From Callorhinchus milii (taxonomy: Eukaryota): a stretch of DNA of 64,000 bases. The stretch is taken from contig NW_024704756.1 in NCBI RefSeq assembly GCF_018977255.1, forward strand, positions 2,790,001-2,854,000. The letters are read 5' to 3'. Positions 1 through 64,000 of the stretch are shown piece after piece. Every line of letters starts with the position of its first letter. The stretch's first letter is position 1. The notes under the pieces are model-generated. The model was not told where the DNA came from, ran no database searches, and saw only the letters and a list, made by a program, of their open reading frames with translations. A program made the translations under genes and the position numbers.

Positions 1-699
1 CTCTCATCATAATAACCCTTACATTCAATAAAGCGTTTTATCACTTCATTGAAATGTCTCAAAGCACTTCAAGGGATATACTGTAAAGTGCAGTGACTGT
101 GCATTGTGCTAAGTGTGCTGTGCATCACCCTTAGATACAGTGTGATCTGACTGGATTGCATGCTGTCCTTTAATTTGTGTACCTGTGTGGAGAACATGGA
201 GTAAGGCCCTCCACTTAAGGTGCACACAATGTGAACTGCATGCAGAGTAGACTGCGTACATAGACTGTGTGCAGGACATATCTCAATGTTATGTCCACAT
301 AACACGCATGGAGAGCCTGTTGCTCCTTGCTCTATACATGTGCAGCCTAAATTGGCCGAGATTTCATCACCATTAACTTGCTACAATATTCTGTCAGCTC
401 CCTACCATTCACCCCTCCTGATCCCAACCCCCCCAGCTTGGGTCAAAATCCCCGATTGTTCAGCGCCTTGAGACATCTTCCCGACGAGAAAGGTGCTGTA
501 CAGATGTCATTTGTTGTTGTTATTTGTTGTTGTTAGTGACAGAGTGAAATTAAACACAACAAAGAGTCATACACTTTTGGAAACATTTCTGAGCTGTGAA
601 TTCCTGTGGTTGTACGTGACCCCTCTGACCTCTCTCCAACTCTCTTACCCACAAAACAGGCCAGGAGCTGCTTTTTGAATAGTTTCAGTTTTAACCAAT

Positions 700-1105
700 A
701 ACAACAACAGCAACGACTTGAGTTTATACAGCGCTCTTCACGCCGGACGGCATCTTGGAGCGCTTAACAGTGGCGGAGCCCGAAGCCGAGCCAGGGGGAG
801 GGGAAGGTGACCGTAGGCACGGTCCAAGAGGAAGGTCTTCAAGCGCGACCTGAAAATGGGGAGAGAGGCGGCAAGGTGAAGAGATTGAGGGAGAGAGTTT
901 CACAGCTTTGGGAAGTAGTGGTTGAAAGCACGGCCGCTGATGGTGGGGCGAAAGGTCTGGGGGACAAGGAGGATGCCGGAGCCAGTCGAGTGGAGGCAGG
1001 TGGTGGGTAGTAGTGTAGGGAGAGAGCAAGTTGGAGGGATGGGTGAGGTGGAGGGGGTCAGCGCGTGAAGGGATTTAAATGCAGCAGTGAAGATCTTGAT
1101 CTCAA
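700..1105 (-). mobile_element. L2 3' fragment
   Basis: FKSLHAL...RPTISGRAF-like C-terminal translation with (CAA)n tail at about 700. Confidence 0.7.
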
Positions 1106-1619
1106 TAAGCACATTTCTGAAAACTAATATCTTCGGTAAAGTTTCTCTGCTTCTTATTTCGAACACAGTGACAGAAATCTATCTGGCGGCTTTCCTTGAA
1201 TCAAAAGTACTGTTTTCCCTTAAAGCCTCCAGGCTGGGGAAATTTTCTCTGTTCTAATTTCACTAATGGTATAAATATATATAAAAAAATTCCAGCTCAT
1301 TCAACAAAAAAAAACTTCCCCCGGGCGTAGAGGGTTGCAGGCTGGATTTGTGTCGTAGCATCTCTGGCAGATTTCACTCAAGTCAGGGGAAAGTGTTGGG
1401 AAATGCTCCAGATGAGGTGATTTTCTATTCCAATCCAGAGCCACACACACAAACAGACGGTTTATCATGATTTGTGCTGTGGGTACGTGGTGCCCCAGAG
1501 TGACTGGGGCAGCCCCAACTCTGACTAACAGCTACTGAGCAGTCTCTGAACAGCACAGGGACTAAACCAGGGGATTTCAACCATCTCACTCACACTCATA
1601 TATTAATAGGCTGGCTCAG

Positions 1620-1830
1620 AGCTAGTGAGAGACATTATAGTGGAACACTGCACAGCGGCAGAAGGTTATTGAGACAGTACAGTAGGACACAGTGCGTTTC
1701 AGGTTATTGAGCGAGACTGTACAGTGGGATACTGTATGTCAGTTTATTGAGAGAGGTGTGCAACAGAACACAGTGTGACTCAGGCTATTGAGAGAGAAGT
1801 ACAATAGGACATAGTGCATCTCAAGGCTGC
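1620..1830. repeat. Degenerate ~38-40 bp tandem repeat
   Basis: About 5 copies of GGTTATTGAGA...GTACAGTAGGACACAGTG. Confidence 0.6.
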
Positions 1831-4249
1831 GCAGACTCACCAATGTACAATGGTTGTGACCTTCTGCTCTGGGATCTAGGATCATTCTACAGTTCCAGCT
1901 GTTCTCTGCCTGTCCCCACTCCAGTGGCTGAACCAGCTGTGTATTGGATCCTCTGGTTGTCGATGGTCATCTACAGACCAAAGCACGAAGCACTGAACAG
2001 GTACGTTCCAGCTGCAGGTTAATGCTGCTCTTTCTGAATGCAAAGAGGTTCTCAATAACCAGTTTTTATGTTTTAGCCTGAAACGTGACTGGAGATATCA
2101 CTTATTAGATTGATAAAGAGATTACATCTGCAATGTGAAGTCACAGGATTGATTACATTACTTCGAGTGAACTAATGTCTGGTCAGCACTTAGGGCTGAC
2201 TATGTGATTTACAGTCCTCCTGCCTAACCTGCTGTCCAGCCTGCGCAGCACATTATTTAGTCTGTACATTTGCCTTTTCTGTGCTCTTGTGTGTACATGT
2301 GGGGGGTTTAACATGATCTTGAACTAGGTGTTCACAGAGGTTACAACAGGAAATCACTGACAGCAGGTCAGGAAACAGATGGAGCTGTTTTTCGTCACAG
2401 ACCTCTTGTTTCTGCTGCTCACACGGCTTCACTGACCACAAACAGCACCTCGGCACCTGCTGGAAGTAAACACAAAGCAAAGGGCTGGCACCGCGCCAAG
2501 TGTGTCAGATTTGGGGGTGGCTGAGAGCAGCACAGTGCCAATTCCCTCCACTGGTTACAACTGATCTACAACAGTGAGATCACCCTCCTACCCTTACTCT
2601 CCCCACCCCTCCTGATCCCAACCCACCAGCTCGGGCGCGGATCCCTGACTGTTCAGCGCCTTGGGACGTCCTCCTGACGTGAAAGGCACTATACAAATGT
2701 AATTTGTTGATGTTATAAGAATAATTCTTGCATTTGGTTTAGCACCTTATCACATATAAAAACAAATTGACAGAGCTGCTTCAGTTAGTGCCTGCGCTTG
2801 TAGACAAATGCAGCAGTCTATTTGCGTACAGCAATGTCCCACTTACAGCCATGAAGTGAATGATCATTTCTATTTAAAGGAGGGATTGTTGGCCAGGACA
2901 CCGGGGACAGAGAAACTCCCTTCAAACTCTTTTCAAATAATACAGTGAGATCTTTAACATTCATCTGAACAGGCAGATTTATATTTTGATCAGTTGAGTG
3001 TCTGATACAAGCAGGAACTCATCACCATGCTTAAAAGTTTCCAAATCAGACTGAACTGACAGAAACTTATCCATCAGATAATGGTGACTGATGGATGAAA
3101 CCTCTGACAATACAGTGCTCCCCCAGCACTGTACAGCAGTGTCAGCCTCGGCTAGTGAGCTCAAGGACTTGATGTGGGGCTTGAACCCACAACCTACTGA
3201 CTCGGGTGTGCGAGTGCTCCCGACAGATATTGAAATGCAGGTTAATTGGCCACTTATTACTTGGCCGTTGTGAGACCTAGCTGTGAGCAGAATAGCTGTT
3301 GCATTTGGCAATGACAAAAATAGAGACTACATGTGTGTGAACAATAAAGTGCTTTAAGATGTTCCAACACATTTTAGGTACCATAAAAATGCAAGTGCTT
3401 CTTTTAATTTGTGATAATAATCCTTGCATTTGATATAGTGCCTTAATCACGTCGTTTAGACGTTTCAAAGTGCTTCACAGAATGTATTGCGAAGTGAATT
3501 GACTGTATATTTTGTGGGCAAAACACTGCAGCCAATTGCACACAGCAGCGTCCCACAAACAGTCGTGGATTTACAAAAGTTGTGCATAAAAATCAAAGTT
3601 TCTAGGGAATGTTTTCTCATGTTCATTGGCACAACTGAAGGCATCCAGGGGAGCAGTGGTTCAGGGTATATCGGGAGAAGGAAACAATTTCAAAACAGAG
3701 GCTCTCAGGGAGCTTCTCATAGTGAGCTAGCTGTCCAACAAATCTCCAGATAAACTGGCCATTCAGTTCCTGGCTGCTTGTGGCACCTCATCGTATGCCA
3801 AATGCACATTCTATGTTTAATAGTAATTACTATGAAGTGCTTTGAAACATTTGAAACACAGTAACAAATACAAAAATTATTATCAGCACTTAGAGATAAA
3901 AAAGTAACTTAAACCATGGCTTCAGTTGGCTGTTGATTGCAGTTGCTAGCTGACATTCTGCTCTGTTCACTTTTGTTTCCTGTTTTGGTCCAAAACTTGA
4001 TGTAATTTCTGTTTATTACAGGATACGACAAAGACTTTGCTCTCTTGCTCATTCCGCAAATCGCTGACTGGACACTGGAGGAAGGGTGTTGATCGGGTGC
4101 TCAGTAGCTAGTGTAGGATCTGTTTTGTCATTTCTACAGCTACATCTGGTTACTGGGTCTCTGATCACATCCCTAAGCGACTAAAGCTACTCACTGGGAA
4201 TAAAACCAGCAATTGCAATACACTCCTTTCATCCTTAACAGACAAAACA

Positions 4250-4660
4250 TAAGAGCATAAGAATTGATGTAAATAGATGAAAGACCATTCGGTTTCCCTC
4301 TCACCATCCTGGCAATTGCATGCACATGTCATTGTCCCAAACTCTGTACGGCATCCCTAAGTATTATTTCCTAAAAGAAATTTATCTAATTCGTTTTGAA
4401 GGAATCAACACTTTCTGCTTCCACCGTCTCCCTACGGAGCCTGTTCCGTACCGAAAGGTGTTTCCGCAGATTAGTTTTGAATTTACCCCCCTTCAATCGC
4501 AGGGTGTATCCTCTGGCTTTACTGTTCTGGACAAGATAAAACAACTTATCACTGTCTACATTATCCAGTGTGAACATGCCCAGTTTACTTAATCGCTCCT
4601 CATAGTCCAGTCCCTCTTTCCCTTCAACCATTCTGGTTGCCCTCCTCCGTATGCTCAAAA
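4250..4660 (-). mobile_element. CR1 LINE 3' fragment
   Basis: Minus-strand RRRATRMV.G..GLDYEERL.KLG.F.L...RG..L.L...F.TNLRKH, typical of the CR1 ORF2 C-terminus. Confidence 0.75.
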
Positions 4661-5399
4661 CGTGACATTGAGAATAGTGGTGGGTACAAGGAGTTTATTC
4701 CTAGGTCATCCAAGCAATCCATATTCAATAACCCCCTAATTGAGACCCCACTAACAGTACATCATCAAATAGAGACCGAGCAGGGAATTGGAACTGATTA
4801 TAATGAATAATAATGAATAGGATTTATTTTGCTCCTAAAGTATAGGGCAGTCCTAGCTGGGCAATCAGCAGGAAAGCTTCGCAGACAGTGCTCTCAGTGA
4901 CAAGCTCTGCACTTTCAGCTGGTTAGATTCCAGCAGTTACCCCAATGCACACTCTGGGGTTCCCGTGCCTTGGCTCCTGTCAACCTGCGCCTAATACTCT
5001 CTGGAATTAGCTAAGCATGGTAAGTTCCTCCAGGAGAGAATTTGCCTTCCATTGTGGACACAGGGAAATTTGTATGCATACACATGTGAAATTCTCAGTC
5101 TGGTTTGGATACTCTTAAACACTGGCGGGTTTCTGCGCATGTCACATACCCGGCTGATCCCCCAAAAATGAACAGAATTCATTCTACTCCTGCAATCCTG
5201 TGCCAAGCTTTCTAACTCCCTCACTTAATGTGCGCATTGTTTATTTCTGTTTCTACCTGTGTTACACTCTTGTTCTTTCTATACATTGCTATGTATATGC
5301 ACAAGTCTCCAGTTGATGCTTGCTTTAACCACCAGCCTCGTTCTCTCTCTCTCTCCCCTCTCTCACTCTCTTTGGTTGAATCGGAACGTGCACTTTGCC

Positions 5400-5800
5400 A
5401 TACGGAATGATTTCAAGATCCTCACACTCGTTTACAAATCCCTCCATGCCCTGGCACCTCCTTACTTCTCCAGCCTGCTTACCCAACCCCCCAACCCCCC
5501 AACCCACAACTGCCTCCGCTCAACTGGCTGCGACCTTCTGCATGTCCCTCGTGCCCTCCGTTCCATTGGTGGCCGCGCTTTCAGCCACTACGCCCTGAAA
5601 CTCTAGAACCCGCTTCCTCTATCCTTCTGCTTTGCCCCTTCCTTCCCTTCAGGTTGCGCCTGAAGACCTTCCTATTCGACTGTGCCTACATTCAACACCC
5701 CCTCCCCCAGCACGGTGTCATGCTCCACCACTGTCAAGCGCACTGGGCCCTATCCTGCGTGAGGGGTGCTGTATAAATACAAGTTGTTGGTGCTGTTGCT
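5400..5800 (+). mobile_element. L2 3' fragment
   Basis: FKILTLVYKSLHALAPPY...GGRAFS followed by a (TTG) tail. Confidence 0.75.
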
Positions 5801-6839
5801 GGTGGCTGGACATTTCTGACCTGAGCCATGAGACATTGGGAGTATTCCCCTGGATAGACATCACTGATTCCTCCCCAGTGCTTACTCCTGAATTCTTATG
5901 GAATAACTCCATGTTTTTCGGCCAACACGTACTCAATCAGTCTCTCTGCTCGTACCTGGATACACTGGCGCTGATAATCTTTGCATTTATGCCTTAGCGC
6001 GCCTGCGGGACATCTCCAAGCTCTTTTACTGTGAAGTGTAGTGAATGTGTATTTGTGGTTGAGGATTGTAAAGGAGTCTTCCAAACTCCCGCGGTAACAT
6101 TTACCCAACAATAAAACTTTATTCCATCCTAAATTGTAATTCATTTAGAATAATATACAGTAATAATAAAAATAATAATCGTTGCATTTGATATAGCACC
6201 TCCTCTTTTTCTATGTTGCTCTGTAAAATAGCTACAGGTTTCCAGCGCCTTGGGACATCCTCCCGACAGGCACTGTACAAATGTAATTTTGTTGTTGTTT
6301 TGTTTAGAGATAACATGGTTTTCTGTTCCAGTTCTGTTACCAAAATAAGTCTGAAGCAGAAACATCCTGCGGTCTGACAAGAGACAAATAGAAAATATAA
6401 CTTGTGATGCTGTGTCTCTGCTAAACCACCACTGAATTGCCTATCGGAGTATCATTCTCTGCAGCGTGATGTATGCTCAAATGGTGTGACTAAAAATAAA
6501 CATTAGATTGCATTTGATAAAGCCCCTTTCATGTCGGGAGGGCATCTCCAAGCACATTACAGGATTTGCCGTGGAGTGAGGTGTTTTTGGTAGACGAAAA
6601 CAACAGTCAATTTACACACAGTTTTTATGGCTCTAAAGTAATGTCCCACAAACAGCAATGAAGTGAATGACCAATGTTTTCATTCGGGGGATTGTTGGTC
6701 AGCTCTATGGGAGAAACACCTTTCTCTTTTCATATAGTGGCAATAGGATCTTTAATGTCCCCCTGAACAGGCAGATGGGTACCTCGGTTTAAAGATGGCA
6801 CCTTTTAATAGTGCATCTTATTGTAGCTAGTGCATCTAG

Positions 6840-8605
6840 TGCATCCCCTCCCTATCCTCACCCCACACAATTACCCATCCGACAATTACCCATCCCTGCT
6901 TCCACACCTTTGAACCTGTCACCCCCTCCTCTGTCTCCACCACTGTAACCTCCATGAAGCTCACCACCTGCTCCCTGGACCCCATCCTCACCCCTCTCCT
7001 TAAATCCCAGCTCCACCTCCTTGCCCCATTACTCGCCGACATCATTAACCCCTCCCTGTCATCTGGCACTGTTCCTTCCCCCCTCAAAACAGCCATTATC
7101 ACCCCCACCCTGAAGAAACCTTCCCTTAACCCATCATATCCAGCTACTGGCCCATCTCAAATCTCCCTTTCTTATTCAACATCCTTGAGAGAGCCGTTGT
7201 CTCCCCGCTTTGCTCTTTCCTCCCACTCCCTCCATGAACCCCTCCAATCGGGTTTCCGTGCTGCCCACAGCACAGAAACTGCTCTGGTCAAGGTCACAAA
7301 TGACCTCCTGACCATGTGTGACCAGGACTCCCTCTGCGTCCTTGTCCTCCTCGACCTCTCTGTCGTCTTTGACATCATAGACCACTCAATCCTCCTCCAC
7401 TGCCTCTCCTCCCATCTCAACCTTCAAGGTTCTGTCCTTCACTGATTCAGGTCCTATCTTTCACACCACTTCCATTCCGTTGCGGCAAACGGCTTCCCCT
7501 CCAGCCCCCACACTGTCTTGTACGGTGTTCCTCAGGGCTCTGTCCTCGGTCCCCTCCTCTTCACCCTCTACATGCTCTCCCTTGGTGACATCATCCGCAG
7601 ATATGGGGTAAGTTTCCACATGTATGCGGATGACACCCAACTCTATCTTTCTGCCTCCACCCTGAACTCCAGGACTACTGGGGTCCTGACCGACTGCCTG
7701 TCCGACATCAAGTCCTGGACGATAGCGAACTTTCTCCAATTCAACGGCAGCAAGACTGAGGCCCTCTTGATTGACTCGTGCCAGTGCCTCTGCACCTAAG
7801 GCGCTGGCAGCATCAGCCTCCACAGCTGTACCCTCAACCTCACTAAGTCAATCAGGAACCTGGGCATCTTGTTTGACCCTGAACTGTCCTTTCTCCCCTT
7901 CATCCGCGCCATAACCGGCACTGCCTACCACCACCTACGCAACATTGCCAGACTCTGCCACTGCCTCACCCCTCAGGCTGCCCAAACCCTCACCCACGCA
8001 TTTGTCACATCAAGGCTCGATTACGGGAACTCTCTCCTCATCGGCCTTCCCAACTCTTCCCTTCACAAGCTGCAGATCATCCAAAACCCCTCAGCTCGTG
8101 TACTCTCACGCACCAGGCTCCGGGACCCCATCACTCCCACCCTCGCCCGACTCCACTGGCTCCCCATCCCCCGGAGGATCGAGTTCAAGATCCTCGTCCT
8201 CACCTTTAAGGTCATCCGTGGCCTTGCCCCCTCCTACCTCTCTGACCTGCTGACTCCCTTCCAACCTGCCCGCTCTCTTTGTTCAACAACGGGCTCCATT
8301 CTGCTCCATGTCTCCCGCCCGACCCGCCCTACTATCAGTGGCCGGGCTTTCAGCTTCTCTGTCCCCACACTCTGGAACTCCATCTCACTATCCCTTGGCC
8401 TCGCTTCCTCCCTTGCCTCCTTCAAGGCCGGCCTCAAGACGCTTCTCTTCGATCGTGCCTTAGGTCTCCCTCCCACCTCTCTGTCTTCCCTCACCCCTAC
8501 ACCACCCCTCCCCCATGCTCGGGCCCCGACACCTGACTGTTCAGCACTTTGGGACGTCCTCCCGACGTGAAAGGCGCTCTATAAATGTAATTTTGTTGTT
8601 GTTGT
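6840..8605 (+). mobile_element. 5'-truncated L2-clade LINE (RT fragment, frameshifted)
   Basis: Motifs [47 protein letters not shown] across frames. 3' end GGGACGTCCTCCCGACGTGAAAGGCGCT followed by a (TTG)n tail. Confidence 0.92.
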
Positions 8606-8881
8606 GTTGCATCTCCAATACCACATTGAAACGTCAGCTTAGACTGTTACTCAGACACAACCTTCTAACTCAAGAGCCGAGAGAGCTACAGACGGAGTCA
8701 GGCTGTCAGCGATTGCAGATCAATGAGTTAATGATAACAAGCCTTGCATTTGGTGTCGCTTCTTGAACTCTGTATCGGAGTCTAAGCTGCATCATGTCAC
8801 CAGCATTTGCCAGAAATTAAAATACGTTTGTGGCCTGAAGTCCACCAAATACTAACTCAATATTCTGTGGTCTCCTTATGG

Positions 8882-9143
8882 TAGGGTGACCACACGTCTC
8901 CCATTTATGGAGGCTGTCCCTGGATGAGTTATTGTGCCCCTGAAACTAATTTTGCCCCGTCTTGAATTCAGCAACAAAGAACTGAGCAAGAACAATAAAG
9001 TTCTAAATCAGACACACTTATCAGAGGAACACAGCCATTAATCCAACCTGCTTCACCAGGAACTGACAGAATCAGTAATTGTGATGAGTTCAGTTTTTTN
9101 ATATAAATGTCCCTGGATTTGGTTTGCAAAATATGGTCACACG
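8882..9143. mobile_element. Possible non-autonomous DNA transposon (MITE) remnant
   Basis: Imperfect terminal inverted repeats TAGGGTGACCA ... TGGTCACACGA with internal TGTCCCTGGAT repeats. Contains an N at 9100. Confidence 0.45.
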
Positions 9144-9359
9144 ACTATGGATAATAATACAACTTGCATTTATATTGCGCCTTCCACACTCGGCGGCGTC
9201 CCATATCAAATGCAAGGATTATAATAATCCGACCCATTGTGTGAGTGGCAGCAGAGCATTCAGGTTAAGTCAGTGCAGAAAACATCTTCAAAGGGAAAAA
9301 CAAAAATGTTTCAAGTCCTGTAGTGCGTTGGTTAGAGCACTCGCCTCACAAACCACAAA

Positions 9360-9711
9360 CGCGGCTGTGGGTGGGGACGCGGCTGTGGGCGGGGACGCGG
9401 CTGTGGGGGAGCGGCGGCGGGGACGCTGCTGTGGGGGACGCGGCTGTGGGGGACGCGGCTGAGGGTGGGGACGCGGCTGTGGGGGACGCGGCTGTGGGTG
9501 GGGACGCGGCTGTGGGGGACGCGGCTGTGGGGGACGCGGCTGTGGGGGACGCGGCTGTGGGGGACGCGGCTGTGGGCGGGGACGCGGCTGTGGGTGGGGA
9601 CGCGGCTGTGGGGGACGCGGCTGTGGGGGGGGACGCGGCTGTCGGTGGGGACGCGGCTGTGGGGGACGCGGCTGTGGGGGGGGACGCGGCTGTGGGGGAC
9701 GCGGCTGTGGG
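9360..9711. repeat. GC/CpG-rich minisatellite (GGGGACGCGGCTGTG)n, 15-18 bp units
   Basis: More than 20 tandem units visible, flanked by a SINE head (9316-9355) and SINE tail (9712-9843). Confidence 0.95.
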
Positions 9712-9859
9712 CAATTGGCCGCCGCAAATACACAGTCACTGCACTTTACAGTCTATTCTGTGAAGCGCTTTGAGACGTCGAGAAGACGTGAAAAGCCCCA
9801 TATCAGATGCCAGGACCTACTATTACTATTATTATTATTATTAAATGAAACATTTATAA

Positions 9860-10146
9860 ACCTGAGAGACCTGAGTTCAATTCCAGGCAGAGGGCGAAAC
9901 CTTGGGCAAGTTTCCTTACTCCACACAGAGCCTAATAATAATCCCTCCAAAAACCAAAAACAATAATAAATTGGTCATTTTCAATCTACGACTGTTTGTG
10001 GGACATTGCTGTGCGCAATTGGCTGCCGCGTTCGCCCACAGATATACAGTCAATTCACTTTACAGTGTGTTCTGTGAAGCGCTTTGGGGCTTCCTCCTGA
10101 CGTGAAAAGCGCTATATCAAATGCAAGGATTATTATTATTATTATA
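9860..10146 (+). mobile_element. tRNA-derived SINE abutting the FUNDC2 promoter
   Basis: Near-identical to the reverse complement of 33396-33690; (TTA)n tail ends at 10146. Confidence 0.85.
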
Positions 10147-10264
10147 AACCAGAAAACGCCCCAATAACACCGGAAGCGCAGCCCCGCCCCCCCCCGGGGA
10201 GGGCAGAGTGAGGTCATTTCCGGTGTGCGGGAGGAGTGTTTCCGGGTGAGAGGGCGGAGCGGGG
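10147..10264 (+). promoter_or_regulatory. FUNDC2 proximal CpG-rich promoter
   Basis: CCAAT at 10161, ETS-type CCGGAAG at 10170, GC box GCCCCGCCCC at 10181, TTTCCGG at about 10217 and 10239. CpG-rich to about 10440. Confidence 0.6.
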
Positions 10265-13200
10265 ATGGCGCAGGAGAAAGGTGAGGCGGCGGCACCGGGT
10301 CCTCCCGGCCCCGGGGAGGGCGGGGCGGGGCAGTCACTACACTACAGCCCCCGGGGGTGGGGCAGCCCTCGGGGTTACATTGGCCCCCGGGAGCCCGGAG
10401 CCGGAGCCGGGAATAGGCTGTTGGGTTTATAGCCGCCCCTCGTGTCTCAATCAGGAGGGAGAGAGGGAGTGTGTGAGACAAGAGAGAGAAGGGGTGAGAG
10501 TGGGGGGGAGAGAGAGAAGGGGTGAGAGTGGGGGAGAGAGAGAAGGTGAGTGAGTGGGGGAGAGAGAAGGGGTGAGTGGGTGAGAGAGAGAGAAGGGGTG
10601 AGTGGGTGAGAGAGAGAGAAGGGGTGAGAGTGGGGGAGAGAGAGAAGGTGAGTGAGTGGGGGAGAGAGAGAAGGGGTGAGTGGGTGAGAGAGAGAGAAGG
10701 GGTGAGTGGGTGAGAGAGAGAGAAGGGGTGAGTGAGTGGGGGAGAGAGAGAGAAGGTGAGTGAGTGGGAGAGAGAGAGAAGGTGAGTGAGTGGGGGAGAG
10801 AGAGAAGGTGAGTGAGTGGGGAGGAGAGAGAAGGTGAGTGAGTGGGGGAGAGAGAGAAGGTGAGTGAGTGGGGAGGAGAGAGAGAAGGGGTGGGGGAGAG
10901 AGAGAAGGGGTGAGTGAGTGGGGGAGAGAGCGCGAAGGGGTGAGTGAGTGGGGGGGAGAGAGAGAAGGTGAGTGAGTGGGTGAGAGAGAGAAGGGGTGAG
11001 TGGGTGAGAGAGAGAAGGGGTGAGTGAGTGGGGGAGAGAGAGAGAAGGTGAGTGAGTGCGGGAGAGAGAGAGAAGGTGAGTGAGTGGGGGAGAGAGAGAG
11101 AAGGTGAGTGAGTGGGGGAGAGAGAGAAGGGGTGAGTGAGTGGGGGAGAGAGAGAAGGGGTGAGTGAGTGGGGGGGAGAGAGCGCGAAGGGGTGAGTGAG
11201 TGGGGGAGAGAGAGAGAAGGGGTGAGTGAGTGGAGGAGAGAGAGAAGGGGTGAGTGAGTGGAGGAGAGAGAGAAGGGATGAGTGAGTGGGGGAGAGAGAG
11301 AGAGAAGGGGTGAGTGAGTGGGGAGAGAGCGCGAAGGGGTGAGTGAGTGGGGGGGAGAGAGAGCGAAGGGGTGAGTGAGTGGGGGAGAGAGAGCGCGAAG
11401 GGGTGAGTGAGTGGGGGAGAGAGAGAGAGAAGGGGTGAGTGAGTGGGGGAGAGCGCGAAGGGGTGAGTGAGTGGGGGAGAGAGAGAGAAGGGGTGAGTGA
11501 GTGGGGGAGAGAGAGAGAAGGGGTGAGTGAGTGGGTGAGAGAGAGAGAGATGGGGTGAGTGAGTGGGTGAGAGAGAGAGAGAAGCGGTGAGTGAGTGGGG
11601 GAGAGAGAGAAGGGGTGAGTGAGTGGGGGAGAGAGAGAAGGGGTGAGTGAGTGGGGGAGAGAGCGCGAAGGAGTGAGTGAGTGGGGGGGAGAGAGCGCGA
11701 AGTGGTGAGTGAGTGGGGGAGAGAGAGCGCGAAAGGGTGAGTGAGTGGGAGAGAGATATTATGTCTGTGTAAAAGAGTAATGTGCATGTTGCATTGCTCT
11801 GGGGCATTCCCACGTCCAGGGGGTCAGTGACTGATATTGGTCGTGCCACGGGTGCAAGAGCTCAGGGTTTACAGCTCCGCCCCGAGTGGCTCTGGCCGAG
11901 GGCGAGAGAGCGAGCCCCCAGGCCCCCGCACTGCCCAATAGGCTGCAGAAGGTGCGGGGGAAAGAGATGGGGAAAATACTCAGTTGCAGCCTCGATATAA
12001 CGCATCTCAATATAATGTCCTGGACCTGCAATGTACCTGTACTGTATTCTCTTTCTGTCCAGGTGGCTTTGTGTTACGACCCCGCGCCTCTCCCTCCGTA
12101 TGTATAACATGGTGAAACTATACGTGTTAGTACAGGGAATATCTCGCTGTCCGTGAACATGGATCCCTGTTGACACTTCAACTTCAAACAAAATACACTG
12201 TCAATCCACTTTACCAGTATATCCTGTGAAGTGCTTTGAAATGTCTTGATGACCCGATAAGGTGCTATACCAAAAGCAAGGATTATTACTATTATTATTA
12301 ATATTATTAAGTTGCTGAATTGGTTTATGGTGGAGTTCTGAAATGTGGCCATGTTGAGGGTACCATTGCAAGACTGCCCTGCAGGTCTAACAGTTGTTAA
12401 TCAGTACGGATCCCTCTGGCTCATTGTGTAAAGCCACCTTCAGTCCCCTGTGTTGAGTTAGCGTGTGATGGTGATTGCTAATTTGAATTCTGGATACTTT
12501 GATTCTGCCTAACGTGTCTTGTTGTTTTTGCCTTTCATGCAAGTTGAATAGTCTGAGAACATTATAGGTGTTTTAGCTGTGTGGAGAGATGTGCCAAGAT
12601 GTGCTTGATGGCCCACATCAAAGTTAGAGGGAACAAATTGCTCTTAAAGATGTCACTTGGGTCCTGATCTGAGTGTCCAGGGCTAGGGAATCAAAATCAA
12701 CTCGATTTACTGCTGTTGGTCAGCGATCTCCTATCGATGACCTGTGAAGATGTACGTTGGATAGAATAACAATAGACCATCAGCAGCAATTTACATTTAT
12801 GTAGCGCCTTTCACGTTGGAAGGACGTCACAAAGAGCTTCACAATTTCCTGGGTGTCTGAGCTGGAGGGGAGGGGTGGCCAAAAGCCCAGTCCAAAAAAT
12901 AGGTCTTAAGGTGGATTTTTGAAAGTGCAGAGGCAGCGGCAAAGTGAAAAGTCTCCGGAATGGAGGCAGAATGGCTGAACATTTGGCTACTGTTATTGCG
13001 ACGAATTGGGTGAGGGATGCGAGGCAGGCTGGTGTTTGCTGAAGCAGGAGGCTTGCGGGAGGTTTGGGAAGTAGGGTAGAGGCTTGAACATGGTTTTGTC
13101 GGTTCCTCCAGCGTCTACCAAGCCGCCAATGCTTGACCAGATGCCTTCAGTGAAGAATGGCTTGTTGTCTGGGGAATCCGCCTGAAATTGTTCTGGGGAT

Positions 13201-16200
13201 GAATGAAGTACCTGCGTACTTGAAATTACTTCTGGAACTGGCTGAAGATTATTAAAATAAATCTGTGTTTTGCCTTCCCCCAGCCACTCGCTGTGCAGAC
13301 CTGCCCTGTACATGGAAAGCAGCTGCTGACATCTGTCATCTAACCAGGCTGTTGAAATCCCGCAAACATTCCAGAGCAATGCCACTCAATTAAAAGCTAC
13401 TTTAAGAACACACAGACCAAGTTGTGCTGCTTCGCTGTGACATTTAACCCAGTGGTTGAGGCAAACAGCTGTCTTGGTTAAGACCCTGGAATAGAACAAA
13501 TATGTTATTTATTCAGACAGATCAATCCACTTAATGATAAGGACAAGCCTGGCCTTCTGTTGGTGTCTGGGTAAACCTCCTGTTGTGTGGATTTAAACTT
13601 GTGCATAGTTACCGAATAAGTAAACTTACGGACTGACTCCACGTATTAGTTGGCTGCTCCTGGCTTTATGCCCAGGAGGATATTACAGTGTCTCAAGAAT
13701 TAAGCAGTGGCTGCAGGCGTGGAATTTTTGGTGTTCTGTGTGTGACTCACATGAATAATAATAATCCTTGCATTTGATGTAGCGCTTTTTCACGTCGCCA
13801 AGAAGCCTCGAAGCGCTTCACAGGATATACTGTGAAGTGTTTTTTTTATTGTGCGTTTTGTGAGCGAAGAATGGAGGGCACGTTGAAGGTTGTGCGGGTT
13901 GGTATTGTAGGAAGTGCCTGCAGTGAGTATCTGATTCCTCAATGTGATGTGGAGTTGAACTTTGTCCAAGAAGATTAGAAATGGCAGAAGGCCCACTTGC
14001 ACAGAATATTCCATGACTCATGTACTCCAATCTCTTGTCCTGCCTTTTCACAATATCCCTTAATGATTTTACTCCCTAAAAACATCCAATAACAAGAACA
14101 TCTCAGAGCGCTTAATAGTGGCGGAGCCTGACTCTGAGCCGGGGAGGTGGTCGTAAGCACGGTTGAAGAGTAAGGTCTTCAGGTGGGACTTGCAAAGAGG
14201 GAGGGAGCAAGGTGGAGGGATTGAGGGTGAGTGTTCCAGAGTTTTTGGGGCGTTGTGCCTGAAAGCGCAACCTCCGATGGTAGGGCGGAGGGTGTGAGGG
14301 ACGAGCAGGAGGTTGGTGCCAGTTGAGCGGAAGCGCCAGGTGGTGGATCGGGGAGTGAGGAGGTTGGAAAGGTAGGGAGGTGCCAAAGAGTGAAGGGATT
14401 TGAACACAAATGTTACTTTCAAAGTAAAAACATCTATTTAAATCCCTCATCTGATTTCTTACCTATGACTTTCTGGGCATTGCATTCAGATTCTTATTAC
14501 TCTCTGTGAGAAGAAACTTTTCTGCATTGTGGTTCCAGCTCGCCTACCTGCACTCTCCCTGCCCTCCACCCCTCCTGATCCCAGCTCGGGCGCTGGTATC
14601 AGGAGGGGTGGAGGGCAGGGAGCTTCCAGCATCTTGAGACATCTTCCCGATGTGAAAGACGCTGTATACATGCAATTTGTCGTCGTTGTCAAGTCCTCTC
14701 AGAACACTAAGGGAAAACCTCGCTGACTGGTTATTTTCTCAAACCCTTTCATAATTCTAAACACTTCAATAAGAAGGAGTTTGGAAGGAGGTGATGTTTA
14801 TATGGAAAAAAATAGGCAAAACTGTAAGCTGTTTATGTTGATGGCGCTCAGTCTTTTCCTGCACTTGTCTCAGCAGGACAGGGTGAGGATATTTTTGAAG
14901 TGCTGGACGTTGCTGAATATGCCAAACGGCAGAGATGGTGGAACCGGTTCTTCGGACGAAACTCTGGTCCAATTGCCGAGAAGCATACGGTGGCGACACA
15001 GCTGATCATCGGAGGAGCCAGCGGCTGGTAAGTCGGTTATTCACTCACGACCTAATAGATAGAACAGTGAAGCTCTGAATGACTGCTCTGCGTGTCCCAT
15101 GTTGGGAGGGAAGGAATCTCATTATATTGGAGATGTTGTATCATCCACAAGTAGTTTTAGACGAGTGTGACAATGGCAAGTGGTGCATTACAAGTCAGGC
15201 TGGAAGGAGAATGTTCCAGCTGCAACATCCAGTCTCTCCTCCCTGTTATCTGAACTCTTTCAACTCGGAGTTGTTCAGAATTCTGTAAAATGTTCCATGC
15301 ACACAACCAGCCAAGCCCATCCTAACTGTGCCTAGAGTGTTGCCATCAGCGGTCGGGCCTTCAGCCTTCTGCCCCACCCTTTGAAACTCCATACCCCTGT
15401 CTCTTCACCTCACCCACTCCCTTACCTCCTCAAGGCCCGTCTCGATACCCCTCCTCTTCGACCATGCCTTTGAACACCCTCCTACCCCCACCACCCTGCC
15501 CTCATCCCCTCCTGATCCCACCAACAACAAAAATTATATTTGTATAATGCCATTCACATCGGGAGGACGTCCCAAGACCCTGGACAAGCAGTGTTTCGGA
15601 CCCGAGCTGGGGGTCCGAATTCGGGAGGGTGCAGGGCAGCTCGGGTGCAAATCGTTGACTGTCCAGCACTTTGGGACGTCCTCCCGATGCGAAGGGCACT
15701 GTAAGTAATGTATCTTGTTGTTACACTTTTTGAGGTGGAATTGCAAGAGGGAGAAATCTACTTTTTTTCCCCACTTATTTTAGTTCTCGCGCATTCACTG
15801 TTTCTTCCCCTCCGGCCCCAGCCTTGTCTCTGTGACCGTTACGAAATGGAGCTGTGAATTGTGCAATCTCTCTAACCCGCTCTCCCCCGCAGGTGTGCAG
15901 GCTTCCTGTTTAAGAAGGTGGGAAAGCTGGCTGCGACAGCGGTGGGCGGAGGCTTCTTCATGCTACAGGTGAGAGTTTGCTGAGAGCATTGATGGAACAG
16001 TACATTAGGTAACAAAGTCGGACGTATTTGAAGTAATCTGTGTTGGGGTCGAGGAGTTGGGGAATCGAAACATTTAAGCCTTCAAAAATCTAAATAATGT
16101 GTGTGCATTTCCTCTTTCAGATGTGAAAGACGTTACATAAATGTAATTTGCTGTTGTGGTTGATTGTGTTTTACTGTTATCTGCAAGCCATCTCGTTAAT

Positions 16201-18277
16201 TTACAAACTCTTAAATGAGCTCTTAAATACTGCTCAAATGGGCAGCCCAAGAGCTTTCCTGACCATTTATTTTGTTTGGTGTTTATAGCTACGGTTCGGT
16301 GTCTTGAGTTCAGTGCGAGAGCTTAATTTTTCATGATCGTCCCCAATCAATACAATGTGACACATAGTATAACTGTGACTTCTTGCTCTGCTCTGCAAGT
16401 GAGATCTTTTCATACGTGGGATCCAGACAGTGAGCATCTCTCTTCCAGAGTTCAATTCCAACTTTGAATCATAGAATCAAAAAATCCTACAGCACAGAAG
16501 GAGGCCATTTGGCCTATCGAGCTCTTTGAAAGTGCTACCCAATCAGCCCCACTTCCCCACACTTTCCCCATAACGTTACCATTTTTTTTTCCTTTTCAAG
16601 TAAATATCCAATTCCCTGTTGAAAGTTATTATAGAATCTGCTTCCACCACCCTTTCAGGCAGTGCATTCCAGATCGTAACTACACACTACGTAAAAAAGA
16701 AAAAAATTCTAATCATCTCCCCTCTGGTTCTTTCAGAATATCTTAAATCTGTATCCTCTGGTTACCGACCCACCTCCCAGAGGAAACTTTTTCTCCTTAT
16801 TTACTCTATCAAAACTCCTCATAACTTGGAAGGGGGGAATGACTGATATTTCTCTGTCTTCCCCATCCTCGAGCTGCCATGGCCAACTGTAGCAGCCCTC
16901 CTATCCTCACTGCCATCATGCTTGAGAGCCAATTGAGCACATGCCTATTCCTAGCTCACATGGTGCATTATGTGTTGAAATATGATGTGCTGTGGATGTA
17001 TTTCTTGGGGCTCATTGCAAAGGTGAAGTCTGATTTTCACGGGTTTCCTTTCAGGTGGCCAATCACACGGGGTACATCACTGTTGACTGGAAGCGAGTGG
17101 AGAGAGACGTAAACAAGGCGAAGAAACAGTTGAAGATTGGCAAGAATAAGATACCCTCGGAAGTACATGGCGTCCTGGAAGAGGTACATATACAACAGTG
17201 TGCAGTCGGTCAGATCAGCTGTAGATCATGCTAGTTCTATTCCACTAAAGAGTTTAAACAGCGTAGACAGAGATACCCACATATCTAACCATTCTCAGGC
17301 CTTCCTTGGCTTTAAAATTGCTGCTCCTTTAATAGGAACTGAATATTTAAATTTTGATTTAATGTAAGTTGACCTTTTAAACCAAAGCTAGAGTGATTAC
17401 CTTTACACCGGGATATAATCTTCTACTATCCATAAAGATGGTTTCAAATAACCATCTGATTCACTTACTGTGTGTTTGGAATAACCTAGTGTCCAGATCT
17501 AATTCCAAAATGGTCTGTCTGATAATAGCAGGTCTATCTGAAACAAATCAAACATTCTCTATACGTGAAGAAGGGAACAGAGGCCTGGAAAGTGCATGAG
17601 GAAAGGTGGAGTATTAACACTGACATGGACTAGGTGGGCTGAATGGCCTGTTGCCATGCTATAATGATGGTCTGTGTAATTCACTGCAATGAAAGCAAGT
17701 CCACAGAATGAAAAAGTGCTGTCTGTTTAGCCTTTAGCAGTGGGCGGCAAGGGTGGAAGAGGCTGAAAGGGAGACAGCACCTTTTTGCTTCGGGTCACCT
17801 TTCTACAGCTGGAGCAGAACAGCCAGTTAATATGTGGTATAAACCCAGCAATACACCAGCTCTAGATTTTAGCACTAGAATTAATCATTCATATCTAAAC
17901 GTATCACCATCTGTATGTGTTAGTAACACTCTGTAAGTGTTAAATTTATTGTTGCTGGTTTAAGCTTGCTGCCTCAAAACATGATTGTTGTGATTATACT
18001 CGAGTCTCAAGCTGATGGTTACTTAACACTTGCAGGAATACGTTTACTCATTTTGGTTGAAAAAAGTTGGGAGTTTTGTATAAATTTAGTTGGAACCTGT
18101 TAAGCTTGTTCTCCAATATTGTGGACTGCCCCTGACACCTCCTCTGTACAGTGTGTTAGCAGTGAGTAACAACTAAATCATTCTGTGTTCTCCACACAGG
18201 TCACTGTCTTTGTGAAGAAGAATATTGTTCTCACTGGCGGCTTTGTTGGTGGTTTCTTACTTGGACTCGCGTCATGA
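10265..18277 (+). CDS. FUNDC2: FUN14 domain-containing mitochondrial outer-membrane protein (FUNDC2), 5 coding exons, 150 aa
   Basis: Exons 10265-10280, 14874-15027, 15893-15968, 17055-17183, 18200-18277, all GT-AG with compatible phases (453 nt). Protein [33 protein letters not shown]...[55 protein letters not shown]...[37 protein letters not shown] and adjacency to CMC4/BRCC3 favour FUNDC2 over FUNDC1. Exon 1 is the least certain. Confidence 0.9.
10455..11756. repeat. 1.3 kb purine-rich tandem repeat (GAGAGAAGGGGTGAGTGAGTGGGG-like) in FUNDC2 intron 1
   Basis: Direct inspection; it produces the low-complexity 599 aa and 446 aa ORFs. Confidence 0.95.
14090..14410 (-). mobile_element. L2 3' fragment in FUNDC2 intron 1
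   Basis: [13 protein letters not shown]...RPTIGG.AF...HLKTLLF. Confidence 0.72.
16467..16830 (-). mobile_element. CR1 3' end/3' UTR fragment
   Basis: AATCATAGAATC...ACAGCACAGAAGGAGGCCATT...TTCCACCACCCTTTCAGGCAGTGCATTCCAGA. A related copy is at about 43470-43590. Confidence 0.65.
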
Positions 18278-20919
18278 GGATTATTTGAAGAACTATATGT
18301 TTTTATTAGTTTCTCTGCTGCTCCCCAACCCTCTCCCCAAAGCTAATGATTGTACAGTATGAGCTTGTAGGGTATGTGGGTGCCACACACAGTGTTTAGT
18401 TACTGGCTTCAATATTGCATTCTAGTCTAGAAGGTTAACATTATTGAATTAAGTCATGGTCTTCACTTTACATCAGAATGGACAAAGGGAATCAAAAAGG
18501 GAGGCAATAGGATTGCTTGTCCCGTGAAAGACCTGTTGGTGATTTTTAAAGGTACAACAAACTATAGACCCTTTTTGGACAAAAGTTGCAATGGTGTGAC
18601 TCTAGGCTTGGATTGCAAGGTTGTGATTCTTCACCACCCCCTACCTCGACCAGCTCAAACTATCACTGTCTGCTACAAGTGTTAATCTGACATCAGTTTA
18701 GATGCTGGATCCTTCTCTTACATGCCTCTCTAAATAGGACTCCAAACCATCTTCGCTGGGCCCGTATCCATCCAGTGAAGAAGCATCAGTGTTAGTGGAG
18801 GGTGAGAGCTTTTGAAGCCTGCTTAGAAACGATCCATCATAATACTATGACTTGTCACTATGGTGCCACTTTACTTCCTCTCCCCGTCAGGCACTTTTAA
18901 AACCCAGCCAAGATGGTGTCACGGTCCTATTGCGTGGTTATCCCGTGAGAATTGAGAGGACTGCAGTTGTCATTTTAATAGGAATTTTACCAATATTCCC
19001 CAGATCCTCATGGAAATCTTGAACGGTCTCTGCCAAAAAAAATAGCTTCAAAACAGTGGTTGTCTTGGTGCGCACATTTTGGGATTGCTTGACCATAGGT
19101 CACATCATCTGTGTTTGCATGCTTATCGGGCTGTGTGCTGCACGGTGCTAAGCACAACACCCTGTAATTACTATGTGTTAAGAAGTACGCGAAGACTGAA
19201 CTGAACGCTCCCCAGAAAAAATGTTCTGCAAACACTTGACAGCTGATGGCACAGCTGATTTAGAATAGCGCTGTTTAGCATTTTAAAAGATGGTATGTCT
19301 GATGGCATTTAGATGCAGAAACACAATCTCTATAGAGTTCAGATGACTTTTTATATATGAATGCTTTTTTTTTGTCTTGTGATTTGCAATAGAAACTGCA
19401 GACCGTTCTAGCTTTGAAGTCGCTCCCTGCTACTTATTCACTGCTTGTCACTGCTTACTGCACTCTGGCACGTGCTTTCAGATTATTGTAGCTCCCCTTG
19501 GGTTGAGACCTGCCTGGATGGCTTTGTATGTTTAATCAGTAGCTAAGACAAGGAGATCATCAAGTTCCCAAGTTTGTTCCCTAATCTACCCTATACTTTA
19601 TATTAAATCATCTCAAGTGGAGTAGTCCCAGGTATGCTGTAATAGGCCCCAGCTCCCTTTTCTCCCAGGTTCTTTTGCTTTCCTACTCCCTTTTGCACGT
19701 GTAGACACTGGGTAAAGTATAGTCTTGCTGACCTTGTTGTCCCACTTGAGGTTTCTATTTCTAGCAACAAAAATAGATATAATTTCTTGACAGCATATAT
19801 GTTTGCTGTGCTGTATGGTGTCAGTCTTGTTAGAGCTGTTATCCTTAGATGTCCCATCTGCTTGGATGTTCTAGATCCAATGACACTAATGGAAAAACAA
19901 AGGGAATTCCTCTGCCAACGAAGGGTTTCCCTGCCAACAGTCCTTCAGATTAACTGGGTTGTTCACCTATAGCTGCTTGTGAGGTTTTGCTGTGTGCTGT
20001 ATAAGCGTTCAGAAAAAGTCACTGCACTTGACTAATTACTGTTGTGACATTTTGACGTAAAGTGCTGTTCAAAATGCATGTTCTTTCTAGAATGGTATCA
20101 CAGTCCTATTGTGTGGTGATTTTCATCTTAAACCTTTGTGGTGCAGACCCTGTGCTCTTTACCTCAAGTTCCTGACTTGATTGGCAGAGACTGCAGGTTC
20201 AAGACAGTGCTTCCTTGTCTCAACTCAACCCGGTCACTCCTTCACAGGAACACGTGCAACTTCTTTTTCTGCTACTGATGCAGCTTCGGTTTGCTGGTAG
20301 TTAAACGTAAATCAACGGCTTTTTCCAGCATTTATTGCTAAAATTAAGTTATCCTGGAAAGTAGCAATTTTTATGAAGTATTAATGCTTTGAAAGGTTTT
20401 GTAAATGTACTGTTTTGACTTTAGTCTGGTGGATTTTGTGGAAGTGCAGAGGGTTGACGCAGCGATGTGCTTTTGTGGAGATGGTGATGTGCTCTGCAGC
20501 CTGATCCTGTGGCCAGTTTGTAAAGTTTATTCTGTTAAGGCACGCACCCGTTTACTTCCGTTGCTCAGTACAAGACTCTTTTACTGAATGTTTTGCCACT
20601 TTGTGCCTCTTATTTACTCCACTTATTTGTTCATTGTATCTTGTGTAAATCGGCAGATTGGAAGAGAGAGTGCAATTCTGGTAACTTGGGTGTGAAAATG
20701 CCCCATAAAGGAATTTTACCAAATGCTTGTGTTGATCTTACTGCAAATGAGCCACTGATGAGCGCTCCGAGAAGCTACCCTTTTGAATGCAAGTTGTTGT
20801 TGAGGGCCCCCTGAGTATTTAATACTCCAGTCATCACTGAACAGATGAAGTGACCTGAATCCAGAAACTTTAGTCCCAAGCCAGTTGCTCAGAATGTTGA
20901 TCTATCTTAATATTTTATA

Positions 20920-21402
20920 ATATAATAGTAATAATCCTTGCATTTGATATAGTGCCTCATCACATCATCTAAACATCTCAAAGTGCTTCAGAGAATATAT
21001 ACTGTGCAGTGGAGTGACTGAACTTTGTGAGCGAAAAGCGGTAGCCGGTTTGCACACAGCAGTGTCCCACAAACAGTCTTGGATTGAGTGACTATTTATT
21101 TGAAGGGATTATTAGCCCCAGAAAGACCATAAAACCATAGGAGCAGGAGTAGGCCAAACAGCCCCTCGAGCCTGCCCCGCCATTTAATAAGATCAGGATG
21201 ATCTAACCTAATTCCATTTACCCGCCCTATCCCCATATCCCTTAATCCCTCTATCCTTTAGAAAAGCGATCCACCAATCGACTAACAACCGGGTTCCTAC
21301 TTACTGCTAGGTAAACAGGCGTGTGGAGTAAGGAAACTTGAATCAAACCCATGTCCTCTCATTTACGAGGCGAGTGCTCTAACCACTAAGCTACAGGACT
21401 CC
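20920..21402 (-). mobile_element. tRNA-SINE with a nested CR1-type 3' fragment (~21127-21260)
   Basis: SINE tail at 20920 and head GCTACAGGACTCC at about 21400; insert CATAGGAGCAGGAGTAGGCC...CCCCTCGAGCCTG. Confidence 0.7.
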
Positions 21403-22426
21403 ATTTGGGGATCAACTCTTCATTGAAACAGCCGAAACACTCCTTGATGGATACCTGGTGCAAGTGGTTTCAGATTGCCTGAAAGGAGGACAGTGAAAAG
21501 TCTATCTGTTCTCACACATTATGAGCAGATTGCATGATTAATCCAAAACCCAGGATTAATTTTATTCACTGCTGTCTACTTTTGCAATGTTTTAAGTTTT
21601 GCTTTAGTGCTTTAGTTTATTCATTACTGTAACACCTCACCACTGCAGTAAACTCCATGATAACACTTGATGATCCCCACTATGCATTAAGAGGAAATTA
21701 AGTATTGAAGATTTATAAGAAATGTAAAGTTCACGGCTTTTGAAAATATCCAACATAAACTTCTGTAAAGCTATCAAATTTCATTTGGATTTGTTCTCAA
21801 AAATTTCTAATAACTGGATTTTTGCTTTTCAACAAGACAGACCAACAAGATCGATGATAATAACAATCCTTCCATTTAATATAGTTTTACCACATCGTTG
21901 AGATGCTCAAAACCTTTCACGGGATACACTGTAAAGCGGTTTGACTATTTTGTGGGGGAAACCCGGCAGCCTGTTTTGCGCAGCAATGTCCCATAAACAG
22001 TCGTGAAGTGAATGACCAATTTTACCTGAGGGATTGTTGCCCGAGACACCAGGAGAAACTCCCACCTCTTTTTGAATTGCGCCATGGGATCTTTAATATT
22101 CACCTGAAGGGGTAGACAGGACCTGTTTAATCTGAAGCTCGACGCCTCTGACAATGCAACCCACCCCTTGGCCCAACACTACATTGGAGTGTCATCTTAG
22201 ATTATGTGATTCCAAGTCCAAATGTGGGGCTTGAACCCACAACCTTCTGACGTGGCGGCGATGTGGACATTGAGCCAAGCTGACACACAAATTATACGAA
22301 CGGGCTGACAGCTGACTCCAGGCTTGATGCTACAGTGATTTCTTTGAAATTGAAGTCTTAGTCATGGTGATTATGAAAAGGTGAGTGTTACGTAAAAGCC
22401 ATTGTGCCTGTTATCAATGGCGCTTC

Positions 22427-23721
22427 TCAGTCCAAAAATTGCTTGTTTTTTTCTTCCTGCTTGATCAGGAAGCCTGAACAGCAGACTGACCTCTTTGCGT
22501 GAATCTTGCAACACTTATGCATTTCTTCGATCACATGCTGACATTTGCTTTCCTGATAATGATAAGCTGCAAAAGAAAAGTGAACAAGAGCAGTGTGATA
22601 CACCCAGAATTCTCTCGCTAACTACAAGACTTCAAGCATGCAAGAGATGTGCTAATTCAGTGGTTGTTAAAATAATACTTGCATTTGATATACCGTCTTA
22701 TAATGTTGTTGAGACATCTCAAAGCTCTTCACTGAACATACTGTACACTGAATTGATTGTGTTTATTGAGAGTGAAATGAGGTACCCAACAGCGCACAGC
22801 AGTGTCCCACAAACTGTGGTGATTTGAGTGACCAAATTTTTTTAGGGATTATTACCCCTGGAAAAGTGATCCACCAATCGACTAACAACTGGGTTTTTCG
22901 GGGTGTGGAGTAAGGAAAGTTTCCCAACATTTCTCCCTGCCCAGTAATCGAACACGGGTCCTCTCGCTTGCAAGTCGATTACTCTAACCGCTAAGCTACA
23001 GGACTCCTGTAGCGTGTTGGTTAGTGTATTGGTTAAAGTGACTATCTAGCAGGAAACTAAACCATACAGATCTGGAAGGTCCACTTTGAGGCTGTGTCCA
23101 AGGCAGTGGGATGCTACCCTGCGTAAGGGGCACTCTATAAATGTAAGTTGTTGTTATGCTGAGTTAGCTAATCTGAGACAGGGCAGCACTGGAGTACTAT
23201 AATTGTCCTAATGTTTGGGAGAGAAAAAAACAACCAGGGTTCCTAATCCCAATTTGCTAAATATAAAGTACTAATATAAATAATAGCCAGTACTCGGCAT
23301 CAAACCTCCTGTGCCTGCTAAACTGAATGGAACTGCTGTCTATTCCTTGTAACAAAACATCACTCAAGCAGCCCTAATGCAGGAGGAGATAGGACCAGGT
23401 AAAATATTAAATGAAGACTCCTCCCTATGAGATATCTGCACCAGTCTTTGTCAGCCCATGCCATGGTCCTTTAAATAAAGACAACCTTAACACATAAACT
23501 TAAATAATAATAATAATAATCCTTGCATTTGATTTTGAGTTTTATCACATTGTCTAGACATCTCAAAGTGCTTCAGAGGATATATTGTACAGTGGATTGA
23601 CGGTGAACTTTGTGAGCGAAAAGCGGCAGCCAGTTTGCGCACAGCAAAACCTCTAAACTTCACCTTGTAAACACTTCTGTATTTCACAGGCCTGGGTCTG
23701 GCAGGGGTCTCTGGTCGACAT
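22427..23721 (-). CDS. CMC4: Cx9C motif-containing protein 4 (p8 MTCP1NB), 2 coding exons, 65 aa
   Basis: Minus-strand exons 23721-23664 and 22566-22427 joined by a phase-1 GT-AG intron: MSTRDPCQTQACEIQKCLQAYHYQESKCQHVIEEMHKCCKIHAKRSVCCSGFLIKQEEKNKQFLD*. It matches the CMC4 pattern DPCQ.QACEIQKCLQ...ESKC...KCC...RSV.CSGF and lies head-to-head with BRCC3 as in mammals. Acceptor upstream of the ATG at 23732-23734; candidate non-coding first-exon donor at 25042-25041. Confidence 0.93.
22670..23008 (-). mobile_element. tRNA-SINE in the CMC4 coding intron
   Basis: Same family as 33396-33729 (TCGAAC...TCTAACCGCTAAGCTACAGGACTCC). Confidence 0.75.
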
Positions 23722-23834
23722 ACCAACACGTCTGAAAATAAGAATACAGAAAATGACTTGTTGCAATGTATGAAGTGTGTTGGTTTTAGGCTGCTCCTGC
23801 GCTACACAGTGAGATGGATCCTTATAGACCACAA

Positions 23835-24160
23835 CTACTCGCTAACTAACGTACCAGTCAACAGGAGTTTCAGCAAGAGACTGGATTGGGCCCTTAGCTG
23901 TGAAAACTGCCAAAGCCGTTAATTGTGGGTTACTGACACAGTGCAAACGCAGCACTGGCATGTGAGGAGTTTGAGGGGATTGTGGCAATGGCAGTTCTCA
24001 CCACGTGTGATATTTGAGCCAGTGTCCTGTCTGTGTATAACCGTCAGGTCCGAGGGAACGGATGGCTGGATATGGACTATGGAGTTTGAGACTCGGCTGT
24101 CAATACAGCCCTATACTTATTTTAGATGTTTTCAGGTAATTGGACACCTCTGTCCCCATT
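23835..24160 (-). pseudogene. Candidate degenerate MTCP1/TCL1-family (p13) relic inside CMC4 intron 1
   Basis: Exon-like segment 23897-23855 (ttttcacag / gtacgt) reads LRAQSSLLLKLLLT, versus MTCP1 C-terminus VRGVQELLLKLLPDD. Upstream segment ~24160-24002 reads ISIGLY*QPSLKLHSPYPAIRSLGPDG/LYTD, versus VPLGDAARPSHLLTSQLPLMWQLYPEERYMD. In-frame TGA at 24102-24100 and a frameshift near 24040. Position is syntenic. Manual alignment against a remembered sequence. Confidence 0.55.
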
Positions 24161-24652
24161 ATCTTTTTTCGTAAATGTGTTGCCGCATCACTCGAGCTTC
24201 GTGCTGTTTTGATATATAAATGCATTTTGTATTTATTTGATATCACGTCTCCAAACACAGAATGCCTTATGCACAGACTCCCTCTGGCTGTGCCTTATAC
24301 ACAGACACGCCCACCCTCCCCGTCTGACTGTTCCTTGTGCCAGACACCCCCCATCCCTCACCCCACCCCCGTGTCCCCCCCCCCCCAACCTCTCTAGCTG
24401 ACTCCGCAATTGTGTGCTGCTGCGTTTGCCAACTTTGCTGTTGCTGTTGTTGTTGTTTGAGCGCCTTGGGACGTCCTCCCGACGTGAAGGGCGCTACGCA
24501 AATGCAATCTTGTTGTTGTTGTTGCCTACGGGTCACAGTAAATCCTGTGAAGGCGCTTCGGGACGTCCTTCCGACACAATGTGATACAGCGCTAAACCAA
24601 ATGGAAGGATTATTGTTGTTGTTATTGTGATGTACAGAGTCTGTCTGACTCT

Positions 24653-25011
24653 CACACACACACACAGACACAGGGACACACAGACACGGGGTCACAGACA
24701 CGGGGTCACAGACACACAGGGTCACACAGGGACACAGGGTCACACAGACACGGGGTCACACAGACACAGAATCACAGACACACAGGGACACATAGACACA
24801 CAGGGACACACAGACACACAGGGATACAGGGTCACACAGACACACGGACACACAGGGTCACACAGACACACAGGGACACACAGACACACAGGGATACAGG
24901 GTCACACAGACACACAGGGACACACAGACACACAGGGTCACACAGACACACAGGGACACACAGACACACAGGGTCACACAGACACACAGGGTCACACAGG
25001 GACACAGACAC
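24653..25011. repeat. (CACACAGACACACAGGGT/A)n tandem repeat in CMC4 intron 1
   Basis: About 18 bp units, direct inspection. A GT/G-rich tract also lies at 25230-25390. Confidence 0.9.
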
Positions 25012-25042
25012 GAGCTCTGCCTGACAGCCCCCCCCCCCGTAC

Positions 25043-25500
25043 CTGCCTGGAGCCGCCGGTGTGTGCACCCGCTAATCTGTCCCTCTTCCCCCTTTGATCA
25101 CTTGGGATTCATTCGTTTTTTTCACATACATTTGGGCAAAAATAAAAGGGTTAAAATCACACCCGAGAATGACAGACATTTGCACAGACAGCACTGGAGC
25201 TTCACTTTTATGTATTTTTATTTATTTTTGGTGGGGGACGTGTGTCTGTGGGGGGGTGTGTGTGGGGAGGTGTGGTGTGTGTCTGTGGGTGTGGGTGGGA
25301 GTGGGGGTGTGTGTGTGGGGTGGGAGTGGGGGTGTGTGGGTGGGGTGTGTGTCTGTGGGGGTGTGTGTGTGTGGGGGGTGGGGGGGGATTGTTGTGTTGG
25401 AGGCTCCGGAACCAATGCTCTGCGGCGCCGTTTGCACCCGGAGGGGATGTGTCGGGGGGTGGGGGTGACTTCCGGTGAGCGGTTGGCGGAGGCCGAGATG
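25043..25500. promoter_or_regulatory. Bidirectional CMC4/BRCC3 promoter
   Basis: Head-to-head genes about 450 bp apart. ETS/GABP motif ACTTCCGG at 25468-25475, YY1-like GATGGCGG over the BRCC3 start, CpG-rich to about 26300. Confidence 0.6.
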
Positions 25501-28500
25501 GCGGTTTGCGGGGTCCACCTGGAGTCGGACGCCTTCCTGGTGTGTCTGAACCACGCTCTGTCCACCGAGAAGGAGGAGGTGATGGGGCTGTGTATCGGGG
25601 AGGTGAGGCCGACAGCCCTGAGCAGCGCCCCAACCCCCCCCATAGCAACAGGCCTCCCCGCTCCCTAGCAACCGCCCCCTGGGCAGTGTTACCCTGGCAA
25701 CCGCTCCGGAGTCTCCCTAGTAACTGCCCCCCCATCCCAATAACAACAACAACAACAGCAACCCGCATGTTCACAGCGCCCCCTCCCCTCCCCTCCCCCG
25801 GGTTGGCGTCTCACGGTAGCGGTGCCTCCGGCCGAGCCGGTGGGGGGGTTGGGGGGGGGGAGGGGTGTGGCCCTGATAATAATCCTTGTATTTGACCCAG
25901 GGCCTTGTCAGGTGGTTGCGGGGTCTCAGGGGGGCACCGGGCCCACGGTTACCTTGGGTTACCCGCCGCCTCGACTGTGCCGATGCCGCCCTGTCCGGCC
26001 GCTGCCCACACGCTGGACCTCACCGCCTGAACTCTCGCCCCAGGGCTCGCCCGGCTCCCTGTCACGGAACGGATCGATTTCAAGGTCCTCACGCTCGTCT
26101 GCACATCCCGTCTCGCCCTGGGACCTCCCCCTCCCTGCCTTTCCGACCGGCTTGCTCTCCGCTCCCCGCTATCCGCTGCCTTCGTTTGGCTGCATCTGGA
26201 GATGGGGACCATCTACTAAAACCTACTGGGATACCCTTCACCTTTCAGCAGCCGTCCTCACCTCGGAGTGAGGATGGCAGCTCCTGTCAAATGGCGTCTC
26301 TGTGGACAAGGCGAACATAAGAAATCTCTTGATTTTTCCTCAGGTTGACACGAGCAGGATTGTCCACATTCACTTCGTCATCATCCTACGGCGCTCGGAC
26401 AAACGCAAGGATCGGGTCGAAATTTCTCCAGAACAACTTTCTGCAGCTTCCACTGAAGCAGAGATATCCTTTCCAGTCCCCTGAGAGTGAAGCCTGCCAT
26501 CGGATGCAGCACTCTGACTGACATGGTTCCACGTTAATATTAGCTAAGGGTTGAAAAATGTGGGTGTCAAATTAATGCATGCTTGTGGGACTAAGTTCAG
26601 CTCCCACCCTCAGCTCTGATGCCCAGTCAGAATTGGCGAGCGCTTTGTGACGCCCTCCTAACGTGAAAGGTGCTTATGTAAGTAAGTGCATCAAGGTGAG
26701 GGATGTCAAAGGGAATGAATTGTCTTTATCCCTATTTGATTACAAGCTCTGTATCAAACATTTACAGTTGACATAGCACAGTTTGGATTCAAGGTAAAGC
26801 TATAATATTTTCTTCCCAATTATCATAACTTCATAGAGTTAATTTGCAGCAAAGGTTCTGATAGATGCAGGGTGCATCTTTTAAATACGTCTATCTGGAA
26901 GCAAATTATGAAGAGTATGTGTGGGTGCTGCGTAAAGAAAAGCACAGGCTTTGGGTTCCAGCCTATGTCATTATAATCCTTAACAATTCACACAGATTAG
27001 CTGAAATGACTGGCCGTCCAATGAGAGTGGTGGGATGGTACCACTCTCATCCCCATATCACTGTATGGCCTTCACATGTGGGTAAGTGTATATCTGTATG
27101 GTATATGAGCATGTTACTGCACTAGTTATTCTTGTTAATGGTCTAACAACCGTCAGTTCCTGCACTTCTAACCTCTGGAACTCCTTCCATCTCGCCCTCT
27201 TTCTATCGGTCTTTACGTCCTACCTTTAAAACGACCCTAAACCAGCGCCTTGGGACGTCCTCCCGACAAAATGTAATTTTGTATTGTACTTCTTCGACTG
27301 TATTGATGGTCACTTCCTGTTCTCCTTTCCCAGGGTCTGATCCCATTATTATGAAACACTCTGAGATGTTATCCGACATGCAGGGCACTATGTAAATACG
27401 AGCTGTTCTATGTAGTCTTTAGTTAGCAGTCGAAAGTGAACGTTCCCTTTGTTTGGCCTGGTACCTTTTTTTTTGTGTATATTTAATTAAGGGATCATTT
27501 TGGCTCAATTGGTGCGCTCTCGCTTCTAGAACAAGAAGGTTACGGGTTTGAGTCCCATGTCGGTATACTGTAGTATAACACTGGGGAAGGGCTGGGAGAC
27601 TGAAGCTACGAGTAGGTGAGATTGAGAATTGAGATCCTCATTGAGCTTAAAAAAGCATAGGAGGGTGGAATCGTCAGAGTCTAGTATAGAACTAGAGATG
27701 TGCAACATTATTGGAGGTGTTGTCCTTTGGATGAGATTGAATACTGACATCCTGTGTGGAAGTTAAAGTGCATGGGAGGGGGAATCTTGAAAGCATCTCA
27801 TGTAAATGTAATTGCCATTGCAAATTGAGTGTGTATTGTGAGTAATCTGTCCACATTCTGAAAATCCTGATGTGTTTCTCACTGTGGTGTCTCTTTATCA
27901 GATGTTCGTACACAGGCCATGTATCAGATGATGGATCAGGGCTTTGTGGGTCTTATCTTCTCCTGTTTCATCGAGGATAAGAACACTAAGGTCTGTCCCA
28001 ACTCTCTGTTTTATTAAGTACCTGTATTGCCCCCTGAGGCAATAAGTGTTGATCTGGCTCTTTCTCACAAAGTACTCAAGGGATTGGAGGCAGAGGCCAA
28101 ATCGTAGGAAAACTTTCCTGACTTTTTATCCACCTCGTGGCAGTATACAAGTTACTCTCCCCTCCTCCAACCCCATTCACAACCAGCGAATGTTGTGTAG
28201 TAGGCCTAAATTATATTAAAATATTTTCTATAAAGGTTACCCATTAGTCAAATTGCAGGATAGAATGGATCATTTCCTACTTTTTACACCTGATGTCAGC
28301 ATTAAGTGAAGGTTGTTCTGCCCTCCCAATCAAAGCTCTTACAGACCAGTTATTACATAGGTTAGAGACAGAGCAACAATTTACCTTAAACTTTGGCTTT
28401 GTAGAGTACACATATTGTACTTGTATAGCCTCTCCATTTCTCATTCTAGCGTGCTTTCACCCTTGGTAAATGAGACTGATAATTCATCATAAACTACGAG

Positions 28501-30789
28501 CAGCTTTGACACTTTACAGCTAACAGAGATATTTGATTCACCATTCTGGTCTGTAATCCCCCTGCCCTTTGCAATGCACCACTTTATTTTCTTCCTCTTA
28601 AACTGTTTATCTAATTCCTGGTCTACCCTATGAAAACCATATCAACCCGACTGGTGTATGACAATAGTTTTTGGTCTTATAGAGAGAAGATGTTGTAATT
28701 CTGCCCAACTGGGTAACTTGAATACCATAGCTTAATAATACATTCTCTATTTTTCCACTTTCAGACGGGTCGAGTTCTTTATACCTGTTTTCAGTCAATA
28801 CAAGCACAGAAAGGTTCTGAGTAAGTGGAGTTTCCCCAATTCCCAAGCCCAAGATATAAGACACTTGATGCTTAATATGTTGTTATTAGTAATATTACAC
28901 TTAGCCACGTTCCCGGTTGAGCATTGACATTCCAGTTTGATATTGTTGAACAGCCTGTGTATCTAAAACAGTTTTGTCAAAACAGTTTTGACAACCTGCT
29001 ACTGTATCTATTAAAGTAAAATAAACACTAGTTAATTTGTCTTGAATCTAATGCTGAGACTTCTCAAAGATGGCTTTAGAGTCTGGATGGATTCCGAGTT
29101 TTATAAGGCAAAAAATTCAGCATCCATTCCTAATATGTTTTGGACATTAGTTTGATTTTGTGTAATATCATGAAGCTCAACTAAACGTGAATTAATTCCT
29201 TCCGATAATTTGGCTGCAGGTTTGAACGAATAGAGATCCCAATCCATGTAGTGCCTCATGAAACCATTGGCAAAGTGTGCCTGGAATCTGCTGTTGAGCT
29301 CCCCAAAATCCTTTGCCAGGAGGAGCAAGATGCTTATCGAAGAATTTACAGGTAATGTAAGAAGGTTTGGGAAGGTGGAGATGCTACAAAATTGGGTATA
29401 AATATAGTGCGGGCTTAATCTATCCTGGGTTCCAATCAGCACAAAACTGCTCTTAATTCAAGACTAAATCCAGGTTGAATTTTTAACCTTAAATGGGCAA
29501 TCTCATTTGGAGGACTAGAGATTAGTTTTACATTACATGAAATCATGCTGTAGCTGAATAGTGGTCCTTGGTGCCAACACTTGTTAACCTAAACTGGGAA
29601 AGTGTTGCATTGCCCAGCACTAACTTCTGCAAACATCAGTCTTGATCTCAGCACCTTGGGGCATCCTCTGGATGTGATATAAATTAATTTGTTGTTGATC
29701 GTTCTCATAGAGTCTCCTTGTCCATTCAGCAGGGGATTCTGACATATGAAACCTTAACTGTTTTCATTTTGTTGGTATGCACCTGCAGATGGGAAATCCC
29801 CAACCTTCTTTCCTATTTGTGTCTCATTATAGTTGCAGTAGTTTCTTACGTAATGCAGTTTATTTCCCACTGGGTCTTGGCATGTCTGTAACTTCTTTGT
29901 CATTGATATTTCAGTTTGTCACATCTGGATCCTATCACCAAGATTCACAATGGATCAGGTAAAGGATAGTTTGCTCTTACAACTTAATTTTTTCATATTA
30001 TACATATACAGAGCAGCTTTGTTACAGCACTGATTCGTTTATAATACAAATGCATCAGGTTGCTGTACTGACGGCAATGTAAAAATCTGGAAGTTGGAAG
30101 TGATTTTTTGTTAGCATGGGAAACAGCCAGCATAGAAATATCCCACAAAAGCCATATGACCGATTTTATTTGGGGGATTGTTAACTAGGACACTGTGAGA
30201 GAGAGAGACTCCTCTTTTTGAATAGTGTCATGGGATCTTTAACATCCATCTGAACAGGCAGACGGGACCTCAGTTTAACGTCTTTTCAGTATGGTACCTT
30301 TGATATACAGCACCCATCCAGCACTGCATTGAGTGTCAGCTTCAAAGTCCTGACATGGGGCTTGAACCCACAACCTTTTCTGAATCGTATACAAGTGCAA
30401 ATTGCTACTTTTGTTCAATGGGTGCAGTTTGTAGTTGTCTCTAATAGAAAAAGGTGAGTGAGTGCGGGAGGGAAAGGAGCTGGATTCAAAGATTTGTGTG
30501 CTGTCCCCCTGGCTGTTCTGATTTAGACAAGAGTTTACTAAGATGCATTCTGGATTTAGAAATACTCGTAGCACCAACAATAAATCCTGATCTGCGGAGA
30601 CTGTGCATTTAATAGACGTATTGTGTTATGTTTCTAGTTTTCACAAAGAACCTGTGCAGCCAGATGTCATCAATCAGTGGGCCCTTGTTGCAGTGGCTGG
30701 AGGACCGTTTGGTGCAGAACAAACAGCACGTCCTGGAGCTTCAGCGAGAAAAGGAACAGCTCCTCCAGGAACTGGCCGGCCTGAAGTGA
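25498..30789 (+). CDS. BRCC3: Lys63-specific JAMM deubiquitinase BRCC36, 8 coding exons, 261 aa
   Basis: Exons 25498-25602, 26344-26463, 26994-27081, 27902-27990, 28765-28820, 29220-29351, 29915-29958, 30638-30789 (786 nt). Protein MAVCGVHLESDAFLVCLNHALSTEKEEVMGLCIGE...RRSDKRKDRVEISPEQLSAASTEAERLAEMTGRPMRVVGWYHSHPHITVWPSHVDVRTQAMYQMMDQGFVGLIFSCF...LQELAGLK*. JAMM motif intact. Intron 2 is AT-AC. Confidence 0.97.
26464..26993 (+). other. U12-type (minor spliceosome) AT-AC intron in BRCC3
   Basis: 5' site ATATCCTTTC at 26464, branch point TCCTTAAC at 26977-26984, 3' AC at 26992-26993. Splicing here restores the conserved EAE|RLAE. Confidence 0.93.
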
Positions 30790-32051
30790 AAGCAATTCTA
30801 GGAGCTGAGGGAAAATGGGGCTGGAAAGCGCACCAGATAATTCCTCGCTAATACCATGTTCAGGGAGGTTGTCAAAGTGTAACAAAGCTCCGTGCAGTAA
30901 GGCTTTAACGCCAAATTGAAGGTTCCCACTTTGTCTGAGTAACTCCGCACCTAGAATAATGAAATCTAGCACACTAGTGCACAAGGCAACCAAAGCTGAA
31001 GATGGGGGCTGCTCAGCTCACTGGTTGCTCCAGGTATTGGTTATTGGGTTGAAATAAGCCATTGTACAATACAGGCAATTTTTTGCTGCTGTTCTAACAG
31101 TCGACAGCTTTCTTGTTTTAACGATTGATTCCTTTGAATCACACAGTCCCATGGGAAATGGCAGTTTAACCTACAACCAGAATGAAATCCAGATCAGGGA
31201 ATTTATTAACTGTATGTCAACTGGCTGCTTGTGTTTTGAGATGGATCGACATAGGATCAAACTGCTGACAGATTTGATTTTCTTTTCCTTTTATGCAGAA
31301 CAGACGTAAGCTGTTAGTTAGGTCAGAATTGGTCAATTGTGTACTATTAATATTAGCAGTTTACTGCTAGAGGCACCTAGTGGTAGAATATAAAGATTGC
31401 ACCAACATTCGGTCTCTTACTTTGATGGGTGTCCCGTTTGAACAACCTGGGCCTTTTTACTGAGGTATGCGATTACAATGTTAAGTTGCATGCACACTTT
31501 GATCGAATGCTGGTGGTAACCTTGCTCGCTCTAATACAATGTTGATTAAGTAATTTGATTGTCTTGTGTCTGTCCAGCACAAAGCACAGTAGGTATAGAG
31601 TTTCCACTCTACCCTCAGCTTGATTCAGCAATACTGGAAATTTATTAGAATACCGAAAAGCAATTTGATTTTTAACGTAGTCCTGGTGAACCACAGAGCA
31701 CTAACTGAACAGCCACAATCCAGTAGCAGTCTTGCTGCCTGTCTTTCTATAGGACTTGCTATGTATACTGCCCCTTATGCAAATGACTCCACTATCTCTT
31801 GCGGGCACCTGTGCCTCACTTTGCCAGATTGTGGTCTACACATGTAACGTATATTGTACGCTGTTGCCATCTTTGGGCCATGTGCCTCTGGTGAGAATGG
31901 ACTGTCCGTCTGTCCGTCTGTGACTGGGTGTACAGCCCACTGCCGATAAACCAAAGCAGGCATTTAGCCGTGGGCCCGCTTACACAATGAAATGGACGCT
32001 ATTTACATTGGAGATTGTGTATTTAAACATCTGTACTGAGTAAATATTACA

Positions 32052-32057
32052 AATAAA
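32052..32057 (+). terminator. Probable BRCC3 polyadenylation signal
   Basis: AATAAA about 1.26 kb after the stop codon, following unique UTR-like sequence. Confidence 0.55.
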
Positions 32058-33171
32058 TGCTGCCTTCTGCTAATATGAATTGGCTGCTGTCCAGCTTCTC
32101 TCTGCCTTACATATTGTTCTGTCAGAGCTCTTTGAATAGGTTTGTGGATAGAGCCCCCGCCAACGTGTTGCTGAGTCATAAAGAGCAGCAGTAGGGTTTA
32201 AGTTCAAATTCTGATCTCTATTGAGTTAGTGGTTTTCATTTTTAGATGCAGCATTTGTGTTTAGGAAGGGACAGTCGGACAGGATTCTGACTCGCTGATC
32301 GCTATATAGTTCTTCGCCCCACCCCCAACCACCCTCAGAAAGTTCATGTGGATACCAGTCAAGCTCCCACAGTCAAATAGATTCTCTCCAAGATTGAGGA
32401 GATTTACTTCAAACGTCTGGTGCCTAAAAGCACGCGAGAGTTCCTCATTCATCCCGAGACTAAGCCAACCCGATACGTTATTGAAGGTTAAATATGGTGC
32501 CATTCGTGTGGTACGTACATCCAGGAGCCAATATTTACACAACCATTGTGAGTGAGGAGGTGATTCTCACCACAACACATGGCTGTTGTATCTCCTCACT
32601 GTGACCTCACAGAGACATGGCAATCAGCTAAATCCACACATGAAGAAAACGCTATGGTTACAAGCCCAACATCCATCACAGTCAGAGTAAATTAGAAATC
32701 CTACCTTTACATCATATCATTTATTGTTTGTACCAGGTGTTAGCTGTTTTTTATTCTGATTTTCACGTAAATCTATTTGGATCATATCTGTGCTGGAAAT
32801 TCACAACAACTCCATCAATATCCAAAAGAAAAAAGGTTGACATTTTAGCTGAAGTCTTTCATCCACTTTATTTCCCCCCCCCCCCGTTTGATTTTGCTAA
32901 TCTCCACGTTGGATTCTAACCTTTGATTTGATTTGTTGAGATGTGCCCAAGCATTGAATGCACGGCTTATCTATCTGTGGTCCCTCCTACTGAGGTAGCG
33001 ACAGAGCAGTTGCACAGAGACAAAAGGAGACGGGCTCTCTGAATGGCATGTTGAGGGATGCACAGTTACAGAAGACAACCAACCGATCACTTTACAGCAT
33101 AACCAGCCGGCTAAGTCTCATATTCCATACACAACGTTCCTGAGGGGAAAAATCATCTAGAGGCTGGTGAA

Positions 33172-36100
33172 ATGTCCAGTGAAAAGCTTGATGTGGTGAT
33201 CATTGGAGGAGGGATATCAGGTTAGTTTTTGTGCTAAGTTTCATGTATCGTTTCCCAGCTTTTGAGCACAACAGCGAGAAGGAACCTGAGTTAATTCAAG
33301 AGACTCTGGATGTAGGAACACCATGGGATTTGTGAATGAATGTGAATGAGGAATCATGTTTTTTTATGAAATTAAGATGAAAGGAGTAGATCAGGATAAT
33401 AATAATAATAATAATAATAATAATCCTTGCATTTGATATAGCGCTTTTCACGTCAGGAGGACGTCCCAAAGCGCTTCACAGAACACACTGTAAAGTGAAT
33501 TGACTGTATATTTGTGGGCGAACGCGGCAGCCAATTGCGCACAGCAATGTCCCAAAAACAGTCGTAGATTGAAAATGACCAATTTATTATTGTTTTGGGT
33601 TTTTTGGAGGGATTATTATTAGGCGTGTGGAGTAAGGAAACTTGCCCAAGGTTTCGCCCTCTGCCTGGAATTGAACTCAGATCTCTCACTTGCAAAGCGA
33701 GTGCTCTAACCACTGAGCTACAGGACTCCACTGAGCTACAGGATCCATTAGTCTGAATCAATGTCAACAAATATTTCCGGTCTCCAGAACAAAGTAGTTG
33801 GAAACAATAGGAGATTTTAAAAATATTTCTAAGGATGTTTGCTATTGCAAATAATATTAACACAGTGAGGTGCATCAGCCCTGAATTAGAAAGTAGATTG
33901 ATTCTTTGGAAGCTCTGCTCTTTGCTCTCTGCCCCACCAACCCACCCCCAACACACACAATGTGCTATGGGGTACATTATTTGTATGTTTTCCTGTTTGA
34001 ATAATTTGTATGTTTTCGCCCACAAAACGCACAGTCGATCCACTTTACAGTGTTTTCCTGTTGAACGCTTTGAGATGTCTCAATGAGATGATTAAGCGCT
34101 GTATCAAATGCAAGGATTATTATATTATTATTAAGAGAAGGTGCTGTAAGCAGTGTTCCTGGTGCCAAGTGATACAGAATGATAGTTACTTGGTTTGTGT
34201 ATTAATCAAAGCCATATGTGATTCAGCTTTCAAAATACTTTAGACCTTCAGAGGCACTTTCCGGAGGGTAATAAATCCTCCAAAAAAAATGTCACTCAAT
34301 CCACGACTTTGTGGAACACTGTGTCCACAATTGGCTGCCGCGTTTCGGCCACAAAATACACAGTCAATTCACTTTACAGTATATTCTGTGAAGCACTTTG
34401 AAATGTCTCAATGATATTATAAGGCGCTATATCAAATGCAAGTATTATTATTGGGCCTCTTCTTCAAGTCACTCCTCCAACTGTATAATCATTGCTTCAT
34501 TTTTAAAAGGATATCCTGTTATATTTAGATTGCCGCTCAGTATGTCATAGGTTCCCCTTGAGCTGCACATCTTTTAAACTTATAAATATAATAATAGCTC
34601 TCTGACCTGCTGACTCCTTACCAACCTGCCCGCTCCCTCCATTCAGTGGTCTGCTCCATGTCTCCCGCCCGACCTGCCCTACCATCAGTGACCGGGCTTT
34701 CAGCCTCTCTGCCCCCACACTCTGGAACTCCATCCTACGGTCCCTTCGCCTTGCTTCCTCCCTTGCTTCCTTCAAGGCCGGTCTCAAGACCCTTCTCTTC
34801 GATCGTGCCTTCGGTCGCCCTCCCACCTCTCTGCCTTCCCTTACCCCTCCCCCACCTCTCCCCCATACTCGGATTCTGACCCCTGACTGTTCCCGACGTG
34901 AAAGGCGCTCTATAAATGTAATTTTGTTGTTGTAATAATCCTTATATTTGGTACATGGCTTTTCACGTCGGGAGGACATCCCAAATTTAATGTAAAGTGT
35001 AGTGACTGTTTTGTAGGCGATTGCTGCAGCCATCGTTTGCACAGCAATGTCCCACAAACCATTGAAAGAGTAACCAATTTTTATTTGGAGATTCTTGGCC
35101 AGGATACCGGGAGAAACTCCCTTCTCTTTTCGAATAGTGTTATGGGATCTTTGACATCCACCTAAATAAGCAGTTGGGGCTTTGGTTTAACATCTCATCT
35201 GAAGGACGGCACCTCCAACATTGTAGACATCCCTTCCCTCCTTCCCTGCACCCCCAACCTAGACCTGTATTGGATTGTTAGCTGGGACCTTGTGATTCTT
35301 GGGGCTTGAACCCACAAGCTTCTGGTTCAGAGGCGAGAATGCTACCAACTGAATCAAGCTGACACACAAACATGCAAAGATGTTCTCAAACGATTGTTGA
35401 ATTTCCTTGTCGATGTTTAGATCCTTTCTCTCCCAATCAGCCCACACTGCATCCAGTTCCTTTGTCCCTATGGGTGGGCAGGTAACCTGCTTTCTCCTCA
35501 ACAATATTGGTGTTGATTTGGCCACTTCCGTGGGAAATATATAATTTTATTAGGATAGAAGCAAAGTAAAATCAAGAAATAATGCTTAGATGACTCCAAA
35601 CTTAGGGGTGGGGGGTTGAAAGCCTCCAGATTCTATGATAATGGGAGTCTTAGAGCTTCACAATTTAAGGTACCAAGAAAGAATCGTTAGCGTAGGAGGC
35701 AGGGCGATGATTTTGATTTCAGTACTGAGGATCCAGGAAGGGGGAAAGGTACCTATTTCAGAGAAAGTACAAATAATCTAATAAAAAATTACACTTAGGT
35801 AGCACCTTTCATGTCAGAAAGACTTCCAAAGCGCTTAACAGTACTGGCTGGACACCCAAGCTGGGGGTGGGAGCCAAGGGATGTTGGGAGGGGAAACATG
35901 ATGCAAGGAACTTGAAGGAGGTGAGGGAGGGAGGGAGCTATTTGGAGGGACTCTGGGATGGAGTGAGGGCAGAATAGCTGATTTGGGTGCTTGTGAGAGG
36001 GGGGGGGGGAGACAGACAGTGAAAAAAGCGGCTAGGTTGGTAAAATTTGAGAAGTGACCATTCCAATAATTAAATAGAAAAGATATGTTACTGAGTTTCA

Positions 36101-39100
36101 TCCACTATACTCCAAATCTCTGAAACACTCCCTCTATCCCTCCGCCTTTCCCCTTCCTTCACCATCTTCAGATTGCACCTGAAGACTTTCCTCTTCGACC
36201 GTGCCTACGGTCACCTCCCCCTGGCTCGGTGTCGTGTTCCACCACTGTCAAGCGCTCTTGGACGCTTCCCTGCATGAGGGGAGCTATGTAAATACAAGTA
36301 GTTGTTGATTAACATATAGAGTTGAACTTCCTCATGATATGATAGTGAAATCTTGGATAACAACAACAATAAATTACCGTTATATATCGCCATTCACCTG
36401 GAAAGACGTCCCAAGGCACTGGGCAGGTAAGGGTTTGCTTCTGAGCTGGGGGTTGGAATCAAGGGGGAGGCGGGGGGTGTCGAAGACATGGTCAAAGTTG
36501 TATGATTTGTATTTAGAATCACAAAATATAATTGTAGCATAAAGAAGGAGACCTATCTTCTTGGAACCATAACCCTGAATAACAATAACTCGCCTACCTG
36601 TTTTCCCTTTGAATCTATACCTGGTTCTTGCTCAGACTCAATTCAACAATTTGTACTCCATATGTGAGATGTTGAGTGCAGTGTCTGACATGGTGAGTAA
36701 ACCAATCATGCATTTACTGAATAAATAGAGCAAACATTTGCTTCAAGTCATTATGTCAAAGATGCAGGCTATTTCACCCTGAAACTTTGTAACACAACAG
36801 GTCCCTTAAAGGAGAGGATGTGTTATGTTGCACACTCAGAAAGATGGAAGATGTTGTAAGTCATTTATTCATATAGTGCACTTTTAATACAAATTCTTAA
36901 AAATTCTTCTTCAGTTTCATCAGATGGCAGGAGTTTGGTGTTTAATGATATTTGAAATAAAGCAGCAGGATATTGCCTCCTTCATATAAAGGAAATTAAT
37001 TGTATTGTATTCTGTGCAGCCCCAATAACAGCCGGTATTCTGATGTTTGAATGTTTATAGCCTCTTATAGAGCAGGGTAATTTCCTGTGCTGTTCCAGTG
37101 CGTTGATGTGTATTGATTTACACCTCCATTGCCTGAAGAAATCATTGCGGAAACTTTTATTATACTGTCAGTATATCGGATGTGAGTGGGCGGCAAGCAC
37201 TGGACTGAATACAGATGGATGACTTCAAACTGATTTATATCATTGTAAACATCATTAAGGCCTGAAGGCTTACTGGCAGCAAAAGGTTGCAGCAGTCAAG
37301 ACGAATTCAGTATACTTACAGTATATTCTGTGAAGCGCTTTGAGACATCTTGTCGACATGATAAGGCTCTTATTAAATGCAAGGATTATTATTATTATTA
37401 CACCAAATGCAAACACAGATTATATAGTTTCAAAAACAGCTAGTTTTCTTTTAGGAAATAACATTATAGGATATAATACAAAGGTAATTTGGGACATATG
37501 GGCAGGCGACCCCCAGGGTGGAAGGCAAACTGGATGGATCTTGGTCTTTTTTCGTCTAGCATTTCTTATGCTCTAATGCAAATATTATTATTATATCATA
37601 TGCAAGAATTATTATTTAATTTTAAGCCTGTTGCAGTGTGCATTTCCCCTCAACTTCCTCCCTTCCTTGCCTCCTTCAAGGCACGTTTCAAGACCCTCCT
37701 CTTCAACCTTGCCTTTGGACACCCTCCTGCCCTCCCTGCCCTGCACCCCTCCTGATCCCAGCCACCTGCTCTGGTCCAAATCCCTGACTGTCCAGTGCCT
37801 TGGGACATCCTCCCAATGAGAAAGGCACTATACAAATGTAATTTGTTGTTATTGAAAGGGCAGCTTTGTAGTGAGAAAGGAAGGCATATTACAAGCATTC
37901 CAATAAAGGATGATATGTGCATGTGAACGTTTTGTAGTGCCCAGTTGGAATTGTGAAACACATTCAACACCACAATTAATGATCCTGCCAAACTCCCAAA
38001 TCTGTGGTTGGGGAGAATCTTTTGAGTAATCTCTTTTTACTAGGTTATGTACTCAGTTGGGTGAAGCTATTTGAGGTGATGAATGAAGAGTATTGTACAA
38101 GGGTATATTGGAATAACAATAATTTAACATGGATTTAAACCCAATAGAATATTTATTCAGTGATGCACTTTTGCAACATAGATGTAACATAGGCTACTCG
38201 GCTCATTGTTTCTGCACTGCAATCTCCTAATCTCATTCCCTTCTCTTTTCCCAATCCATTCAAGATTTATTTACCTAAGGTATTTGTCCAAATTCCTTTT
38301 AAATGCTTTAATGAACTTGCCATCAATGGCCATTTGCACATAATATCTTCTGGCAACCAACCCTCTGTGTAAAAAAAAATCTTCCAACATTTATATCGTT
38401 GTATAAATCCTTAATGTATGATAACTCATTACCTACTGGTTGGTACTAATGCCTTACCTAATTTAGTATCTAGTGTTGTCAGCATGGAGTAAAACCAGTG
38501 AGAGACATCCTCATGTTGTGTCTTCACCCAGTGTCCCCAGCTCCAACCATTCACGAAGTTCAACTAATCTAAAACAGCGCTGCCCGTATCCTCACCCACA
38601 CCAAACTCCACACCCATCACCCCAGTCCTTGCCAGGCTCCACCGGCTCCCTGATGCAGAATGGATCGATTTCAAGATCCTCACACTTGCCTCCAAATCAC
38701 TTTATGCCCTGGCATCTCCCTACCTCTCCCACCATTTTGTACATACTAAGGATTTTAATGCTTCTTCTCAAAATGTGATGAATACACATTCAGTCAAATT
38801 TGCAGCTATAAGTCAATTGTTCCAAGTGTATTTTTTTCCTGTAATGTATTTTCCCACTGTGGGATTTGATGCGAGCAAAGTAGATCTCTAAGCCAGTGTG
38901 TGAAATCTCTTTGACAGCGTCAGAAAAGAAAGAAAAGCAAATACGTATTGAACTCACAACCAGAATTATAGCCCACTCAGTGCAGTGATCAAAGAAAATG
39001 ACCGCTACCACTCAAAGTCCTCTTTGAACATTTTGTTTCGCTGTAATTATACTGATAGCATAAAGAGTCGCTGCTCTTGTCAAATGATTTAACATGAATT

Positions 39101-42100
39101 CTCCTTGTCAGCTGATACTGCACCTGTATCACTCAGTTTGTTTTTCTGGTCTGGCCACCTACTCGTTGATATATATACTCATTGATCCACTGGCAAATGC
39201 TTGTCACCTCATTGCATTGGCTTTCTTCTCCAGGTCTGTCAGCTGCCAAGCTGTTGATGGAGGCGGACTTGAATGTGGTTGTTTTGGAAGCTAGAAACCG
39301 GGTCGGAGGGAGAACATATACAATTCATGTAAGTATGAAACTGGCTACGGGTTCTGAACTTTAGGAATTTTCTGGGTCCAGAAATAGCTAGGTTGGTTAT
39401 ACAATGTGCAAAGGATCAGTTATGTGGCATGAGACATCAGGACAATCAACAACAACTTGCTTTATATAGCAGCCTTCACATGGGGCAGTGTCTCGGAGCA
39501 CTGAACAGTTGAGGGTGTCAGAGCCGCAGGAGAGAAGACATTGACGGCAGCCAAGGAATTTGGCTTCTACCTTGTTGACCAGGATCAAGGACTGGTTAGT
39601 GCTGACGTAGCCTATTATTATTATTATTATTATTATTAGCTATTAAAGATGGACAAATAGTCCTCAGTGTCTGAAGGATGGGAAGGGAAGACATTGCCCA
39701 GTTCATGCTGTACAGTGACCTGTAGAGGTAGATGTTGAGAATAGGATCAGGCTCTGCTGTAATGCTTGAGGTGGAACTGACACATTGCCAGCTGTTCAGG
39801 CTCATACCTTCGAGGACTGTGAGTGACCATGAAACTGAATCTCATAACCATTCACTGCTTACTGTCTTCAGGGGAGAAACAATAGAGGTGTTTATCTGGA
39901 GAAAAGTTACTGTGCTCTGATGCAATCTATTTCTGCCAGGGTCCAGAGTTCCAATACGCTGATCTGGGAGGATCATATGTCGGACCGACCCAGAATCGGA
40001 TTTTGCGATTAGCAAAGGAGCTGGGAATAAAAACGTATGAAGTAAATGAGAAAGAAAAACTCATTCACTTTGTGAAGGTCAGATATTTCACTTTTCTTTT
40101 ATCACTTCACCGTTGCTGTTCAAGTGGAGCGATGGAGTCCTGGGAAATTATTATCATATAGAGATCATCAATTATTTAATAATTATTACATACCATTTGC
40201 AGTAATGTATGCTTTGGGCAGTGCTGGTGCCTGTTTTGTTAACACATCTTCAACCCATCTCATAGCAACAGCCCCATGATACAGCCTATTTTGTTCAAAC
40301 CACCAATCCAGAGCCTACCAGCAGAATTGGAGGTCACATTCAACGCACTTTCCTTCATCGCACTTCAACACTCTTGAACCTAACAAAGGTCAGGACACAG
40401 ATTACCAGTAATAATAATAATAATCTTTGCATTTGATATAGCGTCATTGAGACGTCTCAAAGCACTTCACAGGATATACTGACGAGTGGATTGGTGTGTA
40501 TTTTTTGGGCAAAACACAGGAGCCAATTGCCAGAACACTGTTCCACAAACAACCATGGAGTGAGTGACCAATTTTATTTTCAGGGATTGTTAGCCGGGCA
40601 CCAGGGGAATCTCCCTTCTCTTTTCGAGAAAAGCCATGGGATCTTTAACGTCCACCTGAACAGGCAGATGGGACCTCTGTTTAACATCTAATCCCCAAGA
40701 ACTGCACCTTCAACAATGCAACACATGCTCAGCACTGCATTGGAGTGTCAGGTTAGACTATGTGATCCCAAGTGTTGTGGGCTTGAACCCACAACCTCCT
40801 GATTTAGAGATAAGAGTCCTACTATTGTGCCAGGCCGACACTCTATTGATTACAAACGCCTTTCTCTGAGATTAAATCAGAATTCAAAGACAGGGAAGTT
40901 TGCTTGGTTTGTCAGTGCAGTGTTATCACATTATTGCTTGGTCTTCGGTGCAAGGATCGTGCCCAGAGACAAAGCCTGTGCACAACCAGAGAGAGAAAAC
41001 ACAAGGAGGTTTGGTGTGTTTTAAAGGCTACTTTCTGATCTCGAGATGATAATAATCCTTTCATTTGATATAGCGCCTTATCACACCGTTGAGACGTCTC
41101 AAAGTGCTTCACAGGATACACTGTAAAGTGGATTGCTGTTTATTTTGTGTGGCAAATGTAGCAGCCAGTTGCGCACAGCAATGTCCCACAAACAGTCATG
41201 AAGCAAGATGTATTGAGGATGACAGCAGCTTCAATGCCTTCACCTTCAGAGTGTATCCATGGCAGCAAACGCAGAGCATGAGCCGAAGGGCAATTTAATC
41301 TCAAACAGTGATAGCATCACATCGGCTTTTACATCAAATAGGGAAGGAGAACACACTGATTGTTTCATCTAGGATTGAAACTGATCCTGTATAATAATCC
41401 TTCCTTACATTTGATGGAGTGTCTTTCATGTCAGGAAGAGGAAATTAACAAGTACTATATACCATGGGTTATATTTCCATATGGATAACATGTTGATAAT
41501 ACTAATAATAATCATCTTTGTATTTGATATAGTGCCTTATCACATCTTAGATACAGGGTATATTGTTAAGGTTTGTTTTTTTTTAAAACCGAACCAAAGT
41601 AAACATTTTTTTACATACGCGTGGCATAATCCAAACCCTTGTTTGGTAATGAACTTGGGTAAAGGTAACGACCGTTTCATTTGCTAGAACTGCAAAAATG
41701 AATTTAATTTAATGATACTTGACACGAGCCAGGAAATGCTGAAGAATCAACAGCTAAAGTGTTGGTCACTCAATCCACGACTGTTTGCTGTGTGCAATTG
41801 GCTGCCACGTTTCGCCCACAAAATAAGCGGTTAATTCACTTTACGCTATATTCTGTGAAGTGCTTGGAGACGTCTCAATGATATGATAAGGCGCTATATC
41901 AAATGCAAGGATTATATTATTGTTATTACTTGGTGTTATCAGACCTTTCGCAGTGGTTAAAGCAACTGGCGTCTCTGGATTGATCCATTACTGTTTATAT
42001 AGTTGCTTTTCAAGCAAGCAAATGGTGAAATTTCCTGCTTATGATATCTAACGAGAACACCCTGCACATACTGACAACTGCGTGTACGGTGAAATCCAGT

Positions 42101-45100
42101 GCCTCGCTGATGATAACATTGTTGTAGGGTCTGATTCAGTGGCTTCTACATCCTGTTGCCTTTGGAACCTGCGAGGTTTCTCACTCAAGCCAGAACATCC
42201 ATGGGCCTGCTTGACTGGCATTTCAATGTTATCACAGATTTATATCAGCACAGAAACAATAAATGTCATCCTTGCATTTCCTTACCTAATGATTCAGAGG
42301 CAGGGATTTTACAATGGCCACGCTGAGATGAGGTGCTTTACAGGCCATTCTGTCATTTGCAGACACTGCATTGTTTCTCGCAACTGAAATCTCAACAGCG
42401 AGATTGGTTAAGACTCAACCCAAACATTTGGAGGAGGAGTCCCACAGTATTGAGGTTCCTGCAAAACATGATTTTAGACAAATTATATTTGTATATCGCC
42501 TTGGACGTTCTAAAGTGCTGGACAGTCAACGATTTGAAGTCGAGCTGGGGATGGGATTAAGAGGAGTGGAGATCAAGGTGGGGTGGGAAGGTAACCAAAG
42601 GTCCAGTTGAAGACGAGGATCTAAGACAGCTGGCTAACAGTTTCATTATACTAGTTAAGAAGACTGTGTTTCTCCTGACTACATTCACGAGTTGTCTGAA
42701 CAGATTCCTTTATCTTGAGCTAAGGAAGAGCTGTATTGCGGCATAGCCCAGTCTGAGTGACCTGTGCATGTGATGCTTCTATTAAACGATCTGCTTCGCT
42801 AATGCTGAGTAAATCAGGACAATGTTCTTTATTCTAAGTTCATAAATGCCCGTTAGAGATGCAGTGCTCATTAGATGCAGTGCTCATCTTTTCTGTTGCT
42901 CAGGGTAACAAACACCGCTTTAAGGGTCTCTCACTTGTTTAAATATTTACTTTATTATACACTCCCTTTTTCATCCCTGCATTTTTTTTTTGGTCATCTG
43001 GGTGTCAGACAGGAGCAGTAACCCAACACAACATCTTGCTGGAGGTTCCATAGCAGACTGAGAGTTCCACATCCATATGCCACTTGACCATGTAAATTCC
43101 CATGTCTAGGAATGGAAACCCAGTCTTACTCTTGCTGTAAGTCATTTTTTCCCAGGACCAGGCAGCCTCGTTGCTCACTACTTTTTGAGATGTTGCATTT
43201 GCTGTCTTGCAGGGAAAGTCTTATCCATTTTTTGGGTCGTTTCCTCATTCACTGAACCCCATTATATACCTGGATTACAACAACCTCTGGAGAACTTTGG
43301 ATGAAATGGGAGAGGAGGTGAGGGGCCCGTTTCTCTCTCTATCATCCTTCACATACACTTGATTATAATTTTTCCTCCTATGACTGCATAGGAGGTAGGG
43401 AGCAGGTAGGTTACCCCAGTTCATGTTGACTATTTCTCGGGACCCACAGAATTTGGTTAACCAACTGACATTCATAGAATCATAGAATATTACAGCACAG
43501 AAGTAGGTCATTCAGCCCATCATGCTTGTGCCAGCTCTTTGGAAGAGCTACCCAAAGAGTCCCACTCCCCACTATTTCCCCACGTCCTTGGGGAAATTGT
43601 TAGAATTCCTTGGAATTTGGAAAATTATGGGCAGAAATCCAGCTCCTGGTATTTCACACCAACAATCCGAAACCACGGATTATTTTATTAAATAATTTGA
43701 AACAATTTGAAAATTAAGAAATATTGGTTGAAAAACAGACTGGATATGGAGGTGGACCCAGATGGTGGTTTGATTGACATGTTCAGGGGCTGGATGTTAG
43801 TCAGTGGCATGGTTGGACCAGGTTGGTTTTCAAGAATTCAATGGTATCTTCAGTGATGTAGACACTTAAATCCCATTGCGCTATTTGAAAAGAGAAGAGA
43901 GTTTCTCCTGGTGTCCTGGCCAACAATCCTCCAAATAAAATTGGTCATTCACTTCATGGCTGATTGTCGTGTATTGCTGTGTGCAAATTGGCTGCCAGGA
44001 CACCGAGAGAGAAATGCCTTCTCTTTTTGAATAGTGACGTGGGATCTTTAATGTTCACTTGACAGGACTTTGGTTTAACATCTCACATCCAAAAGATGCA
44101 ACACCTTTGATGATGCAACACCATCCCCAGTGCTGCGTTGGAGCATCAGCTTAGACTAAGAAGTAGTGACTGTGTATTCTGTAGACGAATGCTCAGTAGC
44201 TAGAGCAGATTGATCTGAAAGGTGGAAGCGAGCAGGACACTGGATTCCTTTCAGAATTACCTTGATATTATAATGGGAAGATAGGAACAAGAGCAGGCGA
44301 TTCAGCCTGTCCGGCTTGTTCTGCTGTTTTATTAGACCGTGGCAGTTCTTTCAAACCTTTCTCCTTGACCCCAGGAACCAAAGTGACAAAAAAAGCATTC
44401 TAGAGGTGAAGGGACATTGCATCGCTGATTGTTTTAACGATCATTAATTTAATGATCTTAGATTCCTAAAGGTGCACCATGGAGAGCCCAGCATGCAGAG
44501 GAGTGGGATAATATGACCATGAAAGAGTTAATTGACAGACTTTGCTGGACACAGTAAGTATTTTCTGATGAAGCGTCATACCTGAAATGTTAGCCACTTT
44601 CCCTTCCGGCTTGTTCTGCACTCATTGTTGGAGGTCTTGGCCTATGGGCATGACATTAAACTGAGCATTTGTCTGCCTATTCTACAGGTAGATGTTAACA
44701 ATCCTAGGGCATTATTCTAAAAGAGAAGGGAGATTCACCCTGTGCTATGGAACTCTCCCTCAATCCCCTTGTCTTGCCTCTCTCTCCCCATTTTCAGGTT
44801 GCGCTTGAACACCTTCCTCTTCGACCGTACCTAAGGTCACCTTCCCCCTCTCCCTGGCTCGGCATCGGGATCCGCCACTGAAATGCTGTCCGGTGTGAAT
44901 GGCGCTATATAAGTGAAAGTTGTTGTTGCTTGGCCACCGATCTCTCAGATAAGTCAGTCGTTCACCTCATGACTGTTGCGGAGAAACAGAAACTGTCACT
45001 TTGCTTGACAGTCATTGCTGCAAAAAGCTTTGAGCATTACAATGTGATGAGACACTTTGAAAACGAAAGATTTTGTATTTTTCCTTTCTGCTTGAATTTC

Positions 45101-48100
45101 AACTTTCCAGGATTGTTTTTTTTATACTGTCTTATATTGCTCATTCCTCCAAATTCACCTCAAATTGAAATAAATTGTCTACTTGCTAAAAAGGAATGAG
45201 AGTGTAGAAGGGAATCGTTCAGGACTCGCATTAACGTGAGCTCTAATAACTGCGCCTTCAGTCACACTCCAACCCCCGCCCTCCAACCCTCCTGATCCCA
45301 ACCCTCAGCTTGGGTGCAAATCCCTGACTGCCCAGGGCCTTGGGATGTCCTCCCAACGTGAAAGGCCACTGTTTAAATGTAATTTGTTCTTGTTGCTCTG
45401 AGATGGTGTAAAAATGCTTTACTGTTGTTGCTTTACTGTAGAGCAGCGAGGGACTTTGCAACGCTCTTTGTCAATGTCAACGTGTCCTCCGAGCCCCACG
45501 AGGTGTCGGCACTCTGGTTCCTGTGGTACGTGACGCAGTGCGGAGGAACCAAACGCATCTTTTCAACCAGCAACGGAGGCCAGGTGTGTCCTCGCACCTC
45601 AGCTCCTACACTCTCTTGACTGACTGACGTAACACAGGGAATTCTCGGTCAGTTTCACCTGTTCTGCTGCAGGGCTGGGGTTAGACATTCTGATTAGTTT
45701 CCTTTTGTTGTATGATATCATCAATTTGCGTCCAGGAGAGGGAGGGGGTCTTGTTGCATCGCTCTTTGATCGAGCGATTCCTGGGATTTTCCTGTTACCC
45801 ACGTACATTGTCATACGGTCGCTTACATCTTCCAATCGGGCAATTTATAATCATCCTTGCATTTGAAATATATGCAAAATTACATTTGTATAGTGCCTTT
45901 CATGTCAGGAGGACAATCCCAAAATGCTTTATCACGCTTTATAGCGCTTTATCATGTCTTCGCGATGTCTCAAAGCGCTTCTCAGACTACACTGTAAAGT
46001 GAATTGACTGTGTATTTGTGGGCGAAATGTGGCAGCCAATTGCGCATTTGATGCACAAAAACATGACCGCTTGATTTCACCAGGAGAGGAAGTTTGTTGG
46101 AGGCTCTTCACAAATCAGTGAGCAGATAGCCAAGTGCCTGAAAGAACGTGTGAAGCTCCAGAGACAAGTGATGAGACTGGAACAGAGTGAGAAGTTCATC
46201 AATGTGGAGACGCTGAACAGAGAGAAATACCGGGTGTGTGAGGTTGAGGTTTGCATGTGGATGCTGAGTTATGATGAGTTATGTCAAACTTTCATAAGTT
46301 GGATCATATGTGACTTTGGTAATGTTATGTACAAGCCAGGTCTTATATGCCTAACACGTAACAAATATAATAAATGAACTGGCTGGTGACATTAAGGCAA
46401 GGTTTCAAAATGGAAATTTTCACAACCATCATGTTCCAGAGCAACCATTTTCATGTATAGCATAACAATAACTTCCTTCCTTGTCCCTTCATCTACAATA
46501 ATAATAATCCTTGCATTTGATATAGCGCTTTTAACGTTTTCCAGATCTCAGGCAGTTCTTTCTATGTGACATTGTTTGTCTCCCATGATCTTTCTATGTA
46601 GAGCACTGTATCATATAGAGCACTGTATCCTGTAGTGTATTATATTCTGTCACTCAACATGTTCCTTGCATGTGTAACATGGACTATTGTTTCCCATCTC
46701 TTCTTGTTGGTTATCCATGTTGTGATCGCTTTGTTCTATGCTCTTTCTAGGCAGATTATGTGATCAGTGCTCTCCCCCCAGCCCTCACTCAGCAGATCCA
46801 CTGCCTTCCCCCAGTGCCTGCAGTGAGGAACCAGCTGATCCAGCGGGTGCCAATGGGATCGGTCATCAAGTGTATCATGTTTTACAGCCGCTGCTTCTGG
46901 AGAGAGAAAGGTCTGAAATGACAGATTGTCCTGACACTTACATACACGTATATATACAACCTCATTGACCAGACCGGTCAATGTTGTCAGTGTAGAGTTA
47001 CAGTATTGAGTACTCATTAGGGACACACAGACAGAAGCTTGCTCAAGGTCTGTCAGTGCAATTATTTAGTGTAAAGTGTCACTACTCTATAGAAGATGTA
47101 TAATCCATGGGAGCTAACAATCGAACAGGAAAGTGTAGAATGGGAAAGCTTATTTGGACTATCAAACTATGGCTCCTTCTACTTATTCCTACCTCCTGTT
47201 TGTTTCTGCAAGGGTTAATAATAATAATAATTCTTTGCATGATCCAAATGAAACAGTGACACGAGAAATGAATTAGTGGCTCATTAGACTAGAAGTACAG
47301 TACAGGCCTGTTGCGCATTGGTTAGCTGCAAGCGAGAGGACCCGGATTTGATTCCCAGGGCAAAGCAAAACCTTAGGTAAGTTTCCTCACTCTATGTGCC
47401 TCTGTTTACCGAGCAGTAAGTAGGAACATGGTTGTTTGTTGATTGCTTTCCTGTTGTAATAATCCCTCAAAAAAAGTCACTCAATCCACGATTGTTTGTG
47501 GGACACTGCTATGCGCAATTCCCTGCTGCATTTTTGTCACAAAATACACAGTCAATCCACTTCACAATATATTCTGTGAAGCACTTTCAGTCATCTCAAT
47601 TCCGTCAAATGCAAGGATTATTATTATTATATTACAGTATTAACGGCTTTGTATTACACCTGACCTGTGAGGGCTTTAAGCTATTACTGGGTATTAAAGT
47701 GGGAAAGTGTTTGATTGTTGGGCATTCAGTCTCTTTCTCCTTGATGAGCACCAATAAAGTTGTTCTTTGACGTGTTCAATTTAGCAAAACATATGGCGAG
47801 CTGTTGGTCAGCCTGAAACAGATCCTCTGACTTTTCGCCTTCGTGAAGCGGTTGCCACACTCAATGTCCTTCTGTTTCAGGGTACTGTGGCACCATGATC
47901 ATTGAGGACGAGGACTCACCTGTAACCATAACACTGGATGACACCAAGCCCGATGGATCATACCCTGCGATCATCGGGTATGGAACATCAGAGCTGAATA
48001 AGTGCACAACACAGATATTTTGCATTAGGTTAATACCATTGGAATATCCAATCTTCAGAGGATGGCCCTGCTCTTGACTCTTGGCTCAATCCATGCCTTA

Positions 48101-51100
48101 GACCAGGGGTCGATAACCGCCAGGTGACGTCTCACACATACTCAATAAAAACAAGAGTAAATAGCGATATTTACTGTAGTTTAAAGATTAACAGTTTTTA
48201 TAGTAATAATCCTTGCATTTGATATAGCGCCTTATCACGTCTTTGGGACGTCTCAAAACGCCTCACAAAACGTACTGTAAAGTGAATTGACTGTATATTT
48301 TGTGGGCGAAACGCGGCAGCCAATTGAGCACAGCAGTGTCCGGCAATAATCCTTGCATTTGATACAGCTGTGGTGTGGATTGAATGACCAAAGACAAAAT
48401 GGTGTCACACACAGAGCAAGAGCAGGTGAAATTTCAGGCCACGGAGAGGCAAAAGGCTTTCTCTCTCCTAACGGTAGACAATCGACTCATACTTGTTTTA
48501 TTCCGAGATGCATGAAATACTTCAACTGGACTCAACAACAAGAGTTATTGTCCCTTCCGCTTGTCTTTTTGATCATGTGTGAGAGCGTCACCAAGTGGCG
48601 ATTGGCCGGCAGCACACTCCCTGATTCAGAGTCCCACAAGTTGGACAGCGATTTGGATCAATGCATAAGTCACTGAGAAGCCATTAGATTGCGATGATGT
48701 ATTGTCCTTTAAACCAAACTAGGATCTACTGAGACACGGTTTGGAGAGTGGAGAGCAGATGGAACAACTTGTCACTGCTAAGAACCATCGGATGGCAATT
48801 GTACTATATTCTTCTTTGGTATTCGCTGTGGAGTCAATCAAATTTATAGCTGGAGTTTTATACTGTAATGTTTGTGGGTATTGAACCAGTTGGATTTTTT
48901 TCCTCAGGAATCAGTACCTTCCTGTTAATCATATTCTGCTCCTTTTATTGTGTAGGTTTATCCTGGCCCGAAAAGCCCGACACTTAACCAGTCTCAGCAA
49001 AGCAGAGAGGTGGGTGTGGTGCTCAGCATCCTAGGTCTATCATGGTGATCATTCTGTGCCTCTCGGGGTGACTGTTCTGTGGATGTTTGAAATGCAACAC
49101 CTCTTAATAATAATAATAATAATCCTTGCATTTGATACAGCGCCTAATCACATCATTGAGACGTCTCAACGTGCATCACAGAATATACTGTAAAATGAAT
49201 TGTGGGCCAATTGCGCAAAGCAAGACACTGTCAGAGTTTTATGATCCAGCATTTTTTCAAATGGCTTTTAAGGAAGCCAAGCCTTGGGGTGATTTGTTTC
49301 CCCCCCGTATTTCTTAATGGGATTCAGCAATCCAGAGGTGCATGAATAAGTGACACAAAATCAGGAATATTGCTCCAACGCGCTCTGTTTTTAGGATTCC
49401 CTATATTAATGCGACAATCTCCAGTTACCAGAAGATTGCTGCTGGTAGATATTTTAATTAAGAAATCTGGGTAAGAAATACTGCAAATTAGACTACACTT
49501 ATGATAATGGTGCCCTGCAGGTCCTATGTGCAATTTCATCCGCTACATAAATGTTTATTCATAATAATATAGTAATAATCACTGCATTTGATAAGGCGGC
49601 TCAAAGGTAATAGCTGTCAAGTGATTATGTATTTGTTAGCAAGACAAGTCTTAAGTATTTGTTAGCAATCGCAGAAGCTACTTTGTGTACAGCGAGTTCC
49701 CATAAACTACTATAGATTGAATAACCAATTTATCTGGACCTTTAACATTTACTGCTTTGCTGCAGTTTTCAGTGTTTTATTTCCCCCAAAGGATGCACTC
49801 AAGTTGATAGATGATAGTACTGGAGAACAGAGTACTTTCTATTTTGAGCACCATTGACAATAACAACAACAAAATTACATTTGTATAGCGCCTTTCATGT
49901 CGGGAGGATGTCCCAAGGCGCTGGCCAATCAATGTTTCGGACCCGAGCTGGGGGTCAGGATCGGGGAGCGTGGAGGGCAGTGGGGGCAGGAGGGTGACAA
50001 AAGGCACGGTTGAAGAGGAGACTCCTGAGATAGGACTTGAAGGAGGCAAGGGAGGGGGTGAGGTGGAGGGACTGTGGAATAATAATAATCCTTGCATTTG
50101 ATATAGCATTCTTCACATCTTCAAGACGTCTCAAAGCGCTTCACAGAATATCCTATAAAGTGAATTGATGTCTATTTGTCAGCGAAACTTGGAAGCCAAT
50201 TGCGCACAGCAGTGTCCCACAAACAGTAGTGGATTGGAGTGAACAATTTATTGTTTTTTTTCTTGAGGGATTATTATCAGGCGTGTGGAGTAAGGAAACT
50301 TGCCCAAGGTTTTGTCTTGCCAAGAATCGAACCCAGGTGTCTCACTTGCTAGGCAAGTGCTCTAACCACTGAGCTACAGGAATGGAGTTCTAGAGGGCGG
50401 GGGCAGAGTGGCAGAAGGCCCACCCACTATTGGTGGGGCGGGCGAGGTGGGGGACATGAAGCAGGCCGGAGCCCGCTGAGCGGAGGGAGCGTGCAGGTTG
50501 GTAGGGAGTTAGGAGGTCGCAGAGGTAGGGAAGAGCAAGACCATAGAGGGCTTTGGAGTGGAGGACCAGGATCTTGAACTGTGTCCTCTGTGTGATGGGA
50601 AGCCAGTGGAGTCGGGCGAGGGGGTAGGTGATGGGGTCGGGGAGCCTAGTGTGAGAGAGAATATGGGCTGCAGAGTTCTGGGTGAACTGTAGCCTATGGG
50701 ATAGTAAGGTATATGGGAGAAAGCTGGAAATTGTAATTGAAAGGATTGGTTGAGGTACAGATCAGCCATGATCTAATTAGATGGCAGAACAGGCTCGAAG
50801 GGCTGAATGGCCTCCTCATGTTCCTATGTTTCTTTCTATGTTCCTATGGAGGGAGGAGTTGGAGAGGCCGACAAGCAGGGAGTTTGCATAGTTGAGCCTG
50901 GATGTAATGAATACGTGAATGAAGGTTTCAACAGCTATTGATGTGAGATAGTGGCAGAGCCGGGCGATGCTGCAGAGCTGGGAGAAGGCATAGCAGGTCA
51001 TGGCACGGATGTGGGGTAGAAAGGACAGTTGAGGGTGAAACAAGACACCCAGGTTCCAGACTGGCTTAGTAAGGTAGAGTGTGCATCTATGGATGGTGAC

Positions 51101-54100
51101 GCTGTCAGTGCCTGAGGTGTGGAGGCGTTCACGGGAGCCAATCAGGAGGGCCTCGTCTGGCAAGTGGGAGACCTGGGTTCGATTCCCAGCAGGGCAAAAT
51201 CTGGGGCAAGTTTCCTTACTCCACACGCCTGATGATAATCTCTCAAGAAAAGAAACATGTTCAACTGTAGAAAGTTAGCTCTTATCCAGGACTTGATGTC
51301 TGACAGACATTCTATCAGGACAGCAGTGGTCTTAGAGTCGAGGGTTGGAGACAGAGAGATAGAGGTGGGTGTCGTCTCAGTATTCTAAGTATTCTCAGGT
51401 CAGCTATAACACAGACAGGGTACAGAATAAAGCTCCCTCGACTACTTCACCCTATTATTGTGGTGTGGAACTCAGGCCACAGAGGTGAAAGAACAATATG
51501 CCGCCCGTCCCTCTCATTGAATACGTTTTCCTAAAGAAGATAGTACTGGATCACAAGATTATTTTGGATTATCATTATCGTTCCAGGATATCCACTCTAC
51601 TGTGCCCCCATCACAGCATCAACATGTTTTTAATTGAGTCTCAATGTCCTATCCTCAACCCTTCCTGGTAATCTATTCCAGTCGTTAACAATAATAATCC
51701 TTGCATTTGATATAGCGCTTTTCACGTCTTCTCGACGTCTCAAAGCGCTTCACAGAATAGACTGTAAAGTGAATTGACTGTATATATTTGTGACCCTCTG
51801 GGTAAAGAAAAACTTCCTGTTGTCTGTCTTGAAATAGCCCTTTAGAACTCTAAACCTGTGTCCTCTTAGGCTAGATTTACTTAAAGATTTGGTTCACAAT
51901 CCAGCATTCACTGGCCAGCAATCAGGAGCTGATTCCCATTCCTCTCACTCATCCCTAACCCACAAGCCACGTAGTACCATGACTGAGATTGAAGTAACTC
52001 TGTGTAGACCAGGATAGGAACCGTCTGGTCTGTATGGCCCAGTCTGCACGAGGCAGCACCATTACCCATCAGGGCAGCTGTGTGATGCAATGTCAACCAA
52101 ACTGCATGCTGGCCTAGCTGACCTAAACCTGCCTTGGTTTTACAGGAAGAAACAAATCTGCCAGGTTTATGCCCGGGTGCTGCAAACTGAAGAGGCTTTG
52201 CACGTAAGCGAGAGACCGATTGTTGGGGGGTGGGGGTTGTGATGAAGGGTGTGTCAATGAGAGGTGACCTTTGGTGCCACACAAGCAGCGCTTCGTGCCC
52301 CAGGCTTGGGGTGGTAGGGTGGGTGAGGGGGCGAAGGGAGGCAATGGGGGTGGAAAGGGAGGGGAAGGGGTGTCCAGATGTGTCCAATTCAATTTAAGCA
52401 ACTCGTTCAATTGCCATTGCCTAAACGCTTGAAGGGAGAGGAGTTGTTGTAAGATTTTCGAGAAATAATGACTAGTTGATTTGTGGGGAAGTCCTGTTTC
52501 CTGTGCCTGATGCTTAAATATTGTAATCAGTCCCTTGGGACGACATCCCAACGTGAAAGGTATACAAATGTAATATGTTGTTGTAATATTCTGTGAAAAT
52601 CCTTCCCTGGGGCCAGGCTGTGCACTATGAGGAGAAGGATTGGTGTGAGGAGCCTTACTCTGGCGGATGCTACACTGCATACTTCCCGCCTGGCACATTC
52701 GTTCAGTTTGGCAGGTGTGTATGTGTAAATATTTGCTTCAAGGTCACTTGAGGTTCAGTTGTTGTCTTGATGCACAAGATTTCCTTTCTATCCCTGTTTT
52801 GTTAACATGGCTGCCACCGATTGGGGTTTACACTGGGCTGACAATAATGGGGGTGTTGGGGGGAGGAGGATTATAATCTTTGTCTCTTTATAGCATCAAG
52901 GAGAAGTCAGAGGCTGCCTTTCTAACCAAGAACACTTCGGTATTACGACCTTTAACGCCTTTCGCAGTTGCCTCAATAAGCAGTGCTTTAGAGGTGATTG
53001 CTCGGTCTGCACACCAGGTGATGCTGTTCTAGGAAACTTTAGCAACAAGCAGTTCACTGCTATATACAGTATATACACTGCAGATCTCAGTATTGCTGGG
53101 GAGGAATGTAAATTCTGACACTCGTACAAGAGTCTGAAGCCAGACCAGCCTGAGAAACCCATGGAATCCCTTTATTTCTATTTATACCTCTGTAAAATGC
53201 TGCTAACTGACCGTTTTTGCTGGTGCATCACACAGTGCTGTGCATGTACACAGACTGGATCAAGGACAGCTACAAAACAGCATTCATCCCCTCAGTCACA
53301 ACAAGGGGTGGCTAATTAGTTTGGGGAATGAGCTTTCACCAGCTACAGCCTAATTGTCATGGTGTGCTTATGATGGGAAATATCATTACTTCGCCACAGA
53401 TACTGTAACAGCAAGCCATGCTCAGCAATAACCTGTCATTATCTTCAGCAACCTTTATACAGGCAGTCCCAGGCACAAGGCTTCCCCCTGAAGCTGTTTC
53501 TAGGAGCTGGCTCTGAGTGTTGTGGGAAGCTGCTCAGAGCACCAGTGATCTGATGCATCGCTCTCCTGTTTAGTGAGGGTTCATCGGCTGTTTTGAGTTT
53601 TGGTTCATTCCTCGTGGAGTATTTTGCAAAAAAAACCACACAAACGGATCCACTCGTTTCAGTCGCACTGTATACGGATTGCTCTGCTGCCTACCCCAGC
53701 TCGTCAGGGACAACTGTAGGGCATCAGTTATCACTGCAATATTGCGGGTAAAGCGGCGAAACACAAAATACAACATATTGATTCAAAATTGAAGTCAATC
53801 TCCTGTACAAAGAGGGACGTGTCAACATACATCAAGGAGCTTAGAGGGTATGTGATAAATTGTGTGTGAGGTTGCCTTGTATAATTGGCCATAAATAAGT
53901 GGGTCACAGAAAAACTCTAAGCTGGGAGTAGCATATTAATTTATTCCATGGGTGACAGTCCTGTATACTCAATATTTCCAACAGAATTTAGGTTTTAACG
54001 TTAAATTTAATAAGGACTTATTGTGGTGGAGATCTGTTTAGCACAGAAGCCCTGAGTCTTTTGGAATTCTCCCCCAATCCCTCCGCCTTGCTCCCTCCTT

Positions 54101-57100
54101 CCCCTCTTTCAGATCACGACTGAAGACCTTCGTCTTTGACCGTGCCTACGGTCACCTCCTCCCTCCCCCCGGCTCGGCATCGGGCTCCGCCACTTTTAAT
54201 CGCTCCAAGCCGCTACCCCATGTGAAAGGCGCTGTTTATTTATGCAAATGTTTACTTACACTTTGACTGTGCTTTCATGAATGACCCAGATTTGATCCCT
54301 GTCATGAGTTGAGTCAACCACCACAGTCCAGTGGTGGGAAGGCTACAGTTGGCCTCAGTGTCTCTGGGCCGGGGAAGGGGAAATCAATCATGGATTCTGT
54401 TCCTGATTATTAACCAGTGAGCCAGGTGCAAAGGTTGGAACTCGGGTGATGGCAGGAACGGGCTTGACTCTGATCTCCACAATAGCTTGCCTCTATTCAC
54501 GGATGACTCTCATGGGGAGAATGGACACTTGGATGAGGTGATTGACGGCTGCCTGTGGAACCGTACCCCAAGCAGACTCATTGGTCTCAGTCAGGTGGAG
54601 GGAATAGCAGCAAAAAAAAATGTCTCCTAAAGTTGTTGGGTATCCTCTGGGTCCACTCTTTATTGCTCTCTGACCACCATCTTGACTGTTATCCCATGAT
54701 GTTGGGACAAGCTGGAGATAGGAGCTCCCAGAATGTTTCAATAAGAAATCATAACTTAACTTCCTATTCTTTCCATTCTGATCCTAGCTACTCTTCACTC
54801 TGGGTATAGAAACACTCTGCTCTGCTCTAGTCCAACGTCTCAGTGTTGAGACTGGGAACTCTCACACCTTGCTTTCCTCACACCCTGCATAAACTTTCCT
54901 CCCCCCCCCAAAAAAAAAATCACATTGAGAAAGTTCTTACAAGCCAAGTTGAAACTTATGACTTTTTTCCTTCGAAATATATTTTCGTAACATTTACAAC
55001 TGATGTCACCCCCGAGTCCCAGTGTTGTTTGTTTCACTGCTTGTTCCCATGTCCATCCAGAGTTCTGCGGAAGCCATTTGGACGTCTGTACTTTGCTGGG
55101 ACTGAGACGGCCTCCAAGTGGAGTGGGTACATGGACGGAGCGGTGGAAGCTGGGGAACGTGCAGCTAGAGAGGTAAGTGCTTGTGTCTATTCTGATAGTC
55201 CTGTAGCATATGACTTATATGTCAGTGGTTAGCGTGCTCGCCTCGAGAGCGAGAGAATCCGGGATCGATTCCTGGGCAGGGCGAAACCTTAGGCAACGTA
55301 GGAAACCTTACTCCACACACCTCTGTTTACCTAATAGTAAGTGGGAACCCGGTTGTTTGTCGATTGGTGATCACTTTCCGGGGTTACTAATCCGTTCAAA
55401 TAACAATGCGATATAGCACCTTAAAATGTTTTCGAGATGTCTCAAAGACGTTCACAGAATACACTGTAAAGTGAATTGACTATATATTTTGTGGGCAAAT
55501 GATAAAGACCAGGTCTGCCTGCCCACAGCAACAAATAAATCCTCTATCTGTGCGTGTGTGTGGGTGCATGTTTGCCTTTTTGTATGTGTGTGTGTGTGTG
55601 CACATGGGCCTTTGCGCGCGTGTGTGTGCGTGCCCATACGCCAGTGTGTGTTAGTTATCCTAATGTGAAATGTTCATTGCCATTGACGTTAAGCTGTCTA
55701 TTCTGTAGGTGATGTGTGCCATGGGGATGATCCCAGCCACAGAAATCTGGGTGGAAGAACCTGAAGTTCAGGTAAGGTGGTACAACAACAACAACAACAA
55801 CAACAACAAGATTCCATTTATTGAGCGCCTTTCACATCGGGAGGACGTCCCAAGGCGCTGTACAGTTGGGTCAGGACCCGAGCAGGGGGGAAATGGTCAG
55901 GGTGAGGGGAGGGAAGGGAGGGAGCGAGGAGGGGGTAGAGAGTCAAGAGGGGAGCTGAAGGCACGGTCAAAGAGAAAGGTCTTGAGACCGGCCTTGAAGG
56001 AGGAAAGGGAGGAAGCGGCGAAGGCACTGGGGGATGGAGTTCCAGAGCCTCGGGGCTGAGAGGCTGAAGGCCACCGATGGTAGGGCGGTTGGGGCGGGGG
56101 ATGTGGAGCAGACCGGAGCCAGAGGAACGGAGGGTACGGGCAGGTAGGTGGGGGGATAGTAGGTCAGAGAGGTAGGAGGGAGCAAGGCCGTGAATGGCCT
56201 TGTAGGTGAGGGTGAGGATCTTGAATTCGATCCTCTGGGGGATGGGGAGCCAGTGGAGGCGAGCGAGGGCGAGGGTGAGGGTGAGGGCGAGGGTGGGAGT
56301 GATGTGGTCACTGGTGCGGGACAGTACACGAGCTGCAGAGTTCTGAATGACCTGCAGTGTGGAGGGAGGGCCGGGAAGGCCGGCGAGGAGAGAGTTCCCA
56401 TAGTCCAGCCTTGAGGTGATAAAGGCGTGGACCAGGATTTCAGCCGCGTGAGGGGTGAGGTAGTGCCGTAGTCTGGCGACATTCCGGAGGTGATGGAAGG
56501 CGGTGCCAGTTGTGGTGCGGATATGAGGGAGAAAGGACAGCTCAGGGTCGAACAAAACCCCGAGGTTCCTGATGGCTTTGAGAGGTGGAGAGTGCAGCCT
56601 TGGATGCTGATGCTGTCAGCGCCTGAGGTGCGGAGGCGCTGACGTGAGCCAATCAGGAGGGCCTCAGTTTTGCGCACGTTGAGCTGAAGAAAGTTGTCTC
56701 TCGTCCAGGACTCGATGTCGGACAGGCAGCTGTCAGGACATCGGGGGTCGTGGAGTTGAGGGTAGAGGAGGAAAGGTAGAGTTGGGTGTCATCCGCATAC
56801 ATGTGGAAGTTAACCCCATGTCTGCGGATGATGTCACCACAGGGGGAGCATATAGAGGGTGAAGAGGAGGGGACCGAGGACAGAGCCCTGAGGGACACCA
56901 CACGAGACAGTGCGGGGGGTGGAGGATAAACCATTTGTGGAGACAAAGTGAAGACAGTGGGAGAGGTACGACCTAAACCACTCAAGGACAGGAACTGAAG
57001 GTTTAGGTGGGAGGACAAGCGGTGGAGGAGGATAGCGTGGTCGACCGTATCGAATGCTGCCGATAGGTCGAGGAGGACGAGGAGGCAGAGGGAGCCCTGG

Positions 57101-59096
57101 TCACAGATGGTCAGGATGTCATTGGTGACCTTGACCAGGGCAGTTTCTGTGCTATGGGCAGCACGGAAACCCGACTGAAGGGGTTCGAATAGTGAATGGT
57201 TGGAGAGGAAAGAGCGCAGCTGGGAGGCGACAACTCCTTCCAGGACCTTGGACAGGAAGGGGAGGTTGGAGATGGGCCGGTAGCTTGATAGCTGCGACCA
57301 TCAAGGGAGGGTTTTTTTAAGGTGGGAGTGATGGTGGCAGTTTTTAAGGGAATGGGAACAGAGCCAGAGGAGAGGGACAGGTTGACGATGTCTGTGATAT
57401 GTGGGGCAAGGAGGTGGAGCTGGGAGATAAGGAGTGGAGTGGGGATGGGGTCAAGGGAGCAGGTGGTGGGTTTCAGGGATAGGATGAGTTTGGTGACAGA
57501 GGGTGGGGAAACGGGTACGAAGGTGTGTAGGGGAGGATGGGTAGGAGTCGGAGTGTGGGAGGGAAGGGGTGGGGGTGGGTGGATGTTGGAGGGGAAGTGA
57601 CCGCGGAGCGAATTCCCTTGATTTTGGATTCAAGGAAATCCAGCATCTCCTCGCAGTGAAGGTTGGAGGAGATGACCTGCGCGGGGTGGCGGGGGGGACG
57701 GAGGAGTTGGGATGTGGTAGAGAACAGTAGCCTGGGGTTGTCCTTCGCCTCCAGGATTATCCTGGAGTAGAAGGACGATTTGGCCGAGGCTAGAGTGGAG
57801 CGGTAGATTTTGAGGAGGTCCAGCCAGATTTGTCGGTGGACCATTAGACCAGATTTGACCCAGGTGCGTTCAGCGGCCCGCACCTGGCTCTTCAGTGAGC
57901 GGAGGTGGGTGGTGAACCACGGGGAGGAGCGAGAGTAGGAGACAGTACGGGAGGTGATAGGGGCAAGAGTGTCAAGTGTGGAGGAGAGGGTGTTGTGGAG
58001 GAGGGTGAGAGCAGAAGAGGGGTCGGTGAGGGTTGAAGGCCAGAGGGAGAGGAGTTCAGAGGACTCCAAGGCAGCGGTACAGTACTAAACTGCACAGAAT
58101 CCTGCTGTTATCTGCGTTGACTGAAAGTTTAGTGGGTTTGTTTATGATTTACTCTGAGCAGAACCTTGTAGCCAAATAGACACTTGCATCAAATACTGTA
58201 TTATTATAAATGCAGTCTGTTTGTAATATTCATCCAGCCTTTATTCACATAGAAAGAGATGATATTTACCCTGTGACACTGTATCATTAGGTGGGTGTAA
58301 TAGAGAGAAAGATATATCAGAATTCTAATGGAGCTCAGGTATGTAACACAGTTAGAATTGAGCGTATTGTAATGAGAGTCAGGTGTTTAACACAAAGAAT
58401 TGTCACAGAGCAGTACATTTAATTCATATAATTGAGTTATGATAGGGCTCAGGTCTGTAATACTATTCTTCCACATTATGGGAGAAGCACCTACTGTTCT
58501 AACAGTATTATAAAGAGGATGGAGATGTGTTTCCTGGTATGTAAGCAGCCAACGACTCACAGAGCTTCAGGATATATTGTGGAACAGGAAGTATTAATAA
58601 TAATAGTCCTTGCATTTGATTTAGAGCCTTATCACGTCGTTGAGATATCTCAAAGCGCTGCACAGAAAGTACTGTTAAGTATATTACAATAATCAAAATT
58701 ACAATGACATAAAATGACTTTTGTGCAGCACCTTTCACATCAGGAAGACATCCCAAGCGCTGGAACTGTGATTATACTATAGTGCCCTGGGACGCTACCC
58801 TGTGTGAGGGGGCGCTATACAAATACAAGTTGTTGTTGTTGTAAGGTGAATTGACGGTGTATTTTGTGGGCAAAATATACTTAAATACGTTTTAAAATAT
58901 ACCTTCAAAAATGAAAAGTACTAAAACGTGCCGTTTATTTTTTCTGCAGGAGGTTCCGAGCCGCCCCTTCAGCCCCACTTTGTGGGAGAGGCACTTGCCC
59001 TCTGTGCCGGGTTTCCTGCTGCTGCTGGGCCTCACCACGTGTCTGTCACTGGCCGGGCTGGTGCTCACCGGGAGAGGCCTTCGGGCCCAGAGCTGA
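33172..59096 (+). CDS. MAO: Flavin-containing monoamine oxidase (MAO family), 15 exons, 519 aa
   Basis: Exons 33172-33220, 39234-39328, 39940-40077, 43213-43317, 44462-44553, 45442-45583, 46084-46233, 46751-46910, 47881-47977, 48956-49009, 52146-52203, 52617-52714, 55061-55172, 55709-55771, 58950-59096 (1560 nt, all GT-AG, phases consistent). Motifs: [11 protein letters not shown] (FAD binding), [40 protein letters not shown] (covalent FAD Cys), [24 protein letters not shown], and a C-terminal transmembrane anchor. Confidence 0.97.
33396..33729 (-). mobile_element. Full-length tRNA-derived SINE with L2-like 3' end (dominant family)
   Basis: Minus strand: A box TAGCTCAGTGG, B box GAGTTCAATTCC, body, 3' GACGTGAAAAGCGCTATATCAAATGCAAGGA and (TTA)n tail. 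Confidence 0.85.
34595..34932 (+). mobile_element. L2 3' fragment in MAO intron 1
   Basis: Highly similar to 8240-8605, with the same 3' end and (TTG) tail. Confidence 0.8.
40405..40835 (-). mobile_element. Deu-domain-type SINE (AmnSINE1/SacSINE1-like)
   Basis: CCATGGGATCTTTAACGTCCACCTGAACAGGCAGA...GTTTAACATCT...GGCTTGAACCCACAACCT. Related copies at about 2720-3220, 6505-6815, 21855-22290, 27530-27770(+), 30130-30390, 34930-35370 and 43870-44160. Confidence 0.65.
47300..47635 (+). mobile_element. tRNA-SINE in MAO intron 8
   Basis: Head, body and AAATGCAAGGA(TTA)n tail of the dominant family. Confidence 0.75.
50078..50381 (-). mobile_element. tRNA-SINE in MAO intron 10
   Basis: Full head (ATCGAACCCAGG...TCTAACCACTGAGCTACAGG) and (AAT)n tail. 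Confidence 0.8.
50385..51376 (-). mobile_element. L2 LINE fragment interrupted by a CR1 3' end (~50700-50846) and a SINE head (~51154-51258)
   Basis: L2 RT-like translation ([10 protein letters not shown]) is broken by GGGCTGAATGGCCT...(TTCCTATG)n and by GGTTCGATTCC...TTTCCTTACTCCACACGCC. Confidence 0.75.
55782..58078 (-). mobile_element. 5'-truncated L2-clade LINE in MAO intron 14, antisense
   Basis: Same RT motifs on the minus strand ([23 protein letters not shown]). (CAA)n tail begins about 10 nt after the exon 14 donor. Confidence 0.92.
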
Positions 59097-59858
59097 GATC
59101 TGTCCTGCTCCCTGTCGCATCTTTGCAATGGATTGATGTGTACTGCGTTAGCATCTCCTGTTAGACCTCACTGTAGGTGATAATGTTGCGGTTAGGATCA
59201 GAGACTGGTGTGAGCCAGTGTATAAATCAGAACAAGCAAGCACATGTGCCTTGTTGTCATTTGTACGTACCTCGGACTGACCACAGACAATCCCATAATG
59301 TTGCAAACCACAGGCTAGGCAATTTGCTCTAGCCCCTGAATGTCCTGGCTTGCACTGGTACTCAGCAGAACGATGCAAGACAGTCAGGCACTGGCGCTGT
59401 GATTAGCAGGACACACTGTGGGGAATATAGGGACGCAATGTGATGAGTGGTGGGAGCGCTGTTGCAGGAAATACACATTCACTTATTTGAGACTATTTGT
59501 CAAACTTTGAGCTGGGAGGTTGCTTTAATACTTAACACTAAGATTCAGGGGTCCAGCTGTATAATTCTATGATTCACAGCCAGCCTGGATCATTGGCCGG
59601 ACTTGGAAAGACAGACAAGTCACTGGGGGTAGGGAATCCTCGCACTCAGCTCCTGTTAACCTTGCAAGCCAAAGCCCTAACAGGTAGGGTGGTCCTAGCT
59701 GGACAAGCAGCAGGAAAGCTTGCCGGACACACTAAGGTTTAATACTAAAATTGCTACACAAGAATTTGAAGGAAAGAAATATTTCTCAAGGTCCAAAAAA
59801 AAGATTCAGACACAATGTAGAAAGCAAATAATATATTGAAATACAGCTTTGATCTTAC

Positions 59859-59864
59859 AATAAA
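59859..59864 (+). terminator. Probable MAO polyadenylation signal
   Basis: AATAAA about 760 nt after the MAO stop, in an A-rich stretch. Confidence 0.5.
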
Positions 59865-60096
59865 TTACATTCTAAAGTGCTGGTAAGAAATTGCACATTG
59901 TTTAAGCTAATTTGCAGTTTCTATTTGTGGTTACACACTGCAGTGATCTCAGTAAAGTCAGGTCTAACAGAACCCCCTTCAAAAGCAATCGTAATAGGGT
60001 TTTAGAAACCCACTGTGGCTTTTGCGTGCAAGATACTTATTTTTCAATCCGCAAAAGGACGGTGAGATCTGTTCTGATATTTGTACAGGATGATGA

Positions 60097-60315
60097 TAAT
60101 AATAATAATCCTCGCATTTGATATGGCACCTTGTCACTTCGTTGAGACGTCTCAAAGCGCTTCACAGAATATACTGTAAAGTGAATTGATTGTATATTTT
60201 GTGAGCGAAACTCAGCAGCCAATTGCGCACAGCAGCGACCCACAAACAGTCGTGGATTGAGTATCCAAATTATTTTTATTTTATTTTTGAAAGGATTATT
60301 ATCCCCGGAAAAGCA
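60097..60315 (-). mobile_element. SINE 3' portion
   Basis: (AAT)n CCTCGCATTTGATAT...GCAGCCAATTGCGCACAGC. Many further partial copies occur, e.g. near 10, 3415, 12190, 13755, 23505, 34270, 41050, 41760, 48205, 55440, 63600. Confidence 0.75.
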
Positions 60316-61209
60316 CAGTGCAGCACAGAGCTCAGCATCATGCACACAGATTCCCTCCTATTCCATCCATCGCAAACTGAATCCGCAGCGAAGTTGCTGA
60401 TTGCTCAGGCAATCAGTCATCGGATGGTCAGCCCGATCTCAAATCTGTGCCATTTCTTCAAAGTTCCTTATTTCTTGTATCACAGTCACTCCACACACAG
60501 ACGAGAGTGTTCACAACTCAAAACGTCGCGTGCGTTTTACTCCTACGAAGTGTGTCATTTTCGCTTTGGCCTTATTCCCGTACAGCCAAAAGCAGGGGAG
60601 CACAAGTCACTCACACATTTCGTCCCTGACCTATTGTAAGGTCCCCGCTAGTTGGAGAAGGGGCATTTGTTAGCCTCTCGCAACCAACATTGAGCCACCA
60701 CAATGGGGCAGTATATCTCTCTGCAGACGAAAACGCCTCATCGTAATTGTCGGTGTTATACCGACCAGGTCTTGTTGCTTGGATTAATTTCATTTATTGC
60801 AGTTCAATGTCTTTGTAAAACACTGTTAGTCTTGGGTGGTTTTTTTTCCTCCAAAAAATAGACATTAACTCTCAATCGTTCAACAACAACTTGCTTTTGA
60901 GTAACACTTTTTCCGTCTCAAACCGTTTCCTGGCACAGGGCCTCAATACAGCTACCACTAGAATGTCGGTCTATTAGGTGTAACGTAGCTAAATCCCTGG
61001 GAGTCCCCACGATGACCCACTGACATGCTCACATAAGGGGCTTTTCTTGCAAATGTGCCAAACGTACCTTCTGCACGGCCAGGCTCTACCTGGGTACATT
61101 ACTCCAAAATGCCACCAGCCAATACATTGGCATTGGGCTGGGTTGTTTCCTGAATGGATGTCCCACAACATTCCTGTTCCATCAATCTGATATCTTCGGC
61201 AGTTGGACC

Positions 61210-62244
61210 TCAGATCTCAGTGATGGATTTGAAACTGTTCCTGAGCAGATTGGGTTTGGGGAAGGTCTTGTTCAACCTGCCTTGGATGGTATGGAACACT
61301 GCCCTTCGGAAAGAGTTGGAGAGGAAAAAGTAGATGATTGGATCCAGGCAGCTGTTTAGGGCAGAGAGACACAAGACCAATTCATTGGCGATGTGCAGGG
61401 TTTGTTTCCACTCACAACTGCTGATGACCTTGATCTGGGAGAGAACGTATGGCACTCGGACAATGTGATACGGCATGAAACAGACCATGTAGATGGCCAG
61501 GACAATGAAGGTTTTCATGATGGCTCTGGTGCTCACTTTCTTAATCTGCTGCTTGGCTTTCCCTTGGGAGATGTTGTAGAGCTTTATTGAAATCTTGGCA
61601 TAGGACACCAGGAATAGCAAGGAGAGGATGTAAATAATGGCTATGGCTACTAGGTTCATCAGACCACTTGTCATGGTCTGCTCTTTATAGTGGAAGCATT
61701 TTTCTTGGGTTGAGCTGTTGAAGCTACTGATTACAAAGGGGAGCATACAGGCGAGGACGCCAACCCACACGAACTTGGAGACAGCTGAGCTCCAGGGCAC
61801 AGTGTGGATCCGGAACTGTTTGAGTGGCTTTGTGATCTTCAGGTAGCGATCCAGGCTAATCAGCCCGAGGAACAGAATGCTGATGTACATGGAACTGTAG
61901 AACGAAGCCCCAATGATCTTACAGAAGTAGCATTTTACCATCCACTTGTACTCCCCAATGTGGTAGGCAATCCTGAAGGGAAGGCAGAGGCACAGCAGGA
62001 GGTCAGCAATGGCCAGGTTCTTCATGTACACGGAGATGGAGGTGGGCTTCCTCTGAATCCTGAAGAAGACCCACAAGGCCAGCGAGTTGCTAGCCAGGCC
62101 AACCACACAGATCAGGGAGTAAATGATGGGCAGGACAGTGGAGAGGAAGTGATCACGGATAATGCATTTTGGGGTTGCTGATGGCACGGAAACATTGCCA
62201 CTTTCTGAGACGTTTGGAAATTGAGAATGGGATGCGTTGTCCAT
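61210..62244 (-). CDS. GPR34-like class A GPCR (P2Y12-like group), single coding exon, 344 aa
   Basis: Seven hydrophobic segments. Motifs NLAIADLL..CLPFRI, ISLDRY, CFHY, CFMPYH..R, NSCLDP.IYF; pattern closest to GPR34. A pyrimidine-rich acceptor lies just upstream of the ATG (AG at about 62255-62254), so the 5' UTR exon is further right. Confidence 0.88.
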   Translation of the reverse strand: MDNASHSQFPNVSESGNVSVPSATPKCIIRDHFLSTVLPIIYSLICVVGLASNSLALWVFFRIQRKPTSISVYMKNLAIADLLLCLCLPFRIAYHIGEYKWMVKCYFCKIIGASFYSSMYISILFLGLISLDRYLKITKPLKQFRIHTVPWSSAVSKFVWVGVLACMLPFVISSFNSSTQEKCFHYKEQTMTSGLMNLVAIAIIYILSLLFLVSYAKISIKLYNISQGKAKQQIKKVSTRAIMKTFIVLAIYMVCFMPYHIVRVPYVLSQIKVISSCEWKQTLHIANELVLCLSALNSCLDPIIYFFLSNSFRRAVFHTIQGRLNKTFPKPNLLRNSFKSITEI

Positions 62245-63050
62245 AGTTTGATGCTGAGAAATGAGAGAGAAAACACAGTTGTGGTTTAAAAATGCAAAAT
62301 CTTGATGTTTGACATTTATGGCATTGGAATGTCTCAGATTCTTGGTTATCTATTGCTCATCAAAGTCTACCATTATATAGATAGCAAGTTTGACCACATT
62401 ACACAGCCCTGACGATCAGCAGCCTTCGTAACAAGGGAGAGCACAGTCATTTTATTGAATCTTTCAATCCCCCTCTTTTTCTTTTCACCCCGTAGATGTT
62501 TTCCAAGGAATCGAACTACGTTAGAGTCAAGAAAGACAATTGAAAGCGCTTAAGGAACGGGGGCGTTGGTGACATTTTGATTTCAACTGAAACCTGTTTT
62601 GGTCACAGTCAGATCTCGGGCCCCTTTAGGCAAGTGAGGCAGGTTTGTCTGTTCTCTCATGGTGGGGCAAGTCATACACGCACACACAGAAAAGTGCGGA
62701 GAGGTAACGGGATGAATCTACAGCACTGGCTGCTTCTGTGGTCTTTGCTGCACTACCTACTGTTTAATCATCTCCTCATGAAACACCTGCCACTCATGGC
62801 CCTCCGATGATTTATTGTTACATCTATGTGCCATTCCATAATAATCCTTGCATCTTCGAGACGCCTCGAAGCGCTTCAAAGGCTCGAGGGGCAGAATGAC
62901 ATACTCCTGTTTCTATGTTTCACAGGATATACTGTAAAGTGCAGTGACTGTGTATTTTGTGGGTACAAAATATTCTCAGACAAAACACAATCTCTTCACT
63001 TGGCAGGAATTTGTGAACAACAATTTGCATTTACATAGTTTAGCGCCCTT

Positions 63051-63360
63051 CATGTAGAATAAAGTGCATCTCGGATTCTGCTGGTTGGAAAATGATTAGC
63101 TTCTCACAGGCACTAGCACTGGCTCTCAAAGCCAACGTACCTCACCGCAAGAGATTAAGAACCTTGGATGTAAAGTAATTGAAAGATCGTCAGATATCAG
63201 GCTCTCATGTAGAATAAAGTGCATCTCGGATTCTGCTGGTTGGAAAATGATTAGCTTCTCACAGGCACTAGCACTGGCTCTCAAAGCCAACGTACCTCAC
63301 CGCAAGAGATTAAGAACCTTGGATGTAAAGTAATTGAAAGATCGTCAGATATCAGGCTCT
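63051..63360. repeat. Perfect 155-bp tandem duplication
   Basis: 63051-63205 and 63206-63360 read identically. Confidence 0.95.
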
Positions 63361-64000
63361 CACAAATGCTGCCCACAGCTTGCAGCAGAAGTTTAATGAT
63401 CTTTATCTGTGCTGCCAGTGAAAATTATTCCATCTGAAAGAGCAGCGAGGCATGCTGTAATAACTGTGAGTGCGATTTGTTCACAGCTTGCACTAAATAT
63501 TCAAGTGGAGTATAATTAAAGGAAGGAGATGGCAAAACTGGCCTCTAGCTATATTTATTATTATTACAACTCATTACTAGGCGGTAATAATCCCTCCGAC
63601 AGAATAATGATAAGAATTTGGTCACTTAATCCACGAATGCTTGTGAGACACTGCTGTATATGATTGTCTGCCGTGATTTGTCCACAAAATACACAGCCAC
63701 AACACTTTACAGTATATCCCGTGAAGCGCTTTGATTTGTATCAACGACGTGAAAAGGTGCTATTTCAAATGCAAGGATTATTATTATTACCATGCTGCCG
63801 TGTCGCCACGACTCTGAGTACACATTGTCTCTGTCTATCCACACTCTAACAACTGTCAATGTATCCTCATTGCCTTCAACTACTGCACTGAATACAGAAG
63901 TGCTCTCTGCATTGACTACAAATATACCATTGCGCCAGTATCCATCTCTCCAAGTAAATACCACCCCTTCTTCTGCTTATACCCACTGCACAGAGTAATA

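Follow-up and report, generated by a model that had tools for sequence, protein, structure and literature searches.

MTCP1 is a leukemia-linked partner of Akt. The human gene is housed within CMC4's first intron and has a 5′ UTR in common with it, through what the available part of one source calls "an ancient insertion event" and leaves undated there (PMC8566464). Exons 2 to 5 are MTCP1's own in human, and normal blood shows no MTCP1 splicing, according to the portion of the source at hand (PMC7537572). The question raised by the elephant shark, Callorhinchus milii, is whether the corresponding intron of a chimaera, separated from human by about 450 Myr in the available text of its genome paper (PMC3964593), holds the same gene. 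We analyzed a 64,000-nucleotide stretch of the elephant shark genome (the window) in which a sequence-only reading had proposed a hidden, disabled relative of MTCP1. Directly seen in the CMC4 intron are a pair of exon-like pieces, correctly ordered and on the correct strand, and real lesions in them; CMC4 mRNA splices past the pair. We consider it probable that this relic is a real unitary pseudogene of MTCP1 in what is likely its ancestral place.

The CMC4 locus of the elephant shark

A Pfam scan of 298 of the 673 listed open frames, covering up to 39.5 kb of the window, gave the gene order and orientation FUN14 (FUNDC)-CMC4-BRCC3, which is that of human FUNDC2-CMC4/MTCP1-BRCC3 at Xq28. An exon of the FUN14 family (17034 to 17231, plus strand; PF04930, E 2e-7) lies tail to tail with CMC4. 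The first coding exon of BRCC3 (25498 to 25602, plus strand; JAB, E 2.8e-6) lies head to head with CMC4, and more BRCC3 exons (JAB, BRCC36_C) follow on the plus strand, reaching 30786. When this first exon was used in a metagenome scan, two loci (L004 and L005) were returned, on a 57% match and on the tail of the intron, and no usable vertebrate locus was among the results. The GC-rich promoter region between BRCC3 and CMC4 (25400 to 25500) carries the motif CCGGAAGT about 30 nt ahead of the start codon of BRCC3; we take this to be an ETS-type motif. Downstream of BRCC3 lies a flavin amine oxidase exon (39170 to 39361, plus strand; PF01593, E 1.3e-9).

CMC4 was placed by Pfam on the minus strand at 22427 to 23731. 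Its second coding exon (22427 to 22566, minus strand; PF08991, E 9e-9) is 100% identical to a C. milii protein, P0002, and the sole other match to this exon is from whale shark (69%), whose CMC4 is P0003. The first coding exon is 68 nt long (23664 to 23731, minus strand), with the ATG at 23721, and is identified by PF08991, an RNA-type contig, and P0002. It is preceded by a 658-nt intron (23732 to 24389, minus strand; GT..AG) that encloses the relic. A contig of sequencing run X5, with a depth of 120, links 24390 with 23731, and 23664 with 22566, so that this CMC4 mRNA splices out the 658-nt intron with the relic inside.

Upstream of the intron is a CMC4 5′ UTR exon (24390 to 24544, minus strand), of which positions 24487 to 24390 lie within the X5 contig; its acceptor at 24546 is predicted. 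This exon is in part a high-copy repeat, the repeat portion (about 24450 to 24525) giving 40 of 40 scored matches, and its donor at 24389, spliced to the first coding exon, is weak (top 12%). A donor at 25042 (top 1.2%) predicts the end of a probable further non-coding CMC4 exon (25043 to 25100, minus strand; 5′ limit uncertain). In whale shark, CMC4 isoform X1 (P0004) has four more N-terminal residues than isoform X2, a difference suggesting that the upstream exons vary in sharks too.

The relic lies in the CMC4 intron that precedes the first coding exon, on the CMC4 strand and between FUNDC and BRCC3, which is the position expected of an MTCP1 orthologue. The human gene (p13, PF01840) has the same place and strand, with FUNDC2 beside it and BRCC3 head to head. 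That mammalian p13 exons sit in this intron, as the sequence-only reading had stated, is borne out for human by the available part of PMC8566464. The stretch from 23735 to 24330 is single copy; its one match in the genome was to itself.

Elsewhere in the window, reverse transcriptase frames with a stop between them (6840 to 7796, plus strand; PF00078) mark a decayed retroelement. Long G-rich minisatellites with 28-nt and 15/33-nt units (10481 to 11756 and 9359 to 9711) account for the large low-complexity open frames found there. An exact two-copy tandem repeat of 155 nt (63050 to 63362, 100% identical) is either a recent duplication or an assembly artifact.

Two exon-like pieces and their likeness to MTCP1

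The stronger piece is a 43-nt segment (23855 to 23897, minus strand) that is likely the C-terminal coding exon of MTCP1. Read from 23897 to 23855 in phase 0, it translates as LRAQSSLLLKLLLT, with no stop before a donor GT at 23854. By eye, 7 of 14 residues are identical to MTCP1, in register from the AG; six of the seven identities form a single Leu-rich run, and the MTCP1 peptide is the one quoted in the sequence-only reading, no search having returned an MTCP1 sequence. We assume that the comparison peptides quoted there are correct. The human gene presumably has the same short last coding exon beginning in phase 0 and the same C-terminal Leu-rich run, its exon borders being likewise assumed.

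Upstream of this segment is a 104-nt intron-like interval (23898 to 24001, minus strand) with a GT donor at 24001, a branch-like TTAAC at 23922, and a CAG acceptor. Scored with assumed frequency tables, the relic donors at 24001 and 23854 rank in the top 2.5% and 2.2% of 7428 GT sites, and the acceptor of the last exon ranks in the top 7.9% of 8706 AG sites. The RNA-shown splice sites of CMC4 span 0.1 to 12%, the same range. Between 23732 and 24360, no other minus-strand donor ranks above either relic donor. The "good splice sites" claimed for the 43-nt segment are thus present and comparable to those of CMC4, but they are fair rather than outstanding. Every coordinate given earlier for the segment, the phase-0 interval, an in-frame TGA, and a Pro-Asp-Gly triplet proved correct on the minus-strand sequence and its translation.

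The second piece is a broken middle exon (24002 to 24162, minus strand) whose 5′ limit is uncertain and which lacks a usable acceptor. Recounting by eye against the quoted MTCP1 peptide confirmed the 10 of 31 identities first reported, 8 of which fall in an ungapped stretch of 22 residues (24111 to 24046). Farther along, codons 24069 to 24040 share 5 of 10 ungapped residues with TCL1A residues 73 to 82 (PDB 1jsg_A), including Pro80-Asp81-Gly82, in agreement with the suggestion that this triplet resembles TCL1. The loss of a conserved Trp also held up on comparison with TCL1A 73 to 98: the Trp76 position reads Arg, and the second conserved Trp of this core has a possible match solely in the unshifted frame with gaps. 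The relic further differs from TCL1A at the position of Ile74, which reads Ala, and the part that would bear Asp16 is absent. Ile74 of TCL1A is a named AKT contact in the available supplement (PMC8566464). The surface that binds the AKT PH domain through these two residues in TCL1A would be altered at one position and missing its exon at the other. TCL1A also differs from the relic in location, lying on chromosome 14 according to the part of PMC8582492 at hand.

Does this likeness exceed chance? Profile and sequence searches were all blank. PF01840, with its 25-bit cut-off, was reached by none of eight single-frame pieces of the relic and by none of 148 frames around the locus, so the profile score above background that had been looked for did not appear. 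A PDB sequence search with both pieces gave no match at E 10, and 1.84 billion representative sequences held no TCL1/MTCP1 family match to the relic. The only representative match, a bacterial-type SdrD-B repeat protein (P0001), was reached through a repeated short word and is attributed to chance. A search for fused MTCP1-CMC4 predictions returned none. All relic searches were single-frame, with 14 to 33 informative residues each. In a genome-wide PF01840 search, a loose first look in which short exons can be missed, no intact TCL1/MTCP1 gene elsewhere passed the cut-off (best E 2.1), and the relic was not among the four candidates.

One of these candidates, L002 (positions 1501 to 1599 of the locus; G000:C1:69411140-69411238, plus strand), is a stop-free stretch that scored better with PF01840 than the relic did (E 0.0011 for a 45-residue piece taken alone). 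We rejected it as a second family gene: its genome-wide E is 2.5, it lies antisense immediately beyond the final exon of SMYD1 and directly behind a repeat, its donor is out of phase, no flanking exons were found by eye, and its matches to TCL1 PDB chains are weak. It is probably a chance match, and a second relic there is improbable. That a chance piece can score in this way means that a single likeness of 30 residues proves little. Two other candidates (L001 and L003) had E values above 2 and were not family-like by eye.

Chance was estimated from 526,600 bases of real DNA of the same contig, with the relic's own residues as surrogate probes. For the last exon, at least 7 identities in 14 right after an AG were found at 0 of 36,362 AG sites with the unshuffled relic probe, and 3,000 shuffled probes gave 6.7e-5 per AG. 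This corresponds to about 3 to 5e-3 (2.9 to 4.6e-3) per intron of 43 to 69 AGs, to 4 to 7e-4 if the acceptor score is also required, and roughly to 2e-6 if both splice sites are required (4 matches in 109 million trials). For the upstream piece, 8 identities in an ungapped 22-residue stretch of a 57-residue diagonal have a probability of 8.9e-4 per position. Over 41 to 300 placements, with trimming allowed for, this becomes 0.04 to 0.23, which is not significant alone; the 5 of 10 match to TCL1A 73 to 82 has a probability of 1.5e-4 per position. The weight first placed on the 10-of-31 piece was therefore too great, the strong part being the last exon. For both pieces together, with three paralogues allowed, the chance is 3e-3 to 2e-6, figures that depend on surrogate probes and an assumed reference.

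On these results a likeness beyond chance is supported for the two pieces and their splice sites, and only when they are taken jointly. Under the alternative reading, nothing but normal intron sequence lies here, possibly including a 43-nt 5′ UTR exon of CMC4, real or cryptic; it would yield a Leu-rich run by accident on translation and would have caught attention because the reader was looking at exactly this place. The blank searches, the insignificance of the upstream piece by itself, and the example of L002, which shows how family-like chance pieces can get, all speak for this. So do four RefSeq-type accessions for one CMC4 protein: they imply that several 5′ UTR exons probably exist, and such exons might account for the splice sites with no need of MTCP1. 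Against it are the joint chance of about 3e-3 even without credit for splice scores, a place that was predicted beforehand from human, a match whose phase-0 start falls precisely at the AG, and an order, strand, and spacing that fit. We consider a chance likeness unlikely.

Lesions in the relic and splicing of CMC4 RNA

The middle exon carries an in-frame TGA (24100 to 24102, minus strand), which is unchanged in contigs of runs X1, X2, and X5. It also carries a frame break within the 47 nt that run from the Pro codon of Pro-Asp-Gly (24048 to 24040) to the donor (24002 to 24048, minus strand), where the exact position of the break is ambiguous. The family has 20 codons (60 nt) in this interval, given an exon border that we assume, so that the relic is a net 13 nt short. 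A 1-nt frameshift near 24040 had been proposed, but its place is not fixed: over the 47 nt, the shifted and unshifted frames are about equally family-like, with several gaps each, and the unshifted frame remains so up to the donor. This supports only a net loss of 13 nt and not a one-base shift at 24040.

Other parts expected of the gene were not found. The phase-0 border before the last exon is present and in register, given the assumed human borders; the middle acceptor and the first coding exon did not turn up. Candidates for the middle-exon acceptor were poor (76% of AGs score as well as that at 24164, and 23% as well as that at 24098). No first coding exon of MTCP1 was found in the locus upstream of the relic, and its expected site, where the CMC4 5′ UTR exon lies, is occupied by a high-copy repeat and a 360-nt microsatellite. 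The donor at 24389 follows a Glu codon in phase 0, and the residues before it include a few reminiscent of the end of the family's first exon, in sequence that is microsatellite-like; at a guess, this donor, used by CMC4 today, may be the old end of the MTCP1 first coding exon. The longest open stretch among the computed splice forms is 51 codons, compared with about 107 to 116 residues for the family frame. With the TGA and frame break real, no open frame able to form an eight-stranded barrel remains, and the relic cannot now give a folded p13 protein.

The lesions were checked in contigs of 4 of 10 sequencing runs (X1, X2, X5, and X6), the lesion-bearing runs coming from two studies. An X2 contig (23558 to 24303) and an X5 contig from another study (23778 to 24249) bridge both the TGA and the region of 24040 without a gap, and each has a single differing letter, located beyond the exon-like pieces. 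The TGA is also bridged by X1, in which two overlapping contigs meet at 24037 to 24055. Single-letter SNPs near the relic (23917, 23937, and 24185) all lie outside the exon-like pieces and are too few for inference. The lesions are thus present in three of the four runs, the fourth, X6, having no coverage there, and these contigs confirm both lesions. Assemblies in general often contain spurious stops and shifts of one base, by which an intact MTCP1 might be made to look broken. This is extremely improbable here, given the gapless bridging by X2 and X5, the bridging of the TGA by X1, the additional absence of the first coding exon and of an acceptor, and the lack of any splice form open for more than 51 codons. 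The TGA and frame break are very unlikely to be assembly errors.

A true MTCP1 homologue might alternatively have had its splice sites kept by selection, with the 43-nt exon or a short upstream frame tuning the output of CMC4. The relic donors and acceptor still score like the RNA-shown sites of CMC4, ATGs are present at 24225, 24188, 24159, and 23961, and an unspliced contig from X5, a run guessed to be RNA, covers the stretch at a depth of 6.8. That same contig (23778 to 24249) is unbroken and flat in depth, however, and a slow neutral rate can account for the surviving sites. A joint from 24002 to 23897, or any other into or out of the relic, was absent from the 15 listed of 175 joints in contigs of the X runs. 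This absence is weak evidence against such a role, and we counted it neither way because rare forms drop out of contigs and normal human tissue likewise lacks MTCP1 junctions. Selection for kept splice sites, whether through an alternative 5′ UTR, an upstream open reading frame, or a decay-inducing exon, seems very unlikely overall.

The relic as a probable unitary pseudogene and the possible age of the family

Vertebrate unitary pseudogenes are, as a class, single copy and syntenic, with visible introns or splice sites, several independent lesions, and no intact copy. The relic resembles them in its single copy, its syntenic place, its visible splice sites, and its several independent lesions, which recur across runs, and no intact copy was found by the genome-wide search. 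Unlike unitary pseudogenes generally, it sits inside an intron of a live gene whose promoter it would once have used as well, and the region is still transcribed as CMC4 pre-mRNA. It differs from human MTCP1 in the TGA, the frame break, the missing first coding exon and middle acceptor, and the lack of a PF01840 score.

The history that we favor runs as follows. In the ancestor of jawed vertebrates, we infer, one promoter held in common with BRCC3 drove a transcript. This transcript would have been spliced either straight to CMC4 or, as in human, through three short coding exons to encode an eight-stranded barrel of the TCL1 type. The barrel gene would then have been lost in the elephant shark lineage: a repeat and microsatellite now stand at the site of the first coding exon, the acceptor of the middle exon would have decayed, and that exon would have gained its stop and net 13-nt loss. 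The relic is likely still readable through slow erosion. Among vertebrates, no lower neutral rate has been measured than that of C. milii, by the available text of PMC3964593, and this rate is the likely reason. The proposal that the nested arrangement is ancient and that p13 decayed in this lineage seems partly supported, as judged from one species.

The probable pseudogene in the elephant shark CMC4 intron has likely gone unremarked and is likely new to the literature covered. In the literature searched, the one title or abstract to take the TCL1/MTCP1 family beyond mammals was that of a flounder expression study naming both genes. Neither MTCP1 nor TCL1 appears in the main text of the elephant shark genome paper (PMC3964593). 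Five further papers concern human and mouse or mammals in the parts available (PMC12963412, PMC8582492, PMC2718698, PMC1166550, and PMC6009430). An intact shark MTCP1 may already be annotated in gene databases, beyond the literature searched.

If the relic is what it appears to be, the insertion predates the split between cartilaginous and bony fishes, about 450 Myr ago according to the available text (PMC3964593). MTCP1 would then be a candidate founder of the family and a gene that a vertebrate can lose. That the TCL1/MTCP1 family is as old as the jawed vertebrates, with MTCP1 in the CMC4 intron as its founding member and intact copies in sharks or rays, is a near-even prospect that tilts slightly against. 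The relic shows no new mechanism; what it offers is a pointer to the genomes of sharks and rays, where an intact early MTCP1 might be sought. Such copies, if they exist, would make it possible to test whether an Akt co-activator or a DNMT3 inhibitor stood at the start of the family, when the antibody-based immune system arose.
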